Positions 1 through 64,000 of a stretch of DNA of 64,000 bases are shown in pieces. Below the pieces are notes generated by a model. The model was not told the DNA's origin. It saw only the letters and a program-made list of their open reading frames with translations, and made no database searches. This stretch comes from Cenarchaeum sp. Its GTDB lineage: Archaea; Thermoproteota; Nitrososphaeria; Nitrososphaerales; Nitrosopumilaceae. Both the position numbers and the translations under genes were made by a program. Within the stretch, counting starts at the first letter, position 1; each line of letters begins with the position of its first letter. The stretch lies in assembly GCA_965242695.1 (NCBI GenBank), contig CBDESU010000001.1, forward strand, positions 704,001 to 768,000. Reading direction: 5' to 3'.

Positions 1-4
1 CAAG

Positions 5-256
5 TCACCATCCGGGGTCGTAATAGGGAAACGGCGCCTCTGTACAGTCTGCGTATACGTACTTCATGAGCGGCATGCCCTTGCCCGCCCTGCATCCTTC
101 CGTGAGGGTGCGCCTCGGATCCCTGCCGTGCGCGACGATCTCCCCGCTGGCCACCGCCAGCCACTCGCCCCTGTACTTCTTGTACTCCTCTTCCGGCATG
201 GCGGCCAAGAACTTGATGTCCTCCACGGGGCTGCCCTCGGGGTCGTTCACTACCAT
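5..256 (-). CDS. DUF5678-like small protein (array paralogue, detached copy)
   Basis: Motif KYRGEWLAVASGEIVAHGRDP. Clearly homologous to four copies at 3.9-9.3 kb. ATG 256 chosen by alignment and by the CTTAAA TATA-like box about 25 bp upstream. A partner protease may lie beyond the left edge. Confidence 0.8.
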   Translation of the reverse strand: MVVNDPEGSPVEDIKFLAAMPEEEYKKYRGEWLAVASGEIVAHGRDPRRTLTEGCRAGKGMPLMKYVYADCTEAPFPYYDPGW

Positions 257-540
257 GCCGGGGCTTGGCTGGGCATCCATTTAAGGCGAGCGCAGTGCGG
301 CGCGGGCGGCGTATAAAGAGCGGCCGGCTTGGCCTGCTGCCTTGCATGCCGCCCTGCCATGCGCCGCGCCGAGGCATGCGCACGCAGCAAGACTTGGCAG
401 GTCTCCGGGCGGGGCCGATCGCCAACCGCACCGGTCGCGGCTGGCGCACCGCCGGACACGCCGCGACCCTGCCTGCGACCGGAGTCCAGATGCCGCGCGA
501 TGCGCCGGCGGGGCGGCATGTCAGGGCGCCCGCGAGGCGC

Positions 541-1071
541 CTAGTGCCAGCCGACCAGGCGGTACCTGTGCTCCTCGTCGATGATGTCTGCCCTGATGGC
601 GTCTGCCGTCGGAACGGCAGATGCGGCGGCGGCCGCCCCGTACCCGCGCAGGAGCCGCCTTGTATCGACGTCAAAGAACCCGAGGCGGCCGGGCAGCGGG
701 ATCGGGATGCGCAGGGCCCTGGCCGAGCCGAGGACGAACCCGTACCGCGCCGCCCTGCTGCGCCCAGCCGGCGTCGTGCCGCGCGACGCATAGTACCCGC
801 GCGGCGCAAGGTGCCGCGCGCGGTCTGCGTTGAGCTCCCGCGCAGACCCGTACTCTACGACGTCGAGCAGCTCGGCCCTGCCGACTATGGCCCCCGTCGG
901 CAGGCTGCGCGCGTCCATGCCGAGCCGCCTGCAGTCGGGAACGCGGACGGCGCGGGCGGCGTGCACGAGAAACTCGCCGCGCACGCGCGTGCTCCACCCG
1001 CGCAGCTCTACCGTCTTGGCGCCCGATGCGATCAGGCGCGCGTACGGCTGGCAGACGGACAGGCACTTCAA
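541..1071 (-). CDS. ASCH domain protein
   Basis: N-terminal LSVCQPYA..IASGAKTVELR ASCH signature; GAIVGRAEL; PIPLPGRLGFF. Confidence 0.85.
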   Translation of the reverse strand: MKCLSVCQPYARLIASGAKTVELRGWSTRVRGEFLVHAARAVRVPDCRRLGMDARSLPTGAIVGRAELLDVVEYGSARELNADRARHLAPRGYYASRGTTPAGRSRAARYGFVLGSARALRIPIPLPGRLGFFDVDTRRLLRGYGAAAAASAVPTADAIRADIIDEEHRYRLVGWH

Positions 1072-2733
1072 CTATTCCGCTGCCGCCCTGACGTACTCGC
1101 CCGGGCTGCGCCCGGCGCCGGCCGGCAGCCCCGTGATCCCGCCCTCTAGGCTGTCGGCCGCCATGCCCTTGCCGGCGAGCACGTTGGCAGCCGCCATGGA
1201 CGTGTTGCCGGCCATGCACACGCACAGGACCTTGCCGCCCCCCGCCGCCTCGCGTATCGAGTCGGGCACCTGCCGCGTCGTAATCATCTCCCTGGCCGCG
1301 CTCGCCGTCGGGACGACGATCTTTGACCTGTCGACGCCGAGCGAGGATGCGAGCATCTCTATTCCCTCCTCGCGCGGGGCGTACTGCATGTGGACCCATA
1401 CGATGCGGTCGTACGAGGATGCGGCCGCGGCGGCCTGCTCGACCGACACCTGGGCGGGCGCCGGCGCCCCGGACGACTCGGACCTCTCGCGGATGGCCTT
1501 TTCGTACTTTGCCACCCCGTCGGCGACGATCACGACGAACCTGCGCCCGCCCTTTCCGCTCCCGCCGCCGGCTGCCCCGCCCCCTCCGCCGCCCTCAAAG
1601 CTGGCCATGAGGAGCACGGCGTACAGCGCAAGGGCCGAGCTCTCGCCGATGTCGCGGCCCCTGCCGGCAAAGAACTCTAGCAGGCGCGAGGCCTTTGCAA
1701 AGTCGACCTCGTGCTCGGACGCGTACTCGGACGGCCTGTACATGCGCAGCCCCGACGCGTTGGCCCTCGTGCGTATTCCTGCCACGTCCTGCCCCGCGCT
1801 CGGGAACACGACATGGACGGGCTTTGCAGAGTACCTCTCGGCCGCGTACCGCGCCAGGCCGCCGGACGTGCCGCCGGTGCCGAACGTGCAGACTATCTCG
1901 ACGTCGCCGAGCGTGTACGACGACCCGTCGCCCGGCGAGAGGGCGCGCAGCTGCCCGTCGATCTCGGGGCCCGTCACGGTCCGGTGCGCCTCTATGTTCA
2001 GGTCGTTGTCGTACTGCTCGGGGCAGAACATGCCGTACGCGCCGGCGATGAGCTTTGCCAGGTTGATGACGTCCTGGGCGGCGAGCAGCCTTACGGCCTC
2101 GCCGGCGACGCCGTCGAACGGCGCGGGGTCAAACCCCATGCCCTGCAGCTGCGAGCGGACGTTGTCCGCGGCGGCGCGGGCCGCGATCTCCTCCCTGCTG
2201 CCCTTGATGCCGGGGGCCGGGCAGATGTCCATGTCGAGGTCCATGACGTGGATGCCGGCGCCGCGGAGGTCGGACAGGACTCCCTCCTGGAGCCTGCGCG
2301 AGACGAGGGCTACGACGGGAAGGCCGAGCCTTGCGACTAGGCCGAGCGCGATGCCAAAGTTGCCAGAGGTCGCCTCGATGACGGCCTGCCCGCCGCGCAG
2401 CTTGCCCGTGCGTATGGCATCGTGTATGATGTGGACGGCGGGCCTGACCTTTATCGAGCCCGACGGCAGGCCGCCGTCGAGCTTGCCAAAGACCCTGATG
2501 CCCGTGTCAGACAGGTCTGCATTGAAGACCTTTTCGGCGCACTCTAGCAGGTCGTCGGTCAGGTCGACGAGCGGGGTCGGGCATGCGATCGGGGGCACGC
2601 CGCCCTCGGAATCGGCCCCGGCCGACTCGTCGGGGTGGGGAACCTTTTCGTACATCTGCCCGCGGAACCTTGCGAGCAGCTCTTCGTCGATGGCCGCCTC
2701 GTCGCTCACGGCCGCGCGCGCCTGCGGCCACAT
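1072..2733 (-). CDS. PLP-dependent cysteine synthase-family enzyme fused to a C-terminal rhodanese-like domain
   Basis: SGSIKVR (PLP Lys), EATSGNFG, GTGGT, GESS; C-terminal VLCVCMAGNTS..SLEGG rhodanese motif. Confidence 0.85.
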   Translation of the reverse strand: MWPQARAAVSDEAAIDEELLARFRGQMYEKVPHPDESAGADSEGGVPPIACPTPLVDLTDDLLECAEKVFNADLSDTGIRVFGKLDGGLPSGSIKVRPAVHIIHDAIRTGKLRGGQAVIEATSGNFGIALGLVARLGLPVVALVSRRLQEGVLSDLRGAGIHVMDLDMDICPAPGIKGSREEIAARAAADNVRSQLQGMGFDPAPFDGVAGEAVRLLAAQDVINLAKLIAGAYGMFCPEQYDNDLNIEAHRTVTGPEIDGQLRALSPGDGSSYTLGDVEIVCTFGTGGTSGGLARYAAERYSAKPVHVVFPSAGQDVAGIRTRANASGLRMYRPSEYASEHEVDFAKASRLLEFFAGRGRDIGESSALALYAVLLMASFEGGGGGGAAGGGSGKGGRRFVVIVADGVAKYEKAIRERSESSGAPAPAQVSVEQAAAAASSYDRIVWVHMQYAPREEGIEMLASSLGVDRSKIVVPTASAAREMITTRQVPDSIREAAGGGKVLCVCMAGNTSMAAANVLAGKGMAADSLEGGITGLPAGAGRSPGEYVRAAAE

Positions 2734-2812
2734 TTAGGATTTTACCCGTCAGGGCGGGCCGCGGGGCCGCGCGCAGGAGGGCAGAGGCGGCCCTGCGGCG
2801 TTCCTGCTCTTG

Positions 2813-3085
2813 CTACGCACGAAAGACGTACACATGGCGGGCGGCCGCGCCTCCCTGCCCCGCGGCCCCGCCGGCTGCGCGGTCGCGCCGCATGCCGAGC
2901 CCCGCAAGGCGGTCAGCTACGGCGCGCGCCATCCCGGCGCTGCCCGCGTCCCAGTCTGCCCATGTGGGCGGGCTGCGGCGCTCGCGCCTGCTCTGGCGCG
3001 GGTCGTGGGTCGTCCCGACGCGCCAGCCGCCGTACGAGCCGGACGCGGCGCGCATGGCCTCGAGGATGATCCTCTTCGCAATCAC
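2813..3085 (-). CDS. small hypothetical protein (weak GIY-YIG-like resemblance)
   Basis: GTG 3085 about 25 bp after TTTTTA; WRVGTTHDP...W..W.A.S...AR...L...GM...VYVF pattern. Confidence 0.5.
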   Translation of the reverse strand: MIAKRIILEAMRAASGSYGGWRVGTTHDPRQSRRERRSPPTWADWDAGSAGMARAVADRLAGLGMRRDRAAGGAAGQGGAAARHVYVFRA

Positions 3086-3332
3086 GGCCGGCCCCGCAGG
3101 CGGCGGCGTAAAAACGGTGCGCGGCGCCCCGCCGCCGCCGTCACCCGGGATTCGGGGCGATCGCTGTCGCACGGGCCGTGCGGGGCCAGAACCGCGCTGC
3201 CTGCCGCTCCCGCTCCAGCCTGGACACGCATGGCAGGGCGTGCGGGGGCCAGCCGCGGCCCTGCATGTGCGCCGGATGGCCGCGAACTATGTCGCATCTG
3301 CGCGCGCGCAATCCTGTCCCGGTCCGTGCCGC

Positions 3333-3872
3333 TTACGGCCACGCCGCCCGCCCTGCCTGCGCCGCTATGACTGCCTTGCGAAGCCACATCGCCTTGTTGG
3401 TCTCGTCGAAGCACACGTTGAACTTGTTGAGAAAACCATCCCTGCCCAGCAGAAAGGGCGGGTTGGCGTCACGACTGCGCGACCATTCCGTGTCGGGGGA
3501 AAGCGCCGTGACGACGTCCATGTCCACCCAGTACTTGCCGATCCATGCCTCGGTTCGGAGCTGCACGTGGTACGTGTCCATCTTCCAGCCCACGCCGAAC
3601 GCGGGATGCTTGCCGTCTTCGCTCAGCGCAACGCCCATCTCCTGCACGCCCCACATCGGCACGGACGGCATGGTTGCGCCTGTGTCGATCACCGCCATGC
3701 CCAGAACCATGTCAGAATCATCTGGCAAAGCCACCGCGGGATTCCATACCCTGATCGGAATCGCCGGCGCCAGCGTGTATACGACCTTGCCGCTTGCTGT
3801 CGGACTTTCCATCTTTACGTAGTCCGAGCGCACCTACCCTGGCGGGTACGCATCGAACTCAATCGTAGACAT
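3333..3872 (-). pseudogene. retropepsin-like aspartyl protease, copy 1, with in-frame TAG at codon 13
   Basis: AVIDTGA catalytic motif and FLLGRDGFL motif. ATG 3872 aligns with paralogues, but TGG is TAG at 3834-3836. A restart at GTG 3833 would still give the whole protease domain. Confidence 0.75.
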
Positions 3873-4107
3873 AGTAGGCATCGGGAACCTCTGTATGGTC
3901 GGCGTATATGTAGTGCATGAGCGGCACTCCCTTGCCGGCCTTGGAGCCCTCCTGGTGGGCGCGCCTCGGATCCTTGTCGTGCGCGACAATCTCCCCGTCT
4001 GCCACCGCTATCCACTGGCCGCCGTACCTCTTGTACTCCTCCTCCGACATGTTGCCAAGGAACTCGACATCCTTCATGGGACTTCTATGGAGATCGTTCT
4101 CTGTCAT
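3859..4107 (-). CDS. DUF5678-like small protein, copy 1
   Basis: RYGGQWIAVADGEIVAHDKDP; overlaps the start of the downstream protease. Confidence 0.8.
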   Translation of the reverse strand: MTENDLHRSPMKDVEFLGNMSEEEYKRYGGQWIAVADGEIVAHDKDPRRAHQEGSKAGKGVPLMHYIYADHTEVPDAYYVYD

Positions 4108-4251
4108 GGCGGGCCGTGGCGGAGGTCGATACTTAAGGCTTGCGCAGTGCGGCACGGGAGTATATAAGGAGCAAACGACACTGGCTTGAAATCCTGCACC
4201 TACGCGGCGTTCATGCTTGAACCCATGTAAACCCCCTGGGGCGCGCCGGCC

Positions 4252-4378
4252 TGTGGTCGAGCGACCCCTCAAACGGCATGGGCCAACAGAGCCCTCATGC
4301 TTGAATGGGGCAGTCCGAGCTGCTGTGTTACTGGGCCGTAGAGCCCTGATAGGTGAGTGCAGCTTACGACCGACCACA
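4252..4378 (+). ncRNA. putative IS110 bridge RNA (target-binding and donor-binding loops)
   Basis: 8-bp closing stem (4252-4259/4371-4378). Two loops each carry a GGGC..GCCC hairpin followed by a 9-nt guide: TCATGCTTG (4295-4303) equals left target+core; TGATAGGTG (4347-4355) matches 8/9 the element right end+core. TGTAAA TATA-like box at 4226-4231. Confidence 0.8.
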
Positions 4379-4401
4379 CGTATGATAAAGGGGGTGATAA
4401 T

Positions 4402-5511
4402 GTGAAATATATTGGAATAGACATCGCTAAAGAGACCAACCATGCATGCATCATGGACCGCAAGGGCAAGGTTCTCGACCGCGCCATGTTTGGCAACACG
4501 GCCGAGGGCACACGCAGGTTCCTCAAGGCAGCGCGCAGGGAGCACGGCAAGTTCGTCGTCGGCTGCGAGGCCACGGGGTACATGTGGGCAAAGTTGTGCG
4601 ACATGTGCGCGAAGGAGAATGTGGAGTTCAAGCTTGGCAGTCCGTACAAGATGCGGATCATATGGATGAGCTCCAACAAGAACGACAAGAACGATGCCGA
4701 AAAGATCGCGGATCTGCTAAGGCGCGACGCCTTTCCGGCGTGCCACCTGGGCGACCAGGAGACGCGCGCGCTGAGGGACATGATGCGCGCCATCATCGCA
4801 CTCGTACAGGACAGGACGAAGGTCTGCAACAGGCTTCGCGCCCTGCTCGTAAAGTACGATTTACGCCTAAAAGCGACCAAGATCTACTCGAACAAAGCCA
4901 TTACCCAGCTCCGCGGCACAACGCTAGGCAACCACGTCGACAACACGAACATCCAGCGCCTCGTCAAGCAGCTAGAGTTCTTCAACCGCGAGATCGGCCT
5001 TGCAGAGAAGGATGTTCTCCGCGAGGCGGCAAACTCAAAGTTTGCCCCGACGGTGCGCCGGATCGTCAGCATGACTGGCGTCGACGCGTACTCTGCGCTG
5101 CTGATTTCAGCAGAGCTGGACGGCATAGATCGATTCTCGGATCCCAAGAAGATTATCTCGACGGTAGGCATGTGCCCAAGCGTGCACCAGTCGGGAGACT
5201 CTCTACGCCATGGCGGCATGAAAAAGCTCGACGTTAACCGCAAGCTCAACTGGATAATGATTCAGGTGGCATCAGTGGCAGTCCGCTACGACGACCACCT
5301 GAAGAAGTACTATGAGCACGTCAAGAAGCGACACGGCGGCAAGCACGTGATCGCGGTCACACACGTGGCCAACAAGATGTTGCGGATAATGTGGGCCATG
5401 GAGCGAGACCATACGCTATATTGGTACCGCAACGAAAAGCTGTACCAGAGCAAGCTGGCAAAACTCGACAAGGCGATGCGTTCCGACACGACTCAGAAGA
5501 TCCAGGGGTAG
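4402..5511 (+). CDS. IS110-family transposase/recombinase
   Basis: YIGIDIAK, CEATG and KNDKNDA give the DEDD RuvC-like residues; C-terminal HQSG serine motif. GTG start after a GGGGTGA ribosome-binding site. Confidence 0.95.
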   Translation: MKYIGIDIAKETNHACIMDRKGKVLDRAMFGNTAEGTRRFLKAARREHGKFVVGCEATGYMWAKLCDMCAKENVEFKLGSPYKMRIIWMSSNKNDKNDAEKIADLLRRDAFPACHLGDQETRALRDMMRAIIALVQDRTKVCNRLRALLVKYDLRLKATKIYSNKAITQLRGTTLGNHVDNTNIQRLVKQLEFFNREIGLAEKDVLREAANSKFAPTVRRIVSMTGVDAYSALLISAELDGIDRFSDPKKIISTVGMCPSVHQSGDSLRHGGMKKLDVNRKLNWIMIQVASVAVRYDDHLKKYYEHVKKRHGGKHVIAVTHVANKMLRIMWAMERDHTLYWYRNEKLYQSKLAKLDKAMRSDTTQKIQG

Positions 5512-6122
5512 TTTTTTCCCGACCAGCACCCGAAGCCTGGCCTACCGGCCGGGCCGCATCGAGGCCCCCGGCCCCCGCCGGTTGCCGCCCCCATAGGGGG
5601 CGACGCGAGCAATGTTTAAGAAGGATGCCGCCGGCCGGCCCTCGGTCGCATGACGCAGGACACCGACTTGGCCGGCGCGCCCCTGGGGGTTTCATAGGTG
5701 GCCGCCGAAGCCCGCCATGCGCGCAAGGCGAATCGGCGGTGGTGATCCGACAGGCGCTGTCCGCCGCCGCCGATCGCCGCAAGCGCCTTGTCCGCCATGC
5801 CGCCGAGCGCACTAGTGCCACCGTCCCGCGCTGCCGTCCTCCTATAGTCCCGAGCATAAGTTCCCGACCCTTTTATGTGCATCGATTAGGCGTCGATGCA
5901 GCAAAAAGAGGGTCAAGGACATGTGCTCGTGACTATACTCGGGGCGATCGCCGATGTGCGGGCTGTGCGGGCCAGAGCCGAGCTGTCCGCTGCGCTCGCA
6001 CCCGCCAGCCTAGACACGCATGGCAGGGCGTGCGGGGGCCCGCCGCGGCCCTGCGTGTGCGCCGGATGGTCGCGATCTGTGCCGCATCCATGCACATGGA
6101 ATTCCGATCTGGGTCGTACCAC

Positions 6123-6665
6123 TCACGGCCACGCCGCCCGCCCAGCCTGCGCCTCCATGATGGCCTTGCGAAGCCACATCGCCTTGTTGGTCTCGTCGAA
6201 GCACACGTTGAACTTGTTGAGAAAGCCGTCGCGTCCCAGCAGGAACGGCGGGTTGGCGTCACGCCTGCGCGACCATTCCGTGTCGGGGGAAAGCGCCGCG
6301 ACGACGCCCATATCCACCCAGTACATGCCGATCCACGCCTCGATGCGGACCAGCACGCGGTACGCATCCATCTGCCAGCCCACGCCGAATGCAGGCTGCT
6401 TGCTGTCTTTGCTCAGCACAATGCCAAGCTCCTGCACGCCCCACATCGGCACGGATGGCCTGACTGCGCCTGTGTCGATCACCGCCGTGCCCTGAATTAT
6501 GCTGTAGGCATCCGACAAAGCCACCGCGGGATTTCGCACCCTGATCGGAATCGCCGGCGCCAGTACGTAGGCGACCCTGCCGCTTGCCGTCGGCCTTTCA
6601 ACCTCCGTGTAGTCCGAGCGCACCCACCCTGGCGGGAACGCATCGAAATCAATCTTCGAAGACAT
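6123..6665 (-). CDS. retropepsin-like aspartyl protease, copy 2 (intact)
   Basis: MSSKIDFDAFPPGW...AVIDTGA...FLLGRDGFLNKFNVCFD. Confidence 0.85.
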   Translation of the reverse strand: MSSKIDFDAFPPGWVRSDYTEVERPTASGRVAYVLAPAIPIRVRNPAVALSDAYSIIQGTAVIDTGAVRPSVPMWGVQELGIVLSKDSKQPAFGVGWQMDAYRVLVRIEAWIGMYWVDMGVVAALSPDTEWSRRRDANPPFLLGRDGFLNKFNVCFDETNKAMWLRKAIMEAQAGRAAWP

Positions 6666-6900
6666 AGTAGGCCTCGGGGACTTCCGTATGGTCGGCGTAG
6701 ATGTAGTCCATGTGTGGCACTCCCTTGCCGGCCCTGCAGCCGTCCTGGTGGACGCGCCTCGGATCCTTGCCGTGCGCGACGATCTTCCCGTCTGCCACCG
6801 CCACCCACTGGCCGCCGTACCTCTTGTACTCCTCCTCCGGCATGGTGGCAAGGAACTTGACATCCTTCATGGGGCTCTTATAGAGATCGTCCACTGTCAT
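6649..6900 (-). CDS. DUF5678-like small protein, copy 2
   Basis: RYGGQWVAVADGKIVAHGKDP; overlaps the protease start. Confidence 0.8.
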   Translation of the reverse strand: MTVDDLYKSPMKDVKFLATMPEEEYKRYGGQWVAVADGKIVAHGKDPRRVHQDGCRAGKGVPHMDYIYADHTEVPEAYYVFED

Positions 6901-7338
6901 GCCGGGCCTTGGCGGAGGCCGACACTTAAGGCTTGCGCAGTGCGGCATGGAAGTATATAAGGAGCAAACGACACTGGCTTGAAAATCTGCACCTATGCGG
7001 CGTTCATGCTTGGCCGCCGAAGCCCGCCATGCGCGCAAGGCGAATCGGCGGTGGTGATCCGACAGGCGCTGTCCGCCGCCGCCGATCGCCGCAAGCGCCT
7101 TGTCCGCCATGCCGCCGAGCGCACTAGTGCTACCGTCCCGCGCTGCCGTCCTCCTGCTCGGGGCGATCGCTGTCGCACGGGCCGTGCGGGGCCAGAACCG
7201 CGCTGCCTGCCGCTCCCGCTCCAGCCTGGACACGCATGGCAGGGCGTGCGGGGGCCAGCCGCGGCCCTGCATGTGCGCCGGATGGCCGCGAACTATGTCG
7301 CATCTGCGCGCGCGCAATCCTGTCCCGGTCCGTGCCGC

Positions 7339-7884
7339 TTACGGCCACGCCGCCCGCCCTGCCTGCGCCGCTATGACTGCCTTGCGAAGCCACATCGCCT
7401 TGTTGGTCTCGTCGAAGCACACGTTGAACTTGTTGAGAAAGCCGTCGCGTCCCAGCAGAAAGGGCGGGTTGGCGTCACGACTGCGCGACCATTCCGTGTC
7501 GGGGGAAAGCGCCGTGACGACGTCCATGTCCACCCAATACTTGCCGATCCATGCCTTGATGCAGACCAGCACGCGGTGCGCATCCATCTGCCAGCCCACG
7601 CCAAACGCAGGATGCTTGTCGTCTTCGCTCAGCGCAACGCCCATCTCCTGCACGCCCCACATCGGCACGGACGGCATGGTTGCGCCTGTGTCGATCACCG
7701 CTGTGCCCTGAATTATACTGTAGGCATCCGGCAAAGCCGTAGCCGCGGGGTTTCGAACCCTGATCGGAATCGCCGGCGCCAATACGTAGGCTACCCTGCC
7801 GCTTGCCGTCGGCTTTCCCACCTCCGTGTAGTCCGAGTGCACCCACCCTGGCGGGAACGCATCGAAGTCAATCTTCGAAGATAT
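7339..7884 (-). CDS. retropepsin-like aspartyl protease, copy 3 (aligned start codon is ATA; possibly truncated or pseudogene)
   Basis: DTGA and LLGRD motifs intact. The position equivalent to the paralogues' ATG reads ATA (7882-7884). Confidence 0.75.
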   Translation of the reverse strand: MSSKIDFDAFPPGWVHSDYTEVGKPTASGRVAYVLAPAIPIRVRNPAATALPDAYSIIQGTAVIDTGATMPSVPMWGVQEMGVALSEDDKHPAFGVGWQMDAHRVLVCIKAWIGKYWVDMDVVTALSPDTEWSRSRDANPPFLLGRDGFLNKFNVCFDETNKAMWLRKAVIAAQAGRAAWP

Positions 7885-8119
7885 AGTAGGCAGGTGGGAC
7901 TTCCGTGTGGTCGGCGTAGATGTAGTCCATGAGCGGCACTCCTTTGCCGGCCTCTGATCCCTCCTTGTGGACGCGTTCAGGATCCTTCCCATGCGCGACG
8001 ATCTCCCCGTCGGCCACAGCCACCCACTGGCCGCCGTACCTCTTGTACTCCTCCTCCGGCATGGTGGCAAGGAACTTGACATCCTTCATGGGGCTCCTGT
8101 AGCGGTCGTTCTCTGCCAT
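7868..8119 (-). CDS. DUF5678-like small protein, copy 3
   Basis: RYGGQWVAVADGEIVAHGKDP. Confidence 0.8.
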   Translation of the reverse strand: MAENDRYRSPMKDVKFLATMPEEEYKRYGGQWVAVADGEIVAHGKDPERVHKEGSEAGKGVPLMDYIYADHTEVPPAYYIFED

Positions 8120-8589
8120 GGCGGGCCGTGGCAAGGGCCGGCATTTAGGGCTTGCGCAGTGCGGCACGGGAGTATATAAGGAACAGACCACAACGGCTTG
8201 GAATTCTGCACCTGTACGGCATTCTGCCTTGGCCGACGCGGTGGCATGCGCGCGAGGCAATCGCCGGTGGCGACCTGACTGGAGCTGCCCGCCGCCGCCG
8301 ATCGTTGCATGTGCCCTGCCCGCCATGCCGTCGGGCGCGCCCGCGGCCGGCGTTCGGACGCGGCCGTTACATGGGCTAGGTGCGATCGTCGCCGCGCAGT
8401 CCGTGCGGGGCAGGAACCGCACTGCCCGCCGCTCTCGCACCGACCCCCCTTGGACACACATGGCAGTGCGCATGGAACCCTGACATGGCCCTGCGCGTGC
8501 GCCGAACGGGAACGATCCGCCACCTGCGCATGCGTATAATCCGCCCCGGCATGCAGCTCACGGCCACGCTGCCCGCCCCGCCTGCGCCT

Positions 8590-9102
8590 CTATATGACGG
8601 CCTTGCGAAGCCACATCGCCTTGTTGGGCTCGTCGAAGCACACGTTATACCTGCTCAGAAAGCCGTTCCTGCCCAGCAGGATCGGCAGGCGGGCTCTCTG
8701 CCCGCGCGACCATTCAGTGTCGGGGGACAGCGCTGGGACGACATCGTTATCCGTCCAGGTGCCGTCGATCCACGCCTCGACGCCGACCTGTATGCAGTAC
8801 GCGTCGATCTGGCCGCCGACGCCAAACGCCGGCTGCTTGCTGTCCTCGCTCACCGCAATGCCAAGGCGGTGCACCATCCACAACGGAACGGATGATATCG
8901 TTGCACCGGTGTCGACCATGGCGTTGCCCAGGATCGCGTTCAAAGGATCTGACAAATCCTTCATGGGATTTCGGATTATGATGGGAACTGCTGGAGCCAG
9001 TGTGGAGACAATCTTGCCGCTCGAACTCGGCGGCCATATCTCGATATAGTCGCTACGTATCCACCCTGGCGGAAACCCGCTGGGGTCACTCCTCGGTGGC
9101 AT
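8590..9102 (-). CDS. retropepsin-like aspartyl protease, copy 4 (most divergent)
   Basis: AMVDTGA; ILLGRNGFL; NVCFDEPNKAMWLRK. Confidence 0.85.
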   Translation of the reverse strand: MPPRSDPSGFPPGWIRSDYIEIWPPSSSGKIVSTLAPAVPIIIRNPMKDLSDPLNAILGNAMVDTGATISSVPLWMVHRLGIAVSEDSKQPAFGVGGQIDAYCIQVGVEAWIDGTWTDNDVVPALSPDTEWSRGQRARLPILLGRNGFLSRYNVCFDEPNKAMWLRKAVI

Positions 9103-9337
9103 AGTAGGAAAATGGCGCCACAGTATAGTCCGTGTAGATGTACTCCATGAATGGCATGCCCTTGCCGGCCTCGCAGGCATCCTTGTGGACGCGCTCGGGA
9201 TCCTTGCCGTGCGCGACGATCTCCTTGTTGACCACCGCCACCCACTCCCTCCTGTACGGCTCTAACTCCTCCGATGTCTTGGATGCCAGGAACTTGATGG
9301 CCTCCATGGGGTTGCCCCTAGGGTCTTTCACCGCCAT
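9086..9337 (-). CDS. DUF5678-like small protein, copy 4
   Basis: YRREWVAVVNKEIVAHGKDP; same upstream promoter motif as the other copies. Confidence 0.8.
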   Translation of the reverse strand: MAVKDPRGNPMEAIKFLASKTSEELEPYRREWVAVVNKEIVAHGKDPERVHKDACEAGKGMPFMEYIYTDYTVAPFSYYATEE

Positions 9338-9488
9338 GCCGGGCCTAGGCAGGGCCGCTATTTAAGGCGTCCGCTGTGCGGCAAGGGATCTATATAAAGA
9401 GCGGCCGGCCTTGGCCTGCGTCCTTGCCCCCGCACCGCGCAAGCCTTGCCCGCAGTGCGTGAGGCGATCGCCGCCCCCGCCGCCCCGG

Positions 9489-11153
9489 CTAGCGCCCCCC
9501 GCCGTCCCCGCCGATCACGGCAAGCGCCCTGCCGGGTATGTCTCCGAGCCTGCTGACGGCCAGAGTCCTGTCGTAGCCGAGGCCCTTGAGGTTTGATGCG
9601 ATCGCCGTCGCCCTTACCGTGTCGGGCCCGAACCCGATGGCCGCCATGCTGGTCCCCGCCGCCCTGAACGCCCGTATGGCCGAGCGGACGGCATCGGGGT
9701 CGGACGGCTCGCCGTCGGTTAGCGTGAGGAGCACGTCCGGCCTGCTTCCCGACCCGAGCGCCGGCATCATGCGGGCGTACACGTCGGCGAGCGGCGTCGA
9801 GCCGTTGGCCTGTATCTGCGCGAGGCGCTTTGCGCACGCGCTGTTCCACCTCTGCCCGCCGGACTTTACCTGCCAGCACATGACGGCCCTGTCTGACGTG
9901 CTGAACGCGTACGCCGAGAACGGCACGCGCAGGTACGCGAGGACCTCGCACAGGGCCAGGGCGGCCTTTTTGTACTCGGACTGGACGGCCGCGACGCTCG
10001 ACGAGTGGTCGAGCAGGATGGCGGCCCTGGACCGCACGGACCTGCGCGTGTCGGACAGGAACGGCGCATGCCCGTCGACGTGCGCCTCGGCGTCAAACTC
10101 GTCGCCTCCGGACTCTACGTGCGCCTCGGACCACCCGGACTTCCACTCCTTGAAGCGGCGCTTGAGGCCGGCGATCAGGTCACGGTCGTAGATGGCCGTC
10201 TCGTCGACGTCCGTCCGCTGCGGCTCGGTTATCCACGGCGCCTCGGCGCCGCCGGCAGCGCCGGAGGGGCCCGCGGCCGCATCCGCGGCGGCCCTCCTCC
10301 CGCGCCGCCCGCCGCCTCTGCCGCCGCCGCGGCCGGCCAGCGCCTCGTACTCGGGGCGCACGGAATCGCCGCCGGCGGCCTCTTCGGGGTCGACCCTGCC
10401 GAACATGCCCTCCCTCGAGCGGAGCGTGCGCGGGAGCGCCCTTCGCAGGTCGTCGGCGTTGATGGCCAGCGCCGGCCTAGACCACGGCAGGGCGACGGGA
10501 ACAGTCAGCAGCGAGTCGATGCCGAGCGTGCGGATGATGCCGGGCACCTCGCCCTCGACCCACTCGGTGCCGAGGCCCTCCTCGAGGGCCCTGCCGAGGG
10601 CGGCCGAGGCGGCGGCGGACGCGCGCGCGATGCGGTCGAGCTGGTTTGAGGCTGCCTCGCCCTTTACGCCGCCGAACGCAAAGTGCTGGTAGAACCCCTC
10701 GACGAGGCGCGCCCTCCCGTACACGGACCCAAGCAGCGGCCTGTCCATCCACCGGCACGTCTGGCTGAAGACGAGCTCGGGGTCCATGCCCGGCCACCTG
10801 CGCCTGCCGAGCGCCTCGACGCGCCTGGACTCGATCGCGTTGAGTATGAAGCCGAACGCGTGGTCGTCGCTGAGTATCCTGCCGCACAGCGAGAGCCTCA
10901 TCGACTCGCGCCACACGGACGCGCGAAACTGCCTGTACTTTTGCAGGCCGTCGCCCCTGAGCCTGCCCTGCCGCGGGACGATGATGCGCCCGTTCCCGGC
11001 GGGAGCGGTGCGCGCGTGCCCCCTGTCCGTGAACTCGACGGTCGCGCGCGGCCGCCCCGACCAGCGCCGGGCCAGGAACGTGCCGATCTCGACGAGGCCG
11101 TCGGGCCCGACCTCAGGCAGCGCCGCCGCCGTCTCCGCCGCCTCCGGGCCCAA
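9489..11153 (-). CDS. vWA-domain protein (NorD/CbbO-like partner of MoxR ATPase)
   Basis: MIDAS motifs ILLDHSSS, GSTPL, LTDGEP. Confidence 0.88.
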   Translation of the reverse strand: MGPEAAETAAALPEVGPDGLVEIGTFLARRWSGRPRATVEFTDRGHARTAPAGNGRIIVPRQGRLRGDGLQKYRQFRASVWRESMRLSLCGRILSDDHAFGFILNAIESRRVEALGRRRWPGMDPELVFSQTCRWMDRPLLGSVYGRARLVEGFYQHFAFGGVKGEAASNQLDRIARASAAASAALGRALEEGLGTEWVEGEVPGIIRTLGIDSLLTVPVALPWSRPALAINADDLRRALPRTLRSREGMFGRVDPEEAAGGDSVRPEYEALAGRGGGRGGGRRGRRAAADAAAGPSGAAGGAEAPWITEPQRTDVDETAIYDRDLIAGLKRRFKEWKSGWSEAHVESGGDEFDAEAHVDGHAPFLSDTRRSVRSRAAILLDHSSSVAAVQSEYKKAALALCEVLAYLRVPFSAYAFSTSDRAVMCWQVKSGGQRWNSACAKRLAQIQANGSTPLADVYARMMPALGSGSRPDVLLTLTDGEPSDPDAVRSAIRAFRAAGTSMAAIGFGPDTVRATAIASNLKGLGYDRTLAVSRLGDIPGRALAVIGGDGGGR

Positions 11154-12018
11154 ACATCGAGGATATGACGTCGGCGGCCTTTTGGAACTCTAGGCCGCCC
11201 CACTGCGCGTACACGTTGCCGAAGACGGCCTCGGCGGCGGCGCCTGCCCCCATGCCGCCGCCGACCAGCCTCGCGTACGATATCGTCTCGCGCAGGCTCG
11301 GGGCGTACTCTAGCTCCTCGACGGCGGCCGCCTGCCGGAGCGTGTTTGCAAGCTCTATGCCGCGCGCAAGGTCGGCATCGCCGATCCGCGCCGCGCCGGA
11401 TGCGGCAAGGTGCCGCCGGACGATCTCGGACTCTGCATCCGGAGGCGGGTACTCTAGGCGGATGCGCACGGGAAACCTGCTGAGCAGCTGCGGCGGCAGC
11501 TCCTTCGTACCGACGTGCGTGAGCGGGTTTATCGTGGCCACGACGAACCATCCGGCGGCGGCCGCCACGGTGCTGCCGTCGGACTCCTTGAGGACGATCT
11601 GCCGCCGGTCGTCGAGCGCCTCGTCGAGGCGCAGCAGGACGTCGGCCTCGGCCGCGTTTATCTCGTCCAGGTACAGTATCCCGCCCTCCCTCATCGACCT
11701 TACGAGGAGGCCCTCGTCAAAGCCGACCGAGCCGCCCTCGAGCGTCTTTGAGCCGACCAGGTGGCTCTCGCGGGTGCGCAGGCTGAAGTTGATCGAGTCT
11801 AGGCGCGCGGCCCTTGCCCGGGCAAACTCCCTGACGAGGGTCGTCTTGCCGGTCCCCTTGGGGCCTATGACGAGCGCGAACAGCCCCGCATCGTGGGCCC
11901 TTGCGAGCAGCCCGGCTGCGCCGTTCCAGTCCAGGTACCCGGCCGGGGCCGGCGCCGCGCCTGCTCCTCCCTCGCCTCCTCCGGCCCCCGACACGGGATC
12001 CGGCCCGCGCCCGCGCAA
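11113..12018 (-). CDS. MoxR-family AAA+ ATPase (CbbQ/NirQ/NorQ type)
   Basis: GPKGTGKT Walker A, LYLDEIN Walker B, ATINP, SLRE; start uncertain. Confidence 0.9.
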   Translation of the reverse strand: MRGRGPDPVSGAGGGEGGAGAAPAPAGYLDWNGAAGLLARAHDAGLFALVIGPKGTGKTTLVREFARARAARLDSINFSLRTRESHLVGSKTLEGGSVGFDEGLLVRSMREGGILYLDEINAAEADVLLRLDEALDDRRQIVLKESDGSTVAAAAGWFVVATINPLTHVGTKELPPQLLSRFPVRIRLEYPPPDAESEIVRRHLAASGAARIGDADLARGIELANTLRQAAAVEELEYAPSLRETISYARLVGGGMGAGAAAEAVFGNVYAQWGGLEFQKAADVISSMFGPGGGGDGGGAA

Positions 12019-12091
12019 TATGTGCCTACCCGCCTGCCCCGCCGCTGTCGCCGCGGGGATTGATTATATGCGGCGCAGTGGGACGGCCCGC

Positions 12092-13306
12092 ATGGAATCT
12101 CCGGTGATGATCAGGATCGACCCAGGCGTGCTAAGGTGGGTCATGGACAACGAGGGCTGGGAGGTCGACGAGCTGGCCCGCGAGGCGGACCTGAGCGCAC
12201 TGCAGCTGCGCAGGTGGGTCTCGTCCGAGTCGGACATAAGCCTGGACGATATCCGCAAGATGTCGGACAAGTTCAGGCGCCCCATGTCCGTCCTCTTCAT
12301 GGCCGAGGCGCCCACTACGACCATTCCGCCGCAGTATCGAAGGTGCCGCGGAGAGGGACGGGCGAAGCCTAGGATGTCGCGGGACATGCTCAATGTGATC
12401 AGGGAGGCGCGCTTCGTTCAGGAGAATGCGGCCGAGCTGCTGCACGAGATGGGCAAGAGCGCATGTCCGGACGTGCGCACGGCCACCCTTGAGCAGAGTC
12501 CGGAGGCGGAGGCGGCCCGCAACGCGAAGATGCTCGGCATTGAGCCGCCACGGGGGACCGGATACGGCGAGGACGGCGAAGAAAAACGGTACTACAGCAT
12601 CAGGGAGAAAATCGAGTCGCGCAACATCTTCGTCCTGCAGGAGGCAACCCCTGCAAGAGATGGTGCATCGGGCCTCGCCCTTGCGGATCCCAGACCTGCG
12701 GTAGTGCTGGTCAACTCGCGCGATCCTGTGAGGAATAGGATCTTTACGCTCCTGCACGAGTATGCCCACGTCCTCTTGGGCGCCGACGGCGTTTGTCCTG
12801 CCAGCCCTGCACCGGACGGCGCCGACGGCGTGGATGGACGCTTGCCACGTGTTGAACTGTGGTGCAACAGATTTGCTAGCGCCGTGCTCATGCCCAGGAA
12901 TGAATTCAACGTTGCGCTAGATGATGCGCGCAGGTCTGTTGGCGATGGTGATCCGCATCGGGCGGTGTCCGCAATGTCTGACAGGTTCTGTGTGAGTATG
13001 CCTGCGGCCCTGCTGCGCGCTGTGGAAGTGCTCGACGACAGCGGACTTAAGTCTAGGTATGCTCGTTGCTATGAGCAGATGGAAGAGGAGGCGGTGGCGC
13101 CAGATGCGAAAGACGTAGAGGCCCGCGGTGCGATAGGGGGTATGTCGCCGGCGATGCTGTGCATGGCTCGCAAGGGGCGCAAGTATGCTCGCTTGGTCTC
13201 CGACGCAGGGGAGTCCGGCATCATAACGACCAGAACCATGCTCGAATACCTAGGGATAAAACTGGATCACCTTGACGATCTCAGGATCCGGAGCGGAGCG
13301 GAGTAG
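12092..13306 (+). CDS. XRE-type HTH + ImmA/IrrE-family zinc metallopeptidase
   Basis: N-terminal HTH; RIFTLLHEYAH (HExxH); ELWCNRFASAVLMP; TTATAT box at 12064-12069. Confidence 0.9.
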   Translation: MESPVMIRIDPGVLRWVMDNEGWEVDELAREADLSALQLRRWVSSESDISLDDIRKMSDKFRRPMSVLFMAEAPTTTIPPQYRRCRGEGRAKPRMSRDMLNVIREARFVQENAAELLHEMGKSACPDVRTATLEQSPEAEAARNAKMLGIEPPRGTGYGEDGEEKRYYSIREKIESRNIFVLQEATPARDGASGLALADPRPAVVLVNSRDPVRNRIFTLLHEYAHVLLGADGVCPASPAPDGADGVDGRLPRVELWCNRFASAVLMPRNEFNVALDDARRSVGDGDPHRAVSAMSDRFCVSMPAALLRAVEVLDDSGLKSRYARCYEQMEEEAVAPDAKDVEARGAIGGMSPAMLCMARKGRKYARLVSDAGESGIITTRTMLEYLGIKLDHLDDLRIRSGAE

Positions 13307-13309
13307 ACA

Positions 13310-13783
13310 ATGCACGGGTATGTCGTCGATACCAGTTCACTAATAGACATTGTGCGGCATTACCCCAAAGTTGTATTTCCTGGCTTGTGGAAAAAAATCA
13401 ATGTGTTGGTAGTGGAAGGAAGAATGACGGCCCCCTGGCAAGTTTACAAAGAGATCGAACAAAAACATGATCAACTATATGGGTGGGCTAGGAACCATAT
13501 GGTCATGTTTAAGAAAAACACCCGCCATGTAGCACAATTTGCGGCCAAATTGTCAAAAGAACACCGCCAGATGAGTGGCCGCCACGCAAGTGTGGAAAGG
13601 GCGGATCCATATATCATTGCACTGGCATACTACACGCCTTCTGACTTGCCTGGCGGGAAGGCTGTCCTAGTGACGGAAGAGCGCACAAAGGCGGGCCAAA
13701 TTCCCCAGATTGCTAGTTTGTACGGCTTGACACATCTTGAGCTTGTCGGTATGATGCTGGAAGAAAAATGGTCGTTTGGATAA
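13310..13783 (+). CDS. PIN-domain protein (DUF4411-like)
   Basis: YVVDTSSLI...EI...ADPYIIALA...LVTEE...IPQIA; AT-richer than its flanks. Confidence 0.85.
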   Translation: MHGYVVDTSSLIDIVRHYPKVVFPGLWKKINVLVVEGRMTAPWQVYKEIEQKHDQLYGWARNHMVMFKKNTRHVAQFAAKLSKEHRQMSGRHASVERADPYIIALAYYTPSDLPGGKAVLVTEERTKAGQIPQIASLYGLTHLELVGMMLEEKWSFG

Positions 13784-14066
13784 GCTCCGCCTACGTGGAC
13801 CACCGCAACTGCGCGCCGCTGCATGTTGCCATGTCTGCTTTGGCCGAACACCTACTCCCGTCCCGGGGAATGATGTCTTGGAGACGCGCGGGATGCGAGC
13901 AACCGCACGGCCGGCGGGTGGGTTCTGACCGCCGGCACGCCTGTCGCCCTGGCCCTCTACCTGCCTGAACATGGCTGCCATGCGCGCCGCCTACTGGCGT
14001 GGACCACTGGATCCGCGGCCCCTGACAGGGTTACCCTTTTTAATGCCGCGCCGCCCGCGCGCGCCA

Positions 14067-15017
14067 ATGAATATGATAAGAAGCTCGATATTCCTCGTCC
14101 TGGCCGCAGTCGCGGTTGCCGCCTATGCGGCGCCGGCTGCGCACGCGGATCACCCCACGGCGTCGGTTTCCAACGCCAAGGGATCTTCCGTGCCGGGCTG
14201 CGAGGCTACCAACGAGTGCTTTATCCCCGCCGACGTCACGGTCGACGTCGGCGGCGAGGTGACGTGGAGCAACGACGACACGGCGGCCCATACCATAACA
14301 AGCGGAACGCCTGCGGACGGGCCTGACGGCACGTTCGACAGCAGCCTGGTCATGCCGGGCACCACATTCTCGTACACGTTCGAGGATGCGGGCGAGTATA
14401 CGTACTTTTGCGTGGTGCACCCGTGGATGGAAGGTACCGTGACAGTCTCCGGCGAAGCCCACGGCGGCGACGACATGACAATGGACGACTCGGCCGTGTC
14501 AATGGGCAGCGGCGACGACGACCACGGCGCAATGGACGACGACCACGGCCACGAACACGATATGGAGGAGGCGGGGACGATGCCAGAGGGCGACGTTAGC
14601 GCCACCGGAATGCTCCCAGACGGCACTGCCGTCGAACTGACGGCCACGCAGCTCTTGGAGCAGAGGGTCATGCAGATCGACATCGTGTTCAAGGACTCCG
14701 AGCACGTCAACTACGACATAGTGGCAGTCCAGGACGGCAAGACCGTGCTGGAGGACATGGGCGCGCACGAGCACATGGGCGTGGGCAGCCACAGGACCAT
14801 GCCGCTCGACCTGGATCCGGCAGAGTACCCACTCGACATTACCGTCACCTTCAGCGGGTACGGCATAAGCGAGATGACGGGCGAGCCGGGCGAGGTCGTC
14901 TTTGCGAGCATCGTGCCAGAGTTCGGCGCCGTGGCGGCGCTCGTGCTCGCGGTCGCGATCGTCTCGATCGTAGCGGTCACCGCAAGGTCGCGCCTGGGTC
15001 TTGTTCCAAGAGTCTAG
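14067..15017 (+). CDS. cupredoxin (plastocyanin-like) surface protein with PEFG-CTERM anchor
   Basis: Signal peptide; HTITSG...YFCVVHPWM type-1 copper site; His/Asp-rich linker; VPEFG plus TM helix. Confidence 0.92.
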   Translation: MNMIRSSIFLVLAAVAVAAYAAPAAHADHPTASVSNAKGSSVPGCEATNECFIPADVTVDVGGEVTWSNDDTAAHTITSGTPADGPDGTFDSSLVMPGTTFSYTFEDAGEYTYFCVVHPWMEGTVTVSGEAHGGDDMTMDDSAVSMGSGDDDHGAMDDDHGHEHDMEEAGTMPEGDVSATGMLPDGTAVELTATQLLEQRVMQIDIVFKDSEHVNYDIVAVQDGKTVLEDMGAHEHMGVGSHRTMPLDLDPAEYPLDITVTFSGYGISEMTGEPGEVVFASIVPEFGAVAALVLAVAIVSIVAVTARSRLGLVPRV

Positions 15018-15094
15018 ACTTCACACTTTCCTGTTTTTGACGCGCGGATCGTCGCCGTTGCCGCCCCGCCTCGCCCGGCCATGGGGCGCAGGGC

Positions 15095-16561
15095 TCAGTT
15101 GCAGTACCTCTGCAGGCGCTCGTTGGACTCGGACAGCCTGCGGTGCAGCTCGCCGCGCCACTCGGCAAACCCGCCCGGCTCGTCCGGAAACGCGCGGTAG
15201 TGGGAGGTAAGCCACCTGTTCTGCTCGGTCGTGAATCGCAGCCCGTCGGCGAGCCTCCGGTTGAGCGCGCCCCTGATGATCATGCCGAGCTTTCCGAGGG
15301 CCCCGAAGTCGGGGTGCTCGCCCTTTGATATGGCCTCTACGTCGAGGTTTCCGAGAAAGTGCTTCATGCCGTAGTCTATCTGCTCGTTGGTGAGCGTCTG
15401 GATGAGGCGCCGGAACAGCTCTAGGCCGGCCGTCTTGTACCCGTACTCGTCGATAAACTCCTTGTTGTACCTCCACAGGCCGGCCTCGCCCGTGTCGCCT
15501 GCCTCGACGGCCTCGGCGGCGCACCTGCCGGCGATCGTGCCCGCCACGAGGGCCGGGCCTATGCCGCCGGCGTCGAGCGGCTTTGGCATCCACGCCGAGT
15601 CGCCGACGAGCATGAACCCGCCGGACACCATGCAGTCGTTCTGCCTCCTGACCGAGACCTGGAAGTTGCCCGTCGCGTTGTTGCTGTCGCCGGGGTCCTC
15701 GGACAGGCGCGGGTTGCGTATGGCGCGGTTCCTGCCGACGTACTCTTCTATGAGCGACGAGACGCCGTCGCCGCGCCCCATGCGGGCGTTGCGCTTCTCG
15801 AGCAGCGTCTTTTCGACGCCTAGGCCGATGTTTACCTTGTTGTCGCCCTTTGGGAATACCCAGCCGTACCCGCCGGGCGCGATGTCCTGGTCGAGGTGTA
15901 TGATGCAGTAGTCGGGGTCGAACTCGGACCTGTCGTCCTCGCCGCCGTCAAAGTACATTATGTGGCGGCCCGTAGACTCTACGTCGCGCCTGTCTATGCG
16001 CCTCTCGATCTTGTCCGTGTTCGAGACGGTCGCGCGCAGCATCGACGTCATGCCTGTCGCGTCGACGACGACATGGGCCGTCCTCTTGAACGGCTCCCTC
16101 GAGGCGGTGTCGGCGCCCCTTACGCCGGACACGCGCCTCTTCCCGCCGTCCTCCTCGTAGAGCAGCCCCGTGAGGTTCACGTTGAACGCAAACTCGACGC
16201 CCATGCCCCTGGACCGCTCGTTCTGCCGCTCGGGGAGCAGCTGGCGGTTGAGCATGTACCCGTCGCCGTCGAACGGTATGGCCGTCTGCCTGTCCGGCGA
16301 GAACGCCATCACGCCCTTTACGGTGTGCTCGATCTCGGGCTCGGTCCACTCCACGCGCGTGCGCTCGGACATGTAGTCGACGGCCTCCTTGCTGACCGCA
16401 TCCCCGCATATCCACCCCGCCAGGTTCTTGCTGCCGGGCATGCGCTCGGGGCTGCGGTCGACTACGAGCACGCGCAGCCTCTGGTTCGAGTGGCGTGCGA
16501 CGGACTGCGCCACGACGGTGCCGGCGAGCCCGCCGCCGGCGACGATGACGTCATAGTCCAA
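15095..16561 (-). CDS. geranylgeranyl reductase-family FAD-dependent oxidoreductase
   Basis: DVIVAGGGLAG, ICGDA, DATG, GYGWVFPKG, LVGDSA...PLDAGGI. Confidence 0.88.
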   Translation of the reverse strand: MDYDVIVAGGGLAGTVVAQSVARHSNQRLRVLVVDRSPERMPGSKNLAGWICGDAVSKEAVDYMSERTRVEWTEPEIEHTVKGVMAFSPDRQTAIPFDGDGYMLNRQLLPERQNERSRGMGVEFAFNVNLTGLLYEEDGGKRRVSGVRGADTASREPFKRTAHVVVDATGMTSMLRATVSNTDKIERRIDRRDVESTGRHIMYFDGGEDDRSEFDPDYCIIHLDQDIAPGGYGWVFPKGDNKVNIGLGVEKTLLEKRNARMGRGDGVSSLIEEYVGRNRAIRNPRLSEDPGDSNNATGNFQVSVRRQNDCMVSGGFMLVGDSAWMPKPLDAGGIGPALVAGTIAGRCAAEAVEAGDTGEAGLWRYNKEFIDEYGYKTAGLELFRRLIQTLTNEQIDYGMKHFLGNLDVEAISKGEHPDFGALGKLGMIIRGALNRRLADGLRFTTEQNRWLTSHYRAFPDEPGGFAEWRGELHRRLSESNERLQRYCN

Positions 16562-16708
16562 CGCCCCGCACGGCCGCCCGTCTTTATTTAAAGCACGCCG
16601 GGCGCGGTGCGGTTTGCGGGTCGGTTCGTCGCGGGGTCTTCACCGGTATCAACTCAGACTGGAGCGGCTGCGTCCTCATCCCCGCGGCGCGGCCGCGGCG
16701 GCCGTATT

Positions 16709-17122
16709 TTAACGGTCGAGCAGGGAGAGGTACGCCTCGCGCGCAGCCCCTGCCCCGCCGTACGACGGCACGTAGATGCGCACGCGGACGGCCTCGGCAT
16801 CGCCGAGCTCGAGCCGCCCGATCACGAACCGCTGCTTGTCGAACCGCATGTGCAGGCCGGACCCCGACACGTGGAGGCCGATGCTGCCGGCGACCTCGGC
16901 CGCATCGGCGGCCGACATGGATGCGGCCACGGCCGATGCAAGGCGCGCCGCGCCGGCGCCGCGCGCCCTTGCCGCCAGTATGCGGATGCGGTTGCCGTAG
17001 TGGCCCTCGGCCGCCGTGGTCTCGGCGGATGCGCCGTCGAGGCCGAGGACGGACCCGAGGGCGGCCCTGTACAGGGACTCGTCCTCGGTGGCGTGGAGTA
17101 TGACGTCGACGGCGGCGCGCAT
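16709..17122 (-). CDS. archaeal RNA-binding-domain protein (DUF54-like)
   Basis: HATED...EGHYGNRI...HMRFDKQ; lies downstream of rps3ae; start uncertain. Confidence 0.8.
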   Translation of the reverse strand: MRAAVDVILHATEDESLYRAALGSVLGLDGASAETTAAEGHYGNRIRILAARARGAGAARLASAVAASMSAADAAEVAGSIGLHVSGSGLHMRFDKQRFVIGRLELGDAEAVRVRIYVPSYGGAGAAREAYLSLLDR

Positions 17123-17170
17123 GCCGCGGGACGGCGGTCGCGGCCCCTCCTCCTGCGCCGGCAAGCCGGC

Positions 17171-17782
17171 CTACGCCTCGAGCAGGGTAATCTGCTCGTC
17201 GGCCGTGCGGATGAGCTTTACCTTTTCGAGGCCGACGTGCCTGATCTTGAATATCTTCTTGACCGGCGCCATGATGTCCGAGTTTATCTTGCCGTAGCAC
17301 GTGGCCTGGACGAACTGGTCGATCGTCATCTCGGGGACGGTCTTTGTGATGACGTCGCGCGCGATGAGGCGCAGCGCGTGCTTGCGCGACGTGTTCAGCG
17401 ACGTGAACGTGAGCATGATGACCTTTATGCGGAAGACGTAGCCGTCCTTTGTGCCGACGTCGACGACAAAGTTGACCTTTGACGAGCCGCGCCTGACGAG
17501 GCTGCGCAGGAACTCCTTGGCGTACTCGTACCTCTTGAAGATGCTCGTGGCCCTGTCGCCGTCGACCTTGTCCATCTGGAAGTATATCTTGTACTGGTAC
17601 TGCGACGGGTCGCCCCTGAGTATGTCGAACAGCGTGACCTCTACGAGGCGGCCGCCGACGTGCTCGCCGTCCGTGATGGGCACGTCCGCGAGCCGGACGT
17701 TGTTGAACGAGTCGGGCGCGTACACGGTGACCCACTTCTTGTCCTTCCACTTGTCCCTTACCTTGCTCCTTCTCCTAGCCAA
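17171..17782 (-). CDS. rps3ae: 30S ribosomal protein S3Ae (eS1)
   Basis: RDKWKDKKWVTVYAP, GRLVEVTL, LRSLVRRGSSK, KIFKIRHV; TTG start. Confidence 0.95.
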   Translation of the reverse strand: MARRRSKVRDKWKDKKWVTVYAPDSFNNVRLADVPITDGEHVGGRLVEVTLFDILRGDPSQYQYKIYFQMDKVDGDRATSIFKRYEYAKEFLRSLVRRGSSKVNFVVDVGTKDGYVFRIKVIMLTFTSLNTSRKHALRLIARDVITKTVPEMTIDQFVQATCYGKINSDIMAPVKKIFKIRHVGLEKVKLIRTADEQITLLEA

Positions 17783-18165
17783 GCGGCCGGCGCGCCGCCT
17801 GTAGACATTATAAGGGTAGTGAGATTGCCCGATCCGCCTGCGCGCGGCCGGCCGGCCGATCGGGGGGACGCCGCGCGCGGCGGCGGGCGCCCGGCAACGC
17901 TGATGCCGCTGCTCCGTCGTGCCCAGCGGCGTTGGGGGCGATCGCCCCTCCAAGCCCGCTCCCGGCGCCGCGGTCCGAACCGCCTCGAGCTGCCTGCCCC
18001 CTCCTATGCCGCCCTTGGGCGATCGCCCCTCGAGGCCCCCTCCCGGCGCCTGCCCTTCAGCAGCCGCGGCCGCATGCCCTGCCCGACCGATCGCCAAGGG
18101 CGCGGCCCTGCACAGGCTACATATTCGCGGCGCATGTCGCCGGCCCGTTGGACCGGGATGGGCGG

Positions 18166-21045
18166 ATGGCGGCCATCGAGGGCACGGCGCGCGACCTGCT
18201 CGAAAAGTACCGCCGGGCCGGCGGCGACGGGGCCCGTATCTCAAGGGCGGCCGTGAAGAGGGACTACGTGCTGCCGCTGTTCCGATCCCTCGGCTGGGGC
18301 GCGGAGGACGGCACGGCGGTCGTGGACGAGGCGCGCGCGTCCGGCGGGTCGGTCGACTACGGCCTCAGGGCCGACGGCCTGCCGATGATGTACGTGGCGG
18401 CCCGGGGCATGGGCGCCGAGAGCATGGATAATCGAGAGTGGATCGTGCGCGCCTCGAACTATTCCTGGCTCAAGGCGGCGCCGTGGGCCGTGCTGACAAA
18501 CTTTAGGGTGCTAAAGGTCATCGACGCGAGGGCGAGGGTCTCGACGCCGGCATCCGTGCAGCTCTTCGAGGTGCGGTGCGGCGAGATGCTCGACCCGCGC
18601 AAGCTCGACAGGCTCTATTTGCTGTCTAGGGAGTCCCTTGCGCAGGGCGCGCTCGACGGCGGTGCGCTGGGGCGGGTTCCGTCCGCCTCTTCCGTCCCAG
18701 TCGACAGGTGCCTGGCCATGGACCTGTCCGCGGCGCGCGGGATGCTGGCGCGGTCCATAGCCCGCAACAATCCCGGAGGCATGCCGGAGGAGGAGATCGA
18801 AGAGTCGGCCGAGCGCATCCTGACCAGGCTCGTGTTCGTGCGGGCGCTCGAGGACAGGGGAATGTCCGAGCCGATCCTCATGCCGCTCGCGCTCAGGGCG
18901 GGGAAGCGCCCGGGGGCGCGCGGCGGCGGCCGCAGGGACATGGCGATACGCAACGGGCTGCGCAGGGCGTTCCGCAGGCTCGGCAGGGAGTACGGCTCGG
19001 GCCTGTTCGCGCCGCACCCGTGCGACCGCCTGGACATAACGGACTTTACGCTCGGCGGGGTGATCGACATGCTCCACGCGTCGGAGGTGCAGCTGCAGCG
19101 GTACGACTTTTCCGTCCTCGAGGTCGACGCGCTCGGCGGCATCTACGAGCAGTACCTGGCCGACGACGGCGCGCGGCGCCGGGCGCGCGGCGGGGGCAGG
19201 GGGTCGGGCCGCCTGGCGCACGGCGTATACTACACGCCCGGCGGCATGGTCGGCTTCATGGTCGATGCGCTGGTCGGATACCTTGTGGGGGACGGCCAGG
19301 ATCCAGGCACGATGCGCGTATGCGACCCGTCGTGCGGATCGGGGGCGTTCCTGGTGCGCTGCGCGCGGACGATCGCCGGCGAGAGGTGCAAGGCGGCGGC
19401 CGGGCGCGGGCGCGGCGGGGCCGCCTGCGCCCCGGGCAGCGCCGCGCTCGGGCGCATGACGGCGCGGGCCGCCGCGGAAAACGTCTTTGGGATCGACCTG
19501 GACCCGGACGCGGTTGACAGGGCCCGCCTGAACCTGCTCCTGTGCGGGGCGGGGCGGGGCGCCGGCCGGCAGGACTTTCGCGAGAGCGTCCGGGTGGGAA
19601 ACTCGCTGGTCGGCGCGGCGGCGGGGCCCGGCGTCGAGCCGAACCCGTTCGACTGGGACGGGAGGTTTTCGGACGCGTTCGACGGCATGGTCGGCAACCC
19701 GCCGTACGTCCGCAACAGGCGCATGGGCGCCGATGCGAAGGCGTGGTTCGCCGGCGAGTACGCCAGCGCGGCGGGGCAGTACGACTCGTACGTGCTGTTC
19801 GTGGAAAAGGCGCTTGCAAGGGTGAGGGACGGCGGGTACGTCGCGTTCATCACGCCGAACAAGTACGCGGCGGCGGCGTACGGGGCCGCCCTCAGGCGGC
19901 ACATACTCAAGACTGCCAGCATCAGGATGATCGTCGACGTGTCGGATGCGAGGGTGTTTCCGGATCTGGACGTCTACCCGTGGATAACCGTCCTGCAAAA
20001 GGAGCCGCGGGCCGAAAGGAGGCGATACAATACGGTGCTTGCGGGCCGCCTGGGCCACGGCGGCATGTCCCCGTACGCGTGCAGGTTCGCGCGCATCCCG
20101 CAGGCCGTGTTCGAGGACGACCGCGACAACGTGTTCTATGTGGATGCGCCGGATGGGGGTGGGCGCGGCGGCGGGGCGGCAAAACACGGGGGCGCGCCGG
20201 CGGAACGCAAGGAGGGCGGCGGCCGCGGCGCGCCGTCGGGCGCCGAGCCGCTCGAGGCGGCCGCGCGCCTGCTGGAAAGGGGGGACGGCGCGACGGTCCC
20301 GATGGGGTCGTTCACCATACGCGAGGGCGTGCACATGGGCAACGTCCGCAAAAAGCTGCTCTCGACAGGGGACGGCGGCGGCGCTCTCAGGAAGGCAGTC
20401 GGGGGCAGGGACGTGGGGCGCTACTGCTGCGAGTGGGGCGGCTACTGGCTGGACACGGGGTACGAGCCGGCGGGCGGGGAGTACATGCGCATCGGCGAGC
20501 CGGCGCTCTTCCGCGGCAAAAAGCTGCTCCTGCGCGACATTGCAAGCAGGATCACGGCCTGCTACGACGGCGGCGGGCTGTACCCGCTCAACACCCTCTT
20601 CGTGGTCAGGACGGACCGCCCCGTCGGCGGCGTATCGTACGATCCGCTGTACGTGCTGGCAGTGCTCAACTCGTCGCTCATGTCGTGGCACTTTGCCAGG
20701 AAGTTCGGCGCCACGCACGCGGCAGGCGGATACCTGCGCTACAAGAAGCAGCACGTCGAAAGCCTTCCCATACGGGCAGCGGCGCCGAGGGAGCAGGCGC
20801 CGATAGTAGAGGCGGTCAGGGAGTTGCACAGGCTTGTAAGGAAGAGGGCCCGGGCGGCAGGAGGCGAGGGGTCTGACAGCTGGCGCGGGGCCGACGATGC
20901 CGTGCGGCGGCAGGACGAGATCATCGACGGCATGGTCTTCAGGCTGTACGGCATCGACGGCGAGGCGGCGAGTGCCATACGCCGTGAGGTTCCCGCGGCG
21001 GCGGTCCGCGTAGGGGCGGCGGCGCGAAAGCGGCGCGCCCCGTAG
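18166..21045 (+). CDS. type IIG-like restriction-modification protein (amino-methyltransferase + TaqI-C-like specificity domain; N-terminal nuclease degenerate)
   Basis: GVYYTP, DPSCGSGAFL (motif I), GNPPY (motif IV), LAVLNS; HSDR_N-like N-terminus reads VDY...YVAAR. Confidence 0.85.
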   Translation: MAAIEGTARDLLEKYRRAGGDGARISRAAVKRDYVLPLFRSLGWGAEDGTAVVDEARASGGSVDYGLRADGLPMMYVAARGMGAESMDNREWIVRASNYSWLKAAPWAVLTNFRVLKVIDARARVSTPASVQLFEVRCGEMLDPRKLDRLYLLSRESLAQGALDGGALGRVPSASSVPVDRCLAMDLSAARGMLARSIARNNPGGMPEEEIEESAERILTRLVFVRALEDRGMSEPILMPLALRAGKRPGARGGGRRDMAIRNGLRRAFRRLGREYGSGLFAPHPCDRLDITDFTLGGVIDMLHASEVQLQRYDFSVLEVDALGGIYEQYLADDGARRRARGGGRGSGRLAHGVYYTPGGMVGFMVDALVGYLVGDGQDPGTMRVCDPSCGSGAFLVRCARTIAGERCKAAAGRGRGGAACAPGSAALGRMTARAAAENVFGIDLDPDAVDRARLNLLLCGAGRGAGRQDFRESVRVGNSLVGAAAGPGVEPNPFDWDGRFSDAFDGMVGNPPYVRNRRMGADAKAWFAGEYASAAGQYDSYVLFVEKALARVRDGGYVAFITPNKYAAAAYGAALRRHILKTASIRMIVDVSDARVFPDLDVYPWITVLQKEPRAERRRYNTVLAGRLGHGGMSPYACRFARIPQAVFEDDRDNVFYVDAPDGGGRGGGAAKHGGAPAERKEGGGRGAPSGAEPLEAAARLLERGDGATVPMGSFTIREGVHMGNVRKKLLSTGDGGGALRKAVGGRDVGRYCCEWGGYWLDTGYEPAGGEYMRIGEPALFRGKKLLLRDIASRITACYDGGGLYPLNTLFVVRTDRPVGGVSYDPLYVLAVLNSSLMSWHFARKFGATHAAGGYLRYKKQHVESLPIRAAAPREQAPIVEAVRELHRLVRKRARAAGGEGSDSWRGADDAVRRQDEIIDGMVFRLYGIDGEAASAIRREVPAAAVRVGAAARKRRAP

Positions 21046-21145
21046 GCGGCGGCCCTGCCAGGCGCGCCCATCCGCCGCCGTCCGCGCCCCCTCCGCTCGG
21101 GGCGGCCCCGCGAGTGTTTAAATCAGCCCCGCCCATGCGAGCGCC

Positions 21146-22528
21146 GTGTCGACGCAGATGGCAAGCGCGCGCCGCGGCGTGGCAACCGACGAGATGCGGC
21201 GCGTAGCACGCGACGAGGATGTAGAGGTCGAGTGGCTCGTCCGCCGCATGGCGTCCGGCTCTGTCATCATACCGAGCAACACGGAGCGCCCGCAGAGCAT
21301 ACACAACGTCGGAATCGGCAAGGGCCTCAAGACAAAGGTCAACGTCAACATCGGCACGTCGACCCTCCACGTCGACCTCGACGAGGAGATCGAAAAGGCG
21401 CGCACGGCAGTAAAGTACCACGCCGACACGATCATGGACCTGAGCGACGGCGGCGACGTGGGGGCGATCCGGCGCGCCCTCATGGCCGAGGCGCCGATCA
21501 CGTTCGGGACCGTGCCCGTGTACGACGCGTACAGCGCCGCCGTCGAGGAGCACAAGAACCCGATGCACATGACAGACGACGACTTTCTGGACGCCTTCGA
21601 GCGCAACGCAAGGGACGGCGTAGACTACACCACGGTGCACGCCGGCATCACAAAGGACATTGCGCGGCGCATACTGGCGACGCGGCGGCACGGCGGCGTC
21701 GTGAGCAAGGGCGGGACGATAACGGCCGCCTGGATGCTAAAGCACGACCGCGAAAACCCCTACTACGAGCACTTTGACCGCCTGATAGAGACGGCGCGCA
21801 AGTACGACGTGACGTTCAGCCTCGGAGATGCCCTCCGGCCGGGCTCTATACTCGACTCGCACGACGAGCTGCAGGTGCAGGAGATGATCAACGTCGCCCG
21901 CCTGACGCGCCGCGCCCACGAGGGCGACGTCCAGGTGATGGTCGAGGGGCCCGGCCACGTCCCGCTCAACGAGGTCGCCGCCAACGTGCGCCTTGCAAAG
22001 TCGCTCATCGGCGACGTGCCGTACTACGTGCTGGGCCCACTGGTGACGGACGTAGCGTCGGGCCACGACCACATCGCGAGCGCCATCGGGGCGGCCGTCT
22101 CGGCCAGCGAGGGTGTCGACCTGCTGTGCTACCTGACGCCGTCCGAGCACCTGGCCCTGCCCAACGCCGACGAGGTAAAGGCCGGCCTGATCGCGTACCG
22201 TATTGCCGCGCATGCCGGCGACCTTGTAAAGATCCGGGAAAAGGCCATAAAGTGGGACGAAAAGATGACCGAGGCGCGGCGCACGCTAGACTGGGAGGCG
22301 CAGCTTGCGCTGTCGATAGACCCCGAGGAGGCCGCCCGCATACACGCCAGGACGGGGCAGCACCCGGGGAACAACGTGCCGTGCACGATGTGCGGCGGCG
22401 CGTGCGTGTACATCATGCTGCCGCAGCAGCAGAGGCGGCGGGAGCCTGGGCGCGAGGACGATGAGGAGCCGCGCGGGAAGGTCCAGAAAAAACGCCCCGA
22501 GGCCGTCGCGGTGGCGGGCGCGGGATGA
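21146..22528 (+). CDS. thiC: phosphomethylpyrimidine synthase
   Basis: TKVNVNIGTS, DTIMDLS, SLGDALRPG, EGPGHVP, CTMCGGAC. Confidence 0.97.
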   Translation: MSTQMASARRGVATDEMRRVARDEDVEVEWLVRRMASGSVIIPSNTERPQSIHNVGIGKGLKTKVNVNIGTSTLHVDLDEEIEKARTAVKYHADTIMDLSDGGDVGAIRRALMAEAPITFGTVPVYDAYSAAVEEHKNPMHMTDDDFLDAFERNARDGVDYTTVHAGITKDIARRILATRRHGGVVSKGGTITAAWMLKHDRENPYYEHFDRLIETARKYDVTFSLGDALRPGSILDSHDELQVQEMINVARLTRRAHEGDVQVMVEGPGHVPLNEVAANVRLAKSLIGDVPYYVLGPLVTDVASGHDHIASAIGAAVSASEGVDLLCYLTPSEHLALPNADEVKAGLIAYRIAAHAGDLVKIREKAIKWDEKMTEARRTLDWEAQLALSIDPEEAARIHARTGQHPGNNVPCTMCGGACVYIMLPQQQRRREPGREDDEEPRGKVQKKRPEAVAVAGAG

Positions 22529-22617
22529 CGGCCCGGCGGCGCCCGGCGCCGGCCCCGCATATGGTCTGCGGGGCCGCAGATGCGACGGTGGGCCCCTTTC
22601 CGCGCCGAATCAAGCCT

Positions 22618-23367
22618 ATGGCCTTTGCGTACTCGCTGCCGCGCGCCCCCTCCTACCGCTTCCGCGACATGCCGTCGGTCGCGCGCGTCTCCGAGGCGAC
22701 GGCGCGCCGGAGGGTCGACGAGCTTGTCGAGATGGGGCTGGCCGAGCGCGGGAGCGGCTCGTTTACGGTGCGCCACGATGCCGCCTGCCAGCCGATCGAG
22801 ATACTCGATGCCATGTACCCGTCGCTGCTCGCGCTCGGGCGCGCCAGGCGCTTTGCGGGGCCCCGAGGCACCTCGGGCATCGCATTTGCACGGCGGCACC
22901 TCCCGCCGTGGTCGTTCGTCACGCTGGACTACCCGCTAGCCAGGCTGACCGGCTACCGGCCGGCCAGGGACTACTGCGCGTACGTCGACGACCAGGCGGC
23001 GTTCGCATCGCTCCTGCTGGAAAACGGCTTTCGGGAGGATCGTACGGGGAGGATCGTCATAATGCCCAAGATGGGCAAGTTCGGCGACAGGAAGCTGCGC
23101 CTCTTCCTCGACTGCCTCGCCGCCGGGGGGCCGCTGTGCGCCGGCGCCGTCGAGCTCTACATACTGTATGGCAACAAGCTGCCGCAGCGGGCTGTGCTCG
23201 ACGCGGACAGCATCCTCGAGGTGCTGCACCGAGACCCGTCGCTTGTCCGCCGCGTGGCGCCCGAGCCGTGCGTGTGCGGCTCCTGCCGGTGGTGCAAGAA
23301 CTACAAGGCGATGTGGGAGCCGTGGAAGGCGGCGCTTGAGTCTGGATCTGCAAAGGAGTTTAAATAG
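22618..23367 (+). CDS. winged-HTH hypothetical protein, paralogue of the next gene (antitoxin-like)
   Basis: Shares SYRFRDMPS...VSEATAR...SFVTLDYPLARLT...PK.G.F with 23371-24090; Cys-rich tail CVCGSCRWC; start uncertain. Confidence 0.7.
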   Translation: MAFAYSLPRAPSYRFRDMPSVARVSEATARRRVDELVEMGLAERGSGSFTVRHDAACQPIEILDAMYPSLLALGRARRFAGPRGTSGIAFARRHLPPWSFVTLDYPLARLTGYRPARDYCAYVDDQAAFASLLLENGFREDRTGRIVIMPKMGKFGDRKLRLFLDCLAAGGPLCAGAVELYILYGNKLPQRAVLDADSILEVLHRDPSLVRRVAPEPCVCGSCRWCKNYKAMWEPWKAALESGSAKEFK

Positions 23368-23370
23368 GCC

Positions 23371-24090
23371 ATGCGGACACTTGGCATCATGGAGGCGGCG
23401 AGCGACACTGTCCGCAAGTATGAAGAGGCAGTTGCCTTTGTGCGGCTCTTGCCGCGCCACCTGAGCTACCGCTTCCGCGACATGCCTTCAACCGTCGGCG
23501 TCTCCGAGGCGACGGCCCGCGGTATGATCGACGAGCTGGCAAAGGTGGGACTGGCCGAGCGGCGGAACGGCTACTTTTGGGTGCGCGACGATATCCTCTG
23601 CCACCCGATCGAGGCCCTCAAGGCCATCCGCCCGTCGCTCCTTGCACTTTCGCGCGCCCGGCGCTTTGCCAGGCGCCGCAACGGCTCTGACCTTACCTTT
23701 GCAAGGCGACACCTCCCGCCGGGGTCGTTCGTCACCCTCGACTACCCGCTCGCTAGGCTGACCGACTATCAGACCGCATGGAACTACTATGTGTGCGTCG
23801 ACGACCCCGATGCATTTGCCTCGCTCCTAGAGGACAACGGTTTTCAGGAGGATAAACTGGGAAGGGTCGTCGTAGTGCCCAAGATCGGCCGGTTTGACAA
23901 CAAAAAGGAGCGACTCGTCCTCGACTGCCTTGCTGACGGGGGGCGGGGCTACTGCGACGCCATAGCACTTTTGATTCTGCGCCTCCGCTCGTCGCCCGTG
24001 CGCGCCGCGTTCACCACCAACGAGATGAACGACGTTCTGCGCAACCTTCCCCACACGAGGGCCTACCCGTCCAGCATGGTGGCCGCATGA
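23371..24090 (+). CDS. winged-HTH hypothetical protein (putative type IV TA antitoxin-like)
   Basis: Paralogue of the upstream gene; ATGA-coupled to a nucleotidyltransferase. Confidence 0.72.
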   Translation: MRTLGIMEAASDTVRKYEEAVAFVRLLPRHLSYRFRDMPSTVGVSEATARGMIDELAKVGLAERRNGYFWVRDDILCHPIEALKAIRPSLLALSRARRFARRRNGSDLTFARRHLPPGSFVTLDYPLARLTDYQTAWNYYVCVDDPDAFASLLEDNGFQEDKLGRVVVVPKIGRFDNKKERLVLDCLADGGRGYCDAIALLILRLRSSPVRAAFTTNEMNDVLRNLPHTRAYPSSMVAA

Positions 24091-24584
24091 ACCGCATCCT
24101 GTAAGAGGCCCTTGAAATTTCGCGGGAGTTCGAGTCTGCCACGTTTGTCGGGGCCGTTGCGGTAATACTGCACACAGAAGAGAAGAGGCGGACGCACGAT
24201 CTCGACTTCGCGGTGAGGGGAAAAATCGAGGACGACGAGTATGCCGATCTTGGATACGTCGTGGACATTCATACGCGCAAGAAGTACTCGCCTCGCGGAT
24301 ATCCGATCGATGTCTACGATCGCAGAGTGGTCAACGACATACCGCTAGACTACATACTGGACAAGGCCAAGACGTTTTTTGTTGGGGGCGGGAGGATCAG
24401 GGCCATCTCCCTCGAGGGCCTCATTGTATCCAAGATTCGGTCAGGGCGACCCAAGGACAAAATGGATGTGAGGCTCATTGTCAGAAAGTGCGGGGAGGAC
24501 ATCGACTGGGACGAGATTGCCCTCCTGTCAAAGCACGACGTCGAGCTTGCCGAGATACGCCGTGATCTGGGCGAGATGATGTAG
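24087..24584 (+). pseudogene. nucleotidyltransferase (AbiEii/MenT-like) with TAA at codon 6
   Basis: Reads MNRIL*EALE...FVGAVAVILH...RTHDLDF...LEGLIVSKIRSGRPKDKMD; TAA at 24102-24104. Confidence 0.75.
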
Positions 24585-24636
24585 GGATCACCCTTGCGCC
24601 CTCCTCAGCCCGCCTCGCACTTGCCGCGCCAGCCGC

Positions 24637-25104
24637 TCACGCGCCCAAGAGCCCGCCTACGACCTCGCCTAGCCTCGGCACGGTCTCGTATTCGCCCAGG
24701 CAGTCGCGCCCGACCCACGCATACTCGGAGTTTTCCCAGTTGAGGACGACGCGCCGCGAGCGCGCCTCGAACAGGAACGGGTTGACCTCCCAGCCGGCCC
24801 GCGGGCGCCTGCCGTCCGCCGGATCGTCGATGCGCAGCGGCTCGCCGGAGCGCACCAGCGAAACGTCGCCCGGCTCCATTCCGACCTCCTCGCCAATCTC
24901 GGCCAGGGCCCTGTCGACGGCCGCCTCGCCGCCCTCGATCACGCCGCTCACGCACGACCACATGCCGGCCATCGTGCTCATGCGCGCGCTCCGCCTCACC
25001 AAAAGTATTCGGCCGCCGTTCGTCAGTACGGCGGTCGCCACGCGCACGTAGGATCTGCCCGGGGATTCCGCGCCCCTGGAATTGTTCGGGACGCGCCCCT
25101 GCAT
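24637..25104 (-). CDS. NUDIX hydrolase
   Basis: SGVIEGGE...ALAEIGEEVG Nudix box; LNWENSEYAW; start may be GTG 25047. Confidence 0.88.
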   Translation of the reverse strand: MQGRVPNNSRGAESPGRSYVRVATAVLTNGGRILLVRRSARMSTMAGMWSCVSGVIEGGEAAVDRALAEIGEEVGMEPGDVSLVRSGEPLRIDDPADGRRPRAGWEVNPFLFEARSRRVVLNWENSEYAWVGRDCLGEYETVPRLGEVVGGLLGA

Positions 25105-25116
25105 CTGGCCGCCGAC

Positions 25117-25977
25117 CTACTTTTTCTCGACAAGGGCGGCCATGCGCACCATCTTTGCGTACGACGCGTCGAGATCTGTGCTTCCCCCGAGCCTCTCCTT
25201 GCATGCGTTGACGTACCCGATGATCTCGTCGGTCTTGCCCTCCTGCACGTCGGTGAGCAGCCTGCCGACGTCCTTCCAAAAGTCCTCGGCGGTCCGGCGC
25301 AGCTCGGGGTTCGAGATTATGGTCTCGATCAGCTCGGGCGACTCGGTCATGATGGCCTCGGCCAGCGTGCGCTGCACCCTGAACGTCGCGCCGGACATCT
25401 TGTCGGTCAGGTTGCTCTTCTCGTCCTTTGAGAGTATGTTGGCAAAGACGAGGTTGACCATGTGCGTGAGGCCGAGTATGACGGCGATCTTCTTGTCGTG
25501 CTCGGCCGCGTCGATCGTGACAAAGTTGGCGTCGGGGAACAGCTCGCGCGCGACGGCGAGCTCCTTCTTTGCGTCCTTTACGGGGATGGATATGATGTTC
25601 TTGCCCCTGACCTGCTTGGTGCCGGGGCCAAACATCGGGTGGATGCACATCGGGTTGATCTTTGCGGGCATCTTCGAGAGGGCCGATATCGTGCGCGACT
25701 TTTGCGACGATATCTCGATGAGGTACGTCCCGCGCCTCATCTCCTTGGCGATGAGGCGTATGATCTCGGGGGTGCGCCTCGTCGGCGTGCACAGCACCGC
25801 ATAGTCGACGCGCAGGACCGACCCGACGAGCGAGCTGCCCTGCTTTATGGCCTTGTCGGTGATCTCCGCCTCGCTGTCAAAGCCGGTCACGTCGTAGCCG
25901 CGCCCGGCAAAGTACTTTGCAAACCAGCGGCCCATGTCGCCGCCGGCGCCGATCACGGCGATCTTCTTGGCCGTCAT
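25117..25977 (-). CDS. tyrA: prephenate dehydrogenase
   Basis: IGAGGDMG, HPMFGP, EHD...GLTH. Confidence 0.9.
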   Translation of the reverse strand: MTAKKIAVIGAGGDMGRWFAKYFAGRGYDVTGFDSEAEITDKAIKQGSSLVGSVLRVDYAVLCTPTRRTPEIIRLIAKEMRRGTYLIEISSQKSRTISALSKMPAKINPMCIHPMFGPGTKQVRGKNIISIPVKDAKKELAVARELFPDANFVTIDAAEHDKKIAVILGLTHMVNLVFANILSKDEKSNLTDKMSGATFRVQRTLAEAIMTESPELIETIISNPELRRTAEDFWKDVGRLLTDVQEGKTDEIIGYVNACKERLGGSTDLDASYAKMVRMAALVEKK

Positions 25978-27533
25978 GCCCCGGACCCGCCTCCTGCGGC
26001 TCCGCCGGGGCCGCCGCCCAGGCCGGGGCCGCCGCCGATCGCCGCCCCCAGTGTGGCGACCGCCGAGGCGATCGCATCCTCGCCGACGCATGCCGCCAGC
26101 CTGACGAATCCTCCGTACGTAGTGCCGTCCGTGCCGAACCCCGCTCCCGGCGCGACTCCCAAGCCGTGCTCTAAAAGTGTGTTGGCTAGCCGCGCGCCGT
26201 CAAAGGCGCGCCCCCCGCGCCCGCGCGCGAACAGGTACATGCCCCCGTCGGGGCGGGCGAACTCTAGGCCCGCGGCCTCGGCGGCGGCGCACATGGCGTC
26301 GATGCGGCCGCGCACCGTCCCGGCGTTCGAGGCCGACGCGCCAGACCCGAGGGCCCTCAGGGCCGCGTACTGCACGGGGGACGGCACGCTCGTCATGCAC
26401 AGCGCCTGGAGCGACGACATGGCGGCAATGTCGCCGGCCGGCCCGACGGCGTACCCCACGCGGAACCCCGTCATGGCATGCGACTTTGAGAACGAGTTGA
26501 CCGCGATGCAGCGGGGGAGGCCGCATGCCGTCGGGGCCGCCGCGCCCGCCCCTGCCCCGGCCCCCGCCGCGCCGCCGCCAGGCCCGAACACGTACCCCGA
26601 GTAGACCTCGTCGCTTACGAGGCGCAGGCCGCGGTCGGCGGCGATGGCGGCGATCTCGCCGAGCATGCGCTGCGGGACGACCTTCCCCGTGGGGTTGTTT
26701 GGGTAGTTTACGACGATCATCGCGGCCCGCGGCCCCGACGCGGCCCGCTCGATCTCGCCGATGTCCGGCTCCCACCGCCCCTCGAGCGTGGTGCGGACGG
26801 GGCGGACGGATGCGCCGGCGCGCCGCACCAGGTCGGCGTACGCGGGCCACGCGGGCTCTACCACGACGACCTCGTCGCCGGGCGCGAGCAGCGACGCGGT
26901 CGCAAGGTAGATTGCGAATCGCGCGCCGGCGGTAACCATGACGTTTTCCCGGGAGACAGAAAGGCCGCATGCCTCCGAGGCGCGCGCTGCGAGCGCATCG
27001 CGCAGCTCGGCCGCGCCGGCGGGCGGGCCGTACCCCCGCCGGCCGGTGCGGCACGCCTCGGACAGGGCCGCGACGGCCTCTTCGGGCGGCCCAAAGTCGG
27101 GCTCGCCGACCTCCATGTGCACCATCGGCCGCCCCTGCTCCTCGAGCTGCCTGGCCCTGAGGAATATCGATGCGGGGGACGGGCGGTCTGAGGCGGACGC
27201 CGCGGCGGCAGCCGCGGAAGGCGGCCCGCCGCGGCCTCTGGCCGGCGCCGCCTGGATCCTGACCGACTCGGAGAAGAGCAGGTCGAGGAGGCGGCCGCCG
27301 GCGCGCGCATCGGCGCCGATCCGCATGCACTCTGCGTCGACCCTCCGGCGGAGTGTCTCCTCGCGCCGCGCGTCGGGTATTGCGATTCCCGCATCCCTCT
27401 TGGCCTCCCCTATCCGCGCGGCTATGTCGGCGCGCTCCTTTAGCAACCCGACCATCTCTAGGGTAACCTCGTCGATGCGGTCGCGCAGGGGGCCGATCGC
27501 GCCGGCGCCGCCCCGCGTTCCGGCGCCGGCCAT
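25974..27533 (-). CDS. chorismate mutase fused to class I/II aminotransferase
   Basis: N-terminal LRDRIDEV..LLKER..RIGEAK..RRE (AroQ); NYPNNPTG, SDEVY, SFSKSHAMTGFRVG. Confidence 0.9.
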   Translation of the reverse strand: MAGAGTRGGAGAIGPLRDRIDEVTLEMVGLLKERADIAARIGEAKRDAGIAIPDARREETLRRRVDAECMRIGADARAGGRLLDLLFSESVRIQAAPARGRGGPPSAAAAAASASDRPSPASIFLRARQLEEQGRPMVHMEVGEPDFGPPEEAVAALSEACRTGRRGYGPPAGAAELRDALAARASEACGLSVSRENVMVTAGARFAIYLATASLLAPGDEVVVVEPAWPAYADLVRRAGASVRPVRTTLEGRWEPDIGEIERAASGPRAAMIVVNYPNNPTGKVVPQRMLGEIAAIAADRGLRLVSDEVYSGYVFGPGGGAAGAGAGAGAAAPTACGLPRCIAVNSFSKSHAMTGFRVGYAVGPAGDIAAMSSLQALCMTSVPSPVQYAALRALGSGASASNAGTVRGRIDAMCAAAEAAGLEFARPDGGMYLFARGRGGRAFDGARLANTLLEHGLGVAPGAGFGTDGTTYGGFVRLAACVGEDAIASAVATLGAAIGGGPGLGGGPGGAAGGGSGA

Positions 27534-27534
27534 C

Positions 27535-28638
27535 TCACAGCACCGGCCCGACCGCGCCGGCAAGCAGGGCGTGGTCAGCTACTGCGAGCGAGACGAGGGC
27601 GTCGACTACGGGGGGCGCGCGCGGCACCACGCACGGGTCGTGCCTGCCGCGCACGCGCAGGACGGCAGGCCTCTTTGTCGCCATGTCGACGGTGCGCTGC
27701 GGCCTTGCGATCGACGATGCCGGCTTGAACGCGACCCTCATCGTAACGGGCATGCCCGTCGAGAGGCCGCCGAGTATGCCGCCGGCGTTGTTCGTGCGCG
27801 TCTTTACGGATCCGTCCCTGGCGATGCGGTACGGGTCGTTGTTCTGCGAGCCGCGCAGGGCCGAGCCGGCAAACCCCGACCCGAACTCGACGCCCTTGAC
27901 CGACGGTATAGAGAACATCGCCCTGCCGATGTCCGACTCTAGCGAGCCGAATATGGGCTCGCCGAGGCCCGCGGGCAGGCCCTCGGTGGCCGACTCGATA
28001 ATCCCGCCGAGCGAGTCGCCGTCCCTCTTGGCTGCGAGTATCGCCTCGCGCATGCGCCTTGACGCGGCGGGGTCGGGGCACCGCACGTCGCTTGCGTATA
28101 TGGACCGGTCGGGGCGCACGCGCGGCCCGCCTCCCCCGCCCATGCCGATCCCGCCGATCTCCGCCGTGTACGAGCACGTCCGCACGCCGAGCGCCTCGGA
28201 GAGGAGCTTTCTTGCGACGGCGCCGCCCATTACATGCGTTGCGGTCAGCCTGCCCGAGAAGATGCCGCCGCCGCGGTGGTCGTTGTGGCCGCCGTACTTT
28301 GCCATCGCCGGATAGTCCGAGTGGCCCGGCCTGACGACGCGCTCGAGCTCGTCGTACGCGTCCGACCTCTGGTCGGCGTTGCGAACCGCCATGGCGATCG
28401 GCGCGCCGGTGGTCCTTCCGCGGAACACGCCGGACATGATCTCGACCCTGTCGTCCTCCTTTCGGGCCGTCGTCACGCCCGACTGCCCTGGCCGCCGCCT
28501 GTCGAGCATCGGCTGCACGTCGGCCTCGGAGAGGGCAAGGCCGGCGGGGCAGCCCGACAGGACGGCGCCGACGCAGGGGCCGTGGCTCTCGCCAAAGCTT
28601 GTCAGGACGAGGCGCCTGCCTAGCGAGCTGCCTAGCAT
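27535..28638 (-). CDS. aroC: chorismate synthase
   Basis: FGESHG, RPGHSD, GILGG, RGRHDPCV. Confidence 0.96.
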   Translation of the reverse strand: MLGSSLGRRLVLTSFGESHGPCVGAVLSGCPAGLALSEADVQPMLDRRRPGQSGVTTARKEDDRVEIMSGVFRGRTTGAPIAMAVRNADQRSDAYDELERVVRPGHSDYPAMAKYGGHNDHRGGGIFSGRLTATHVMGGAVARKLLSEALGVRTCSYTAEIGGIGMGGGGGPRVRPDRSIYASDVRCPDPAASRRMREAILAAKRDGDSLGGIIESATEGLPAGLGEPIFGSLESDIGRAMFSIPSVKGVEFGSGFAGSALRGSQNNDPYRIARDGSVKTRTNNAGGILGGLSTGMPVTMRVAFKPASSIARPQRTVDMATKRPAVLRVRGRHDPCVVPRAPPVVDALVSLAVADHALLAGAVGPVL

Positions 28639-28664
28639 GCGCGCGGTGCGCGGGCGGGGCGCTT

Positions 28665-29543
28665 TTAACTCTGCGCGCCGCCCGTCCAAAGCCGGACCGA
28701 CGCCCTCTTGTTGCTCACGGGCGAGGCGAACGTGCGGCCGTCCAGGCCGCTGAACACGGCGGCGACGTCGGCCGCATCGCACCTGCGCGACACGGCCGCC
28801 ACGGCCGGCCCGTTGCCCGACACGGACGCGCCGAGGGCGCCTGCATCGAGCAGCCTGTCGACGAGGCCCGGGTCGGAGCCGAGGGCCGGCGCGGCGGCGC
28901 GCCCGTTGAGCGTCATCGCGCCCCAGTAGTCGCCCTTCCTTGCCATCTCCCAGGCCTTTTCAAAGCGGGGCCTCGAGCCTGCAAGGTCGGCCGTCCGCCC
29001 CCTCCTGCGCGAGCGCGGCACGAACACGACGGCGCGCAGGCCCGCGGGGGCGGGCTCGGACCTCACGATCGTGCGCGCCGCGTTGTCCGTCACGGCAAAG
29101 CCGCCGTAGTAGCACCCGCATGCGTCGTCGTACGCGCCGGTCTCGCTCACGCCGGCATCGAGCGAGGCCTCTACGCCGGCAAGTACAATGCCCCTGTGGC
29201 CCATCTTGGCGCCGAGCAGGCGCGAGCAGGCCAGGGCAACGGCCGACGATGTGGCGCTCGAGCTCTTCAGGCCGTATCCCTCGGGCACGCGCGATGCGAG
29301 CGTTATGCGCACTCCCCTTTTGCCGCCGGACAGCGCTCCGGGCGGGGCGACCCTCCTGACCGTATGCTCGACGAGGCGCGTGCTGGCGCTGCGGCTGTCG
29401 GCGCGTACGTCGATGCTGCCGGCAGGCCCGGCCCTCTCGGCGTCGGCGCGCACCACCAGCCCGATGCCGACGGTCGCGCCCCTGCCGGCGGCAAGGGCGT
29501 TTACGATCGAGACGGCTCCGTGGACCGTCGCGCTGGCGATCAT
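28665..29543 (-). CDS. aroK: archaeal shikimate kinase (GHMP family)
   Basis: GLKSSSA, TGAYDD, VSGNGPA. Confidence 0.92.
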   Translation of the reverse strand: MIASATVHGAVSIVNALAAGRGATVGIGLVVRADAERAGPAGSIDVRADSRSASTRLVEHTVRRVAPPGALSGGKRGVRITLASRVPEGYGLKSSSATSSAVALACSRLLGAKMGHRGIVLAGVEASLDAGVSETGAYDDACGCYYGGFAVTDNAARTIVRSEPAPAGLRAVVFVPRSRRRGRTADLAGSRPRFEKAWEMARKGDYWGAMTLNGRAAAPALGSDPGLVDRLLDAGALGASVSGNGPAVAAVSRRCDAADVAAVFSGLDGRTFASPVSNKRASVRLWTGGAQS

Positions 29544-30400
29544 TTCCGGGGCGCACCGGATGCCCCGGGCGCGCCGGCCCTCACGCCGAGCACGGCGCCC
29601 CGCATGGCCTCGTACGGCGCCTTTGCGCCGTGCCATATCTCGAACGACCTGCACGCCTGCCAGACGAGCATCTCGTACCCGTAGACCACCTCGGCGCCGC
29701 GCCGCCTCGCCTTCGAGACCAGGTCCGTAGACATGGGCCTGTACACGATGTCGTACACGACCGAGTCTGCCGGGATCGACTCCTCGGGTATGGGGCTCGG
29801 CTCGCCGCCCATGCCCGTCGTGGCCGCGTTGACGATGAACTTGCAGCCGCGCGCCGCCGCGCCGGCCTCGCCGAGCGGGACGGCCGACGCGTACGCCCCG
29901 AGCCCGCCGGCGAACTCGGCCAGCTCCTCGCCCTTCTTGGCCGTCCGGTTTGCGATCGTGATCTCGACTGCGCCCTCGCCGGCGAGGGCGGCGACGATGG
30001 CGCGCGCCGCGCCGCCGGCGCCGACGACGAGCGCCTTTGATCCGACCACGGTGAGGTTGCGCTTCCATATGGGATCCAGGAATCCGCCCATGTCCGTGTT
30101 GTGCCCGACGGCCCTGCCGTCCCCGCCGAACGAGACCGTGTTGGCCGCCCCGATCTTCCTGCAGTCGTCGTCGGCGCTGTCGAGCAGGCCCATTACGGCG
30201 ACCTTGTGCGGGACGGTGACGTTGATTCCGGCGATGCCGACCCTCTTGATCGACTCGATGCCGTCGGCGAGCTCGCCGGCCGGCACGCGGTACGCGATGT
30301 ACGAGCAGTCCATGCCGAGCTCCCTGAAGGCCGCGTTGTGTATCGTCGGCGACAGGGAGTGGTCTATGGGGTCGCCGATGACGGCGTACGTGCCACCCAC
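29540..30400 (-). CDS. aroE: shikimate dehydrogenase
   Basis: HSLSP, NVTVPHK, NTD, GAGGAARA, DIVY. Confidence 0.95.
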   Translation of the reverse strand: MGGTYAVIGDPIDHSLSPTIHNAAFRELGMDCSYIAYRVPAGELADGIESIKRVGIAGINVTVPHKVAVMGLLDSADDDCRKIGAANTVSFGGDGRAVGHNTDMGGFLDPIWKRNLTVVGSKALVVGAGGAARAIVAALAGEGAVEITIANRTAKKGEELAEFAGGLGAYASAVPLGEAGAAARGCKFIVNAATTGMGGEPSPIPEESIPADSVVYDIVYRPMSTDLVSKARRRGAEVVYGYEMLVWQACRSFEIWHGAKAPYEAMRGAVLGVRAGAPGASGAPRK

Positions 30401-30419
30401 GGCCGCGCGCGGCGGCCCA

Positions 30420-31220
30420 TTAATTTAAAGCCACGGCGCCGCGGGCCGCTCTGCCTCCGCCGCCGCCGCGCCCCCTCCCTCCGCCGACCGCGGCGAGCAT
30501 GTCGGCCAGGGCCATCTGGCCCGGCGCGACGGCCCTGCCTAGCGAGGCGTACGTGTGGGGGCTGCCCAGGTACAGGCACAGCACCCTCGACATGCGGCCC
30601 ATCTCGCCCATTGCGAACGCGACTAGCCCGAGGTCGCGCCGCCCCATGCGCCGCGCCGCGCCGTACAGGGAGAGGACGCGCGCGGGGTCGGCAGGCGTGG
30701 CGGCCGTCGTGACGATCTTTACGCGCCGCGCAAGGGCGGCCATGCGCCCGAGGCGCCCCGACAGGGACCGCAGGGTCGGCGTTCCCGCATAGTCGTGCCA
30801 GGATGCGAGTATGTCGGTGCCCGCCGCCGCGGCGGCATCGCGCAGGCCGCCGCTGCGCCGCAGCGCGTCGTACTCTACGTCAAGCAGGTGCGGGCGGTGG
30901 GATGCGGCAAGCCCGAGCAGCCCGATGCGCTCGCGCTCCGCGCCCTGGAACCGACCGCCCTCGCGCTCCGGCCGTATGGTGCAGACGAGGCGGTCCATGC
31001 GCCGCCTCCCGCGCGCGCCTGCCGAAAGCAGCTCCAGCGCGCGCGGGACCGCGCGCGCGCCGATGTAGTCGAGCCGCGCCTCGGCCAGGCCGGCCCCGGC
31101 GGCAAGCGCCCTGTCGACTCCAGACACCATTCCGGCCGGCGTGCGGGCGGCGACGGGCACGCACACGGCGGGGGATCCGACGGCGGACCTGGATGCGCCC
31201 GATCCGCTGCTACTTTTCAA
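30420..31220 (-). CDS. aroD: type I 3-dehydroquinate dehydratase
   Basis: EARLD, TIR..EGG, SWHD, KIV, AMG..SR, APGQ; start uncertain. Confidence 0.88.
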   Translation of the reverse strand: MKSSSGSGASRSAVGSPAVCVPVAARTPAGMVSGVDRALAAGAGLAEARLDYIGARAVPRALELLSAGARGRRRMDRLVCTIRPEREGGRFQGAERERIGLLGLAASHRPHLLDVEYDALRRSGGLRDAAAAAGTDILASWHDYAGTPTLRSLSGRLGRMAALARRVKIVTTAATPADPARVLSLYGAARRMGRRDLGLVAFAMGEMGRMSRVLCLYLGSPHTYASLGRAVAPGQMALADMLAAVGGGRGRGGGGGRAARGAVALN

Positions 31221-32394
31221 GTATGTACTCACCGGCGACCTCTGTCCCAAAGTGCCTGCCGGCCGCCGGGCGCGTGTGCACAAGCACCCTGTCGCCGGCC
31301 TTCAAGTCGGTGACCGACACGGCCTGTCCGCCGGGCCTGACGAGGCGGACAGTCTCGGCGTCCTGTATGATGATGCCGCCGACCTCGCCTCCGGCGCTGG
31401 CCTTTACCATGAGCATCGGGCGCCGCTCGATCTTTGCGCGCCCGACCGTCGCGCGCCGCGCAATGCCCGAGCTGTCGACGACGAGCACCTCAGTCCCGCC
31501 CTCGACCTCTGAGAGGTACCTGGTGCGGCCGTCGGCGCCGGGCGTGTACGCGTGGACGGCGCCGGCGTTGACGCGAAACGGCCTTGCCGCCGTGAACGAC
31601 GAGGCGATCGACTCGTTGTGCACAAGAAAGTAAAAGTTCGACCTGCTGCCGACGAGCATGCCCTCGCCGGCGCCGAGCATCGACGCCGTGTCGACGCAGA
31701 CCCTCTCGCCGTCGCCTGCCTCGCCGACCTCGGTTATGGTCGCCTCGGACAGCCCGAACGAGCGCGACCCCATGTACGACAGGGCGCTCTGCACGTCGGC
31801 CGCCGAGGATGTGGTAAAGACGACGCCGTCGAGCCCCACGTCGAGTATGGAGAACGCCTTGCGCACGTCGGCCGGCGTGCCTGCCGTCGTAAAGACGGCG
31901 GCCCTTGCCCTGTGCAGGCGCGCGACGATGTTCTCTAGCGGGATGATCTTCCAGTCGCGCGCCTCTACGACGACAAAGTCCAGGCCCCTCTCGGCCTCTG
32001 CCACGGCGGCGTCGATGTCGCGGTTTGACGAGACGGTAAAGCGCCGGCCGTACTTTCTTCCTGCCCCTGCGCCCCTCTTGCCCCTGCCGGATGCCCCGCC
32101 GGGCCCCGCGCCGAGCAGCACATAGTCCGCGCCGGCCGAGCCGTGCAGCGTAAGGAGCGACGATCCGTCCGGCAGTACGGAGGGATCGACGGCGGCTGCG
32201 CGCGCGCCGGCCGCCTCTGCCCCTGCAAGAAACTCTGCCATCCTTGACCTTGGAACCGACGGCTTGACGATGAGCAGCTTGCCGGGGGCGGCGGGTTTGC
32301 CGCTTTTGCGGCCACTGGTTCCGCTTGGGGCGCCGCGGCGCGCGCCCTTTCCGGACGCCCCGCGCCCTCCCTTACCGCTTCTCTTGCTCGCCAA
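31210..32394 (-). CDS. aroB': 3-dehydroquinate synthase II
   Basis: WKIIPLEN, RVCVDT, RPFRVNAG, IQDAET, GRHFG. Confidence 0.93.
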   Translation of the reverse strand: MASKRSGKGGRGASGKGARRGAPSGTSGRKSGKPAAPGKLLIVKPSVPRSRMAEFLAGAEAAGARAAAVDPSVLPDGSSLLTLHGSAGADYVLLGAGPGGASGRGKRGAGAGRKYGRRFTVSSNRDIDAAVAEAERGLDFVVVEARDWKIIPLENIVARLHRARAAVFTTAGTPADVRKAFSILDVGLDGVVFTTSSAADVQSALSYMGSRSFGLSEATITEVGEAGDGERVCVDTASMLGAGEGMLVGSRSNFYFLVHNESIASSFTAARPFRVNAGAVHAYTPGADGRTRYLSEVEGGTEVLVVDSSGIARRATVGRAKIERRPMLMVKASAGGEVGGIIIQDAETVRLVRPGGQAVSVTDLKAGDRVLVHTRPAAGRHFGTEVAGEYILEK

Positions 32395-33172
32395 GCCTGG
32401 CTGCCGCCTCCGTTGCCTTTACGCCCTTGAATATGACCGCCGCTAGCGCCTGCACCATCCTTGGCGGGCTCTTGTGCGCGAATATGTTGCGCCCGTACGT
32501 GACGCCGGACGCCCCGGCGCCCATCGCATCCTCGGTCATCCGGAGCAGGTCCAGGTCGGTCTCGCACTTTGGACCGCCCGCAATGACGACGGGGACGGGA
32601 GTGGAGCGCACCACGCGGGCGAACGACTCCCTCTCGCCGGTGTACACGGTCTTTACGATGTCGGCGCCGCACTCTGCGCCGATGCGGGCCGCATGCGCGA
32701 CGGTCTCGGGGTCGTGCGGATCCCTCACATTCTCGCCGCGCGGGTACATCATGGCAAGCAGCGGCATGCCCCACGCGTCGCACCGCTCTGCCGTCGCGCC
32801 GAGCTGCGCGAGCATCTCGGGCTCTTCCTTGCCGCCGACGTTGACATGCAGCGAGACTCCGTCGGCGCCGAGCCGGACTGCCTCCTCTACCGTCCCTGTG
32901 AGCATCTTGCGGTTGGGGGCCGTCGACAGCGATGTGCTAGACGAAAAGTGGACGAGCACGCCGGCCGAGCGGGGGGGCCGCTCCAGGGCCCTTGCCACCC
33001 CCTTGTTGAGGATGAACGCCGTGACGCCCATGCCGTCGCAGCCCTCGACGACCTTGGCCGGCTCCTCCAGCCCCTCGATGGGGCCGTTCGAGACGCCGTG
33101 GTCCATCGGTATCCCGAGCATGCGCCCCCTGCGCATTATGCGCGACATGCGCACTGACCTGCCGTCCGCCAC
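32372..33172 (-). CDS. aroA': 2-amino-3,7-dideoxy-D-threo-hept-6-ulosonate synthase (class I aldolase)
   Basis: PMDHG, MMYPRG, ADIVKT, AGGPK, GRNIF; heads the aro cluster. Confidence 0.92.
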   Translation of the reverse strand: MADGRSVRMSRIMRRGRMLGIPMDHGVSNGPIEGLEEPAKVVEGCDGMGVTAFILNKGVARALERPPRSAGVLVHFSSSTSLSTAPNRKMLTGTVEEAVRLGADGVSLHVNVGGKEEPEMLAQLGATAERCDAWGMPLLAMMYPRGENVRDPHDPETVAHAARIGAECGADIVKTVYTGERESFARVVRSTPVPVVIAGGPKCETDLDLLRMTEDAMGAGASGVTYGRNIFAHKSPPRMVQALAAVIFKGVKATEAAARLGEQEKR

Positions 33173-33292
33173 GGGCGCGCCCCCGCCCCGCCCTAATTAA
33201 AAACTGCCCCCCGCGCGCGGCGGGGTGGCTCCGCCTGCCGCCGATCCTGCGGCGATCCTGCGGGATTCCACGCGGCTGCGGTGCGCCTACCG

Positions 33293-33914
33293 TCATGGGA
33301 ATGCAGGCTGCGGCTGTTCTGCGAGCCGATCGATGACGGCGTGCGCCTCGGCGTACTGTTCGCTGAACGCTAGGCAGACCATCTTGTGCGACAGGACGAG
33401 CCGCGCGTCGCCCTTCTCTGCGCCAAGGAGCCGGTCGTACACCCGAATCGCGGCCTTGTAGTGACCAAAGTTTTCCAGCACGATCCCCGCATTCCACAGC
33501 GCGCCCGCATCGCAGGACGGGTCGCGAAGCCCCTCGACCGACTGCCTTATGTGCGCCTCTGCCCTTTCTAGGTCTTCCATGCCGTGCCCGACATATACAG
33601 GGCTGGAGATCCTTCCGTTTGCGATGGACGGAAACCGCGGCATCCTGCCAATGCGCAGGCCGCCGCCCAATGACAGCCACGGCAAAAAATACGACTTCAT
33701 CGACGCTGGGCCGCGGCCATGCGCCTCGCTTGCTCCCTTCCATTTCTCGACCAGACTTGACCACGCTTGCCTGCTTTCGGGATTGCTGTCGAATGCGAGC
33801 CAGCTGTCCGCGACCTGCTCCGCCTCTTTATCCATGCGCCGATCTAACAGCAAGCCCACCGTGTCCCGCTCTTCGACAAGCTCTTCGAGCATGACGGCAA
33901 GCTCCAGCTCGTTG
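33293..33914 (-). pseudogene. C-terminal TPR-containing part of the Doc-family gene split by IS630
   Basis: Continues RNELELAVML from the Doc ORF across the IS; ALWNAGIVLENFGHYKAAIRVYDRLL TPR. Confidence 0.8.
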
Positions 33915-33916
33915 CG

Positions 33917-35382
33917 TAGTAAACGAGTCTAAAGATGAGAGAATGCAGGGGGGCAGGTGGCCGTGGCCTGCCGGGGCGGCATACATTAAAAACACGGTGT
34001 AGATCGCTGCCGGGCAATGAGAATAAGTAAGGAGATACCCAAGGGCGGAAAGCTTTTGATCAACTATCCCGTGGGCAAGCTAAAGAAGATGCTCAAGAAG
34101 GAAACCAACAGGACAAAGGCAGACCGCATCAAGGCATGCATAAAACGCAAGAAGGGCATGGAGATTCCGGCCATTGCGGCCGAGCTAGAGGTACCATACT
34201 CGACCGTGCACCGTTGGCTGCTGGCCGTTGCGCGCGAGGGCCCCTCAGCCCTAGACCTCAAGAAGAGGCAGGGCGCAAGGTGCCGCCTTGACGACGACCA
34301 GTGCAGGAAGCTGTACGAGATAGTCGAGGAGGGCCCCGCCAAGCACGGCTATTCGGGCGACGCGTGGACGGCGCGGCGTCTGATTCCCGTCGTCAAGAGG
34401 GAGTTCAAGGTGGACTACGGCGTGCGCGGGATGCAGCTGTTGCTGCACCGCATCGGGCTGTCCAGCAGGGTTCCGCGGCCGCGGCACCCCAAGGCGGCCA
34501 CCAAGAAGGAAATGGCCAGGTTCAAGCGCAGGGTCGCCGCCATGAGGGGGTGGCGGAAGGGCTGCTCGGTTTGCATGATCGACTCGGCCTCGCTCATCGC
34601 GGGGTGGAACATGCAGCGCGGCTGGTACCCGACCGGAAAGACGCGGTTTGCGCCCGTCACGCTGTCCCGCAAGAGGACCCACATGCTCGGCGCCCTGTAC
34701 GACGGGGAGCTGGACATAGAGTTCTTTGACAAGATCAACAGCGAAGCCATCGAGTGGTTCCTGCGCAAGCAGCTGGCCCGCAGGGAGTGGGTCATGGCGA
34801 TCCTCGACAACGCATCGGCCCACCATGCAGGCAACATTGAGAGCCTGGAGGAAGAGTTCGGCGGCCGCCTGGTCCTCGTGTACCTGCCGCCGTACACGCC
34901 CGAGCTCAACTCGATCGAGATCCAGTGGCGCGTGATACGCAAGGCGATTGCCAACATCGCGTTTGCCGACACCGAAGCCCTGAAGAAGGGCGTGCGCAAG
35001 GTTCTGCTGAGCGACGACGCCCTGATCGTGCCGATCGCCTCGTATGCAAGGGACAAGAACAGGCCGAGGCCGCGCCGCTGCACCGTCAGGGTGGAAAAAA
35101 AGGTCGTGCACTCTCCGTACTACAACTGATCCGCGCGCTGGCATCACACGCGCCGCCGCGGGACGCGCGGCGGGCCCGCGGCCCCGAACCTTCCTGCCAA
35201 TTTCAGGTCGATTTCCCCTGCAGTGTCACCCCAAAATGTTCCTGCGCCATAAAATTGGTGGCCCCTGCCCGTTTGGCGACATTCGGGCGGTTTTTTGCCT
35301 CGTTGACGCCAAAATTGCCGTCTATTGGCCGCTACAACCAAGATTTGTCCCCGTATACTCTCATTCCCTAACTCGTTTACTA
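33917..35382 (+). mobile_element. IS630-family insertion sequence
   Basis: Terminal IR tagtaaacgagt / actcgtttacta, extending imperfectly to about 32 bp (atgagag..at..ggg); interrupts a Doc gene. Confidence 0.9.
34017..35129 (+). CDS. IS630-family transposase
   Basis: Two HTH regions, then MIDS, ILDNASAH and YLPPYTPELNSIEIQW (DDE). Confidence 0.93.
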   Translation: MRISKEIPKGGKLLINYPVGKLKKMLKKETNRTKADRIKACIKRKKGMEIPAIAAELEVPYSTVHRWLLAVAREGPSALDLKKRQGARCRLDDDQCRKLYEIVEEGPAKHGYSGDAWTARRLIPVVKREFKVDYGVRGMQLLLHRIGLSSRVPRPRHPKAATKKEMARFKRRVAAMRGWRKGCSVCMIDSASLIAGWNMQRGWYPTGKTRFAPVTLSRKRTHMLGALYDGELDIEFFDKINSEAIEWFLRKQLARREWVMAILDNASAHHAGNIESLEEEFGGRLVLVYLPPYTPELNSIEIQWRVIRKAIANIAFADTEALKKGVRKVLLSDDALIVPIASYARDKNRPRPRRCTVRVEKKVVHSPYYN

Positions 35383-35768
35383 CGGGCGATGTGCGTCTTG
35401 AACCATGCGGCTATCTCCTCGGACATACTGTCGTCTGCATCCATGGCGCAGTCGACGGCCATCCTTGCCGCCTTGAGCGGAACCACAAGGGTGGCCCCGT
35501 TGATGTTTGCGAGGTATTCTGCGGCCATGACGGACGCCCGCTTGTTGCCGTCCGTGAGGGTGTGCGACTTGCACAGCGTCTCCATCAGGACGGCTGCCTT
35601 TTGGTGCATCTCTGGATACAGCACCCTGCCGTGAAGCGACATGCGGGGCTTGTCCAAGGCAAAGCCGAGCTGGCCCTCGTTGAGGACGGATACGTTGGTA
35701 TCGAAATTGTTGTTTAGGTTGCTGATCACCCCGTCCATGTCCTGGCGCGTCAGATCGCGCACGGTCAT
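35361..35768 (-). CDS. death-on-curing (Doc/Fic) toxin domain, truncated by IS630
   Basis: LYPEMHQKAAVL...SHTLTDGNKR; the last residues and stop codon come from the IS end. Confidence 0.85.
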   Translation of the reverse strand: MTVRDLTRQDMDGVISNLNNNFDTNVSVLNEGQLGFALDKPRMSLHGRVLYPEMHQKAAVLMETLCKSHTLTDGNKRASVMAAEYLANINGATLVVPLKAARMAVDCAMDADDSMSEEIAAWFKTHIARSKRVRE

Positions 35769-36045
35769 GGCGATGCCGCCCCCCTCTTGGAAATCGCGCG
35801 CTGGCGCGAGACCCCGTGCGGTTCCTGCGCAGGGCCGCGCCGGCCGAGTGGCCGAGCCGCGTGGAGGTGATCCCCGTGGCAGATCGGACCGGCACGGGCG
35901 GCGCAGCCGCCCAGGCTTCCGACTGCGCTGTCATGTCCTGCCAACTGCTCACCTGTTGCCGCATTTGCAATCGCGTCCGCATCTTGGCAACACGGCTGCA
36001 ACCTTCCACGCTTTGACGTGCCCGCTGTTGTGCAATGCCGCGTTG

Positions 36046-36282
36046 TCATAGCTGTGCCAACCTGTCGTAGACGATAGAGCTCCTCAAGTACAACTTTTGC
36101 AGGATAACACTCTTGTGCTTGTCCGTCATCCTGTCGGGGTCCAGCGGCTCGAGCGGCTCCCACAGCCGTATGTACTCGTCCGTGTACATCTCCTTTGGAG
36201 CCTCTTCCCCTGCCGACTTTTCTTCTGATGCATCCGCCGGCACGGTGCTGGCATTGTCGCCCTGCGGCGCCTCGGTAGCCAT
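36046..36282 (-). CDS. small antitoxin-like protein, type b
   Basis: MYTDEYIRLWEPLEPLDPDRMT...LYLRS..VYDRLAQL; TTTTTAA box about 25 bp upstream. Confidence 0.75.
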   Translation of the reverse strand: MATEAPQGDNASTVPADASEEKSAGEEAPKEMYTDEYIRLWEPLEPLDPDRMTDKHKSVILQKLYLRSSIVYDRLAQL

Positions 36283-36425
36283 GTGGGCCGCCCCGCCTAG
36301 GGGTTAAAAAACCCTTTGATTGTATTTAAAAGCCTGATGGGGCGAGGGGGGGGGGGCACGGCCGCGGCGGATGTCGGTGTGCGCCGTTGCCAAGGCTGCC
36401 GCCGTCACCGCCGCATGCGGGCGGG

Positions 36426-36533
36426 GCTGGCGTGCATGCGATCGCAGGTGGCATGCGACGACTGGCTGCCCCTTATGGGCAGGAGCAGGTGCTGGCGTGC
36501 ATGCGATCGCAGGTGGCATGCGACGACTGGCTG
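36426..36533. repeat. two exact 43-bp direct repeats
   Basis: gctggcgtgcatgcgatcgcaggtggcatgcgacgactggctg at 36426-36468 and 36491-36533; a single variant copy at about 38096. Confidence 0.9.
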
Positions 36534-36586
36534 ACAGACGGTTCGCAGAGTGCGCCCCTGCATGCCGCCTGCCAGGTGCCATGCGG

Positions 36587-36757
36587 TCATAGCTCGGCCA
36601 GCCGGTTGTAGACGACTGCATTCCGCCTCAGCATCTTTTCGACGATCATCCTTTTTTGCTTCGGCGTCATCCTGTCGCGGTCTAGCGGATCGAGCGGTGC
36701 CCATCTCCTGATCTCGTCGTCGGTGTACATCCCTGCTGACGATTCCTCGCTTACCAT
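36587..36757 (-). CDS. small antitoxin-like protein, type a
   Basis: MYTDDEIRRWAPLDPLDRDRMT...EKMLRRNAVVYNRLAEL; TTTATTA box upstream. Confidence 0.72.
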   Translation of the reverse strand: MVSEESSAGMYTDDEIRRWAPLDPLDRDRMTPKQKRMIVEKMLRRNAVVYNRLAEL

Positions 36758-36989
36758 GCCGCCCGTGAACCGGGTCTCGTAATAAACCCTGTGATGATGC
36801 GCGACGTGCGTGCTACGTGAGGTCTGATGTACGGTACATGTTCCGGCAGGCGGGGGTGATTTGGCGAGCGACTTGACGGCGGGCCGCGTAGCGGCCATGT
36901 CGACTAGGCCGGAGGGCATTTGGCGATCGTCGAGCGGCTTGCAGGGAGGCGGTGCGGAAGGGCGTGGCCGGTTGCAGGTAGATGGCGCC

Positions 36990-37444
36990 GATCGAGCCGC
37001 GACCATGCCTAGCCCATCGACAAGCCCCACGAGCATGACTGCGAGCTCTGACCCGTCGCGTGTGATGTGCGTCTTGAACCGGGCGGCTATCTCCTCGGAC
37101 ATACTGTCGTCTGCATCCATGGCGCAGTCGACTGCCATCCTTGCCGCCTTGAGCGGAACCACGAGGGTGGCTCCGTTGATGCTTGCGAGGTATTCTGCGG
37201 CCATGACGGACGCCCGCTTGTTGCCGTCCGTGAGGGTGTGCGACTTGCACAGCGTCTCCATCAGGACGGCGGCCTTTTGGCGCATCTCTGGATACAGCAC
37301 CCTGCCGCGAAGCGACATGCGGGGCTTGTCCAAGGCAAAACCGAGCTGGCCCTAGTTGAGGATGAACACGTTGGCATCGAAGCTGTAGTTTAGGTTGTTG
37401 ATCACCTCGCTCATGTCTTGGCGAGTCATGTCCAGCATTGCCAT
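36990..37444 (-). pseudogene. second Doc toxin copy with GAG>TAG nonsense codon and no TPR tail
   Basis: Highly similar to 35383-35768; TAG at 37352-37354; similarity ends shortly after ELAVML (3' boundary approximate). Confidence 0.8.
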
Positions 37445-37724
37445 GGCGACTGCACCTTCCTCTGTCCGGAGGCGTTGCACGGGAGCCGCACGTCATGCGG
37501 TTTCTGCACACGCCCTCGTGAGCTGTAGGCTTGGGACACGTGACAGCACACTTGCTTGCCAATTGGACGGGTGCAGGCTGCGTCGCCTGCGTTGCATACG
37601 GCCCGCCTGTCCAACCGGGTAGATCTTCTCCCCGCCATCATTCTCCCGATCATGCGTACAACTTGTCGGCACGGCGGCAACCTGCCATACTTTGACATGC
37701 CGACAGCTGCACAATGCCGAGCTG

Positions 37725-37955
37725 TCATAGTTCTGCCAGCCTATCGTAGACGGGAGCGCTTCTCAGGTACAACTTTCTTAGAATGGCCCTCTTGTGAGCG
37801 GGGGTCATCCTGTCTGGATCCAGCGGCTCAAGCGGCTCCCACAGCCGTATGTACTCGTCCGTGTACATCTCCTTTGATGCCTCTTCCACTGCCGACTTCG
37901 ATGCATCCGCCAGCACGGTGCTGGCATTGTCGTCCTGCGGCGCCTTGGTGGCCAT
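37725..37955 (-). CDS. small antitoxin-like protein, type b
   Basis: Paralogue of 36046-36282 ending VYDRLAEL. Confidence 0.75.
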   Translation of the reverse strand: MATKAPQDDNASTVLADASKSAVEEASKEMYTDEYIRLWEPLEPLDPDRMTPAHKRAILRKLYLRSAPVYDRLAEL

Positions 37956-38191
37956 GGGGGCCGCCCCGCCTAGGGGCTAAAAGACCCTTTGATTGCATTT
38001 AAAGGCCTGATGGGGCGAAGGGAGGGGGCGGCCGTGGCGGATGTCGGCGTGCACCATTGCCAACACTGCCGCCGCCACCGCCGCATGCGAGCGGGGCTGG
38101 CGTGCATGCGATCGCAGGTGGCATACGGCGACTGCCTGACAGGCGATCCGTAGAGTGCGCCTCTGAATGCCGCCCGCCAGGGGCCATGCGG

Positions 38192-38416
38192 TCATAGCTC
38201 GGCCAGCCGGTTGTAGACGACGGCGTTCCTCTTCAGCATCTTTTCGGCGATCGCCCTCCTGTGCGCGTCCGTCATCCTGTCGGGATCCAGCGGCTCAAGC
38301 GGCTCCCACCGCCGTATGTAGTCGTCCGTGTACATCTCCTTTGCCGTCTCTTCCACTGCCGGTTCCCCCTCTGGCGCGTCCGCAGCACTGTCCCCCTGTG
38401 GTGCCTCAATAGCCAT
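38192..38416 (-). CDS. small antitoxin-like protein, type a
   Basis: Paralogue of 36587-36757 ending VYNRLAEL; CTTTTTTA box upstream. Confidence 0.75.
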   Translation of the reverse strand: MAIEAPQGDSAADAPEGEPAVEETAKEMYTDDYIRRWEPLEPLDPDRMTDAHRRAIAEKMLKRNAVVYNRLAEL

Positions 38417-38641
38417 GCCGGCCGTGCCCGTGTGGCACTAAAAAAGATACTCTGCCCCCTTCAGGGGCTGGCCGTTCCACCCGTGCAATCGACGCCCTGC
38501 CGCCCGGCCAGGGCGCCAGCCCGCCGGTCGCGATCATGTGCGGGCTGCGCGGGCGGATGCCGCCCGCTGACCGCCAAGACTGGCCGCACTCCCGCGCACA
38601 GTAGATATAGCCGCCGCCGGCGGCATGCCACGTTGGGCCGG

Positions 38642-39793
38642 ATGGACGACATGCTGCGCGGCAGCGGGATCGCCGACATACTGGAGGCGGCCCTCGCCGG
38701 CTCGCCTCCCGACGCCGACGGGCGCCGCCGCCTCGTCGAGTCCGGCGAGGTCCACCTCATGGGCATGGCCGCCGCCGAGCTTGCGCGCCGCAGGTTCGGC
38801 AGGCGCGCGACGTACGTCAACAACATCATCCTCAACTACACGAACGTGTGCGTGACGGACTGCAAGTTCTGCGCGTTCTACCGGCCGCCGGGCGCCGAAG
38901 GGGCGTACACGCTGACGCTCGACGAGATCGACGCGCGCGTGCGGACGGCCCGCGAGATGTTCCGCATAACGCAGGTTCTGATCCAGGGCGGCCACAACCC
39001 CGAGCTCGGCATCGAGTACTACGAGGACGCGTTCCGCATGATCCGATCCCGCTACCCCGAGGTGGGCGTGCACGGCCTGTCGGCGTCAGAGATCGACATG
39101 ATCGCCCGGGTCGAGGGGACGTCGACGCGCGAGGTCGTCTCCAGGCTCAAGGATGCCGGCCTGCAGAGCGTCCCGGGCGCCGGCGCCGAGATACTCGTCG
39201 ACAGGGTAAAGTCCGAGATCAGCCCGCTAAAGATAACGACCGCCGAGTGGCTGCGCATCATGGAGGAGGCGCACGCGGCGGGCCTGCCGGCGTCGGCTAC
39301 GATGATGTACGGCCATGTCGAGACGGCGGCCGACATGGCCGAGCACATCGGGCTGGTCGCCGAGCTCCAGGAGAGGACGGGCGGGTTCATGGCGTTCATA
39401 CCGTGGAGCTACGAGCCGAACAACACGCCGATGCAGCGCGACAACCCCGGCGCCGAGTACGGCGCCGGCGGCCTTGCGCTGCTAAAGATGATCGCCGTGT
39501 CCAGGCTGTGCCTCGACGGCCTCGTGCCGCACGTGCAGTCGTCGTGGCTCACGAACGGCGTCGGAATGGCGCAGCTGGCGCTCCAGTACGGCGCCGACGA
39601 CTTTGGGGGCACGCTGATCGGCGAAGAGGTCGTGTCGTGCACGGGCGCGCGCTCGACCGAGCTTACGAGCGACCGCGTCGTGGCGTCCATACGGCAGATC
39701 GGCTACGAGGCTGTCGAGCGGGACAACTTTTACCGGGACGTGCTGCCTCCTGTCGTGGCGTCCGCGCCGCAACGGCAGCTGCCTCAGTCGTAG
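38642..39793 (+). CDS. mqnC: CofH/MqnC-family radical SAM protein (probably futalosine-pathway cyclase)
   Basis: NYTNVCVTDCKFCAFYR, QGG.NP, PGAGAEIL, TMMYGH; adjacent to a UbiD-family gene. Confidence 0.8.
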   Translation: MDDMLRGSGIADILEAALAGSPPDADGRRRLVESGEVHLMGMAAAELARRRFGRRATYVNNIILNYTNVCVTDCKFCAFYRPPGAEGAYTLTLDEIDARVRTAREMFRITQVLIQGGHNPELGIEYYEDAFRMIRSRYPEVGVHGLSASEIDMIARVEGTSTREVVSRLKDAGLQSVPGAGAEILVDRVKSEISPLKITTAEWLRIMEEAHAAGLPASATMMYGHVETAADMAEHIGLVAELQERTGGFMAFIPWSYEPNNTPMQRDNPGAEYGAGGLALLKMIAVSRLCLDGLVPHVQSSWLTNGVGMAQLALQYGADDFGGTLIGEEVVSCTGARSTELTSDRVVASIRQIGYEAVERDNFYRDVLPPVVASAPQRQLPQS

Positions 39794-39823
39794 CAGTGCC
39801 TGCCGCTGGCACGCGGCGGCACG

Positions 39824-41344
39824 CTAGGGTGCTGACGGCCGGTGCCCAACGTCGAGGCTCCTGCCGTTCCCGCTCGCAGCGCCCCCTAGCCCGTACCCGT
39901 CCCACCTCGAGTCGACGAGCGAGACGGTCGCCGCGTCTGCCTCGACGCCCTCTTGGACGGGACGCCCGTACCCCTCCTCGGCCGTCTTTTGCGTCGCATC
40001 GATGCCCATCTTTGACCCGAGGTTGACCATGGGCGAGGCTGGGTCGAGCGTGTCCGTCGGCGCCCCGCCCACTACGACGGTGTCGCGGGCCGGATCGGCC
40101 CGCGTCGTGACTGCCCATAGCACGGAGTTGTGGTCGTGCACGTCCACGTCCCCGTCTACGACGACGATGATCTTTGTGAGGGCGAGCTGGCCGGTCCCCC
40201 ACAGGCCCATCATGACCTTTCTTGCCTGGCCGGGGTAGGTCTTGCGTATGGACACGACGGCCATGCCCTGGAACCACCCGGCGGCGGGCATTGCAAAGTC
40301 GACGACCTCGGGCTGGAGCATGCGGATCAGCGGCAGGAACGACCTGGCCGATGCGGCGCCGATGTACGCATCCTCTAGGACGGGCCTGCCGACCACGGTC
40401 GCAAGGTACACGGGACTGCGGCGCCTCATCACGCCCGTGAGGGTGAACGTCGGGAACGGCTCCTGCGGGGTGTAGTAGCCGGTGTGGTCCCCAAAGGGCC
40501 CCTCGGGCCGGAGGTCGGACAGGTCTACGTGCCCCTCTAGGACGATCTCGGCGTTGGCAGGCACCTCTAGGTCGATCGTCGCGCACTTGACGGTGCGTAT
40601 GCCGCTCTTCCTGCAGATTCCGGCGAACAGGTACTTGTCTAGGCCCTCGGGGACGGGCGCGACGCCGGCGAACACGGTGGCAGGCTCGCCGCCGATCACG
40701 ACGGCCGCCTCTATGCGATCGCCCCCTGCGCCGCCCCCGTCCGCGGCGCGGGCGAGCGCGTGCTGCGCGCCGCGCTTGTGCCTCTGCCAGTGCACGAGCA
40801 GGTGCGTGTCGTCGACGACCTGCAGGCGGTACACGCCGAGGTTGCGCACGCCCGTGCCGGGGTGCCTCGTGGCAACCATGCCGAACGTGATGAACCTGCC
40901 GGCATCGCCGGGCCACGTCCTCAGGACGGGCAGGCCGGCAAGCGACGGCGCGGCGGTCTCGACGACCTCGGTGACGGGCCCCCCCTTGCCGGGGCGCGGG
41001 AACGCATCGCCCATGCGGGACAGCTCGGGCAGCTTTCGCAGGCGGCCGAGCATGCCGTGCGGCACGTCCATGCTGGCCATCCCGGCTATGCGTTCGCCGA
41101 TCTCGGCAAAGTCGTCCGTCTCGAGGGCCATGCGCATGCGCCTGTCCGAGCCGAACGCGTTGCCCAGGACGGGCATGTCTGACCCCTCGACATCCTCGAA
41201 GAGCACGGCAGGCCCACCGGCGTACATGACGCGGCGCAGGACCTCGGCGATCTCGAGGTCGGCGCTGACCCGGGCGGCGACCCTCCTCAACTCGCCGGCC
41301 TCCTCGAGGGCCGCAATCAGCCCGCCAATGTCCTTCAGGGGCAT
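39824..41344 (-). CDS. ubiD: UbiD-family decarboxylase (menaquinone-associated)
   Basis: RNLGVYRLQ, EGPFGDHTGYY, LDPAS..GSKMGIDAT. Confidence 0.9.
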   Translation of the reverse strand: MPLKDIGGLIAALEEAGELRRVAARVSADLEIAEVLRRVMYAGGPAVLFEDVEGSDMPVLGNAFGSDRRMRMALETDDFAEIGERIAGMASMDVPHGMLGRLRKLPELSRMGDAFPRPGKGGPVTEVVETAAPSLAGLPVLRTWPGDAGRFITFGMVATRHPGTGVRNLGVYRLQVVDDTHLLVHWQRHKRGAQHALARAADGGGAGGDRIEAAVVIGGEPATVFAGVAPVPEGLDKYLFAGICRKSGIRTVKCATIDLEVPANAEIVLEGHVDLSDLRPEGPFGDHTGYYTPQEPFPTFTLTGVMRRRSPVYLATVVGRPVLEDAYIGAASARSFLPLIRMLQPEVVDFAMPAAGWFQGMAVVSIRKTYPGQARKVMMGLWGTGQLALTKIIVVVDGDVDVHDHNSVLWAVTTRADPARDTVVVGGAPTDTLDPASPMVNLGSKMGIDATQKTAEEGYGRPVQEGVEADAATVSLVDSRWDGYGLGGAASGNGRSLDVGHRPSAP

Positions 41345-41426
41345 GGCCGCGCGCCGAACCGTTTTCCTATAAGCTTGACGCTCGGCCGCCGCGAGCTATT
41401 TACCTGCGGCCGCCGCGCGCGCGGCG

Positions 41427-41672
41427 ATGGGCGGAAAGGACGGGAAGGCGGCGTGCGCCGTGTGCGGCGGCGGCGGCAGGATCGTGCTGCTCGGCTCGCC
41501 GTGCCCGTTCTGCAACGGCACGGGCGAGGCGACAAGGGCCGCCGAGTCGTACATGAAGTCGCACCCGTGCCAGTGCTCGCTGTACGACCGGAAGCGCTGC
41601 CCGTTGTGCGGCCGCAAGTGCCACCACGACACGCCCAACCGCCCAAAGATACTCGTCGGGCCGGCGCAGTAG
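41427..41672 (+). CDS. small Cys-rich zinc-binding protein
   Basis: CAVCGGGG and CPFCNGTG (DnaJ-type), plus CQC...CPLC..CHH. Confidence 0.75.
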   Translation: MGGKDGKAACAVCGGGGRIVLLGSPCPFCNGTGEATRAAESYMKSHPCQCSLYDRKRCPLCGRKCHHDTPNRPKILVGPAQ

Positions 41673-41770
41673 GGGCGGCCCGCGGCGCCGATCCGGCCAG
41701 GGCGCGGAGGCTCTGCGGGGCATGCCGCATCCGGGCTCGGGCCCGATGCGGCCCGCGGCGCCTGTTCCCG

Positions 41771-42148
41771 CTAGGACACGGGGGGCAGCTCGCTCTTCCT
41801 GCCGTGGCCGCCGGACCCGAACTTGCAGTAGAAGCAAATGTCCGACTGCATGTGCGTCAGGCGCTCTACCTTTATCGCGCCGAGCTTGAGGGCCATCTTT
41901 GTGAGCAGCCTGTACTTTAGCGGCATGCTCGGAATCACCTCGTCCATGTACACCTTGTAGTGCTCGGGGCAGAACCTGAGCGTCACCCTGCTCGGCTCCC
42001 CGCCGGACTCGTTGACCTGCCTAGTGTACCTTACCTGCTCTCGGATGTATTCGTGCTTTGGGCACGGGCAGTCCTTGCCGCCTGGATGCTTGTAGGCAGG
42101 CGTGTTCTTCCAGTCGAATCCGGGGTACTCGCGCTCAAAGTCATCCAA
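41771..42148 (-). CDS. hypothetical Cys-containing protein
   Basis: Protein-like composition (CPCPKH, FCPEH, CFYC); TTTTATAA box about 25 bp before TTG. Confidence 0.75.
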   Translation of the reverse strand: MDDFEREYPGFDWKNTPAYKHPGGKDCPCPKHEYIREQVRYTRQVNESGGEPSRVTLRFCPEHYKVYMDEVIPSMPLKYRLLTKMALKLGAIKVERLTHMQSDICFYCKFGSGGHGRKSELPPVS

Positions 42149-42294
42149 CGGATGCCGCCGCCCCGCTGTGGTTATAAAACTTGGCGGGGCGGCCCGCGGC
42201 GGCGGCATCGGCGCGGCGGCCCCGGCCGGGCCGGCGGCGCCCCGCCGCTGCGCCCCGGAAGGCTTTTCATGCGGCAGGGGCGCGGGCCGGGCGC

Positions 42295-42486
42295 ATGCCC
42301 CCCTCTAGGCCCTGCCCGAACTGCGGGCAGGACGAGTGGCTTGCCAACGACGACCTGCACTACCTGCCGCGCGTGCGCTCCGACGGGAGCGGCGGGTATG
42401 CGATCGACCCGCAGAACGGCATCCACGTCAGGGTGTGGAGGTGCAACAACTGCATGTACGTCGTGCAGTTCTGGGAGCCGGACTAG
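42295..42486 (+). CDS. small zinc-ribbon protein
   Basis: CPNCG...CNNC; 63 aa. Confidence 0.72.
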   Translation: MPPSRPCPNCGQDEWLANDDLHYLPRVRSDGSGGYAIDPQNGIHVRVWRCNNCMYVVQFWEPD

Positions 42487-42605
42487 GGCGGCGGCGCGGG
42501 GAGGGGGTGTGGGGCGGCAGGGGGCCGCCTGCGGGCCTCCCCTAGGCGTGAAATCCGGCCGCGCCTACCAAAAAATAGATAAAGCTGCCGCCGGGCGGCC
42601 CCGCA

Positions 42606-43673
42606 ATGGCTAAGAAGACGACAAAAAAGCCGACAAAGAAGGACCTAGAGGACAAGATCGCCGCCCTGGAGGCAAAGCTCGAAAAGCTCTCCTCTAGCGT
42701 GGCAAAGCCGACGCCAAAGCAGGCCCCCAAGCCGACGCCAAAGCAGGCCCCCAAGCCCGAGCCAAAGGCCGAGTCGCCCCGCGGCTCGCTGCCAAAGGGG
42801 TTCGGCAAGAAGCCCGAGCCCAAGGCCGAGCCGAAGCCGGCCCCCAAGCCCGAGCCAAAGGCCGAGTCGCCCCGCGGCTCGCTGCCAAAGGGGTTCGGCA
42901 AGAAGCCCGAGCCCAAGGCCGAGCCGAAGCCGGCCCCCAAGCCCGAGCCAAAGGCCGAGTCGCCCCGCGGCTCGCTGCCAAAGGGGTTCGGCAAGAAGCC
43001 CGAGCCCAAGGCCGAGCCGAAGCCGGCCCCCAAGCCGGAGGCGGCATCGGCTGCCGGCAACGCGCAGGCGCTTGAGGCCATCTACAGGGACTCGCCGATG
43101 AGCAACCCGTTCGACTACAAGACAAAGACGCCGGGCTACTCGCCCTCGCCGAACCGCTACTACGAGCGCCTCCACGCAAAGAGGGGGACCGCTCCGACGT
43201 CGGACTGGAACATGCAAAAGGCAAAGGTCACGGGGTACACGGCCCCGTCGAACAACTACTTTGCAACCAGGCAGCGCCTTGCGTTCCACCCAGCGGACAG
43301 GAACTTCAACGGCTTCGACTACAAGATAGCCGGCGTCGCGCCGGACAAGGCAAAGGCCGAGCAAAAGGCCCCGCCGCCTCCGCCGCCGCCCGCGACGAAG
43401 CCGAAGGGGACGCTCCCCAAGGGCATGTCGCCGCCGCCCCAGCAGCAGCAGGCCCCGCCTCCGCCGCCCCCGACCGCGGGCGAGTCGTCCAAGAAGGACG
43501 ACCTGGCCGCGTACGAGGCCGACTACCTGGAAAGGCTCGACCGCGAGGCCAAGGAGGCCGCCGAGCTGGCGCAGGCAGCGGCCGAGCTCGCCGCGCGCAA
43601 GCGCGCAGAGGCTGCCCAGAACCAGCAGGCGTCGGCCGGCAAGCAGAGGGGAACACTGCCAAAGGGCTTTTGA
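42606..43673 (+). CDS. low-complexity Pro/Lys-rich protein with repeated G(S/T)LPKG(F/M) motif
   Basis: N-terminal coiled coil; three 31-aa repeats; ends RGTLPKGF. Confidence 0.8.
42746..43024 (+). repeat. three tandem 93-bp coding repeats
   Basis: Units start at 42746, 42839 and 42932 ([31 protein letters not shown]). Confidence 0.92.
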
Positions 43674-43686
43674 CCCGCTTTTTCCT

Positions 43687-44148
43687 TTATTTTGACTCGA
43701 ACGCCGCGAGGACCTCGGCGGCGTGCCCCGCCGGCCGCACCTTGGGGAACGACCTGAACACGGTGCCCTTCTCGTCGACGAGGAACGTGCTGCGCACGAC
43801 ACCCATGTACTCGCGCCCCATGAACTTCTTCTTGCCCCACACGCCGAACGCGCCGGCGACGGCCTTGTCGGTGTCCGCAAGGAGCGGGAACCTCACGCCC
43901 ATCTTGTCGCAGAACCTGCGGTGCGAGGCAGAGTCGTCGGGGCTGACGCCGACGACCTCGATGCCGGCGGCCTTGAACCTGTCGTAGTCGCGCGCAAACT
44001 CGTCGGCCTCTGTAGTGCAGCCGGGCGTAAAGTCCTTGGGGTAAAAGTAGACGGCGTACCTGCGGCCCTTGAGGCTCGACGAGTCGAAGACGTTGCCGTC
44101 GGCATCGGGGGCGCTGAACGGCGGCGCCTTGTCCCCCTCGGCTATCAC
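43687..44148 (-). CDS. bcp: peroxiredoxin, BCP/PrxQ family
   Basis: YFYPKDFTPGCTTEA, GVSPD, RSTFLVD. Confidence 0.93.
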   Translation of the reverse strand: MIAEGDKAPPFSAPDADGNVFDSSSLKGRRYAVYFYPKDFTPGCTTEADEFARDYDRFKAAGIEVVGVSPDDSASHRRFCDKMGVRFPLLADTDKAVAGAFGVWGKKKFMGREYMGVVRSTFLVDEKGTVFRSFPKVRPAGHAAEVLAAFESK

Positions 44149-44669
44149 GGGGCGGCGGGCGGGGGCGGGCTTCTTTAAGGTTGGGGGGGGGGGCGCCGGG
44201 GGCGGCGATCGGGGCGCCGCCGAAGGGCGGCAATCGCACACTGCTCGCGCAGCGGGCGATGATGCGCAGGGCCTGACTGCCGTCCTGCTCGCTCCGCGGA
44301 CCGAGGAGGCCTGCCTACGACCGCCGTTGCGAGGCGCCCTGCACTCCCAAACGCATTTAGGGCCGCCCGCGGGACTTGGCGCATGGGCGCAGAGTCGCTC
44401 CTCAGAGGCGGCGCCGCGGATCCTGGCTACCAGGCCCCCTCCCTGCTTGCAAAGAGGCGTAGATTTTTCAGGGATCGATTGCAAGCCGCAAGATATCCCT
44501 TGTCCGTAACCGTGGTCGCCGACGGCACCGTCGTCCCAGGTGTGCCGGCCGCCAACAAGATCGATCCCTGCCTACTACCAGGGCTTGCTAGCGAGGTGAC
44601 CGCCTGTCTGGTTTGCGTTGCCAGCCCGCGCTACGAAACCGGGATGCTGATCGGGAGGCACGACCTCCA

Positions 44670-45308
44670 GTGACAAGGTCATCGACAGACTACGCGTCTG
44701 CACTGCTTGACATGCTCGACGGCGTCTTGAACCGCGACGGGAACTCGTATCGCCGATGCGCTAGGACGCTAGAGGAACTGGTAGGGGCAGGTGCGATTCC
44801 AAGCGGCATGACGTTCTACGTGTCGTTCTATGCGGCACTCTGCTACGACATAGCCGACATGACGACCGATGCGGCACGCATGTACCGCACACTTTCAAAC
44901 AGGTACGGGGGCGAGTTTGACGACATGCTCCCGTCTGTAACATACGCCGGCGATCTGGTGGCGGGGATCGCCAAACTGGGGCGCAGGGACATGAAGCCCC
45001 TGTCCCGCACTCTCTCCAAGATTGCAAGCCTAGTCAAGGATCGCGAGTCCGCATCGGATCAACCCCCGATGTACGAGCATCAGAGCGATTACGAGGTATT
45101 GATGGCGCTACTGGTGCTCCTTGACAAATTTTTCTCGTCCCTGCCTGACCCCTCGGACCGGGCCCGCTCGCTCGCGCTTGATGCGAACGAGATGCGCGGC
45201 GAGATCTCGCGGTTCGACATAGATCCCATGCTGAGGATACTGGCGATCCTGTGCCTAGACCTGATCCGGGCATCGGAGGAGCGCTCTGGCCGACCCGGGC
45301 CTTCCTGA
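44670..45308 (+). CDS. hypothetical alpha-helical protein
   Basis: 212-aa ORF of protein-like composition in a lower-GC segment. Confidence 0.55.
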   Translation: MTRSSTDYASALLDMLDGVLNRDGNSYRRCARTLEELVGAGAIPSGMTFYVSFYAALCYDIADMTTDAARMYRTLSNRYGGEFDDMLPSVTYAGDLVAGIAKLGRRDMKPLSRTLSKIASLVKDRESASDQPPMYEHQSDYEVLMALLVLLDKFFSSLPDPSDRARSLALDANEMRGEISRFDIDPMLRILAILCLDLIRASEERSGRPGPS

Positions 45309-46347
45309 CGCCGTCAAGAGGCGATCGGGCGAGGTTGGCTGTCGAAAGCTGCGGCCCACCGGTTGCAGTCGATCGGTGGCGTACTCTTGGGCGTCGGGAG
45401 CACGTTTGGCGGCACCTGCCGGAACGGGCAGGACGTGCCTGGCATGCATGGCTGCGGGGCGCGGGATTCGACATGCGGGGCGACATGTGGCGATTTCAGG
45501 ATGTCTCCGCTCATCGTTACAGCCACCGCTCTGGCCCTGTAGGGGCTGTGGGTGAGACCTGGCGCGATTTGCACTTGCCCGGTGGCCGGCTCCCTAGGCG
45601 TGGCAGGCTGCGCCCCGCCCGTGTGGTTCCCGCTGGCAAGGCTCTGAGATGGTGGCATGTATCAGTCCAGCAGGCTATTGCCCTGTTGCAGGCCTTGCCC
45701 GTTGCGGACGCCATGTCGCCCATGGCGACGACTGTCGGGACACGATGCAGATGCCGCTCATCGGCCTGTGAGCTCGTGCAGCGTCTATGCGGCAGGGCCG
45801 GATCGTCGTCATACCAGAGCTGGAAGGGGCTGTTGGCTGTCTCGCAAGGTCAGGAGGCGCCCTTGAGAGCCTGCCAGCGGTGGTGGGACCGCCTTTGCCT
45901 GCTAGCCGCTGGTCTCTGACCTGCGACGATCATGCGATCAGGCCTCCTCGGGACACGGCGGCGAGCCGAACGTAGACTTTGTTGACCTCTGGTCAAAACT
46001 TCTACACCACGGTGATCATGTGTGGCACGGGGGCATGGGCGGCATGCGCAAGACTGCGAGCGGCCTGATGCGTGCCGGCGGACGCAGGGTGCGAGCCGTG
46101 TTCCGTGGCACCGAGACAGCCGTACATGGGGCGGTACCTTCCCACCTGCGCCATGGCTTGGGGGCCGCAGGGCGAGATCTGCACGGCGGGGCCAGCAAGG
46201 CGAGCTCGGCGCGGACAGATCGCGCGATCGATCGCCATGCACCGATGTGGACTGGCATCTTTGGACACGCGCCTCGTGTCGGGGCAGCGGGGGGCTAGCA
46301 AGTTGGCCTTTGACATAGCCGGCCGGCATGGCGGCAGTGGGCGTAGG

Positions 46348-49300
46348 ATGACGGCCTTCCTGCTGGCCGCGGTGGCCTTGGCCGCGTTGGTGTCTGCCGT
46401 TGCCTTGGAGCCGGGCGCCGCGCACGCACAAGGTGTCGACGAGGGATGCCTGCCAGTGGGTAGCGCGGACTGCGCATACCGCGTCACGCGGACGCTCCAT
46501 GTAGGCGATATTGAGCCCTCGATAATCAGGGTGGATCCCGTGACGGGCCACGTGTACGTGGCCAACGAGCCGCACACGTCGTCCCGGGACAGTGGCCATG
46601 CACACCTGCGCATATACAACAACAGCGCGGCTGGTCACGACCTGATAAAAGACATACGCTTCGGCGGGGCCAACTCTCGCATCGCCGACTTTGAGATCAA
46701 CAACATGACTAGGGAGATACACGTTGCCCACTTGTGGGGCGTCGGCGATGCCGAACAGGGGTGGGACGGCCGCGTGTTCAACGACGACGGCCGGGCCAAC
46801 CTGACGACCATCTCAATCGACACGTACGAGATAGTCAAGACGATCGAGCTGGGTCACCGCGAGACGGCGCGCGACAACGACAGCGACACAGTGGATACCA
46901 CCCGGTACGTCGTCTGGGATATTGCCGTCGACGAGGCGCGCGATGTCGCATACGTTTCCAGCAAGAACGACGGGCAGGGGCCCGTCCTGGTCGTCAACAC
47001 GTCCGACACGACCCTCCTGGACACGGTCGTAAACCACACCGCTGGAAGTGGACCCAGCGGCGCCTGGAACGCATACAAAACGGCCGCACCCGTGTCCGCA
47101 ATGGCCGTGGACCCTGCGTCGGGCGAGGTGTACGCCGCCGCGCGCATCGGAGACCTGCGCGATGCATCGTCTCCTCCCAGCCACTCGTGGGGCATCGCGA
47201 GGCTGTCTTTCTTTGATGATGATGACAGAGTGACTCCAAACTACCAGCGTCTAAGCTTTCTTAACATGACGTCAAACCCCCACCCCGTAAACGGCACCTG
47301 CTCCGATAACGACTACAACGACCATCCCTGCGACAACGACGTCCTGGTCCACGCCCTGCATCTTGATGCGTCCCGAAATCAGCTGTTCGCCCTGTACGAC
47401 AACCACACCGTATGGGCGTTCAAGATCGGCGACGGTGGGAACCTGACCGCCCCCGTGGAGGTCGACGTTCGGGGCGGCGGCGACGCCCCATTCCACGGCG
47501 AGGACCAGATACGCGACATTGCACTTGACGCCGAGCGCGGCCTGCTCTACGTCGTGCGGTACGACTATACTGATCCCCGCGTTGTCGTGATCGACGCGAC
47601 CGACAGTTTGCACTACGCCGAGATCGGCTCTGCCTCGCTCACAAGCCAGCCCGTGGGCATCGGCCTTGGCCGCGCGGGCGGCGCCGTGTACGTCCTGCCG
47701 CAGTGGTCGCCGCACGCCTACGTGATCGAGGCCAAGATGAAGTCCAACTTGCAAAAGATGATCGACGGCGCCAGCGCCGGCGACACGATCCGCATACCTG
47801 CCGGCACCTACAACAATACCGTCCTCGACATTACGAAGCCTTTGACGCTCACGCCCGAGACCGGCGTGCTGGGCGACGTGGTGTTCACGGGGCACTCGCG
47901 CATGGAGATCGAGGCGGACAATGTGACGGTGAGGGGTCTCGTGTTCAGGGACACCGCCTGCCTGCCGGGGTACGGCGCCCCCCTCATCGAGATACGAACG
48001 CAGCGCGTCACGCACCGCAACAACCTCGCCGTCGAGGACAACATCTTCCGCAACACTTGCCATCCGGCCATCCAGCAGGAGGGGATCGGAAAGATTGTGA
48101 ACGTCTCGATCCGAGGCAACGTGTTTGAAAACATCGGGCTGAACCTCCCCGCCGGCGAGACGGAGCCGCTCGACACGGGCGGCGTCAACGAGTTCCAGGT
48201 AGCGCACGGCGCAATCGGGCTGGCATACCACCCGGGCCAGGGCAGCGTCGGAGGCGTCGTCGCAGACAACCGGATCAGCGGCACGAGCGCCGCCGGAATA
48301 CGCGTCTTCAGGGCGGACGGCCTGGCGATCACGGGCAACTACATCGAGAACACGCCGGCGAGCGCCGTCGGCCTGGCCCACTCGCCCCGGAACGTCGTCG
48401 TCGCGGACAACATCATTGCCGGGGCCAACAGCGAGCCCGACCTGGACTACCTTGCCGGCGTGAACGGCAGCGGCGAGCAGGGCTACTACAGGTTCGTAAA
48501 CCTCAACGAAAAGGACGCATACGCATACCTCGGCTACGCCCCGTACCACAGCACCGCGTCCAACATGAGCATCGCTAAGGACTTTGACGAGCTTGCAAAG
48601 GCGGGAATCCCGTGGCGAAACGGCACGGCGATCCCGTCGCCGGATGCGGCCATCAACATATGGTCGACTGCCACCAACGTCAACGTCACCGGCAATACGA
48701 TCTCGGGGAGCGACGGCGCCCTGACCGTCTGCACAGGTGTGTGCGCGTACGAAAGCGACGGGTTCGTGCGGCCGCGCGACCGGAACATCGCGCCGATCGC
48801 CGGCACGGAAGGCATCGCCGGCAGCGTGGCATTCACCGGCAACACGGTGTATGCTCACGCGGGCCCCGACAACGGCGGAGCCCTAGTCGTCAGCCACGCC
48901 AACGGCACGATCAACGCCACCGACAACAGGTACTTTGGGTGCGACATGGCGGGCGATCCCGTGCATACGGCGGGCAACGTGGAGAATGGATCTGCGCAGT
49001 ACGAGGAGGGCGGATGTGATGTGTTCCACGTCACTCGCACGCTTCCCGTCGGCGACATAGTGCCGTCGATCGTCAGGGTGAATCCCAACACGGACCACGT
49101 GTACGTAAGCAACAGGCCGCACCTCGGCGCGATGGACCAAAACTACTCGCACCTGCGAATATACGACAGCCGAGGGAACGGCCACGCCCTGATCAAGGAT
49201 GTGCAGTTCAATGGGACTAACTCGCGCATCGTCGACTTTGAGATCAACTCTAGGACGGGGGAGATGCACGTGGTCCACCTGTGGGGCGTCGGAGATGCCG

Positions 49301-52300
49301 ACCAGGGGTGGGACAGGCGCGAGTGGAATGGCGACGGCAGGGCCAACATGACGACTATCAACACCACCACGTACGAGGTGGTGCGGACGATCTCGCTAGA
49401 GCACAGCGAGATCTCCGCTGTGAATTCAAGCGTTGTGACAAAAACGACAAGGTACGACCTGTCCGACCTCGTACTCGACGAGGCGCGTGACTTTGCATAC
49501 GTTTCGAACGCGCGGCCGGATGCCGCGTCGGGGCCGATCTTAGTAGTCAACACATCAGACACGACGCTGTTGCCCGCAGTGGTAAAGAACACAATTAACG
49601 ACACCAGTAACAGCGGCAATGTTGACGGCTGGGATGCGTACGACATTGGCGCCCCCGCGTCGTCCATGGCGGTTGATACAGAGACGGGCCTCGTGTATGC
49701 AGCAGTCCGTGTGGGGGACAGCATCCGGGGAGGTGGGAATGCCACCGATCCACCGAATCACTCTTGGGGCATTGCGACGCTGTCATTCGGTGACAGCGGT
49801 GACGCGGCGACGCAGAACTATACACAGTCCCACTTCTTGAGCATGGCCTCAAACCCTGCGACGGGGTGCCGCACAACTGACGACTACAACCGGTACCCGT
49901 GCAACGGCGCCGTACACGTCAGCGCCATGTACCTGGACACGGTCCGCAACAAACTGTTTGCCCTGTACGGCAACCACACCATATGGGCGTTCAAGCTGAA
50001 CGCCTCTGGCTACCCGGGCAATCCCACGGAGGTTGATGTTCGGCTCAAAGACCCTCCTCCCGCAAGCTACAACTACCGGGTACACGAGATCGGGGACGAG
50101 GCCGAGCAGGTGGAGCACAGGGAGATCACCAGCATCGTCCTAGACGCCGAGCGCGGCCTGCTCTATGCCTCGCTGTACGACTTTGCCAACCCGCGCGTCG
50201 CCGTCGTCAGCGCCGACAGCCACAAGCGCATCGGGCTGGCATCCGTGAGCAGCCAGGTAGGCGCGCTCGGACTCGATCCGTCAAGCGGCGACGTGTACGT
50301 GCTGCCGCAGTGGACGCCGAACGCGTACGTGATCGAGGCGCTGCCGAGGCCGGCACTGCAGATCATGATCGACAACGCCGCGTCGGGCGGTGCGATCATC
50401 GTTCCCGCCGGCACGTACGACGACACCGTCCTAGATATTACGAGGCCGCTGACGCTCGCATCTGCGGCGGGCCAGCCGGGCGCGGTGACGTTCACGGGGT
50501 ACTCGCGCATGGAGATCGAGGCGGACAATGTCACAATCCGCGGCCTTGAGTTCAGGGACACCGACTGCATGCCGGGCTTTGCCGCCTCGCTTGTCGAGCT
50601 GCGGACGTACCACGACCGCACGCGCGCCGGCATTACAATCGAGGACAACCTGTTCAGCAACACGTGCCATGCGGCCATCCAGCAGGAGGGGACGGGCGGC
50701 ATCAGCGGCATTGCAATCCGCGACAACTCGTTCGAGGGGATCGGACTGAAGGTGCCTGATGGCCGCGACCGGCCGGTTGACACTGGCGGCGAGAACGAGT
50801 ACCAGCTAATGCATGCGGCGATCGGCCTGGCGTTCCACCCCATCCAGAGCCCTGTCGGCGGCGACATATCTGGCAACCAGATCAACGGGACGAGCGCGGC
50901 CGGCATACGCGTCTTCAACGCCGACGGCATGACCATATCCAACAATGTCATAACAAACACGCCCGCAAGCGGCATCGGACTTGCGCACGGGCCGAGCAAC
51001 ACTGCCATCACGGACAACACCATAACAGATGCCAACAACAAGCCGAACCTAGACTACCTAGACGGCATAAATGGAAGCGGCGCGGCAGACTACTACAGGT
51101 TCATCAACCTGGAGCATCCCAACCCGTACCGCTACCTGGGCATGAGGGTCCTCACCGACAGCCCTGCAGAACCATCACCGGACGCGGCCATAAGCGTCTG
51201 GGCCGATGCCACAAACATCACCGTCACGGACAACACGATCAGCAAAAGTGACGGCGCGTTTACCGTGTGCACGGGAGTGTGCGCGTTCGAGAGCGACAGG
51301 CCCGTTCGCAACAACTCGCGAAACGTGCCAGACAACTCCGTGGCGATCAACGGAGAGGTACTAGTAAAGAAAAACACTTTCCGCGCGTACAGCGGGCCGG
51401 ACAACAACGGAACGCTCGTGAGGAGCTACGCCCTTGGAACTCTTGACGCCACGGGCAACATATTTGACAACACTGCCGCCAAGGATGCGGTTGCCGGAAT
51501 GGTTTTCTATGGCGGGGGCTCAGACGATCGCGACTCCGGGGCCGACGCGTCGTTTGCATCCGCAAACACTGTCCGCATACGCTACGACGCCCCGCTGGGC
51601 CCGCCTGCGGGCCACTCTGGCCCCGTCTACGGCAACATTACGGGGCCCGGCGGCCTGAACGAGGCGCCCACATCCGTGTTGGGAGTGCACACCAAGTTGC
51701 ACACGATAACGTTTGGCGGGGACGACGTGGGCGACATGCAGAACGGCACGATTGCACTCAACGTAGACCTCCGGGGAGCCGACAGGGGCAGCGTTCCGTA
51801 CGCCTATACCGACGACTCGATTCACGTAAAGCCTCGGCTGACGGTATCCGAGGTGTCGACACCCAACCAGACGGGAACGTACCCGGCGGGGTCGAACATC
51901 ACGATCACGGTAGAGTTCACCCGCACGGCGATCGTCACGACGGGCGCCGGCTACGGGCCAACAATCGAGATGGAGACGGGCGAGGACGACCGCGAGGCAA
52001 CGTACGTGGGAGGGAGCGGGACGCCGAGCCTCTCGTTCCTGTACACCGCAAGGCCGAGCGACAGAACCGACGCGCTGAACTACACGGGCGCGGGCGCCCT
52101 CAGGCTCAGCGGTGCGTCGATTAGCGACACGGCAGGCTCCCCCGCCGTCCTGTCCCTGCCGGCGCCGCCGGACCTGCCTGCCAACGCCTCCCTGAAGATC
52201 GGCGTCGAGCCGAACGTAAGGCTGGAGTCTGCCGCATTCTCGTCACCCACCTCGGCGCGGTTCGTATACAACGCGTCCCTGAGTGCGGCGCAGGGCGACT

Positions 52301-54315
52301 ATTCCAGCCTGCGCGTGGGCCCGCAGAACACGACGGCGCCCATTACGAGCTTGGGCGGTTCTGGCACCCGAGCCCACACGGTCTCCTTTGACGCGATGTA
52401 TGCGGTCAACGCCTCGGCGATCGGGCGCATCGACATTGCGCCGCTCGCATCGTTGCCGCCCCTGCCCCTCGGAAGCCAGTTCGGCGGCGTCGACGGCAGG
52501 ATCGTGAACAGCAGCGCGGATGTGGGGATGTCGGCCGCCGCGCCGCCCGGCTCGCCGCCCGTCGAGATCGGCCCGGACGGATTTGTGACCCGGGTCATTG
52601 GCGCTGGTAGCGCGGCGATCCGCGTCCCGGGCGGCATGCTCCCCGCAGCAAGCAACGTCATGATCGAGGCGGCCGTGGCCACGGTCGTGTTTGCGGCGGG
52701 GACGAACATTACCGTCGCCGGCACCACAGACCCGTACACCGAGCCGATCAATGTCACCGAGGCCGGCGCCGATCGCCGAGACGACGCCATCGCCGGCGTC
52801 GCTGGACTTGGGGACCGCGGTGCACACGACAGGATCGGCACCGTCGTTGAGGTCGGCGACCCGAGCGCGGACATTGCGCTGGACAGCCCTGCCCGCATCC
52901 TGCTGAAGGACCGGCCGTCGCCTGCCAAGGTGTACCACATGAACAGTAGCGGCAAGGTCGCCGAGATACCAGCGTGCGGCAGCGCCGTTGATCCCGAGGG
53001 CTGGCTGGCAAACAACACCGGCGTACCGCCGTTCTGCCACGTGACATCGGGCGGCGGCTCGGACTCGAAAGACTATACGATCTACACGTACCGGCTCAGC
53101 GCATTCTTCGTGGTCGGCGACCCGCCTCCCACGGCCCCGGCGCCGCGGGTGGTGGCCCCGCCGGCCTCCACGTACGTCCCGCCGACCGTCTACTTTGGCG
53201 GCGGAGGCGGCGGAGGCGGCGGAGGCGGCGGAGGCGGCGGAGGCGGCGGAGGCGGCGGAGGCGCGCGCACCGGCGCCGGCGTCACGCTGTACACGGCCTC
53301 TTGGGACTGCAACGAGGGGACGCTCCAGGTCGTGGTCAACGCCGGAATAAGCCCCGACATCCGCATCCTGTCGTCCGACGGCTCGGTCGCCGCCAAGAGG
53401 AGCGACGGGCCGCATCCCTTCGGCCGCGCCGTCTACAAGGCTCCCCTGCCGGCCGACACGATAATCTCCGTCAGGGCAACGCTGGCCGAGGGCAGGACGT
53501 TTTCGATGGCGTCCGAGACCGTCCGCACGGGCGGGCAGTGCACGGGCGAGGCATTCTTCAAGTCGTACGACGGGCCGGCAGGGCCGCAGCAGCCGCCGCC
53601 GCGCCAGCAGCAGCCGCAGCAGGAGCGGCCCGACCCGCCAACGGCGTCCGACCCGCCCAGGACTAGCACCCCGCCTCCGCCACCTCCTCCCCCTCCGCCG
53701 GCGCCTCCTGCCGCTCCGCCTCAGGCCCCCGCACCCCCTGCCGCCGAGACGCCTCCCTCTGCCACCCCTCCCGCGATCACCATACCCGACCCGCCGCCCG
53801 ACGAGCCTCCCGCCGCTGTGCAGCCCCCCGCGGCCCCTCCGTCCGAGATCACCATACCCGACCCGCCGCCAGACCCAGACGAGCAGCCTCCCGCAGCGGC
53901 CGCAGACGACGACAGGCGCGGCGGCTGCCTGATCGCGACGGCCGCGTACGGGACCGAGCTCGCCCCGCAGGTGCAGCGCCTCCGCGAGGTCCGCGACGGC
54001 ACCCTCTTGACGACCGAGGCCGGCAGGTCGTTCATGGCCGCGTTCAGCCCCGCCTACTATGCATTCTCGCCGCAGGCGGCCGACCTGGAGCGCGGCCACC
54101 CTGCCCTCCGCCACACCGTCGCCGCCCTTGCCGCGCCGATGCTCCTTGCACTCACCGTCGTCGATGCGGCCGAGCCGGGCTCCGAGCACGGCGTCGTCGC
54201 GTACGGAATACTGGCGATCGCCCTCGTCGCCGGCATGTACGTTGCGGCGCCGGCGGCCGGCGCCTGGTATGCGGTGCGGCTGGCCCGCGGCCGCTCGCGC
54301 CGCCGGACGGCCTAG
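46348..54315 (+). CDS. giant secreted/surface protein: duplicated beta-propeller + beta-helix module, Gly/Pro-rich stalk, CFI-box-CTERM anchor
   Basis: Signal peptide; two homologous modules of about 850 aa; I..N.I beta-helix periodicity; GGCLIATAAYGTELAPQVQRLRE plus TM helix. Confidence 0.88.
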   Translation: MTAFLLAAVALAALVSAVALEPGAAHAQGVDEGCLPVGSADCAYRVTRTLHVGDIEPSIIRVDPVTGHVYVANEPHTSSRDSGHAHLRIYNNSAAGHDLIKDIRFGGANSRIADFEINNMTREIHVAHLWGVGDAEQGWDGRVFNDDGRANLTTISIDTYEIVKTIELGHRETARDNDSDTVDTTRYVVWDIAVDEARDVAYVSSKNDGQGPVLVVNTSDTTLLDTVVNHTAGSGPSGAWNAYKTAAPVSAMAVDPASGEVYAAARIGDLRDASSPPSHSWGIARLSFFDDDDRVTPNYQRLSFLNMTSNPHPVNGTCSDNDYNDHPCDNDVLVHALHLDASRNQLFALYDNHTVWAFKIGDGGNLTAPVEVDVRGGGDAPFHGEDQIRDIALDAERGLLYVVRYDYTDPRVVVIDATDSLHYAEIGSASLTSQPVGIGLGRAGGAVYVLPQWSPHAYVIEAKMKSNLQKMIDGASAGDTIRIPAGTYNNTVLDITKPLTLTPETGVLGDVVFTGHSRMEIEADNVTVRGLVFRDTACLPGYGAPLIEIRTQRVTHRNNLAVEDNIFRNTCHPAIQQEGIGKIVNVSIRGNVFENIGLNLPAGETEPLDTGGVNEFQVAHGAIGLAYHPGQGSVGGVVADNRISGTSAAGIRVFRADGLAITGNYIENTPASAVGLAHSPRNVVVADNIIAGANSEPDLDYLAGVNGSGEQGYYRFVNLNEKDAYAYLGYAPYHSTASNMSIAKDFDELAKAGIPWRNGTAIPSPDAAINIWSTATNVNVTGNTISGSDGALTVCTGVCAYESDGFVRPRDRNIAPIAGTEGIAGSVAFTGNTVYAHAGPDNGGALVVSHANGTINATDNRYFGCDMAGDPVHTAGNVENGSAQYEEGGCDVFHVTRTLPVGDIVPSIVRVNPNTDHVYVSNRPHLGAMDQNYSHLRIYDSRGNGHALIKDVQFNGTNSRIVDFEINSRTGEMHVVHLWGVGDADQGWDRREWNGDGRANMTTINTTTYEVVRTISLEHSEISAVNSSVVTKTTRYDLSDLVLDEARDFAYVSNARPDAASGPILVVNTSDTTLLPAVVKNTINDTSNSGNVDGWDAYDIGAPASSMAVDTETGLVYAAVRVGDSIRGGGNATDPPNHSWGIATLSFGDSGDAATQNYTQSHFLSMASNPATGCRTTDDYNRYPCNGAVHVSAMYLDTVRNKLFALYGNHTIWAFKLNASGYPGNPTEVDVRLKDPPPASYNYRVHEIGDEAEQVEHREITSIVLDAERGLLYASLYDFANPRVAVVSADSHKRIGLASVSSQVGALGLDPSSGDVYVLPQWTPNAYVIEALPRPALQIMIDNAASGGAIIVPAGTYDDTVLDITRPLTLASAAGQPGAVTFTGYSRMEIEADNVTIRGLEFRDTDCMPGFAASLVELRTYHDRTRAGITIEDNLFSNTCHAAIQQEGTGGISGIAIRDNSFEGIGLKVPDGRDRPVDTGGENEYQLMHAAIGLAFHPIQSPVGGDISGNQINGTSAAGIRVFNADGMTISNNVITNTPASGIGLAHGPSNTAITDNTITDANNKPNLDYLDGINGSGAADYYRFINLEHPNPYRYLGMRVLTDSPAEPSPDAAISVWADATNITVTDNTISKSDGAFTVCTGVCAFESDRPVRNNSRNVPDNSVAINGEVLVKKNTFRAYSGPDNNGTLVRSYALGTLDATGNIFDNTAAKDAVAGMVFYGGGSDDRDSGADASFASANTVRIRYDAPLGPPAGHSGPVYGNITGPGGLNEAPTSVLGVHTKLHTITFGGDDVGDMQNGTIALNVDLRGADRGSVPYAYTDDSIHVKPRLTVSEVSTPNQTGTYPAGSNITITVEFTRTAIVTTGAGYGPTIEMETGEDDREATYVGGSGTPSLSFLYTARPSDRTDALNYTGAGALRLSGASISDTAGSPAVLSLPAPPDLPANASLKIGVEPNVRLESAAFSSPTSARFVYNASLSAAQGDYSSLRVGPQNTTAPITSLGGSGTRAHTVSFDAMYAVNASAIGRIDIAPLASLPPLPLGSQFGGVDGRIVNSSADVGMSAAAPPGSPPVEIGPDGFVTRVIGAGSAAIRVPGGMLPAASNVMIEAAVATVVFAAGTNITVAGTTDPYTEPINVTEAGADRRDDAIAGVAGLGDRGAHDRIGTVVEVGDPSADIALDSPARILLKDRPSPAKVYHMNSSGKVAEIPACGSAVDPEGWLANNTGVPPFCHVTSGGGSDSKDYTIYTYRLSAFFVVGDPPPTAPAPRVVAPPASTYVPPTVYFGGGGGGGGGGGGGGGGGGGGGGARTGAGVTLYTASWDCNEGTLQVVVNAGISPDIRILSSDGSVAAKRSDGPHPFGRAVYKAPLPADTIISVRATLAEGRTFSMASETVRTGGQCTGEAFFKSYDGPAGPQQPPPRQQQPQQERPDPPTASDPPRTSTPPPPPPPPPPAPPAAPPQAPAPPAAETPPSATPPAITIPDPPPDEPPAAVQPPAAPPSEITIPDPPPDPDEQPPAAAADDDRRGGCLIATAAYGTELAPQVQRLREVRDGTLLTTEAGRSFMAAFSPAYYAFSPQAADLERGHPALRHTVAALAAPMLLALTVVDAAEPGSEHGVVAYGILAIALVAGMYVAAPAAGAWYAVRLARGRSRRRTA
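53197..53262 (+). repeat. (GGCGGCGGA)n microsatellite encoding 22 Gly
   Basis: Perfect 9-bp periodicity. Confidence 0.9.
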
Positions 54316-54379
54316 GATCCTGCTCCAAAGCGGCAGCACGCGCCGTACCTTAATATTGCCACCGGGTTTGGGCGCGCCG

Positions 54380-55090
54380 TTGGTTACGCCTAGGAACTGG
54401 GTCGCCGAGGGCATCGCGACGTACGCGCTCGTGTTCTTTGGGCCCCTGTCGGTCGTACTGTCGGTCGTCGCGTTCGGCGACGGCCTCTCGACCGAGGCCA
54501 TACTGATGATCGCGCTCGGCCACGGCGCCGCAATCGGGATAATGGTGTACGCGTTTGGGCACATATCCGGCGCGCACATAAACCCCGCCGTCACCATACC
54601 GATGGTACTCCTCAGGAAGATGAGTCCCGCCGATGGCGCCGGGTACGTCGGCTTCCAGCTCATCGGGGCCGTCCTGGCGTCGCTCACGCTGTTTGCGCTC
54701 CTGCCCGGCGAGGGCATGGAGGTCGGGCTCGGCGCCCACACGGGGCCGAGCGACCTGCTCGCCGGCAGCGCCGTGTCTGGGTTTGTCGCCGAGGTCATCT
54801 TTACGTTCTTCCTGGTGGTGACGATATTCGGCGTCGCGGTCCACAAGAGGGCGCCTGCCGGCATCGCAGGCGTGGCCATCGGCGGCATGGTGTTTCTACT
54901 CCACGTCGTCGGCGTGCCGCTCACGGGCGCATCGATGAACCCAGCGCGGTCGTTCGCGCCGGCGCTCGTGTCTGGCACGTGGGACTTTCAGTGGATGTAC
55001 TGGGCGGCCCCCATAATCGGCGGGATCATCGCCGCCGTCGTCATGAGCTACCTGTACACGAACCGGGCCGAGAAAGAGGCCGAGGGCTAG
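54380..55090 (+). CDS. MIP-family aquaporin
   Basis: SGAHINPAVT and GASMNPARS (two NPA motifs); six hydrophobic helices. Confidence 0.95.
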   Translation: MVTPRNWVAEGIATYALVFFGPLSVVLSVVAFGDGLSTEAILMIALGHGAAIGIMVYAFGHISGAHINPAVTIPMVLLRKMSPADGAGYVGFQLIGAVLASLTLFALLPGEGMEVGLGAHTGPSDLLAGSAVSGFVAEVIFTFFLVVTIFGVAVHKRAPAGIAGVAIGGMVFLLHVVGVPLTGASMNPARSFAPALVSGTWDFQWMYWAAPIIGGIIAAVVMSYLYTNRAEKEAEG

Positions 55091-55125
55091 GCGGGCCCGG
55101 GGCGGCGGCACGGGCGGAACCTGCA

Positions 55126-55536
55126 ATGCAGCCCGACGGCGATCCTGACGCGGCCGCGCGCGCCCTGGCGCGGATTGCAGAGGCCGGGGACGTCGAGTCG
55201 ATGTCCGTCGAGGATGTGGTCGCCGCGTACTACAAGGCCCTGAGCATGCGCGCGCATATGGAGGCGGCCCGGGCGGAAGGCGGCAGCGGCGCCGGGAGCG
55301 CGGGCGCTGTCGCGGCCGCCGATGCGGCCCTAGAGGCGTTTGACGCCCGGTTCCACCCGCGCGCCATGGCCCGCCTCGAGTCCATGTCGGCCGGCCTTGC
55401 CGAGCGGCTGGAGCGGGAGGACGAGGACGAGGACGGCGGCGGCGGCGGGGATGAAGGCGAGTTTGACCGCCTGCGCGCGGCAATGAGCGCAGCCGAGTTT
55501 GCCAGGCAGTACGACAGGGGGCTGCGCGGGGGCTGA
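55126..55536 (+). CDS. hypothetical protein
   Basis: Ala-rich helical ORF downstream of the aquaporin on the same strand. Confidence 0.6.
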   Translation: MQPDGDPDAAARALARIAEAGDVESMSVEDVVAAYYKALSMRAHMEAARAEGGSGAGSAGAVAAADAALEAFDARFHPRAMARLESMSAGLAERLEREDEDEDGGGGGDEGEFDRLRAAMSAAEFARQYDRGLRGG

Positions 55537-55625
55537 CCGCCGCAGCCGCCGCCGGCCCCGCCGCGGGCGAGGATCTGCCGCGCCTGCAGCGCGCACTGGC
55601 CGCCGGCCTGCCCGGCGGCCGCCCC

Positions 55626-56411
55626 GTGGGAGGCAGGCTCGTCGAGGCAGTCCCGCTCGCCGATCCGGGGGGCTGCGCCGGCCGCCACCGCATGCTCTGC
55701 GGGCTCGCCGCGGCCAGCCCCGTCTACGGCGGGCCGGGCAAAGAGGCGGACATCGGCGGGGCGCGCTGCACCGTCCTAGAGGGGGACACAAACCGCCTGT
55801 GGCTCGGCAGCGTGCGCAATGCGCGCTCTAGGGCGCCGTTCTCGCCGACATGGCTCGCATCGGCGTACGGGCTCGCCGCGGCGGCGCGCGATGCGGGGTG
55901 CGCCGAGGCCGTCGATATAGGGTCCGGCGACGGGCGCATCGCGCACTGCGCGGCCCTGCTCGGCATGCGCTCGCACTCGATAGAGCTCGACGCCCGCCTG
56001 GCGGGGCTGCAGCGGGGCGTTGCGGAGCGGATCGGCGCGGATATCGACGTGCGGCAGGCCGATGCGGCGTCGTTCGACTATGCCTCGCTCGGCCTGGCGC
56101 GGCCGGCGTTCTTTGTAGGCGGCCTAGCCCAGATGGGCGGCGATGCGCTCGCCGGCGCGGCCGCGTCATACGCCGCCTCGTCGCTGCCGGCAGGCGCGGC
56201 CCTGTTCGTGCTGCCCGGGACGCTCTCCCCAAAGTACGCCCCCGACCCATACTCGATGGCCGGGTGGGGCCGGACGGTGGCCGGCGCGCGGCTGCGCGTC
56301 GAGCGGACCGTCCGCCTGCCGGCGGCGTGGACGCTCGGCGAGGCCGATGCCGTGCCGTACCTCCTTGCGCGCACGGGCGGCCCCAGCCAGGCAGGCGATC
56401 GCGGGGAGTGA
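55626..56411 (+). CDS. class I SAM-dependent methyltransferase-like protein
   Basis: AVDIGSGDGRI, SIELD, QADA; the true start may be further upstream. Confidence 0.75.
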   Translation: MGGRLVEAVPLADPGGCAGRHRMLCGLAAASPVYGGPGKEADIGGARCTVLEGDTNRLWLGSVRNARSRAPFSPTWLASAYGLAAAARDAGCAEAVDIGSGDGRIAHCAALLGMRSHSIELDARLAGLQRGVAERIGADIDVRQADAASFDYASLGLARPAFFVGGLAQMGGDALAGAAASYAASSLPAGAALFVLPGTLSPKYAPDPYSMAGWGRTVAGARLRVERTVRLPAAWTLGEADAVPYLLARTGGPSQAGDRGE

Positions 56412-56561
56412 GGCGCGGGATCGGCGCCCGTTCCGCGCCGCAGGGGGGCCGTGGACAGGCAGAACGGGCGGCGGGCGCCGCATGCTCGGCCGCCGGGCCG
56501 CCCGCAGGCGCGCATCTTGGCCGGGCGATACCCAAATTAAGCACGCCTGCCAACGCGGGCC

Positions 56562-56636
56562 GGATCCGTTGCACAGCATGGATAGTGCGAACGCTTGCGG
56601 AGCGTTAGGTCGCCGGTTCGAGTCCGGTCGGGTCCG
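56562..56636 (+). tRNA. tRNA-Arg(GCG)
   Basis: GGATCCG/CGGGTCC acceptor stem, GCAC/GTGC D stem, AACGC-TT GCG GA-GCGTT anticodon arm, GCCGG TTCGAGT CCGGT T arm; no encoded CCA; TTAA box about 24 bp upstream. Confidence 0.95.
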
Positions 56637-56850
56637 CTCACCTTCAACCGCCCCGTCAGGGGCCAGCGCCCTCCACCCTGGTCGTAAACCGCCCGCAGTT
56701 GCACCCCGTGACCAGGCACCTACCCGAGCCGTCCATGTGGGCGGCGCGGTCGTGGTAGCACCCCGTATCCAGGTTCCGGCACTGCAACGGCGCGGCGGCC
56801 GCGCCGCGCGGTTATAACGCTCGCGAGCCTCCGCCGGCGCCGCGCACGGC

Positions 56851-57030
56851 CTAGGCGCCCCCAAATACAATGCACTGCTCGCACTCGCACTGCTCGCGCT
56901 TGCCGTCCTTGGCAAGGCACTTGGCATGCTGCCCCGCCTGGCACTGCACGCACACCTCGTCGAGGTTGTCGACGGACGTGTACTTGCGGGACTGGTCGAA
57001 CCCGAACCCTCCGTCGCGCGGGCCGACCAT
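56851..57030 (-). CDS. small Cys-rich protein
   Basis: CVQC...H..C...CECEQC. Confidence 0.65.
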   Translation of the reverse strand: MVGPRDGGFGFDQSRKYTSVDNLDEVCVQCQAGQHAKCLAKDGKREQCECEQCIVFGGA

Positions 57031-57107
57031 GGCGGCGGCCCGCGGCGGGGCCATATCTGCCTTGCGGGCCGCATAGGTTCATTATCCTGCCCGCCCCGCG
57101 GCGCGGC

Positions 57108-57206
57108 GTGAAGCGGTGGGAGAAGATATTCGCTTGGGTCGCCATCATCGGCGGCGGCATCGGCATATTCCTGCTTTCGGATGTCGTAGTCGACCTCATG
57201 AGGTAG
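57108..57206 (+). CDS. 32-aa single-transmembrane microprotein
   Basis: MKRWEKIFAWVAIIGGGIGIFLLSDVVVDLMR; TCATTAT box about 25 bp upstream of GTG. Confidence 0.55.
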   Translation: MKRWEKIFAWVAIIGGGIGIFLLSDVVVDLMR

Positions 57207-57299
57207 GCGCGCCCGCCTGGCGCCGCCGCCGCGAGGCGGGCCGGGCTGCCGGATGGATGGGCGCCGCAACGTTCGCGGCGGCCTGCCGCACCTGGGAGT

Positions 57300-57353
57300 G
57301 TGCCCACATTTTTTGCCATGGAATTGAAATTTTGATCAAAAAATGGTGGGCAC
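57300..57353. repeat. 54-bp AT-rich imperfect palindrome, copy 1
   Basis: gtgcccac-attttt...aaaaaatg-gtgggcac; homologous to 62064-62117. Confidence 0.8.
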
Positions 57354-57550
57354 GGCTGCGCCATACGGCGACCGTCGTGCACCACAAGATGGGAAGGAGA
57401 GAGGGGATCGGCCGCGCCGGCGCATCCGTGCAAGGCTGCGGCTGCGAACCTGATGCGGCGGCCCGCCCGCTATTGCGCACCGGCGCCTGCGCCTGCCGGA
57501 ACGAGCGCGGCGCCGGATGCGCCTGCCCGGCGGCGGCGGCGGCAGCTGGA

Positions 57551-60500
57551 CTACCGGTCGCGGGCCTGGGCGGACACGGGAGACGGCGCGCCGAGGCCCG
57601 CCCCTCCTGCCGCAAGCGGCGGTTCGGCCTCGGTCTCGGCCGCGCCTGCCGTCGCGCCGGGCTGTGCAGGGCAGTCCGTACCTGGCCGACCCGCCGCGGC
57701 CAGGCGCATTCTGACGCCTATCCTGACAATGCCGTTGTAGCCCGGCTCGCGCCGGGCATCGCTGTCGTCGACTGCGGCGGCCTCTGCCTCGATCGCGGTG
57801 CCGCAGTCGATCAGGGGTGCGAGATACCCCGCGATGCTGCGGTCCATGTAGCCTAGCAGGGTGCCGCGCGCATGCACCGCAATCGCATTCTTGTCGTGCA
57901 GCGCGTCGTAGTCCCTCTTGAGCAGAAGCGGCTCGCCCGACGAAATCCGCGAGCCGACCGCCGGCGCGTTGGCGCTCCCCGTGCAGGCAACGGCGGGGCG
58001 CGTCTCGAGCACGCTGTCTAGGCCGCGCCCTTCCCTGACTAGGCGGTTGGGGTGGATGCCGGACGTGGCGGCGGCGATCCTTGCCGCATCGCACTCCTCC
58101 GCCCCGTACCTCTTGGCCAGCGTCGCCCCGTCGATGCCGGAGAGCCACGAGGCAAAGTCCGCAAAGCCGAGCCCCTTCGGGCATGCCGCCGACATGGCCG
58201 TTGCGGCCCTTCTTGACGTCGTGCCAAGGCGCATGGCCCAGCTGGCCTCGGGGCTTGCGACGCCGTACTTGATCATCCCGGGCAGGTGCCTGATCCTGGG
58301 AGGCAGGGATGCGGCATCCACCCCCGTCTCGTGCGCCGCGATCCTGATGAGGGCCGACACGGCCCAGGGCAGGTCGCGCCCCGTAATTCCGTCCACAATC
58401 TGCGCCGCGCCGTCCCTGCCGCCGTGCCCCGCCCCGCCCGGCATGTCTGCGGCGGGGGTCCCGCCCAGCCACATTTCGACCAGCCGACCCGTGTCGCCGC
58501 CGTACGAGTGCCTGTGGGGCATCTCCGGCATCTGGTCTGCCAGATCAAGGGCGATCCGCGCCAGTCCGACTGCATCCTCGTCGGATCCCGACGACAAGAG
58601 CCCCGTGATACGATCCCTGTTTTCCCTGACGTACGCGCTGATCCTGCGGCAGCTCTCGACCGACAGGCCGGTGCCCCCGTAGGCACTCGCAGTCGACTCG
58701 CCCATCTCGGCGGCCTTTTTGGCTGCGCCGCGGAGGCACTCGCGCAGCGTGGCGATTCGGCCGTCGCCCTCCTGCATCTGCGCCGCTGCCAGGGTCGCGG
58801 ACACGGTGCGATCGACCGCCTCGCAGTCGCCCCCGGCGCCCTCCTCTGCGAGGATTCCGAGCGCCTCGCAGCCTACCTCTGCCTCCAGGTCCGCTGCGCC
58901 GATCCTGCCCTCTGCAAGCTCGTCGAGCAGCTGGAATGCGTGGCTGCGCACCGTGCCGAGCTGGCCCCTGTGCGAGCGGTAGTAGTCGTAGTCGCGCCTG
59001 TCCATGTCGCTTCCGACGATGTGGATTACGGCCCCCTCGGTCTCGCGCCCCGCGCGCCCCGCGCGCCCTGCCATATCCCAGTACTCGTGGGCAGGAATCC
59101 GCATCTGCCTGCCCGACATGCGGTCGCAACTGCGGCACGAGTGGACGATCAGCGTCCTGACCGGCATGCTCGTTCCCGGGGAAGGCGCGCCGGCGGACAC
59201 CACGACGGGGTACTTTCCATCGTGCACGTCCGACTCTATCGCATCCCTGAGCCTGCCGGGCATCCCTCCATGATGCACCGCTATGCCCGTGCCGAGAAGG
59301 CGCGTCAAGTCGTGGTCGCCGCCGAGCCATTCGGCGGCCGCGCGACGGGATCGCGTGGACGCCCCCGTCCTGAAGCGGTACGGCACGTCCCTTCCGGACT
59401 TCGCCGCCAGGCTGATTCTGCCCTCGAGCTTTAGGGCCACCGACACGGCCCATGCCGGCTGGGCCGCGTACACCTGGACTGGCCCGAGCGCAGAGTACTT
59501 GAACGCGAGCTCGGCCGCAGTCTCCCCTTTTTCGGTGGATGGGAACGACTGCCGGCTGATCCTCCCCGTCTCGGGGTCTGCATGCTCGTATGCCTCGCTG
59601 CGGATGACGCCCTTGGCACGCACTTGGGAGGCATGATCCTCGTCGCCCCCCTCGTACACGAGCGCGCACTCTCCGCCCTCCGCGGGCGGCCACTCGAACC
59701 TTGCGAGGCGGCGGGCCGTGGGGCGCCAGCCGGCCTCGATGATGCCGCTCGCGCCGCCTTCCCCGCACAGCCAGCCTGCAAACTCGCGCATCGACTCGTC
59801 CGACAGGACGGCCGACATGACGATGAACCTCGATGCGGCAAACCTCCTCTGCAGCCTGGCCAGCAGCATTTCCATCCTCAGGCCCCTGACGCCGTCTCCT
59901 ACCGCATGCCCGTCGTCAATGACGAACAGCGCAGCGTTGCCGAGGCGCCCGGGGTGGGCCCTGAGCATAAGATCCAGCTTTTCGGGCGTCGCGACCAGTA
60001 TGTCTGCGCACGAGGCAAGGTCGTCCTCCACCGGATCGTCGTCGTACGCGCCGTCCATTGCGGACACGCCAAACCCGATGTCGGGAAACACGTCCGAGAG
60101 GCTGCCGGCCACCTCGGAGACGCGGGCGCGGCATGGCGCAACATACACGCACTTTGCGCCCCGCGCGCCGCGATCAAGCGCGTGAAGTATGGCCATTTCG
60201 ACCACTCCCATCCTGCCCGAGCCGGCGGGCATTCGAACGATCCTTGAGGCGTCCGAGTCGACCAGGCCCCCCTCGATGGCCGCCCTCTGCGACGGCCACG
60301 CTTCCGAGGCGGAGCGGCCCCCGAGTGCTCTCCCTCCCCGCCCCCTGGCAAGCAGCATCATGTACCGCTCCCACAGGGGGCGCCCCCTCTTACACTCTAG
60401 GGCGCGCCATGTCGAGCGCGCCGTCATGGGCCCGATCACGCCGCGCAGCCCGTACAGCAGGGCCGATTCCTCGTAGAAGCCGCGCGACGAGAACAGGCCT

Positions 60501-61162
60501 TCGGCGCTTCTGAGCAGATCCGCGGCCCCGTCGATGCCGTCCCTCGATCCCGACAGGAAGAACCCCGCAACGTCCGAAAGGGAGCGCGCTGTAGCGGCAA
60601 GCCCGAGCCTGTACGGCATGCTGTCGACGCTGCCGTAGTCGGGCTCCCTGACCAGCCCCGCACACTCTTGCCGCAGCCCGACAAAGCGCCGCGCAAGGAA
60701 CATGGCCGCAATGTGCTGCATCTCGTTGCCGCCGCCGCCGCCGCCCCGCTCGGACTCGATGAAGGAGCTCGCAATGCAAGCGGCGTTGGCCTGGTACCCG
60801 GCAAGCTCGTACGCGCACGAGGCGTTGAGCAGGGCGTACCTGCACGGCGCGCCCTCGCATAGCTTTGCCAGGCCCTCCCATATTCTTGCAAGCCGCGCGG
60901 CATGCCGCCTCAGGACGTCCGGGGGATCGGCGATCTCGCCGCTCTCTGCCGAGAGCGTGGATGCGACGAACGAAAGGGCTGCCGCCCTTCTGGCGACCAG
61001 CGCCTCGGATAGTGCGCCGCCGTCCTCTGCGCGATGTCCGCTGGCGGAGATCTCCTTGAGGATAGACTTGGAGTCTACCCGGTACGCATCCTCGTGAAAC
61101 GACGGCTCGGACATGGCCCGCAGCAGCTCCCCGTACATCATCTTGGATGCAGATTCAGGCAT
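57551..61162 (-). CDS. Ski2-like SF2 helicase (HamB-like) with degenerate ATPase motifs and C-terminal HIRAN-like domain
   Basis: ATPEKLD, IAVHHGGM and MAGRAGR are present, but Walker A is PAGSGRM and Walker B is DDGH; C-terminal LKRDYDALHDKNAIAV...LGYM. Confidence 0.85.
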   Translation of the reverse strand: MPESASKMMYGELLRAMSEPSFHEDAYRVDSKSILKEISASGHRAEDGGALSEALVARRAAALSFVASTLSAESGEIADPPDVLRRHAARLARIWEGLAKLCEGAPCRYALLNASCAYELAGYQANAACIASSFIESERGGGGGGNEMQHIAAMFLARRFVGLRQECAGLVREPDYGSVDSMPYRLGLAATARSLSDVAGFFLSGSRDGIDGAADLLRSAEGLFSSRGFYEESALLYGLRGVIGPMTARSTWRALECKRGRPLWERYMMLLARGRGGRALGGRSASEAWPSQRAAIEGGLVDSDASRIVRMPAGSGRMGVVEMAILHALDRGARGAKCVYVAPCRARVSEVAGSLSDVFPDIGFGVSAMDGAYDDDPVEDDLASCADILVATPEKLDLMLRAHPGRLGNAALFVIDDGHAVGDGVRGLRMEMLLARLQRRFAASRFIVMSAVLSDESMREFAGWLCGEGGASGIIEAGWRPTARRLARFEWPPAEGGECALVYEGGDEDHASQVRAKGVIRSEAYEHADPETGRISRQSFPSTEKGETAAELAFKYSALGPVQVYAAQPAWAVSVALKLEGRISLAAKSGRDVPYRFRTGASTRSRRAAAEWLGGDHDLTRLLGTGIAVHHGGMPGRLRDAIESDVHDGKYPVVVSAGAPSPGTSMPVRTLIVHSCRSCDRMSGRQMRIPAHEYWDMAGRAGRAGRETEGAVIHIVGSDMDRRDYDYYRSHRGQLGTVRSHAFQLLDELAEGRIGAADLEAEVGCEALGILAEEGAGGDCEAVDRTVSATLAAAQMQEGDGRIATLRECLRGAAKKAAEMGESTASAYGGTGLSVESCRRISAYVRENRDRITGLLSSGSDEDAVGLARIALDLADQMPEMPHRHSYGGDTGRLVEMWLGGTPAADMPGGAGHGGRDGAAQIVDGITGRDLPWAVSALIRIAAHETGVDAASLPPRIRHLPGMIKYGVASPEASWAMRLGTTSRRAATAMSAACPKGLGFADFASWLSGIDGATLAKRYGAEECDAARIAAATSGIHPNRLVREGRGLDSVLETRPAVACTGSANAPAVGSRISSGEPLLLKRDYDALHDKNAIAVHARGTLLGYMDRSIAGYLAPLIDCGTAIEAEAAAVDDSDARREPGYNGIVRIGVRMRLAAAGRPGTDCPAQPGATAGAAETEAEPPLAAGGAGLGAPSPVSAQARDR

Positions 61163-61919
61163 GGGCCCCCGCCCTCCTGTACGACTCGGATGCATGGGCC
61201 GCCCGGCCCTCTATCCTGACCGCATCGACGGCCATGTCGAGGCCGTGCACCTTGTGAATGTCGCCTAGGCGATTCAGGTATGCGGCGGACCGCGCCGACT
61301 TTTCAAATATTGCCCCTATGCGAAAGTGGGCGGGGATCGGACCGCTGGCAGCCTTTAGCAGGCGCATGAACGTGTCCCTGCCGCCCTTGTACAAGTGCGC
61401 CAGACCGACTGCAAGCTGGGCGGGGATCGCATGCCTGCTCGCCTCGGCTAGCTGGTTGTAGGCATCTGGTAGGGCCCCGTAGTCGGCAACGGTGCGCAGC
61501 TTTGTCTCCGCATAGACGAGCCACTCGCCCCCGCCGGCGTTCCTTTCTAGCGCCACAATGTCTGTATCGTGCATGGGTGCATCGGGCGCGGGGTCGTACC
61601 TGTGCCTCCTGACGGGGACGGCCATGCCGTCGAACTGCTCGAGTATGGCCGCATGCAGAACCTCTCCGAACCTGCCTTTCTGCCGCCTCTGCCCTCTGGG
61701 CTGGCGATCGCCGATCATGGAGGATGCGACAACCCGGCGATCCCATGGGATCGTGCGCAGGATGTCGCTGATCATCCCGCTGTCGGCCGCACTCTCGGCC
61801 AAGAGTGCCGCCATCGCCTCGGCCGCAAGCTCACGATCGCTCCCGGCCTTTTCTAGGTACGCAGCGACCGCAAAGCCGCGGCCCGCGTCCGCGGGTTGTC
61901 GCTCAAGCCGACCCTTCAC
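61155..61919 (-). CDS. PD-(D/E)XK nuclease-like protein (HamA/DUF1837-like)
   Basis: GRFGEVL...MHDTDIVAL...YAETK; overlaps the helicase start; start uncertain. Confidence 0.7.
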   Translation of the reverse strand: MKGRLERQPADAGRGFAVAAYLEKAGSDRELAAEAMAALLAESAADSGMISDILRTIPWDRRVVASSMIGDRQPRGQRRQKGRFGEVLHAAILEQFDGMAVPVRRHRYDPAPDAPMHDTDIVALERNAGGGEWLVYAETKLRTVADYGALPDAYNQLAEASRHAIPAQLAVGLAHLYKGGRDTFMRLLKAASGPIPAHFRIGAIFEKSARSAAYLNRLGDIHKVHGLDMAVDAVRIEGRAAHASESYRRAGAHA

Positions 61920-62063
61920 AACATTCGGCAGATATGAAGGGCGTGATATTTTTTGCCCCTGCCCGCCCGTGCAGGTGCGGAGGTGGCGCCGTCCCTGCGC
62001 CTTCCCTTGGCGGGCCCTGTCGAGCCGTGACCCGTCCACGCGTGCGGCCTGTGCCGCCGCGTC

Positions 62064-62117
62064 GTGCCCACCATTTTTGGCGTAAGTTGGAAATTTTTAT
62101 TAAAAAGCGGTGGGCAC
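62064..62117. promoter_or_regulatory. 54-bp palindrome enclosing the TATA box of the Fic gene
   Basis: gtgcccacc...TTTTTATTAAAAA...ggtgggcac, ending 10 bp before ATG 62127. Confidence 0.65.
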
Positions 62118-62126
62118 GCTCGCCGC

Positions 62127-63011
62127 ATGGCATCCGTCGTACGCCGCATCAGGGGAGGGCGTGCCTACTACTACCTCAAGCATTCCGCCGCGTCCGCCCG
62201 GCGCGAGATATACCTGGGCAAGGAGGTACCTGCCAACGTAGAGGAGATCAAGGAGCGCCTGGTCCTCGACATGATCCGCGGCCGGTGGGCCGGCGCGCTT
62301 GGTGACATATCGAGGCGCCACACGGAGGAGCGCGGGCGCATGCCGGCAAACGTCCGCCGCGACCTGCTTGATAATTTTGTCGTGTCGTTTACGTACGCAA
62401 CGCAGCGCGTGGAGGGATCGACGATGACGTTCCGGGAGACATCTGACCTTTTGCTGCACGGCTTGCCGCCCCTGTCTAGGCCCGATCACGAGCGGCACGA
62501 GGCGCTGGCCCAGAGGGACATACTGCTAGACATGGCGGAGCGGCGCCGGCCAGAACGGCTGACTCTTGATCTCCTGCTGCGATGGCACCGGTCGATATTT
62601 GTCCACACCGACCATATCAATGCAGGACACCTGCGCAAGTATGCTGTGGTCGTGCGCGGGAGCAAGTTCGAGTTTCCGCTGTGGGAGGATGTCCCCGAAG
62701 AGCTCGACAAGTTCTTTCGGTGGTACCACAAGAACAGGCGCCAAGTCGATGCAGCCGAGCTTGCGGCAATGGCCCACTGCAAGTTCGTCACCATTCACCC
62801 GTTCGGCGACGGGAATGGGCGCATATCGCGGCTGCTGATGAACCGCATCCTCCACGAGGGTGGGTATCCGATGTTTGCGGTCACCATGAAGGATCGCCGA
62901 TCGTACATACGCGCACTGGAAAGATCTCAGATGGGCAAAAGCTGCGCGCCCTTTGTAGCGTGGTTCATGAAGAGGTATGTTGCGGCAAACCGGCGGGGGC
63001 GGGGAACGTGA
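62127..63011 (+). CDS. Fic-family protein
   Basis: Canonical HPFGDGNGRISR; TQRVEG motif; N-terminal YYYLKHS..REIYLG domain. Confidence 0.92.
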   Translation: MASVVRRIRGGRAYYYLKHSAASARREIYLGKEVPANVEEIKERLVLDMIRGRWAGALGDISRRHTEERGRMPANVRRDLLDNFVVSFTYATQRVEGSTMTFRETSDLLLHGLPPLSRPDHERHEALAQRDILLDMAERRRPERLTLDLLLRWHRSIFVHTDHINAGHLRKYAVVVRGSKFEFPLWEDVPEELDKFFRWYHKNRRQVDAAELAAMAHCKFVTIHPFGDGNGRISRLLMNRILHEGGYPMFAVTMKDRRSYIRALERSQMGKSCAPFVAWFMKRYVAANRRGRGT

Positions 63012-63063
63012 GGCCGGCGCCCTCGCAGCGTACAGTTTTATCGCCCACAATAGGCCGCGCGGC

Positions 63064-63525
63064 ATGCCCCTGATCACCGCCGAGGTGCGCGACTTTGTCG
63101 ACCGCCTCAAGCTCGGGTTCGTGGCGACCGTCTCGCCCGACGGCCGGCCCAACGTCTCGCCGCGCGGGACGATCATGGTGTGGGACGGCGGGCGCGGCGC
63201 ATCCGACGAGCTGGTAGTCGCCGACATACGCTCGCCGGAGACGACGTCGAACGTGCTGGCAAACCCCGAGGTCGAGGTGTGCGTGGTGCACCCGCTGCTC
63301 CGCAGGGGGTACAGGCTCAGGGGCAGGGCCGAGGTGCTGCGCGGCGGCGCCGAGTTCGAGGCGGCCGTGGCCGAGTACAGGAAAAGGGGCGTGAAGAGCC
63401 CGATAGGCGCCGTCCTCAGGGTGCGCCTGTACGAGGCGTCCGAGGTGCGCTCGCCGCTGTACGACCTGGGCATGACGGAGGGGCAGATCAAGGATGCGTG
63501 GAAGGGCGTCTACGCGGGGCTTTGA
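63064..63525 (+). CDS. pyridoxamine 5'-phosphate oxidase-like flavin-binding protein
   Basis: FVATVSPDGRPNVSPRG, T..NVLANP, GYRLRGRAE. Confidence 0.88.
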   Translation: MPLITAEVRDFVDRLKLGFVATVSPDGRPNVSPRGTIMVWDGGRGASDELVVADIRSPETTSNVLANPEVEVCVVHPLLRRGYRLRGRAEVLRGGAEFEAAVAEYRKRGVKSPIGAVLRVRLYEASEVRSPLYDLGMTEGQIKDAWKGVYAGL

Positions 63526-64000
63526 GCGCCGCCGGCCGCTCCGCCGCCCTTTTCCAGCCTCGCAATCATCTCCCTTGCGGCCGCGTGGGCCGCGCGCTCC
63601 TCCTTGAGCAGGCCCCTGACTACGGCAAGCTCGTTTTCGGTCTCGCGAAGCTTTTGCGAGACCGACGCCACGATGGCACTGGCAGCCTCCACCACGCCGC
63701 CGCCCTTTCCCGACGCGGCCGCAGCGGCGGCCTCTTCGGCCGCTTCCTCCTCGTCGGCCCTTGCCTTGTCCCGCCGGGCCTGCATGGCCGCGGCCTCTTT
63801 TGCCGCGGCGGCCACCTCTGCGCGCAGCTCGTCGCGGCGCGCCTCCAGCCTCGCTATCTCGGCCGATGCGGCCGCCTCCGCCGCCGCCGCGGCGGCCGCC
63901 GCATTGCCGGGCGCAGAGGGCCTGGATGCGGCCGCCTCCGCCGCCGCGGCGGCCGACATGCCGGCCGATGCGCCGGCTGTTCCGGATGCGGCCGCCTCTG
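63510..64000 (-). CDS. coiled-coil protein (C-terminal part; probably begins beyond the window)
   Basis: Ala/Glu-rich heptads; VVEAASAIVASVSQKL. Confidence 0.6.
   Translation of the reverse strand, partial: EAAASGTAGASAGMSAAAAAEAAASRPSAPGNAAAAAAAAEAAASAEIARLEARRDELRAEVAAAAKEAAAMQARRDKARADEEEAAEEAAAAAASGKGGGVVEAASAIVASVSQKLRETENELAVVRGLLKEERAAHAAAREMIARLEKGGGAAGGAQSPA

Follow-up and report, generated by a model that had tools for sequence, protein, structure and literature searches.

Positions 4220-5700 (+) of the window, that is, of the whole 64-kb stretch of DNA that was analysed, hold an intact IS110-family insertion sequence of 1481 bp, including the right-hand TG core at 5699-5700. The left end of this archaeal element very probably encodes a bispecific bridge RNA (about 125 nt) from the strand that also carries the recombinase gene, a reading to which we assign a probability of about 0.92. 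An IS110 element with such a compact, bispecific RNA had been proposed in a first-pass annotation of this DNA. The proposal is now backed by covariation in the stems of the RNA, by four guide segments which covary with their DNA partners and by natural retargeting between nearly identical elements, alongside element ends and catalytic motifs that were defined computationally. The features of the element and its surroundings are as follows.

4211-4219 (+): left target TCATGCTTG, whose last two bases (4218-4219) are the TG core; the left target guide (4295-4303) has the same sequence, which recurs at 7004-7012
4220-4228 (+): left-end terminal extension AACCCATGT, of which bases 1-6 form the right donor site
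4229-4251 (+): left sub-terminal inverted repeat, 23 bp, 22/23 identical to the reverse complement of 5670-5692
4252-4378 (+): predicted gene of the bridge RNA (127 nt), which precedes the transposase gene; backed by a covariance model and stem covariation
4252-4259 and 4371-4378 (+): closing stem of 8 bp, tgtggtcg with cgaccaca; all 8 pairs covary
4265-4310 (+): target-binding loop with the stem CCCC (4265-4268) and GGGG (4307-4310)
4269-4279 (+): 5′ side of the target loop in the register of the family, with U4269, the right target guide CAAACGG (4270-4276), CA as core complement (4277-4278) and U4279
4280-4294 (+): target loop hairpin, GGGC (4280-4283) with GCCC (4291-4294), read from the sequence
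4295-4303 (+): left target guide UCAUGCUUG (DNA TCATGCTTG), followed by AAU at 4304-4306
4318-4364 (+): donor-binding loop with the stem agctgc (4318-4323) and gcagct (4359-4364)
4324-4329 (+): right donor guide UGUGUU, complementary to AACCCA at 5/6 positions
4333-4346 (+): donor loop hairpin, GGGC (4333-4336) with GCCC (4343-4346), read from the sequence
4347-4355 (+): left donor guide UGAUAGGUG (DNA TGATAGGTG), 8/9 identical to the right end tcataggtg at 5692-5700
4402-5511 (+): transposase (recombinase) gene with a GTG start, 369 aa; GGGGGTGA lies upstream at 4390-4397
5512-5669 (+): right non-coding region, G+C-rich, in which no guide-like matches were found
5670-5692 (+): right sub-terminal inverted repeat, partner of 4229-4251
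5692-5700 (+): right-end terminus TCATAGGTG, consisting of the left donor site and the TG core
5701-5708 (+): right target flank GCCGCCGA, 3/8 against the right target guide in the family register; CCG matches with a one-base slip

The boundaries of the element could be drawn by means of a paralogous, unoccupied target at 7004-7020 (+), which reads ttcatgcttg|gccgcc(g) without interruption. Comparison of this empty site with the occupied one places the insert at 4220-5700, with TG alone in common, and shows that insertion occurred without target duplication beyond the TG core. The 9-mer TCATGCTTG is found three times in the 64-kb window (at 4211, 4295 and 7004), compared with a chance expectation of 0.34 from dinucleotide shuffles, and none of 100 shuffles gave three occurrences. 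For the window element, the target was formulated as CATGCTTG|CC; a TG core is present in essentially all relatives. The sub-terminal repeats are inset from the element ends by 9 bp on the left and by 8 bp on the right. In three of the four public runs, all of which consist of contigs, we observed a joint from 4217 to 5699 that skips 1481 bases and has the form of an empty site. We do not count this joint as excision or polymorphism, since the paralogous site at 7004-7020, which is about 95% identical over its flanks, yields the same joint at the alignment threshold of 90%.

The product of the transposase gene matches the Pfam families DEDD_Tnp_IS110 (1.5e-30) and Transposase_20 (5.7e-16), both in excess of the gathering scores, as well as the NCBIfam model NF033542, 'IS110 family RNA-guided transposase' (205.8 bits, cut-off 140). 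Residues D7 (GID), E56 (CEATG), D95/D98 (NDKND) and S264 (QSG) align with the catalytic motifs of IS621 in phmmer. Judged from this alignment, the predicted catalytic D-E-D-D residues and the serine of the SG motif are conserved in the 369-aa recombinase. The alignment with the IS621 protein is partial and has an E value of 1.5e-3. Our comparison with named transposases consists of pairwise scores; here, the transposase of IS4321/IS5075 showed 24% identity with 96% of the length aligned (E 4e-11), and ISHvo10 was the closest named protein with 29.7% identity (E 1e-29). A protein homologue search retrieved 42 proteins, with some relatives being 73-83% identical, and a protein search in genome contigs and metagenome contigs returned no relatives. 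The GL-P----SG motif was discarded as a discriminator between IS1111 and IS110, because IS621 shows it as well in the phmmer alignment.

The predicted RNA has the shape of a three-way junction, in which two internal loops lie side by side under the closing stem and each carries a hairpin. The coordinates originally given for the closing stem and the two loops agree with the sequence, and RNAalifold, based on a MAFFT alignment of 24 left ends, yields the same architecture with five helices and compensatory double changes at 17 of 24 pairs. In the consensus stems, 94.7% of 569 cells are paired versus 34-52% with slid partners, and none of 500 shuffles equalled the consensus structure on any of five measures. 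The MFE fold of 4250-4380 (-53 kcal/mol, z = -2.05) retains the closing stem along with the stem and hairpin of each loop; it also contains the internal gcatg/catgc pairing that the first-pass annotation had raised as an alternative. Single-sequence folds of whole ends (z = -1.80 for the left end) are uninformative in G+C-rich DNA, and the convincing structure is the comparative one. A covariance model, which had been recommended at the outset and which we term R1, matches the window at 4254-4380 with 110.8 bits (E 6e-26) as its sole match there. Moreover, R1 matched 64 places in 72 loci and then 72 places in 72 further loci, so that our homologous RNAs comprise 64 + 72 matches out of related genomes and Nitrosopumilaceae-titled records. 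An exact-pattern scan of metagenome contigs for close relatives of the bridge RNA gave 0 stretches, and no family covered the bridge RNA region in an Rfam scan of 3800-6200 (E up to 10). A match of the MS2 hairpin from Rfam on the minus strand was dismissed as a chance match (19.6 bits, gathering score 40).

Both loops carry a right guide, a hairpin and a left guide. In the target-binding loop, 4295-4303 is identical to the 9-mer at 4211-4219, as had been noticed previously. Since this guide has the top-strand sequence of left flank and TG, it would pair with the bottom strand. The right target guide required a correction: it had been read as CGGC at 4274-4277, which is the reverse complement of gccg at 5701-5704, whereas the register of the family is 4270-4276 followed by CA at 4277-4278, so that the CGGC/GCCG pairing is shifted by one base. 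When the guide of the window copy is set in the family register, 3/8 positions match its right flank. Among relatives, the two bases after the right target guide are CA or the wobble-capable CG or UG, and in a few cases UA. In the donor-binding loop, the 8/9 match of 4347-4355 to the right end plus core stands as first described, and the TGTT formerly taken as the right donor guide is replaced by UGUGUU at 4324-4329. Both left guides, target and donor, end in UG. A core complement was looked for beside the right donor guide and none was found. We also considered a handshake guide, in which the AAU, ACU or GAU after the left target guide would track a left end of AA., AC. or GA.; it was rejected because AC is confined to one clade and L031 and L063 break the GA correspondence.

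Among homologues, all four guide segments covary with their DNA partners, and the comparison of guides and flanks that the first-pass annotation had called for thus favours its reading. The left target guide agrees with the left flank at 256/378 positions (permutation mean 97, maximum 132) and the right target guide with the right flank at 241/416 (mean 110, maximum 154); neither count was attained in any of 10000 permutations. For these permutations, guide types were shuffled after identical guide/site combinations had been removed. The left donor guide agrees with the right end at 34/35 positions (7 combinations, 6 guide types; 13 of 10000 permutations as high), and the first 5 bases of the right donor guide agree with left-end bases 2-6 at 102/135 (permutation mean 61, maximum 86). 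Since donor types are few and follow clades, few independent changes lie behind the donor covariation. A replication on 25 new insertion events gave 104/125, compared with a mean of 46.

Furthermore, elements that are 96-98.5% identical carry different guides and correspondingly different sites. L017 and L046-48, which are 98.4-98.5% identical over 1050 nt, have the left guides UUUUUUGUG and UUGGUCGUG and the flanks AGATTTGTG and (T/C)ACGTCGTG, respectively; their right guide is unchanged and CCTAA-like right flanks are kept. In L032 and L067 (98.4% identical), both guides and both flanks differ. Poor fits were seen in L010, L151 and L109 (2/7 each), in L083, L091 and L145 (3/7 each), in element B of contig 2 (3/7 on the left) and in L049 (0/8 on the right), and the right fit of L015 and L061/62/68 needs a one-base slip.

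Element ends were assigned by analyst-made rules that are independent of the target guides. Left ends were placed by regular expressions for the conserved left-end motif and right ends by a regular expression for the right-end motif, with hand choice at 16 loci that had several candidates and two degenerate ends added by hand. L073, whose RNA match is cut at the 5′ end, was excluded from all guide counts. L018 lacks a left boundary owing to a contig end, L041 and L010 lack a convincing right end, and L020, L052, L069, L021 and L079 either lack a right end inside the locus or are interrupted. In the second set, 19 of the 72 matches had no recognisable left-end motif in reach, and 28 of the remaining 53 were duplicates, either of events already counted or of one another.

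Covariation by itself cannot separate an RNA from single-stranded DNA of the same strand, and the left-end matches might accordingly act as DNA, read by the protein or through ssDNA pairing as are the guide sequences of IS200/IS605 elements. We regard such a DNA-based recognition as very improbable. The helices contain about 34 G-U cells (the sum of per-pair GU/UG counts), which would be A-C mismatches on the opposite strand, so that the folding strand is the transposase strand; these pairs are tolerated on the plus strand only. Moreover, two internal loops with top- and bottom-strand guides that overlap at the core are the architecture of the RNAs studied so far, and RNA dependence has been reported from biochemical work for IS621 (PMC11208160) as well as for four IS1111 elements and one IS110 element (PMC11187229).

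A second alternative would follow the plan of classical IS1111 elements: the guide RNA would come from the right non-coding region (189 bp), and the left-end structure would serve the transposase mRNA as a 5′ leader or regulatory element. The long sub-terminal repeats would suit this arrangement, as would a right non-coding stretch (5512-5700) as long as the left one, the listing of ISHvo10 with long non-coding regions at both ends (PMC11187229) and the 8-mer CCGAAGCC at 5530, which equals part of the right flank. Inverted repeat aside, however, 5512-5669 has no match of at least 7 bases (7-mers) to the left target or the donor ends, and its matches to the right flank are G+C-rich 7-8-mers only. 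Among these, CCGAAGCC is likewise G+C-rich, has the wrong sense to pair as a right guide and does not occur in the second genomic copy's right flank, which differs. The right end folds no better than shuffles (z = -1.18). In addition, the distance from the RNA start to the right end ranges from about 1240 to 1670 nt across relatives, which suggests that the right region is of variable length. The four guide segments that covary are all situated in the left end. We consider a guide RNA on the right highly unlikely and retain the left-end bridge RNA.

If the element behaves as IS621 and the elements with IS1111/IS110 seekRNAs do, the left-end segment would be transcribed and the resulting bridge RNA would bind the recombinase. 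Its donor loop would read the element's own left and right ends, which would abut in an excised circle (...TCATAGG-TG-AACCCA...). Bound to its RNA, the recombinase would then bring donor junction and target into register at the TG core and exchange strands, probably with the same chemistry as in the studied relatives, and the element would be inserted without target duplication. As a speculation, the A/T-rich right terminus (TTTTAACATAG in relatives) could be an archaeal TATA box that drives the RNA from the circle junction only; another, equally speculative spot for a TATA box is an A/T-rich motif at left-end positions 7-13. For either place, the geometry is only roughly right.

The genome carries two copies of the element, one of which is disrupted by IS66-family and IS630-like elements. 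The second genomic copy is 99.7-100% identical to that in the window; its left flank ccCATGCTTG matches the left target guide at 8/9 positions, and in its right flank CCGgcg, 3/8 positions agree with the right target guide, these being contiguous and adjoining the core. A left-end remnant on contig 2 is directly preceded by ATGgTTG, and both the second copy and the remnant have the same left half-site as the window copy. Thirteen CATGCTTGCCG sites in the genome are unoccupied. The presence of two copies despite 13 free sites may reflect low activity or a recognition that demands more than we defined. The small number of copies, the disruption of one of them, the 13 seemingly better sites left unoccupied and the 3/8 fit of the right guide could also mean that the window copy is an inactive relic of a real RNA family, its good left and poor right match stemming from an old or off-target insertion. 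We consider a relic rather unlikely: in the window copy, the 369-aa reading frame is open and its catalytic motifs are present, the two copies are nearly or fully identical, and a further right junction, 5700 followed by CCTTGCAC, is found in the contigs of one public run and is missing from the genome of the window.

Since bridge and seek RNAs are established in bacterial IS110 and IS1111 elements and have been mined at scale, the mechanism itself is not new; what is new is a variant of it. Bridge RNAs were predicted in most ISfinder entries, according to Durrant et al. (PMC11208160), and a 2026 preprint describes models of 32,190 bridge RNAs (10.64898/2026.10.21.760802). The archaeal family may already be present, unnamed, inside such catalogues. 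Our case adds a clean archaeal family with all four guides readable, natural retargeting that is visible among elements of 96-98.5% identity, and a layout which blends defining features of two recognised groups. It also bears on the evolutionary link between archaeal IS110 recombinases and Nop5 that has been proposed in a preprint (bioRxiv 10.1101/2024.06.21.599552). From a practical point of view, the RNA is small (about 125 nt), the recombinase has 369 aa, and relatives occur in records whose titles name ammonia-oxidising archaea (Nitrosopumilaceae). To our knowledge, genetic tools are scarce for these archaea, and a native programmable recombinase could therefore be a starting point.

The bridge RNA of IS621 is 177 nt long, compared with about 125 nt here. 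Like IS621 (Durrant et al. 2024, PMC11208160; Hiraizumi et al. 2024, PMC11208158), our element combines a DEDD + serine recombinase of the same two Pfam domains with a left-end RNA that precedes the gene and has internal loops for target and donor, and it shows no target duplication. In contrast to IS621, its protein is very distant, its core is TG instead of CT, and its two loops are arranged side by side under one closing stem. Moreover, all four guides of IS621 include the core, whereas no core complement was found here next to the right donor guide.

The order of the guides sets the element apart from the IS110-type ISEc21. The right target guide (4270-4278) lies 5′ of the left target guide (4295-4303) in the window and in all aligned relatives, giving the loop order right guide, hairpin, left guide. 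According to the seekRNA study (PMC11187229), IS1111-type seekRNAs present the top-strand match first (5′) and the bottom-strand match second, as is the case here, and the order is opposite in ISEc21. The sub-terminal repeats with short terminal extensions are likewise shared with the IS1111 group (ISEc11, ISPa11, ISKpn4; Siddiquee et al. 2024, PMC11187229). At 23 bp, the window repeat is longer than the 7-17 bp given for the sub-terminal repeats of that group, which also have terminal extensions (PMC11208160), and neither it nor the repeats of about 9-12 bp in relatives resemble the 2-3 bp of the IS110 group. In the IS1111 group, the RNA follows the transposase gene, whereas here it precedes it, at 4252-4378; Siddiquee et al. 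(PMC11187229) mention a few elements, such as ISMtsp17, that deviate from the group in having their non-coding region upstream, and their account does not extend to the guides of these elements. Furthermore, many IS1111 donor sites are described as lying in a multi-loop (Durrant et al., PMC11208160), whereas here we see plain internal loops for both target and donor. The unusual layout pointed out in the first-pass annotation, with an RNA 5′ of the transposase gene, sub-terminal repeats of the IS1111 type, a TG core and right-before-left guides, is upheld.

The haloarchaeal elements ISHvo10 and ISHvo9 (Haloferax volcanii pHV4) are similar in having a TG core, and the sub-terminal repeats of ISHvo10 measure 12 bp. 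When four copies of ISHvo10 were read by eye, the upstream non-coding region was found to contain CTGTATT (right flank: AATACAG, its reverse complement), a post-hairpin GGTGCTG+ACT that parallels the left junction CGTGCTG|ACT, and, near its 3′ end, GCATAGGTG, which parallels the right end finishing in CCATAGGTG. From the same four copies, the loops of ISHvo10 seem to be arranged differently, with the donor segments outermost and the target loop nested, and R1, run on ISHvo10 with filters off, gave no credible match (best 10.6 bits, on the wrong strand). The layout of our element is a hybrid of an IS110-like upstream RNA with IS1111-like long sub-terminal repeats and right-before-left guides, and ISHvo10 seems to be built likewise. 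It is conceivable, though we would put it forward only tentatively, that the elements from Nitrosopumilaceae records together with ISHvo10/ISHvo9 form a third architectural class of bridge-recombinase element. Members of such a class might have in common a compact guide RNA (about 125 nt, three-way junction) upstream of the gene, together with long sub-terminal repeats and a guide order of the IS1111 type. If so, it would comprise native archaeal RNA-programmable recombinases which are naturally retargeted by few base changes.

The most direct evidence from sequence comparison that the RNA encoded upstream of the transposase gene acts as a guide is natural retargeting. Among the collected loci with homologous elements (L-numbers), elements that share 96-98.5% identity across the 1050 nt following the RNA and carry different guides occupy correspondingly different sites. 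Between L017 and L046-48 the difference is confined to guide and flank on the left side, and L032 and L067 differ in both guides and both flanks; L043 versus L045 and L030 versus L061/62/68 are further pairs with changed guides and matching sites. The family of the window element represents an unusually clear natural example of reprogramming.

With a cut-off of E <= 1e-30, our protein search hit 54 genomes out of 401 in the same class; 41 of the 223 genomes of the same family contained matches, and the genome tally counts one genome flagged unpublished (G283). From this search 30 loci were taken, along with 40 more regions, and 72 stretches were then retrieved by an exact-pattern scan of genome contigs with a conserved segment of the RNA. 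Nearly all of these stretches lie in records titled Nitrosopumilaceae, Nitrosopumilus, Cenarchaeum or Nitrososphaerota; one lies in a Poribacteria MAG and one in an Olegusella MAG. For the Olegusella stretch, the covariance model of the bridge RNA (R1) gave no confirmation. In the record titled Candidatus Poribacteria bacterium (L145, 6996-7122), R1 yielded a 67-bit match, which could be explained by horizontal transfer or by mis-binning of an archaeal contig.

Comparison of the homologues also supports the structure of the RNA. Folding with RNAalifold of 24 left ends aligned with MAFFT gave a consensus with an 8-bp closing stem, a CCCC/GGGG stem with a hairpin and a GCUGC/GCAGC stem with a second hairpin, exactly the helices of the two-loop architecture proposed in the first-pass annotation. 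Both sides have changed in 17 of the 24 consensus pairs. Standard pairs occupy 94.7% of 569 cells, compared with 34-52% when the 3' partners are slid by 1-3 columns, and none of 500 shuffles reached the observed structure value on any measure. The GCUGC/GCAGC stem is neither supported nor contradicted because it is nearly invariant. About 34 G-U cells (summed per-pair counts) are compatible with the + strand only. R1, a model of the kind that annotation had suggested building, produced 64 matches in a first set of 72 loci and 72 matches in a second set of 72, and recovered the RNA in the window as a single match (4254-4380, 110.8 bits).

To compare guides with DNA, the four loop sides were cut from covariance-model alignments and the element ends were set without reference to the target guides, by a conserved ...CAYRRRTG terminus on the right and a conserved left-end motif on the left; in 16 loci with several right-end candidates the choice was made by position, and two degenerate ends were added by hand. 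Duplicates were removed, and guide types were permuted 10000 times for comparison with the counts.

Family register of the loop sides and guide/DNA counts
Loop 1 (target loop), 5' side: U, right target guide (at most 8 nt), CA (sometimes CG, UG or UA), U; guide versus right flank 241/416 (permutation mean 110, max 154)
Loop 1, 3' side: left target guide of 7-9 nt ending UG, then AAU; guide versus left flank 256/378 (permutation mean 97, max 132)
Loop 2 (donor loop), 5' side: right donor guide of 5-6 nt; guide versus left-end bases 2-6 102/135 (permutation mean 61)
Loop 2, 3' side: left donor guide ending UG; guide versus right end 34/35 (7 combinations)

The covariation of left target guide and flank by which the guide assignment could be checked was thus found across homologues, and in a second, non-overlapping set of 25 insertion events the left target guide gave 104/125, with a mean of 46 expected. 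A poor fit was seen in a minority of events: L010; the left flank of element B, a diverged relative on contig 2 of the window's genome (transposase 41%, left end 73% identical); the right flank of L049; L083; L089; L151; and L109. Several of these copies show visible decay. The left donor guide occurs in six types (AUAGGUG, AUAGAUG, AUGGAUG, ACAGGUG, ACAGAUG and AUGAGUG), and in 46 of 64 RNAs its last 7 bases are repeated downstream of the transposase gene, at the element end. A core complement adjoining the right donor guide was looked for and none was found. Moreover, the three bases 3' of the left target guide (4304-4306 and relatives; AAU, ACU or GAU) tend to equal the start of the left end (AA., AC. 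or GA.), so that the RNA would match the integrated left junction 2-3 bases past the core. The AC change is limited to one clade, and the pattern has exceptions.

In the window, reading of positions 3900-6100 bore out every string and coordinate of the first-pass annotation, with the element flanked by ...ttcatgcttg on the left and gccgccgaag... on the right. An uninterrupted site in a paralogous gene copy 2.8 kb downstream (gcggcgttcatgcttg/gccgccgaagcc, 7004-7020; the slash marks the insertion point) therefore defines the element as 4220-5700, 1481 bp. Comparison of occupied and empty sites leaves TG as the sole sequence common to both junctions. Within the window there are three occurrences of the 9-mer TCATGCTTG, one each in the flank, in the loop and at the empty site, against a shuffle expectation of 0.34.

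Features of the window element
4270-4276: right target guide by family register, CAAACGG, followed by CA (4277-78); predicted target TG/CCGTTTG
4295-4303: left target guide, 9/9 to the left flank in the window copy and 8/9 in the second copy
4324-4329: right donor guide UGUGUU, pairing 5/6 with AACCCA
4347-4355: left donor guide, 8/9 to the element right end
4402-5511, + strand: transposase ORF, 369 aa, GTG start preceded by GGGGGTGA

Two guides had been read differently before. The right donor guide, previously placed at TGTT, is instead the hexamer listed here, and the suggested CGGC/GCCG right target pairing is present with a one-base slip, but is not the pairing of the family register. A one-base slip on the right side was also seen in L015 and L061/62/68.

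Right flanks of the element
Window copy: GCCGCCGA, 3/8 in register, CCG with one-base slip
Second copy: CCGGCGTT, 3 contiguous matches to the right target guide
Solo right end: CCTGCACC
Loose contig end in one public run: CCTTGCAC

Three of the four flanks begin with CC; the right half-site of the element is therefore short and its match weak. The RNA would read the target site CATGCTTG/CCG..., and the junction of the excised circle, of which no instance was seen, would be expected as ...TTTCATAGG-TG-AACCCATG.... We also noted two A/T-rich segments in a G+C-rich setting, the right terminus (5690-5700 in the window; in relatives, e.g. TTTTAACATAGGTG) and left-end positions 7-13 (4226-4233), both of which resemble archaeal TATA boxes. 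Across the circle junction, such a box would lie about 25-30 nt upstream of the closing stem, and expression of the RNA could be excision-dependent.

The host genome (3.89 Mb, two contigs, 67-68% G+C) is archaeal, its single SSU rRNA scoring 1450 bits with the archaeal and 1086 with the bacterial model, and contains 13 CATGCTTGCCG sites without insertion. Contig 1 carries a second copy of the element (L153, 1340322-1347258; 99.7-100% identical), flanked by ...cccCATGCTTG on the left and the listed right flank, and interrupted twice by other elements. One is an IS66-family insert of 2278 bp, whose terminal inverted repeats are 24 bp long and whose overlap of the target is 10 bp; the other, IS630-like and 3167 bp long, is flanked by a TA duplication and codes for two proteins, a DDE_3 (IS630-like) transposase and one that matches DDE_Tnp_1 weakly. 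The same genome also holds the solo right end and a left-end remnant with ATGGTTG before it. The window copy lies within a tandem array of paralogous gene pairs (2580-8100), whose unit is a minus-strand ORF of about 246 aa with a small upstream gene (at about 3333-4110, 6123-6900 and 7339-8082); the empty target at 7004-7020 exists because the intergenic sequence of the array recurs.

The transposase has both IS110-family Pfam domains and passes NCBIfam NF033542, 'IS110 family RNA-guided transposase'. The only solved structure that it matches is that of the IS621 transposase, in a weak alignment (E 1.5e-3) that brings together the GID, EATG, DxxD and SG motifs (D7, E56, D95, D98, S264). The IS4321/IS5075 transposase aligns end to end at 24% identity, and among named proteins those of the ISHvo10 family are the best relatives; close relatives have 73-83% identity. 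Contig 1 also carries, at 683234-684202, another IS110-family transposase gene, only distantly related (25% identity, E 3e-25). In other genomes (e.g. G281, G129, G319 and G036), many related transposase genes contain one in-frame TAG.

Our full-text literature search found no paper specifically on bridge RNAs of thaumarchaeal or haloarchaeal elements and, among the papers listed, none combining 'bridge RNA' with a thaumarchaeal name; IS110 was mentioned once, in one 2012 paper. Large catalogues exist, that of Durrant et al. and that of a 2026 preprint with 86 models and 32,190 RNAs (10.64898/2026.10.21.760802), and the family may be listed there unnamed. Durrant et al. (PMC11208160) defined the four guides, with the core included in each pairing, and located the bridge RNA of IS110-group elements in the left end and that of IS1111-group elements in the right end, the latter elements having sub-terminal repeats of 7-17 bp. 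According to Siddiquee et al. (PMC11187229), the IS1111-type seekRNA has the top-strand match 5' of the bottom-strand match and the IS110-type ISEc21 the opposite guide order; exceptions described there are ISMtsp17, where a non-coding region lies upstream, as well as ISHvo10 and ISAcp5, in which both ends have long non-coding regions. In four ISHvo10/ISHvo9 copies on Haloferax volcanii pHV4 (e.g. L152, NC_013966.1, 664-2122; further loci L154-L157), the target is CGTGCTG/AATAYAG with a TG core, the right end finishes CCATAGGTG and the sub-terminal repeats are 12 bp. R1 did not detect an RNA in ISHvo10. Their upstream non-coding region contains, in order, CTGTATT (reverse complement of the right flank), a hairpin, GGTGCTG-ACT (left junction) and later GCATAGGTG (right end). 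Since these segments match flank, junction and end, a guide RNA seems to be encoded upstream, with the right guide first. As far as these four copies indicate, upstream RNA position and guide order seem common to a wider archaeal group including ISHvo10/ISHvo9. For the window element, the layout described in the first-pass annotation holds throughout, with an upstream RNA, sub-terminal repeats, a TG core and the right guide before the left. It resembles the IS110 group in its upstream RNA and the IS1111 group in its sub-terminal repeats (23 bp) and top-strand-first guide order, and its transposase aligns only marginally with that of IS621. Overall, the mechanism of the element is ordinary, and its layout and host are distinctive.
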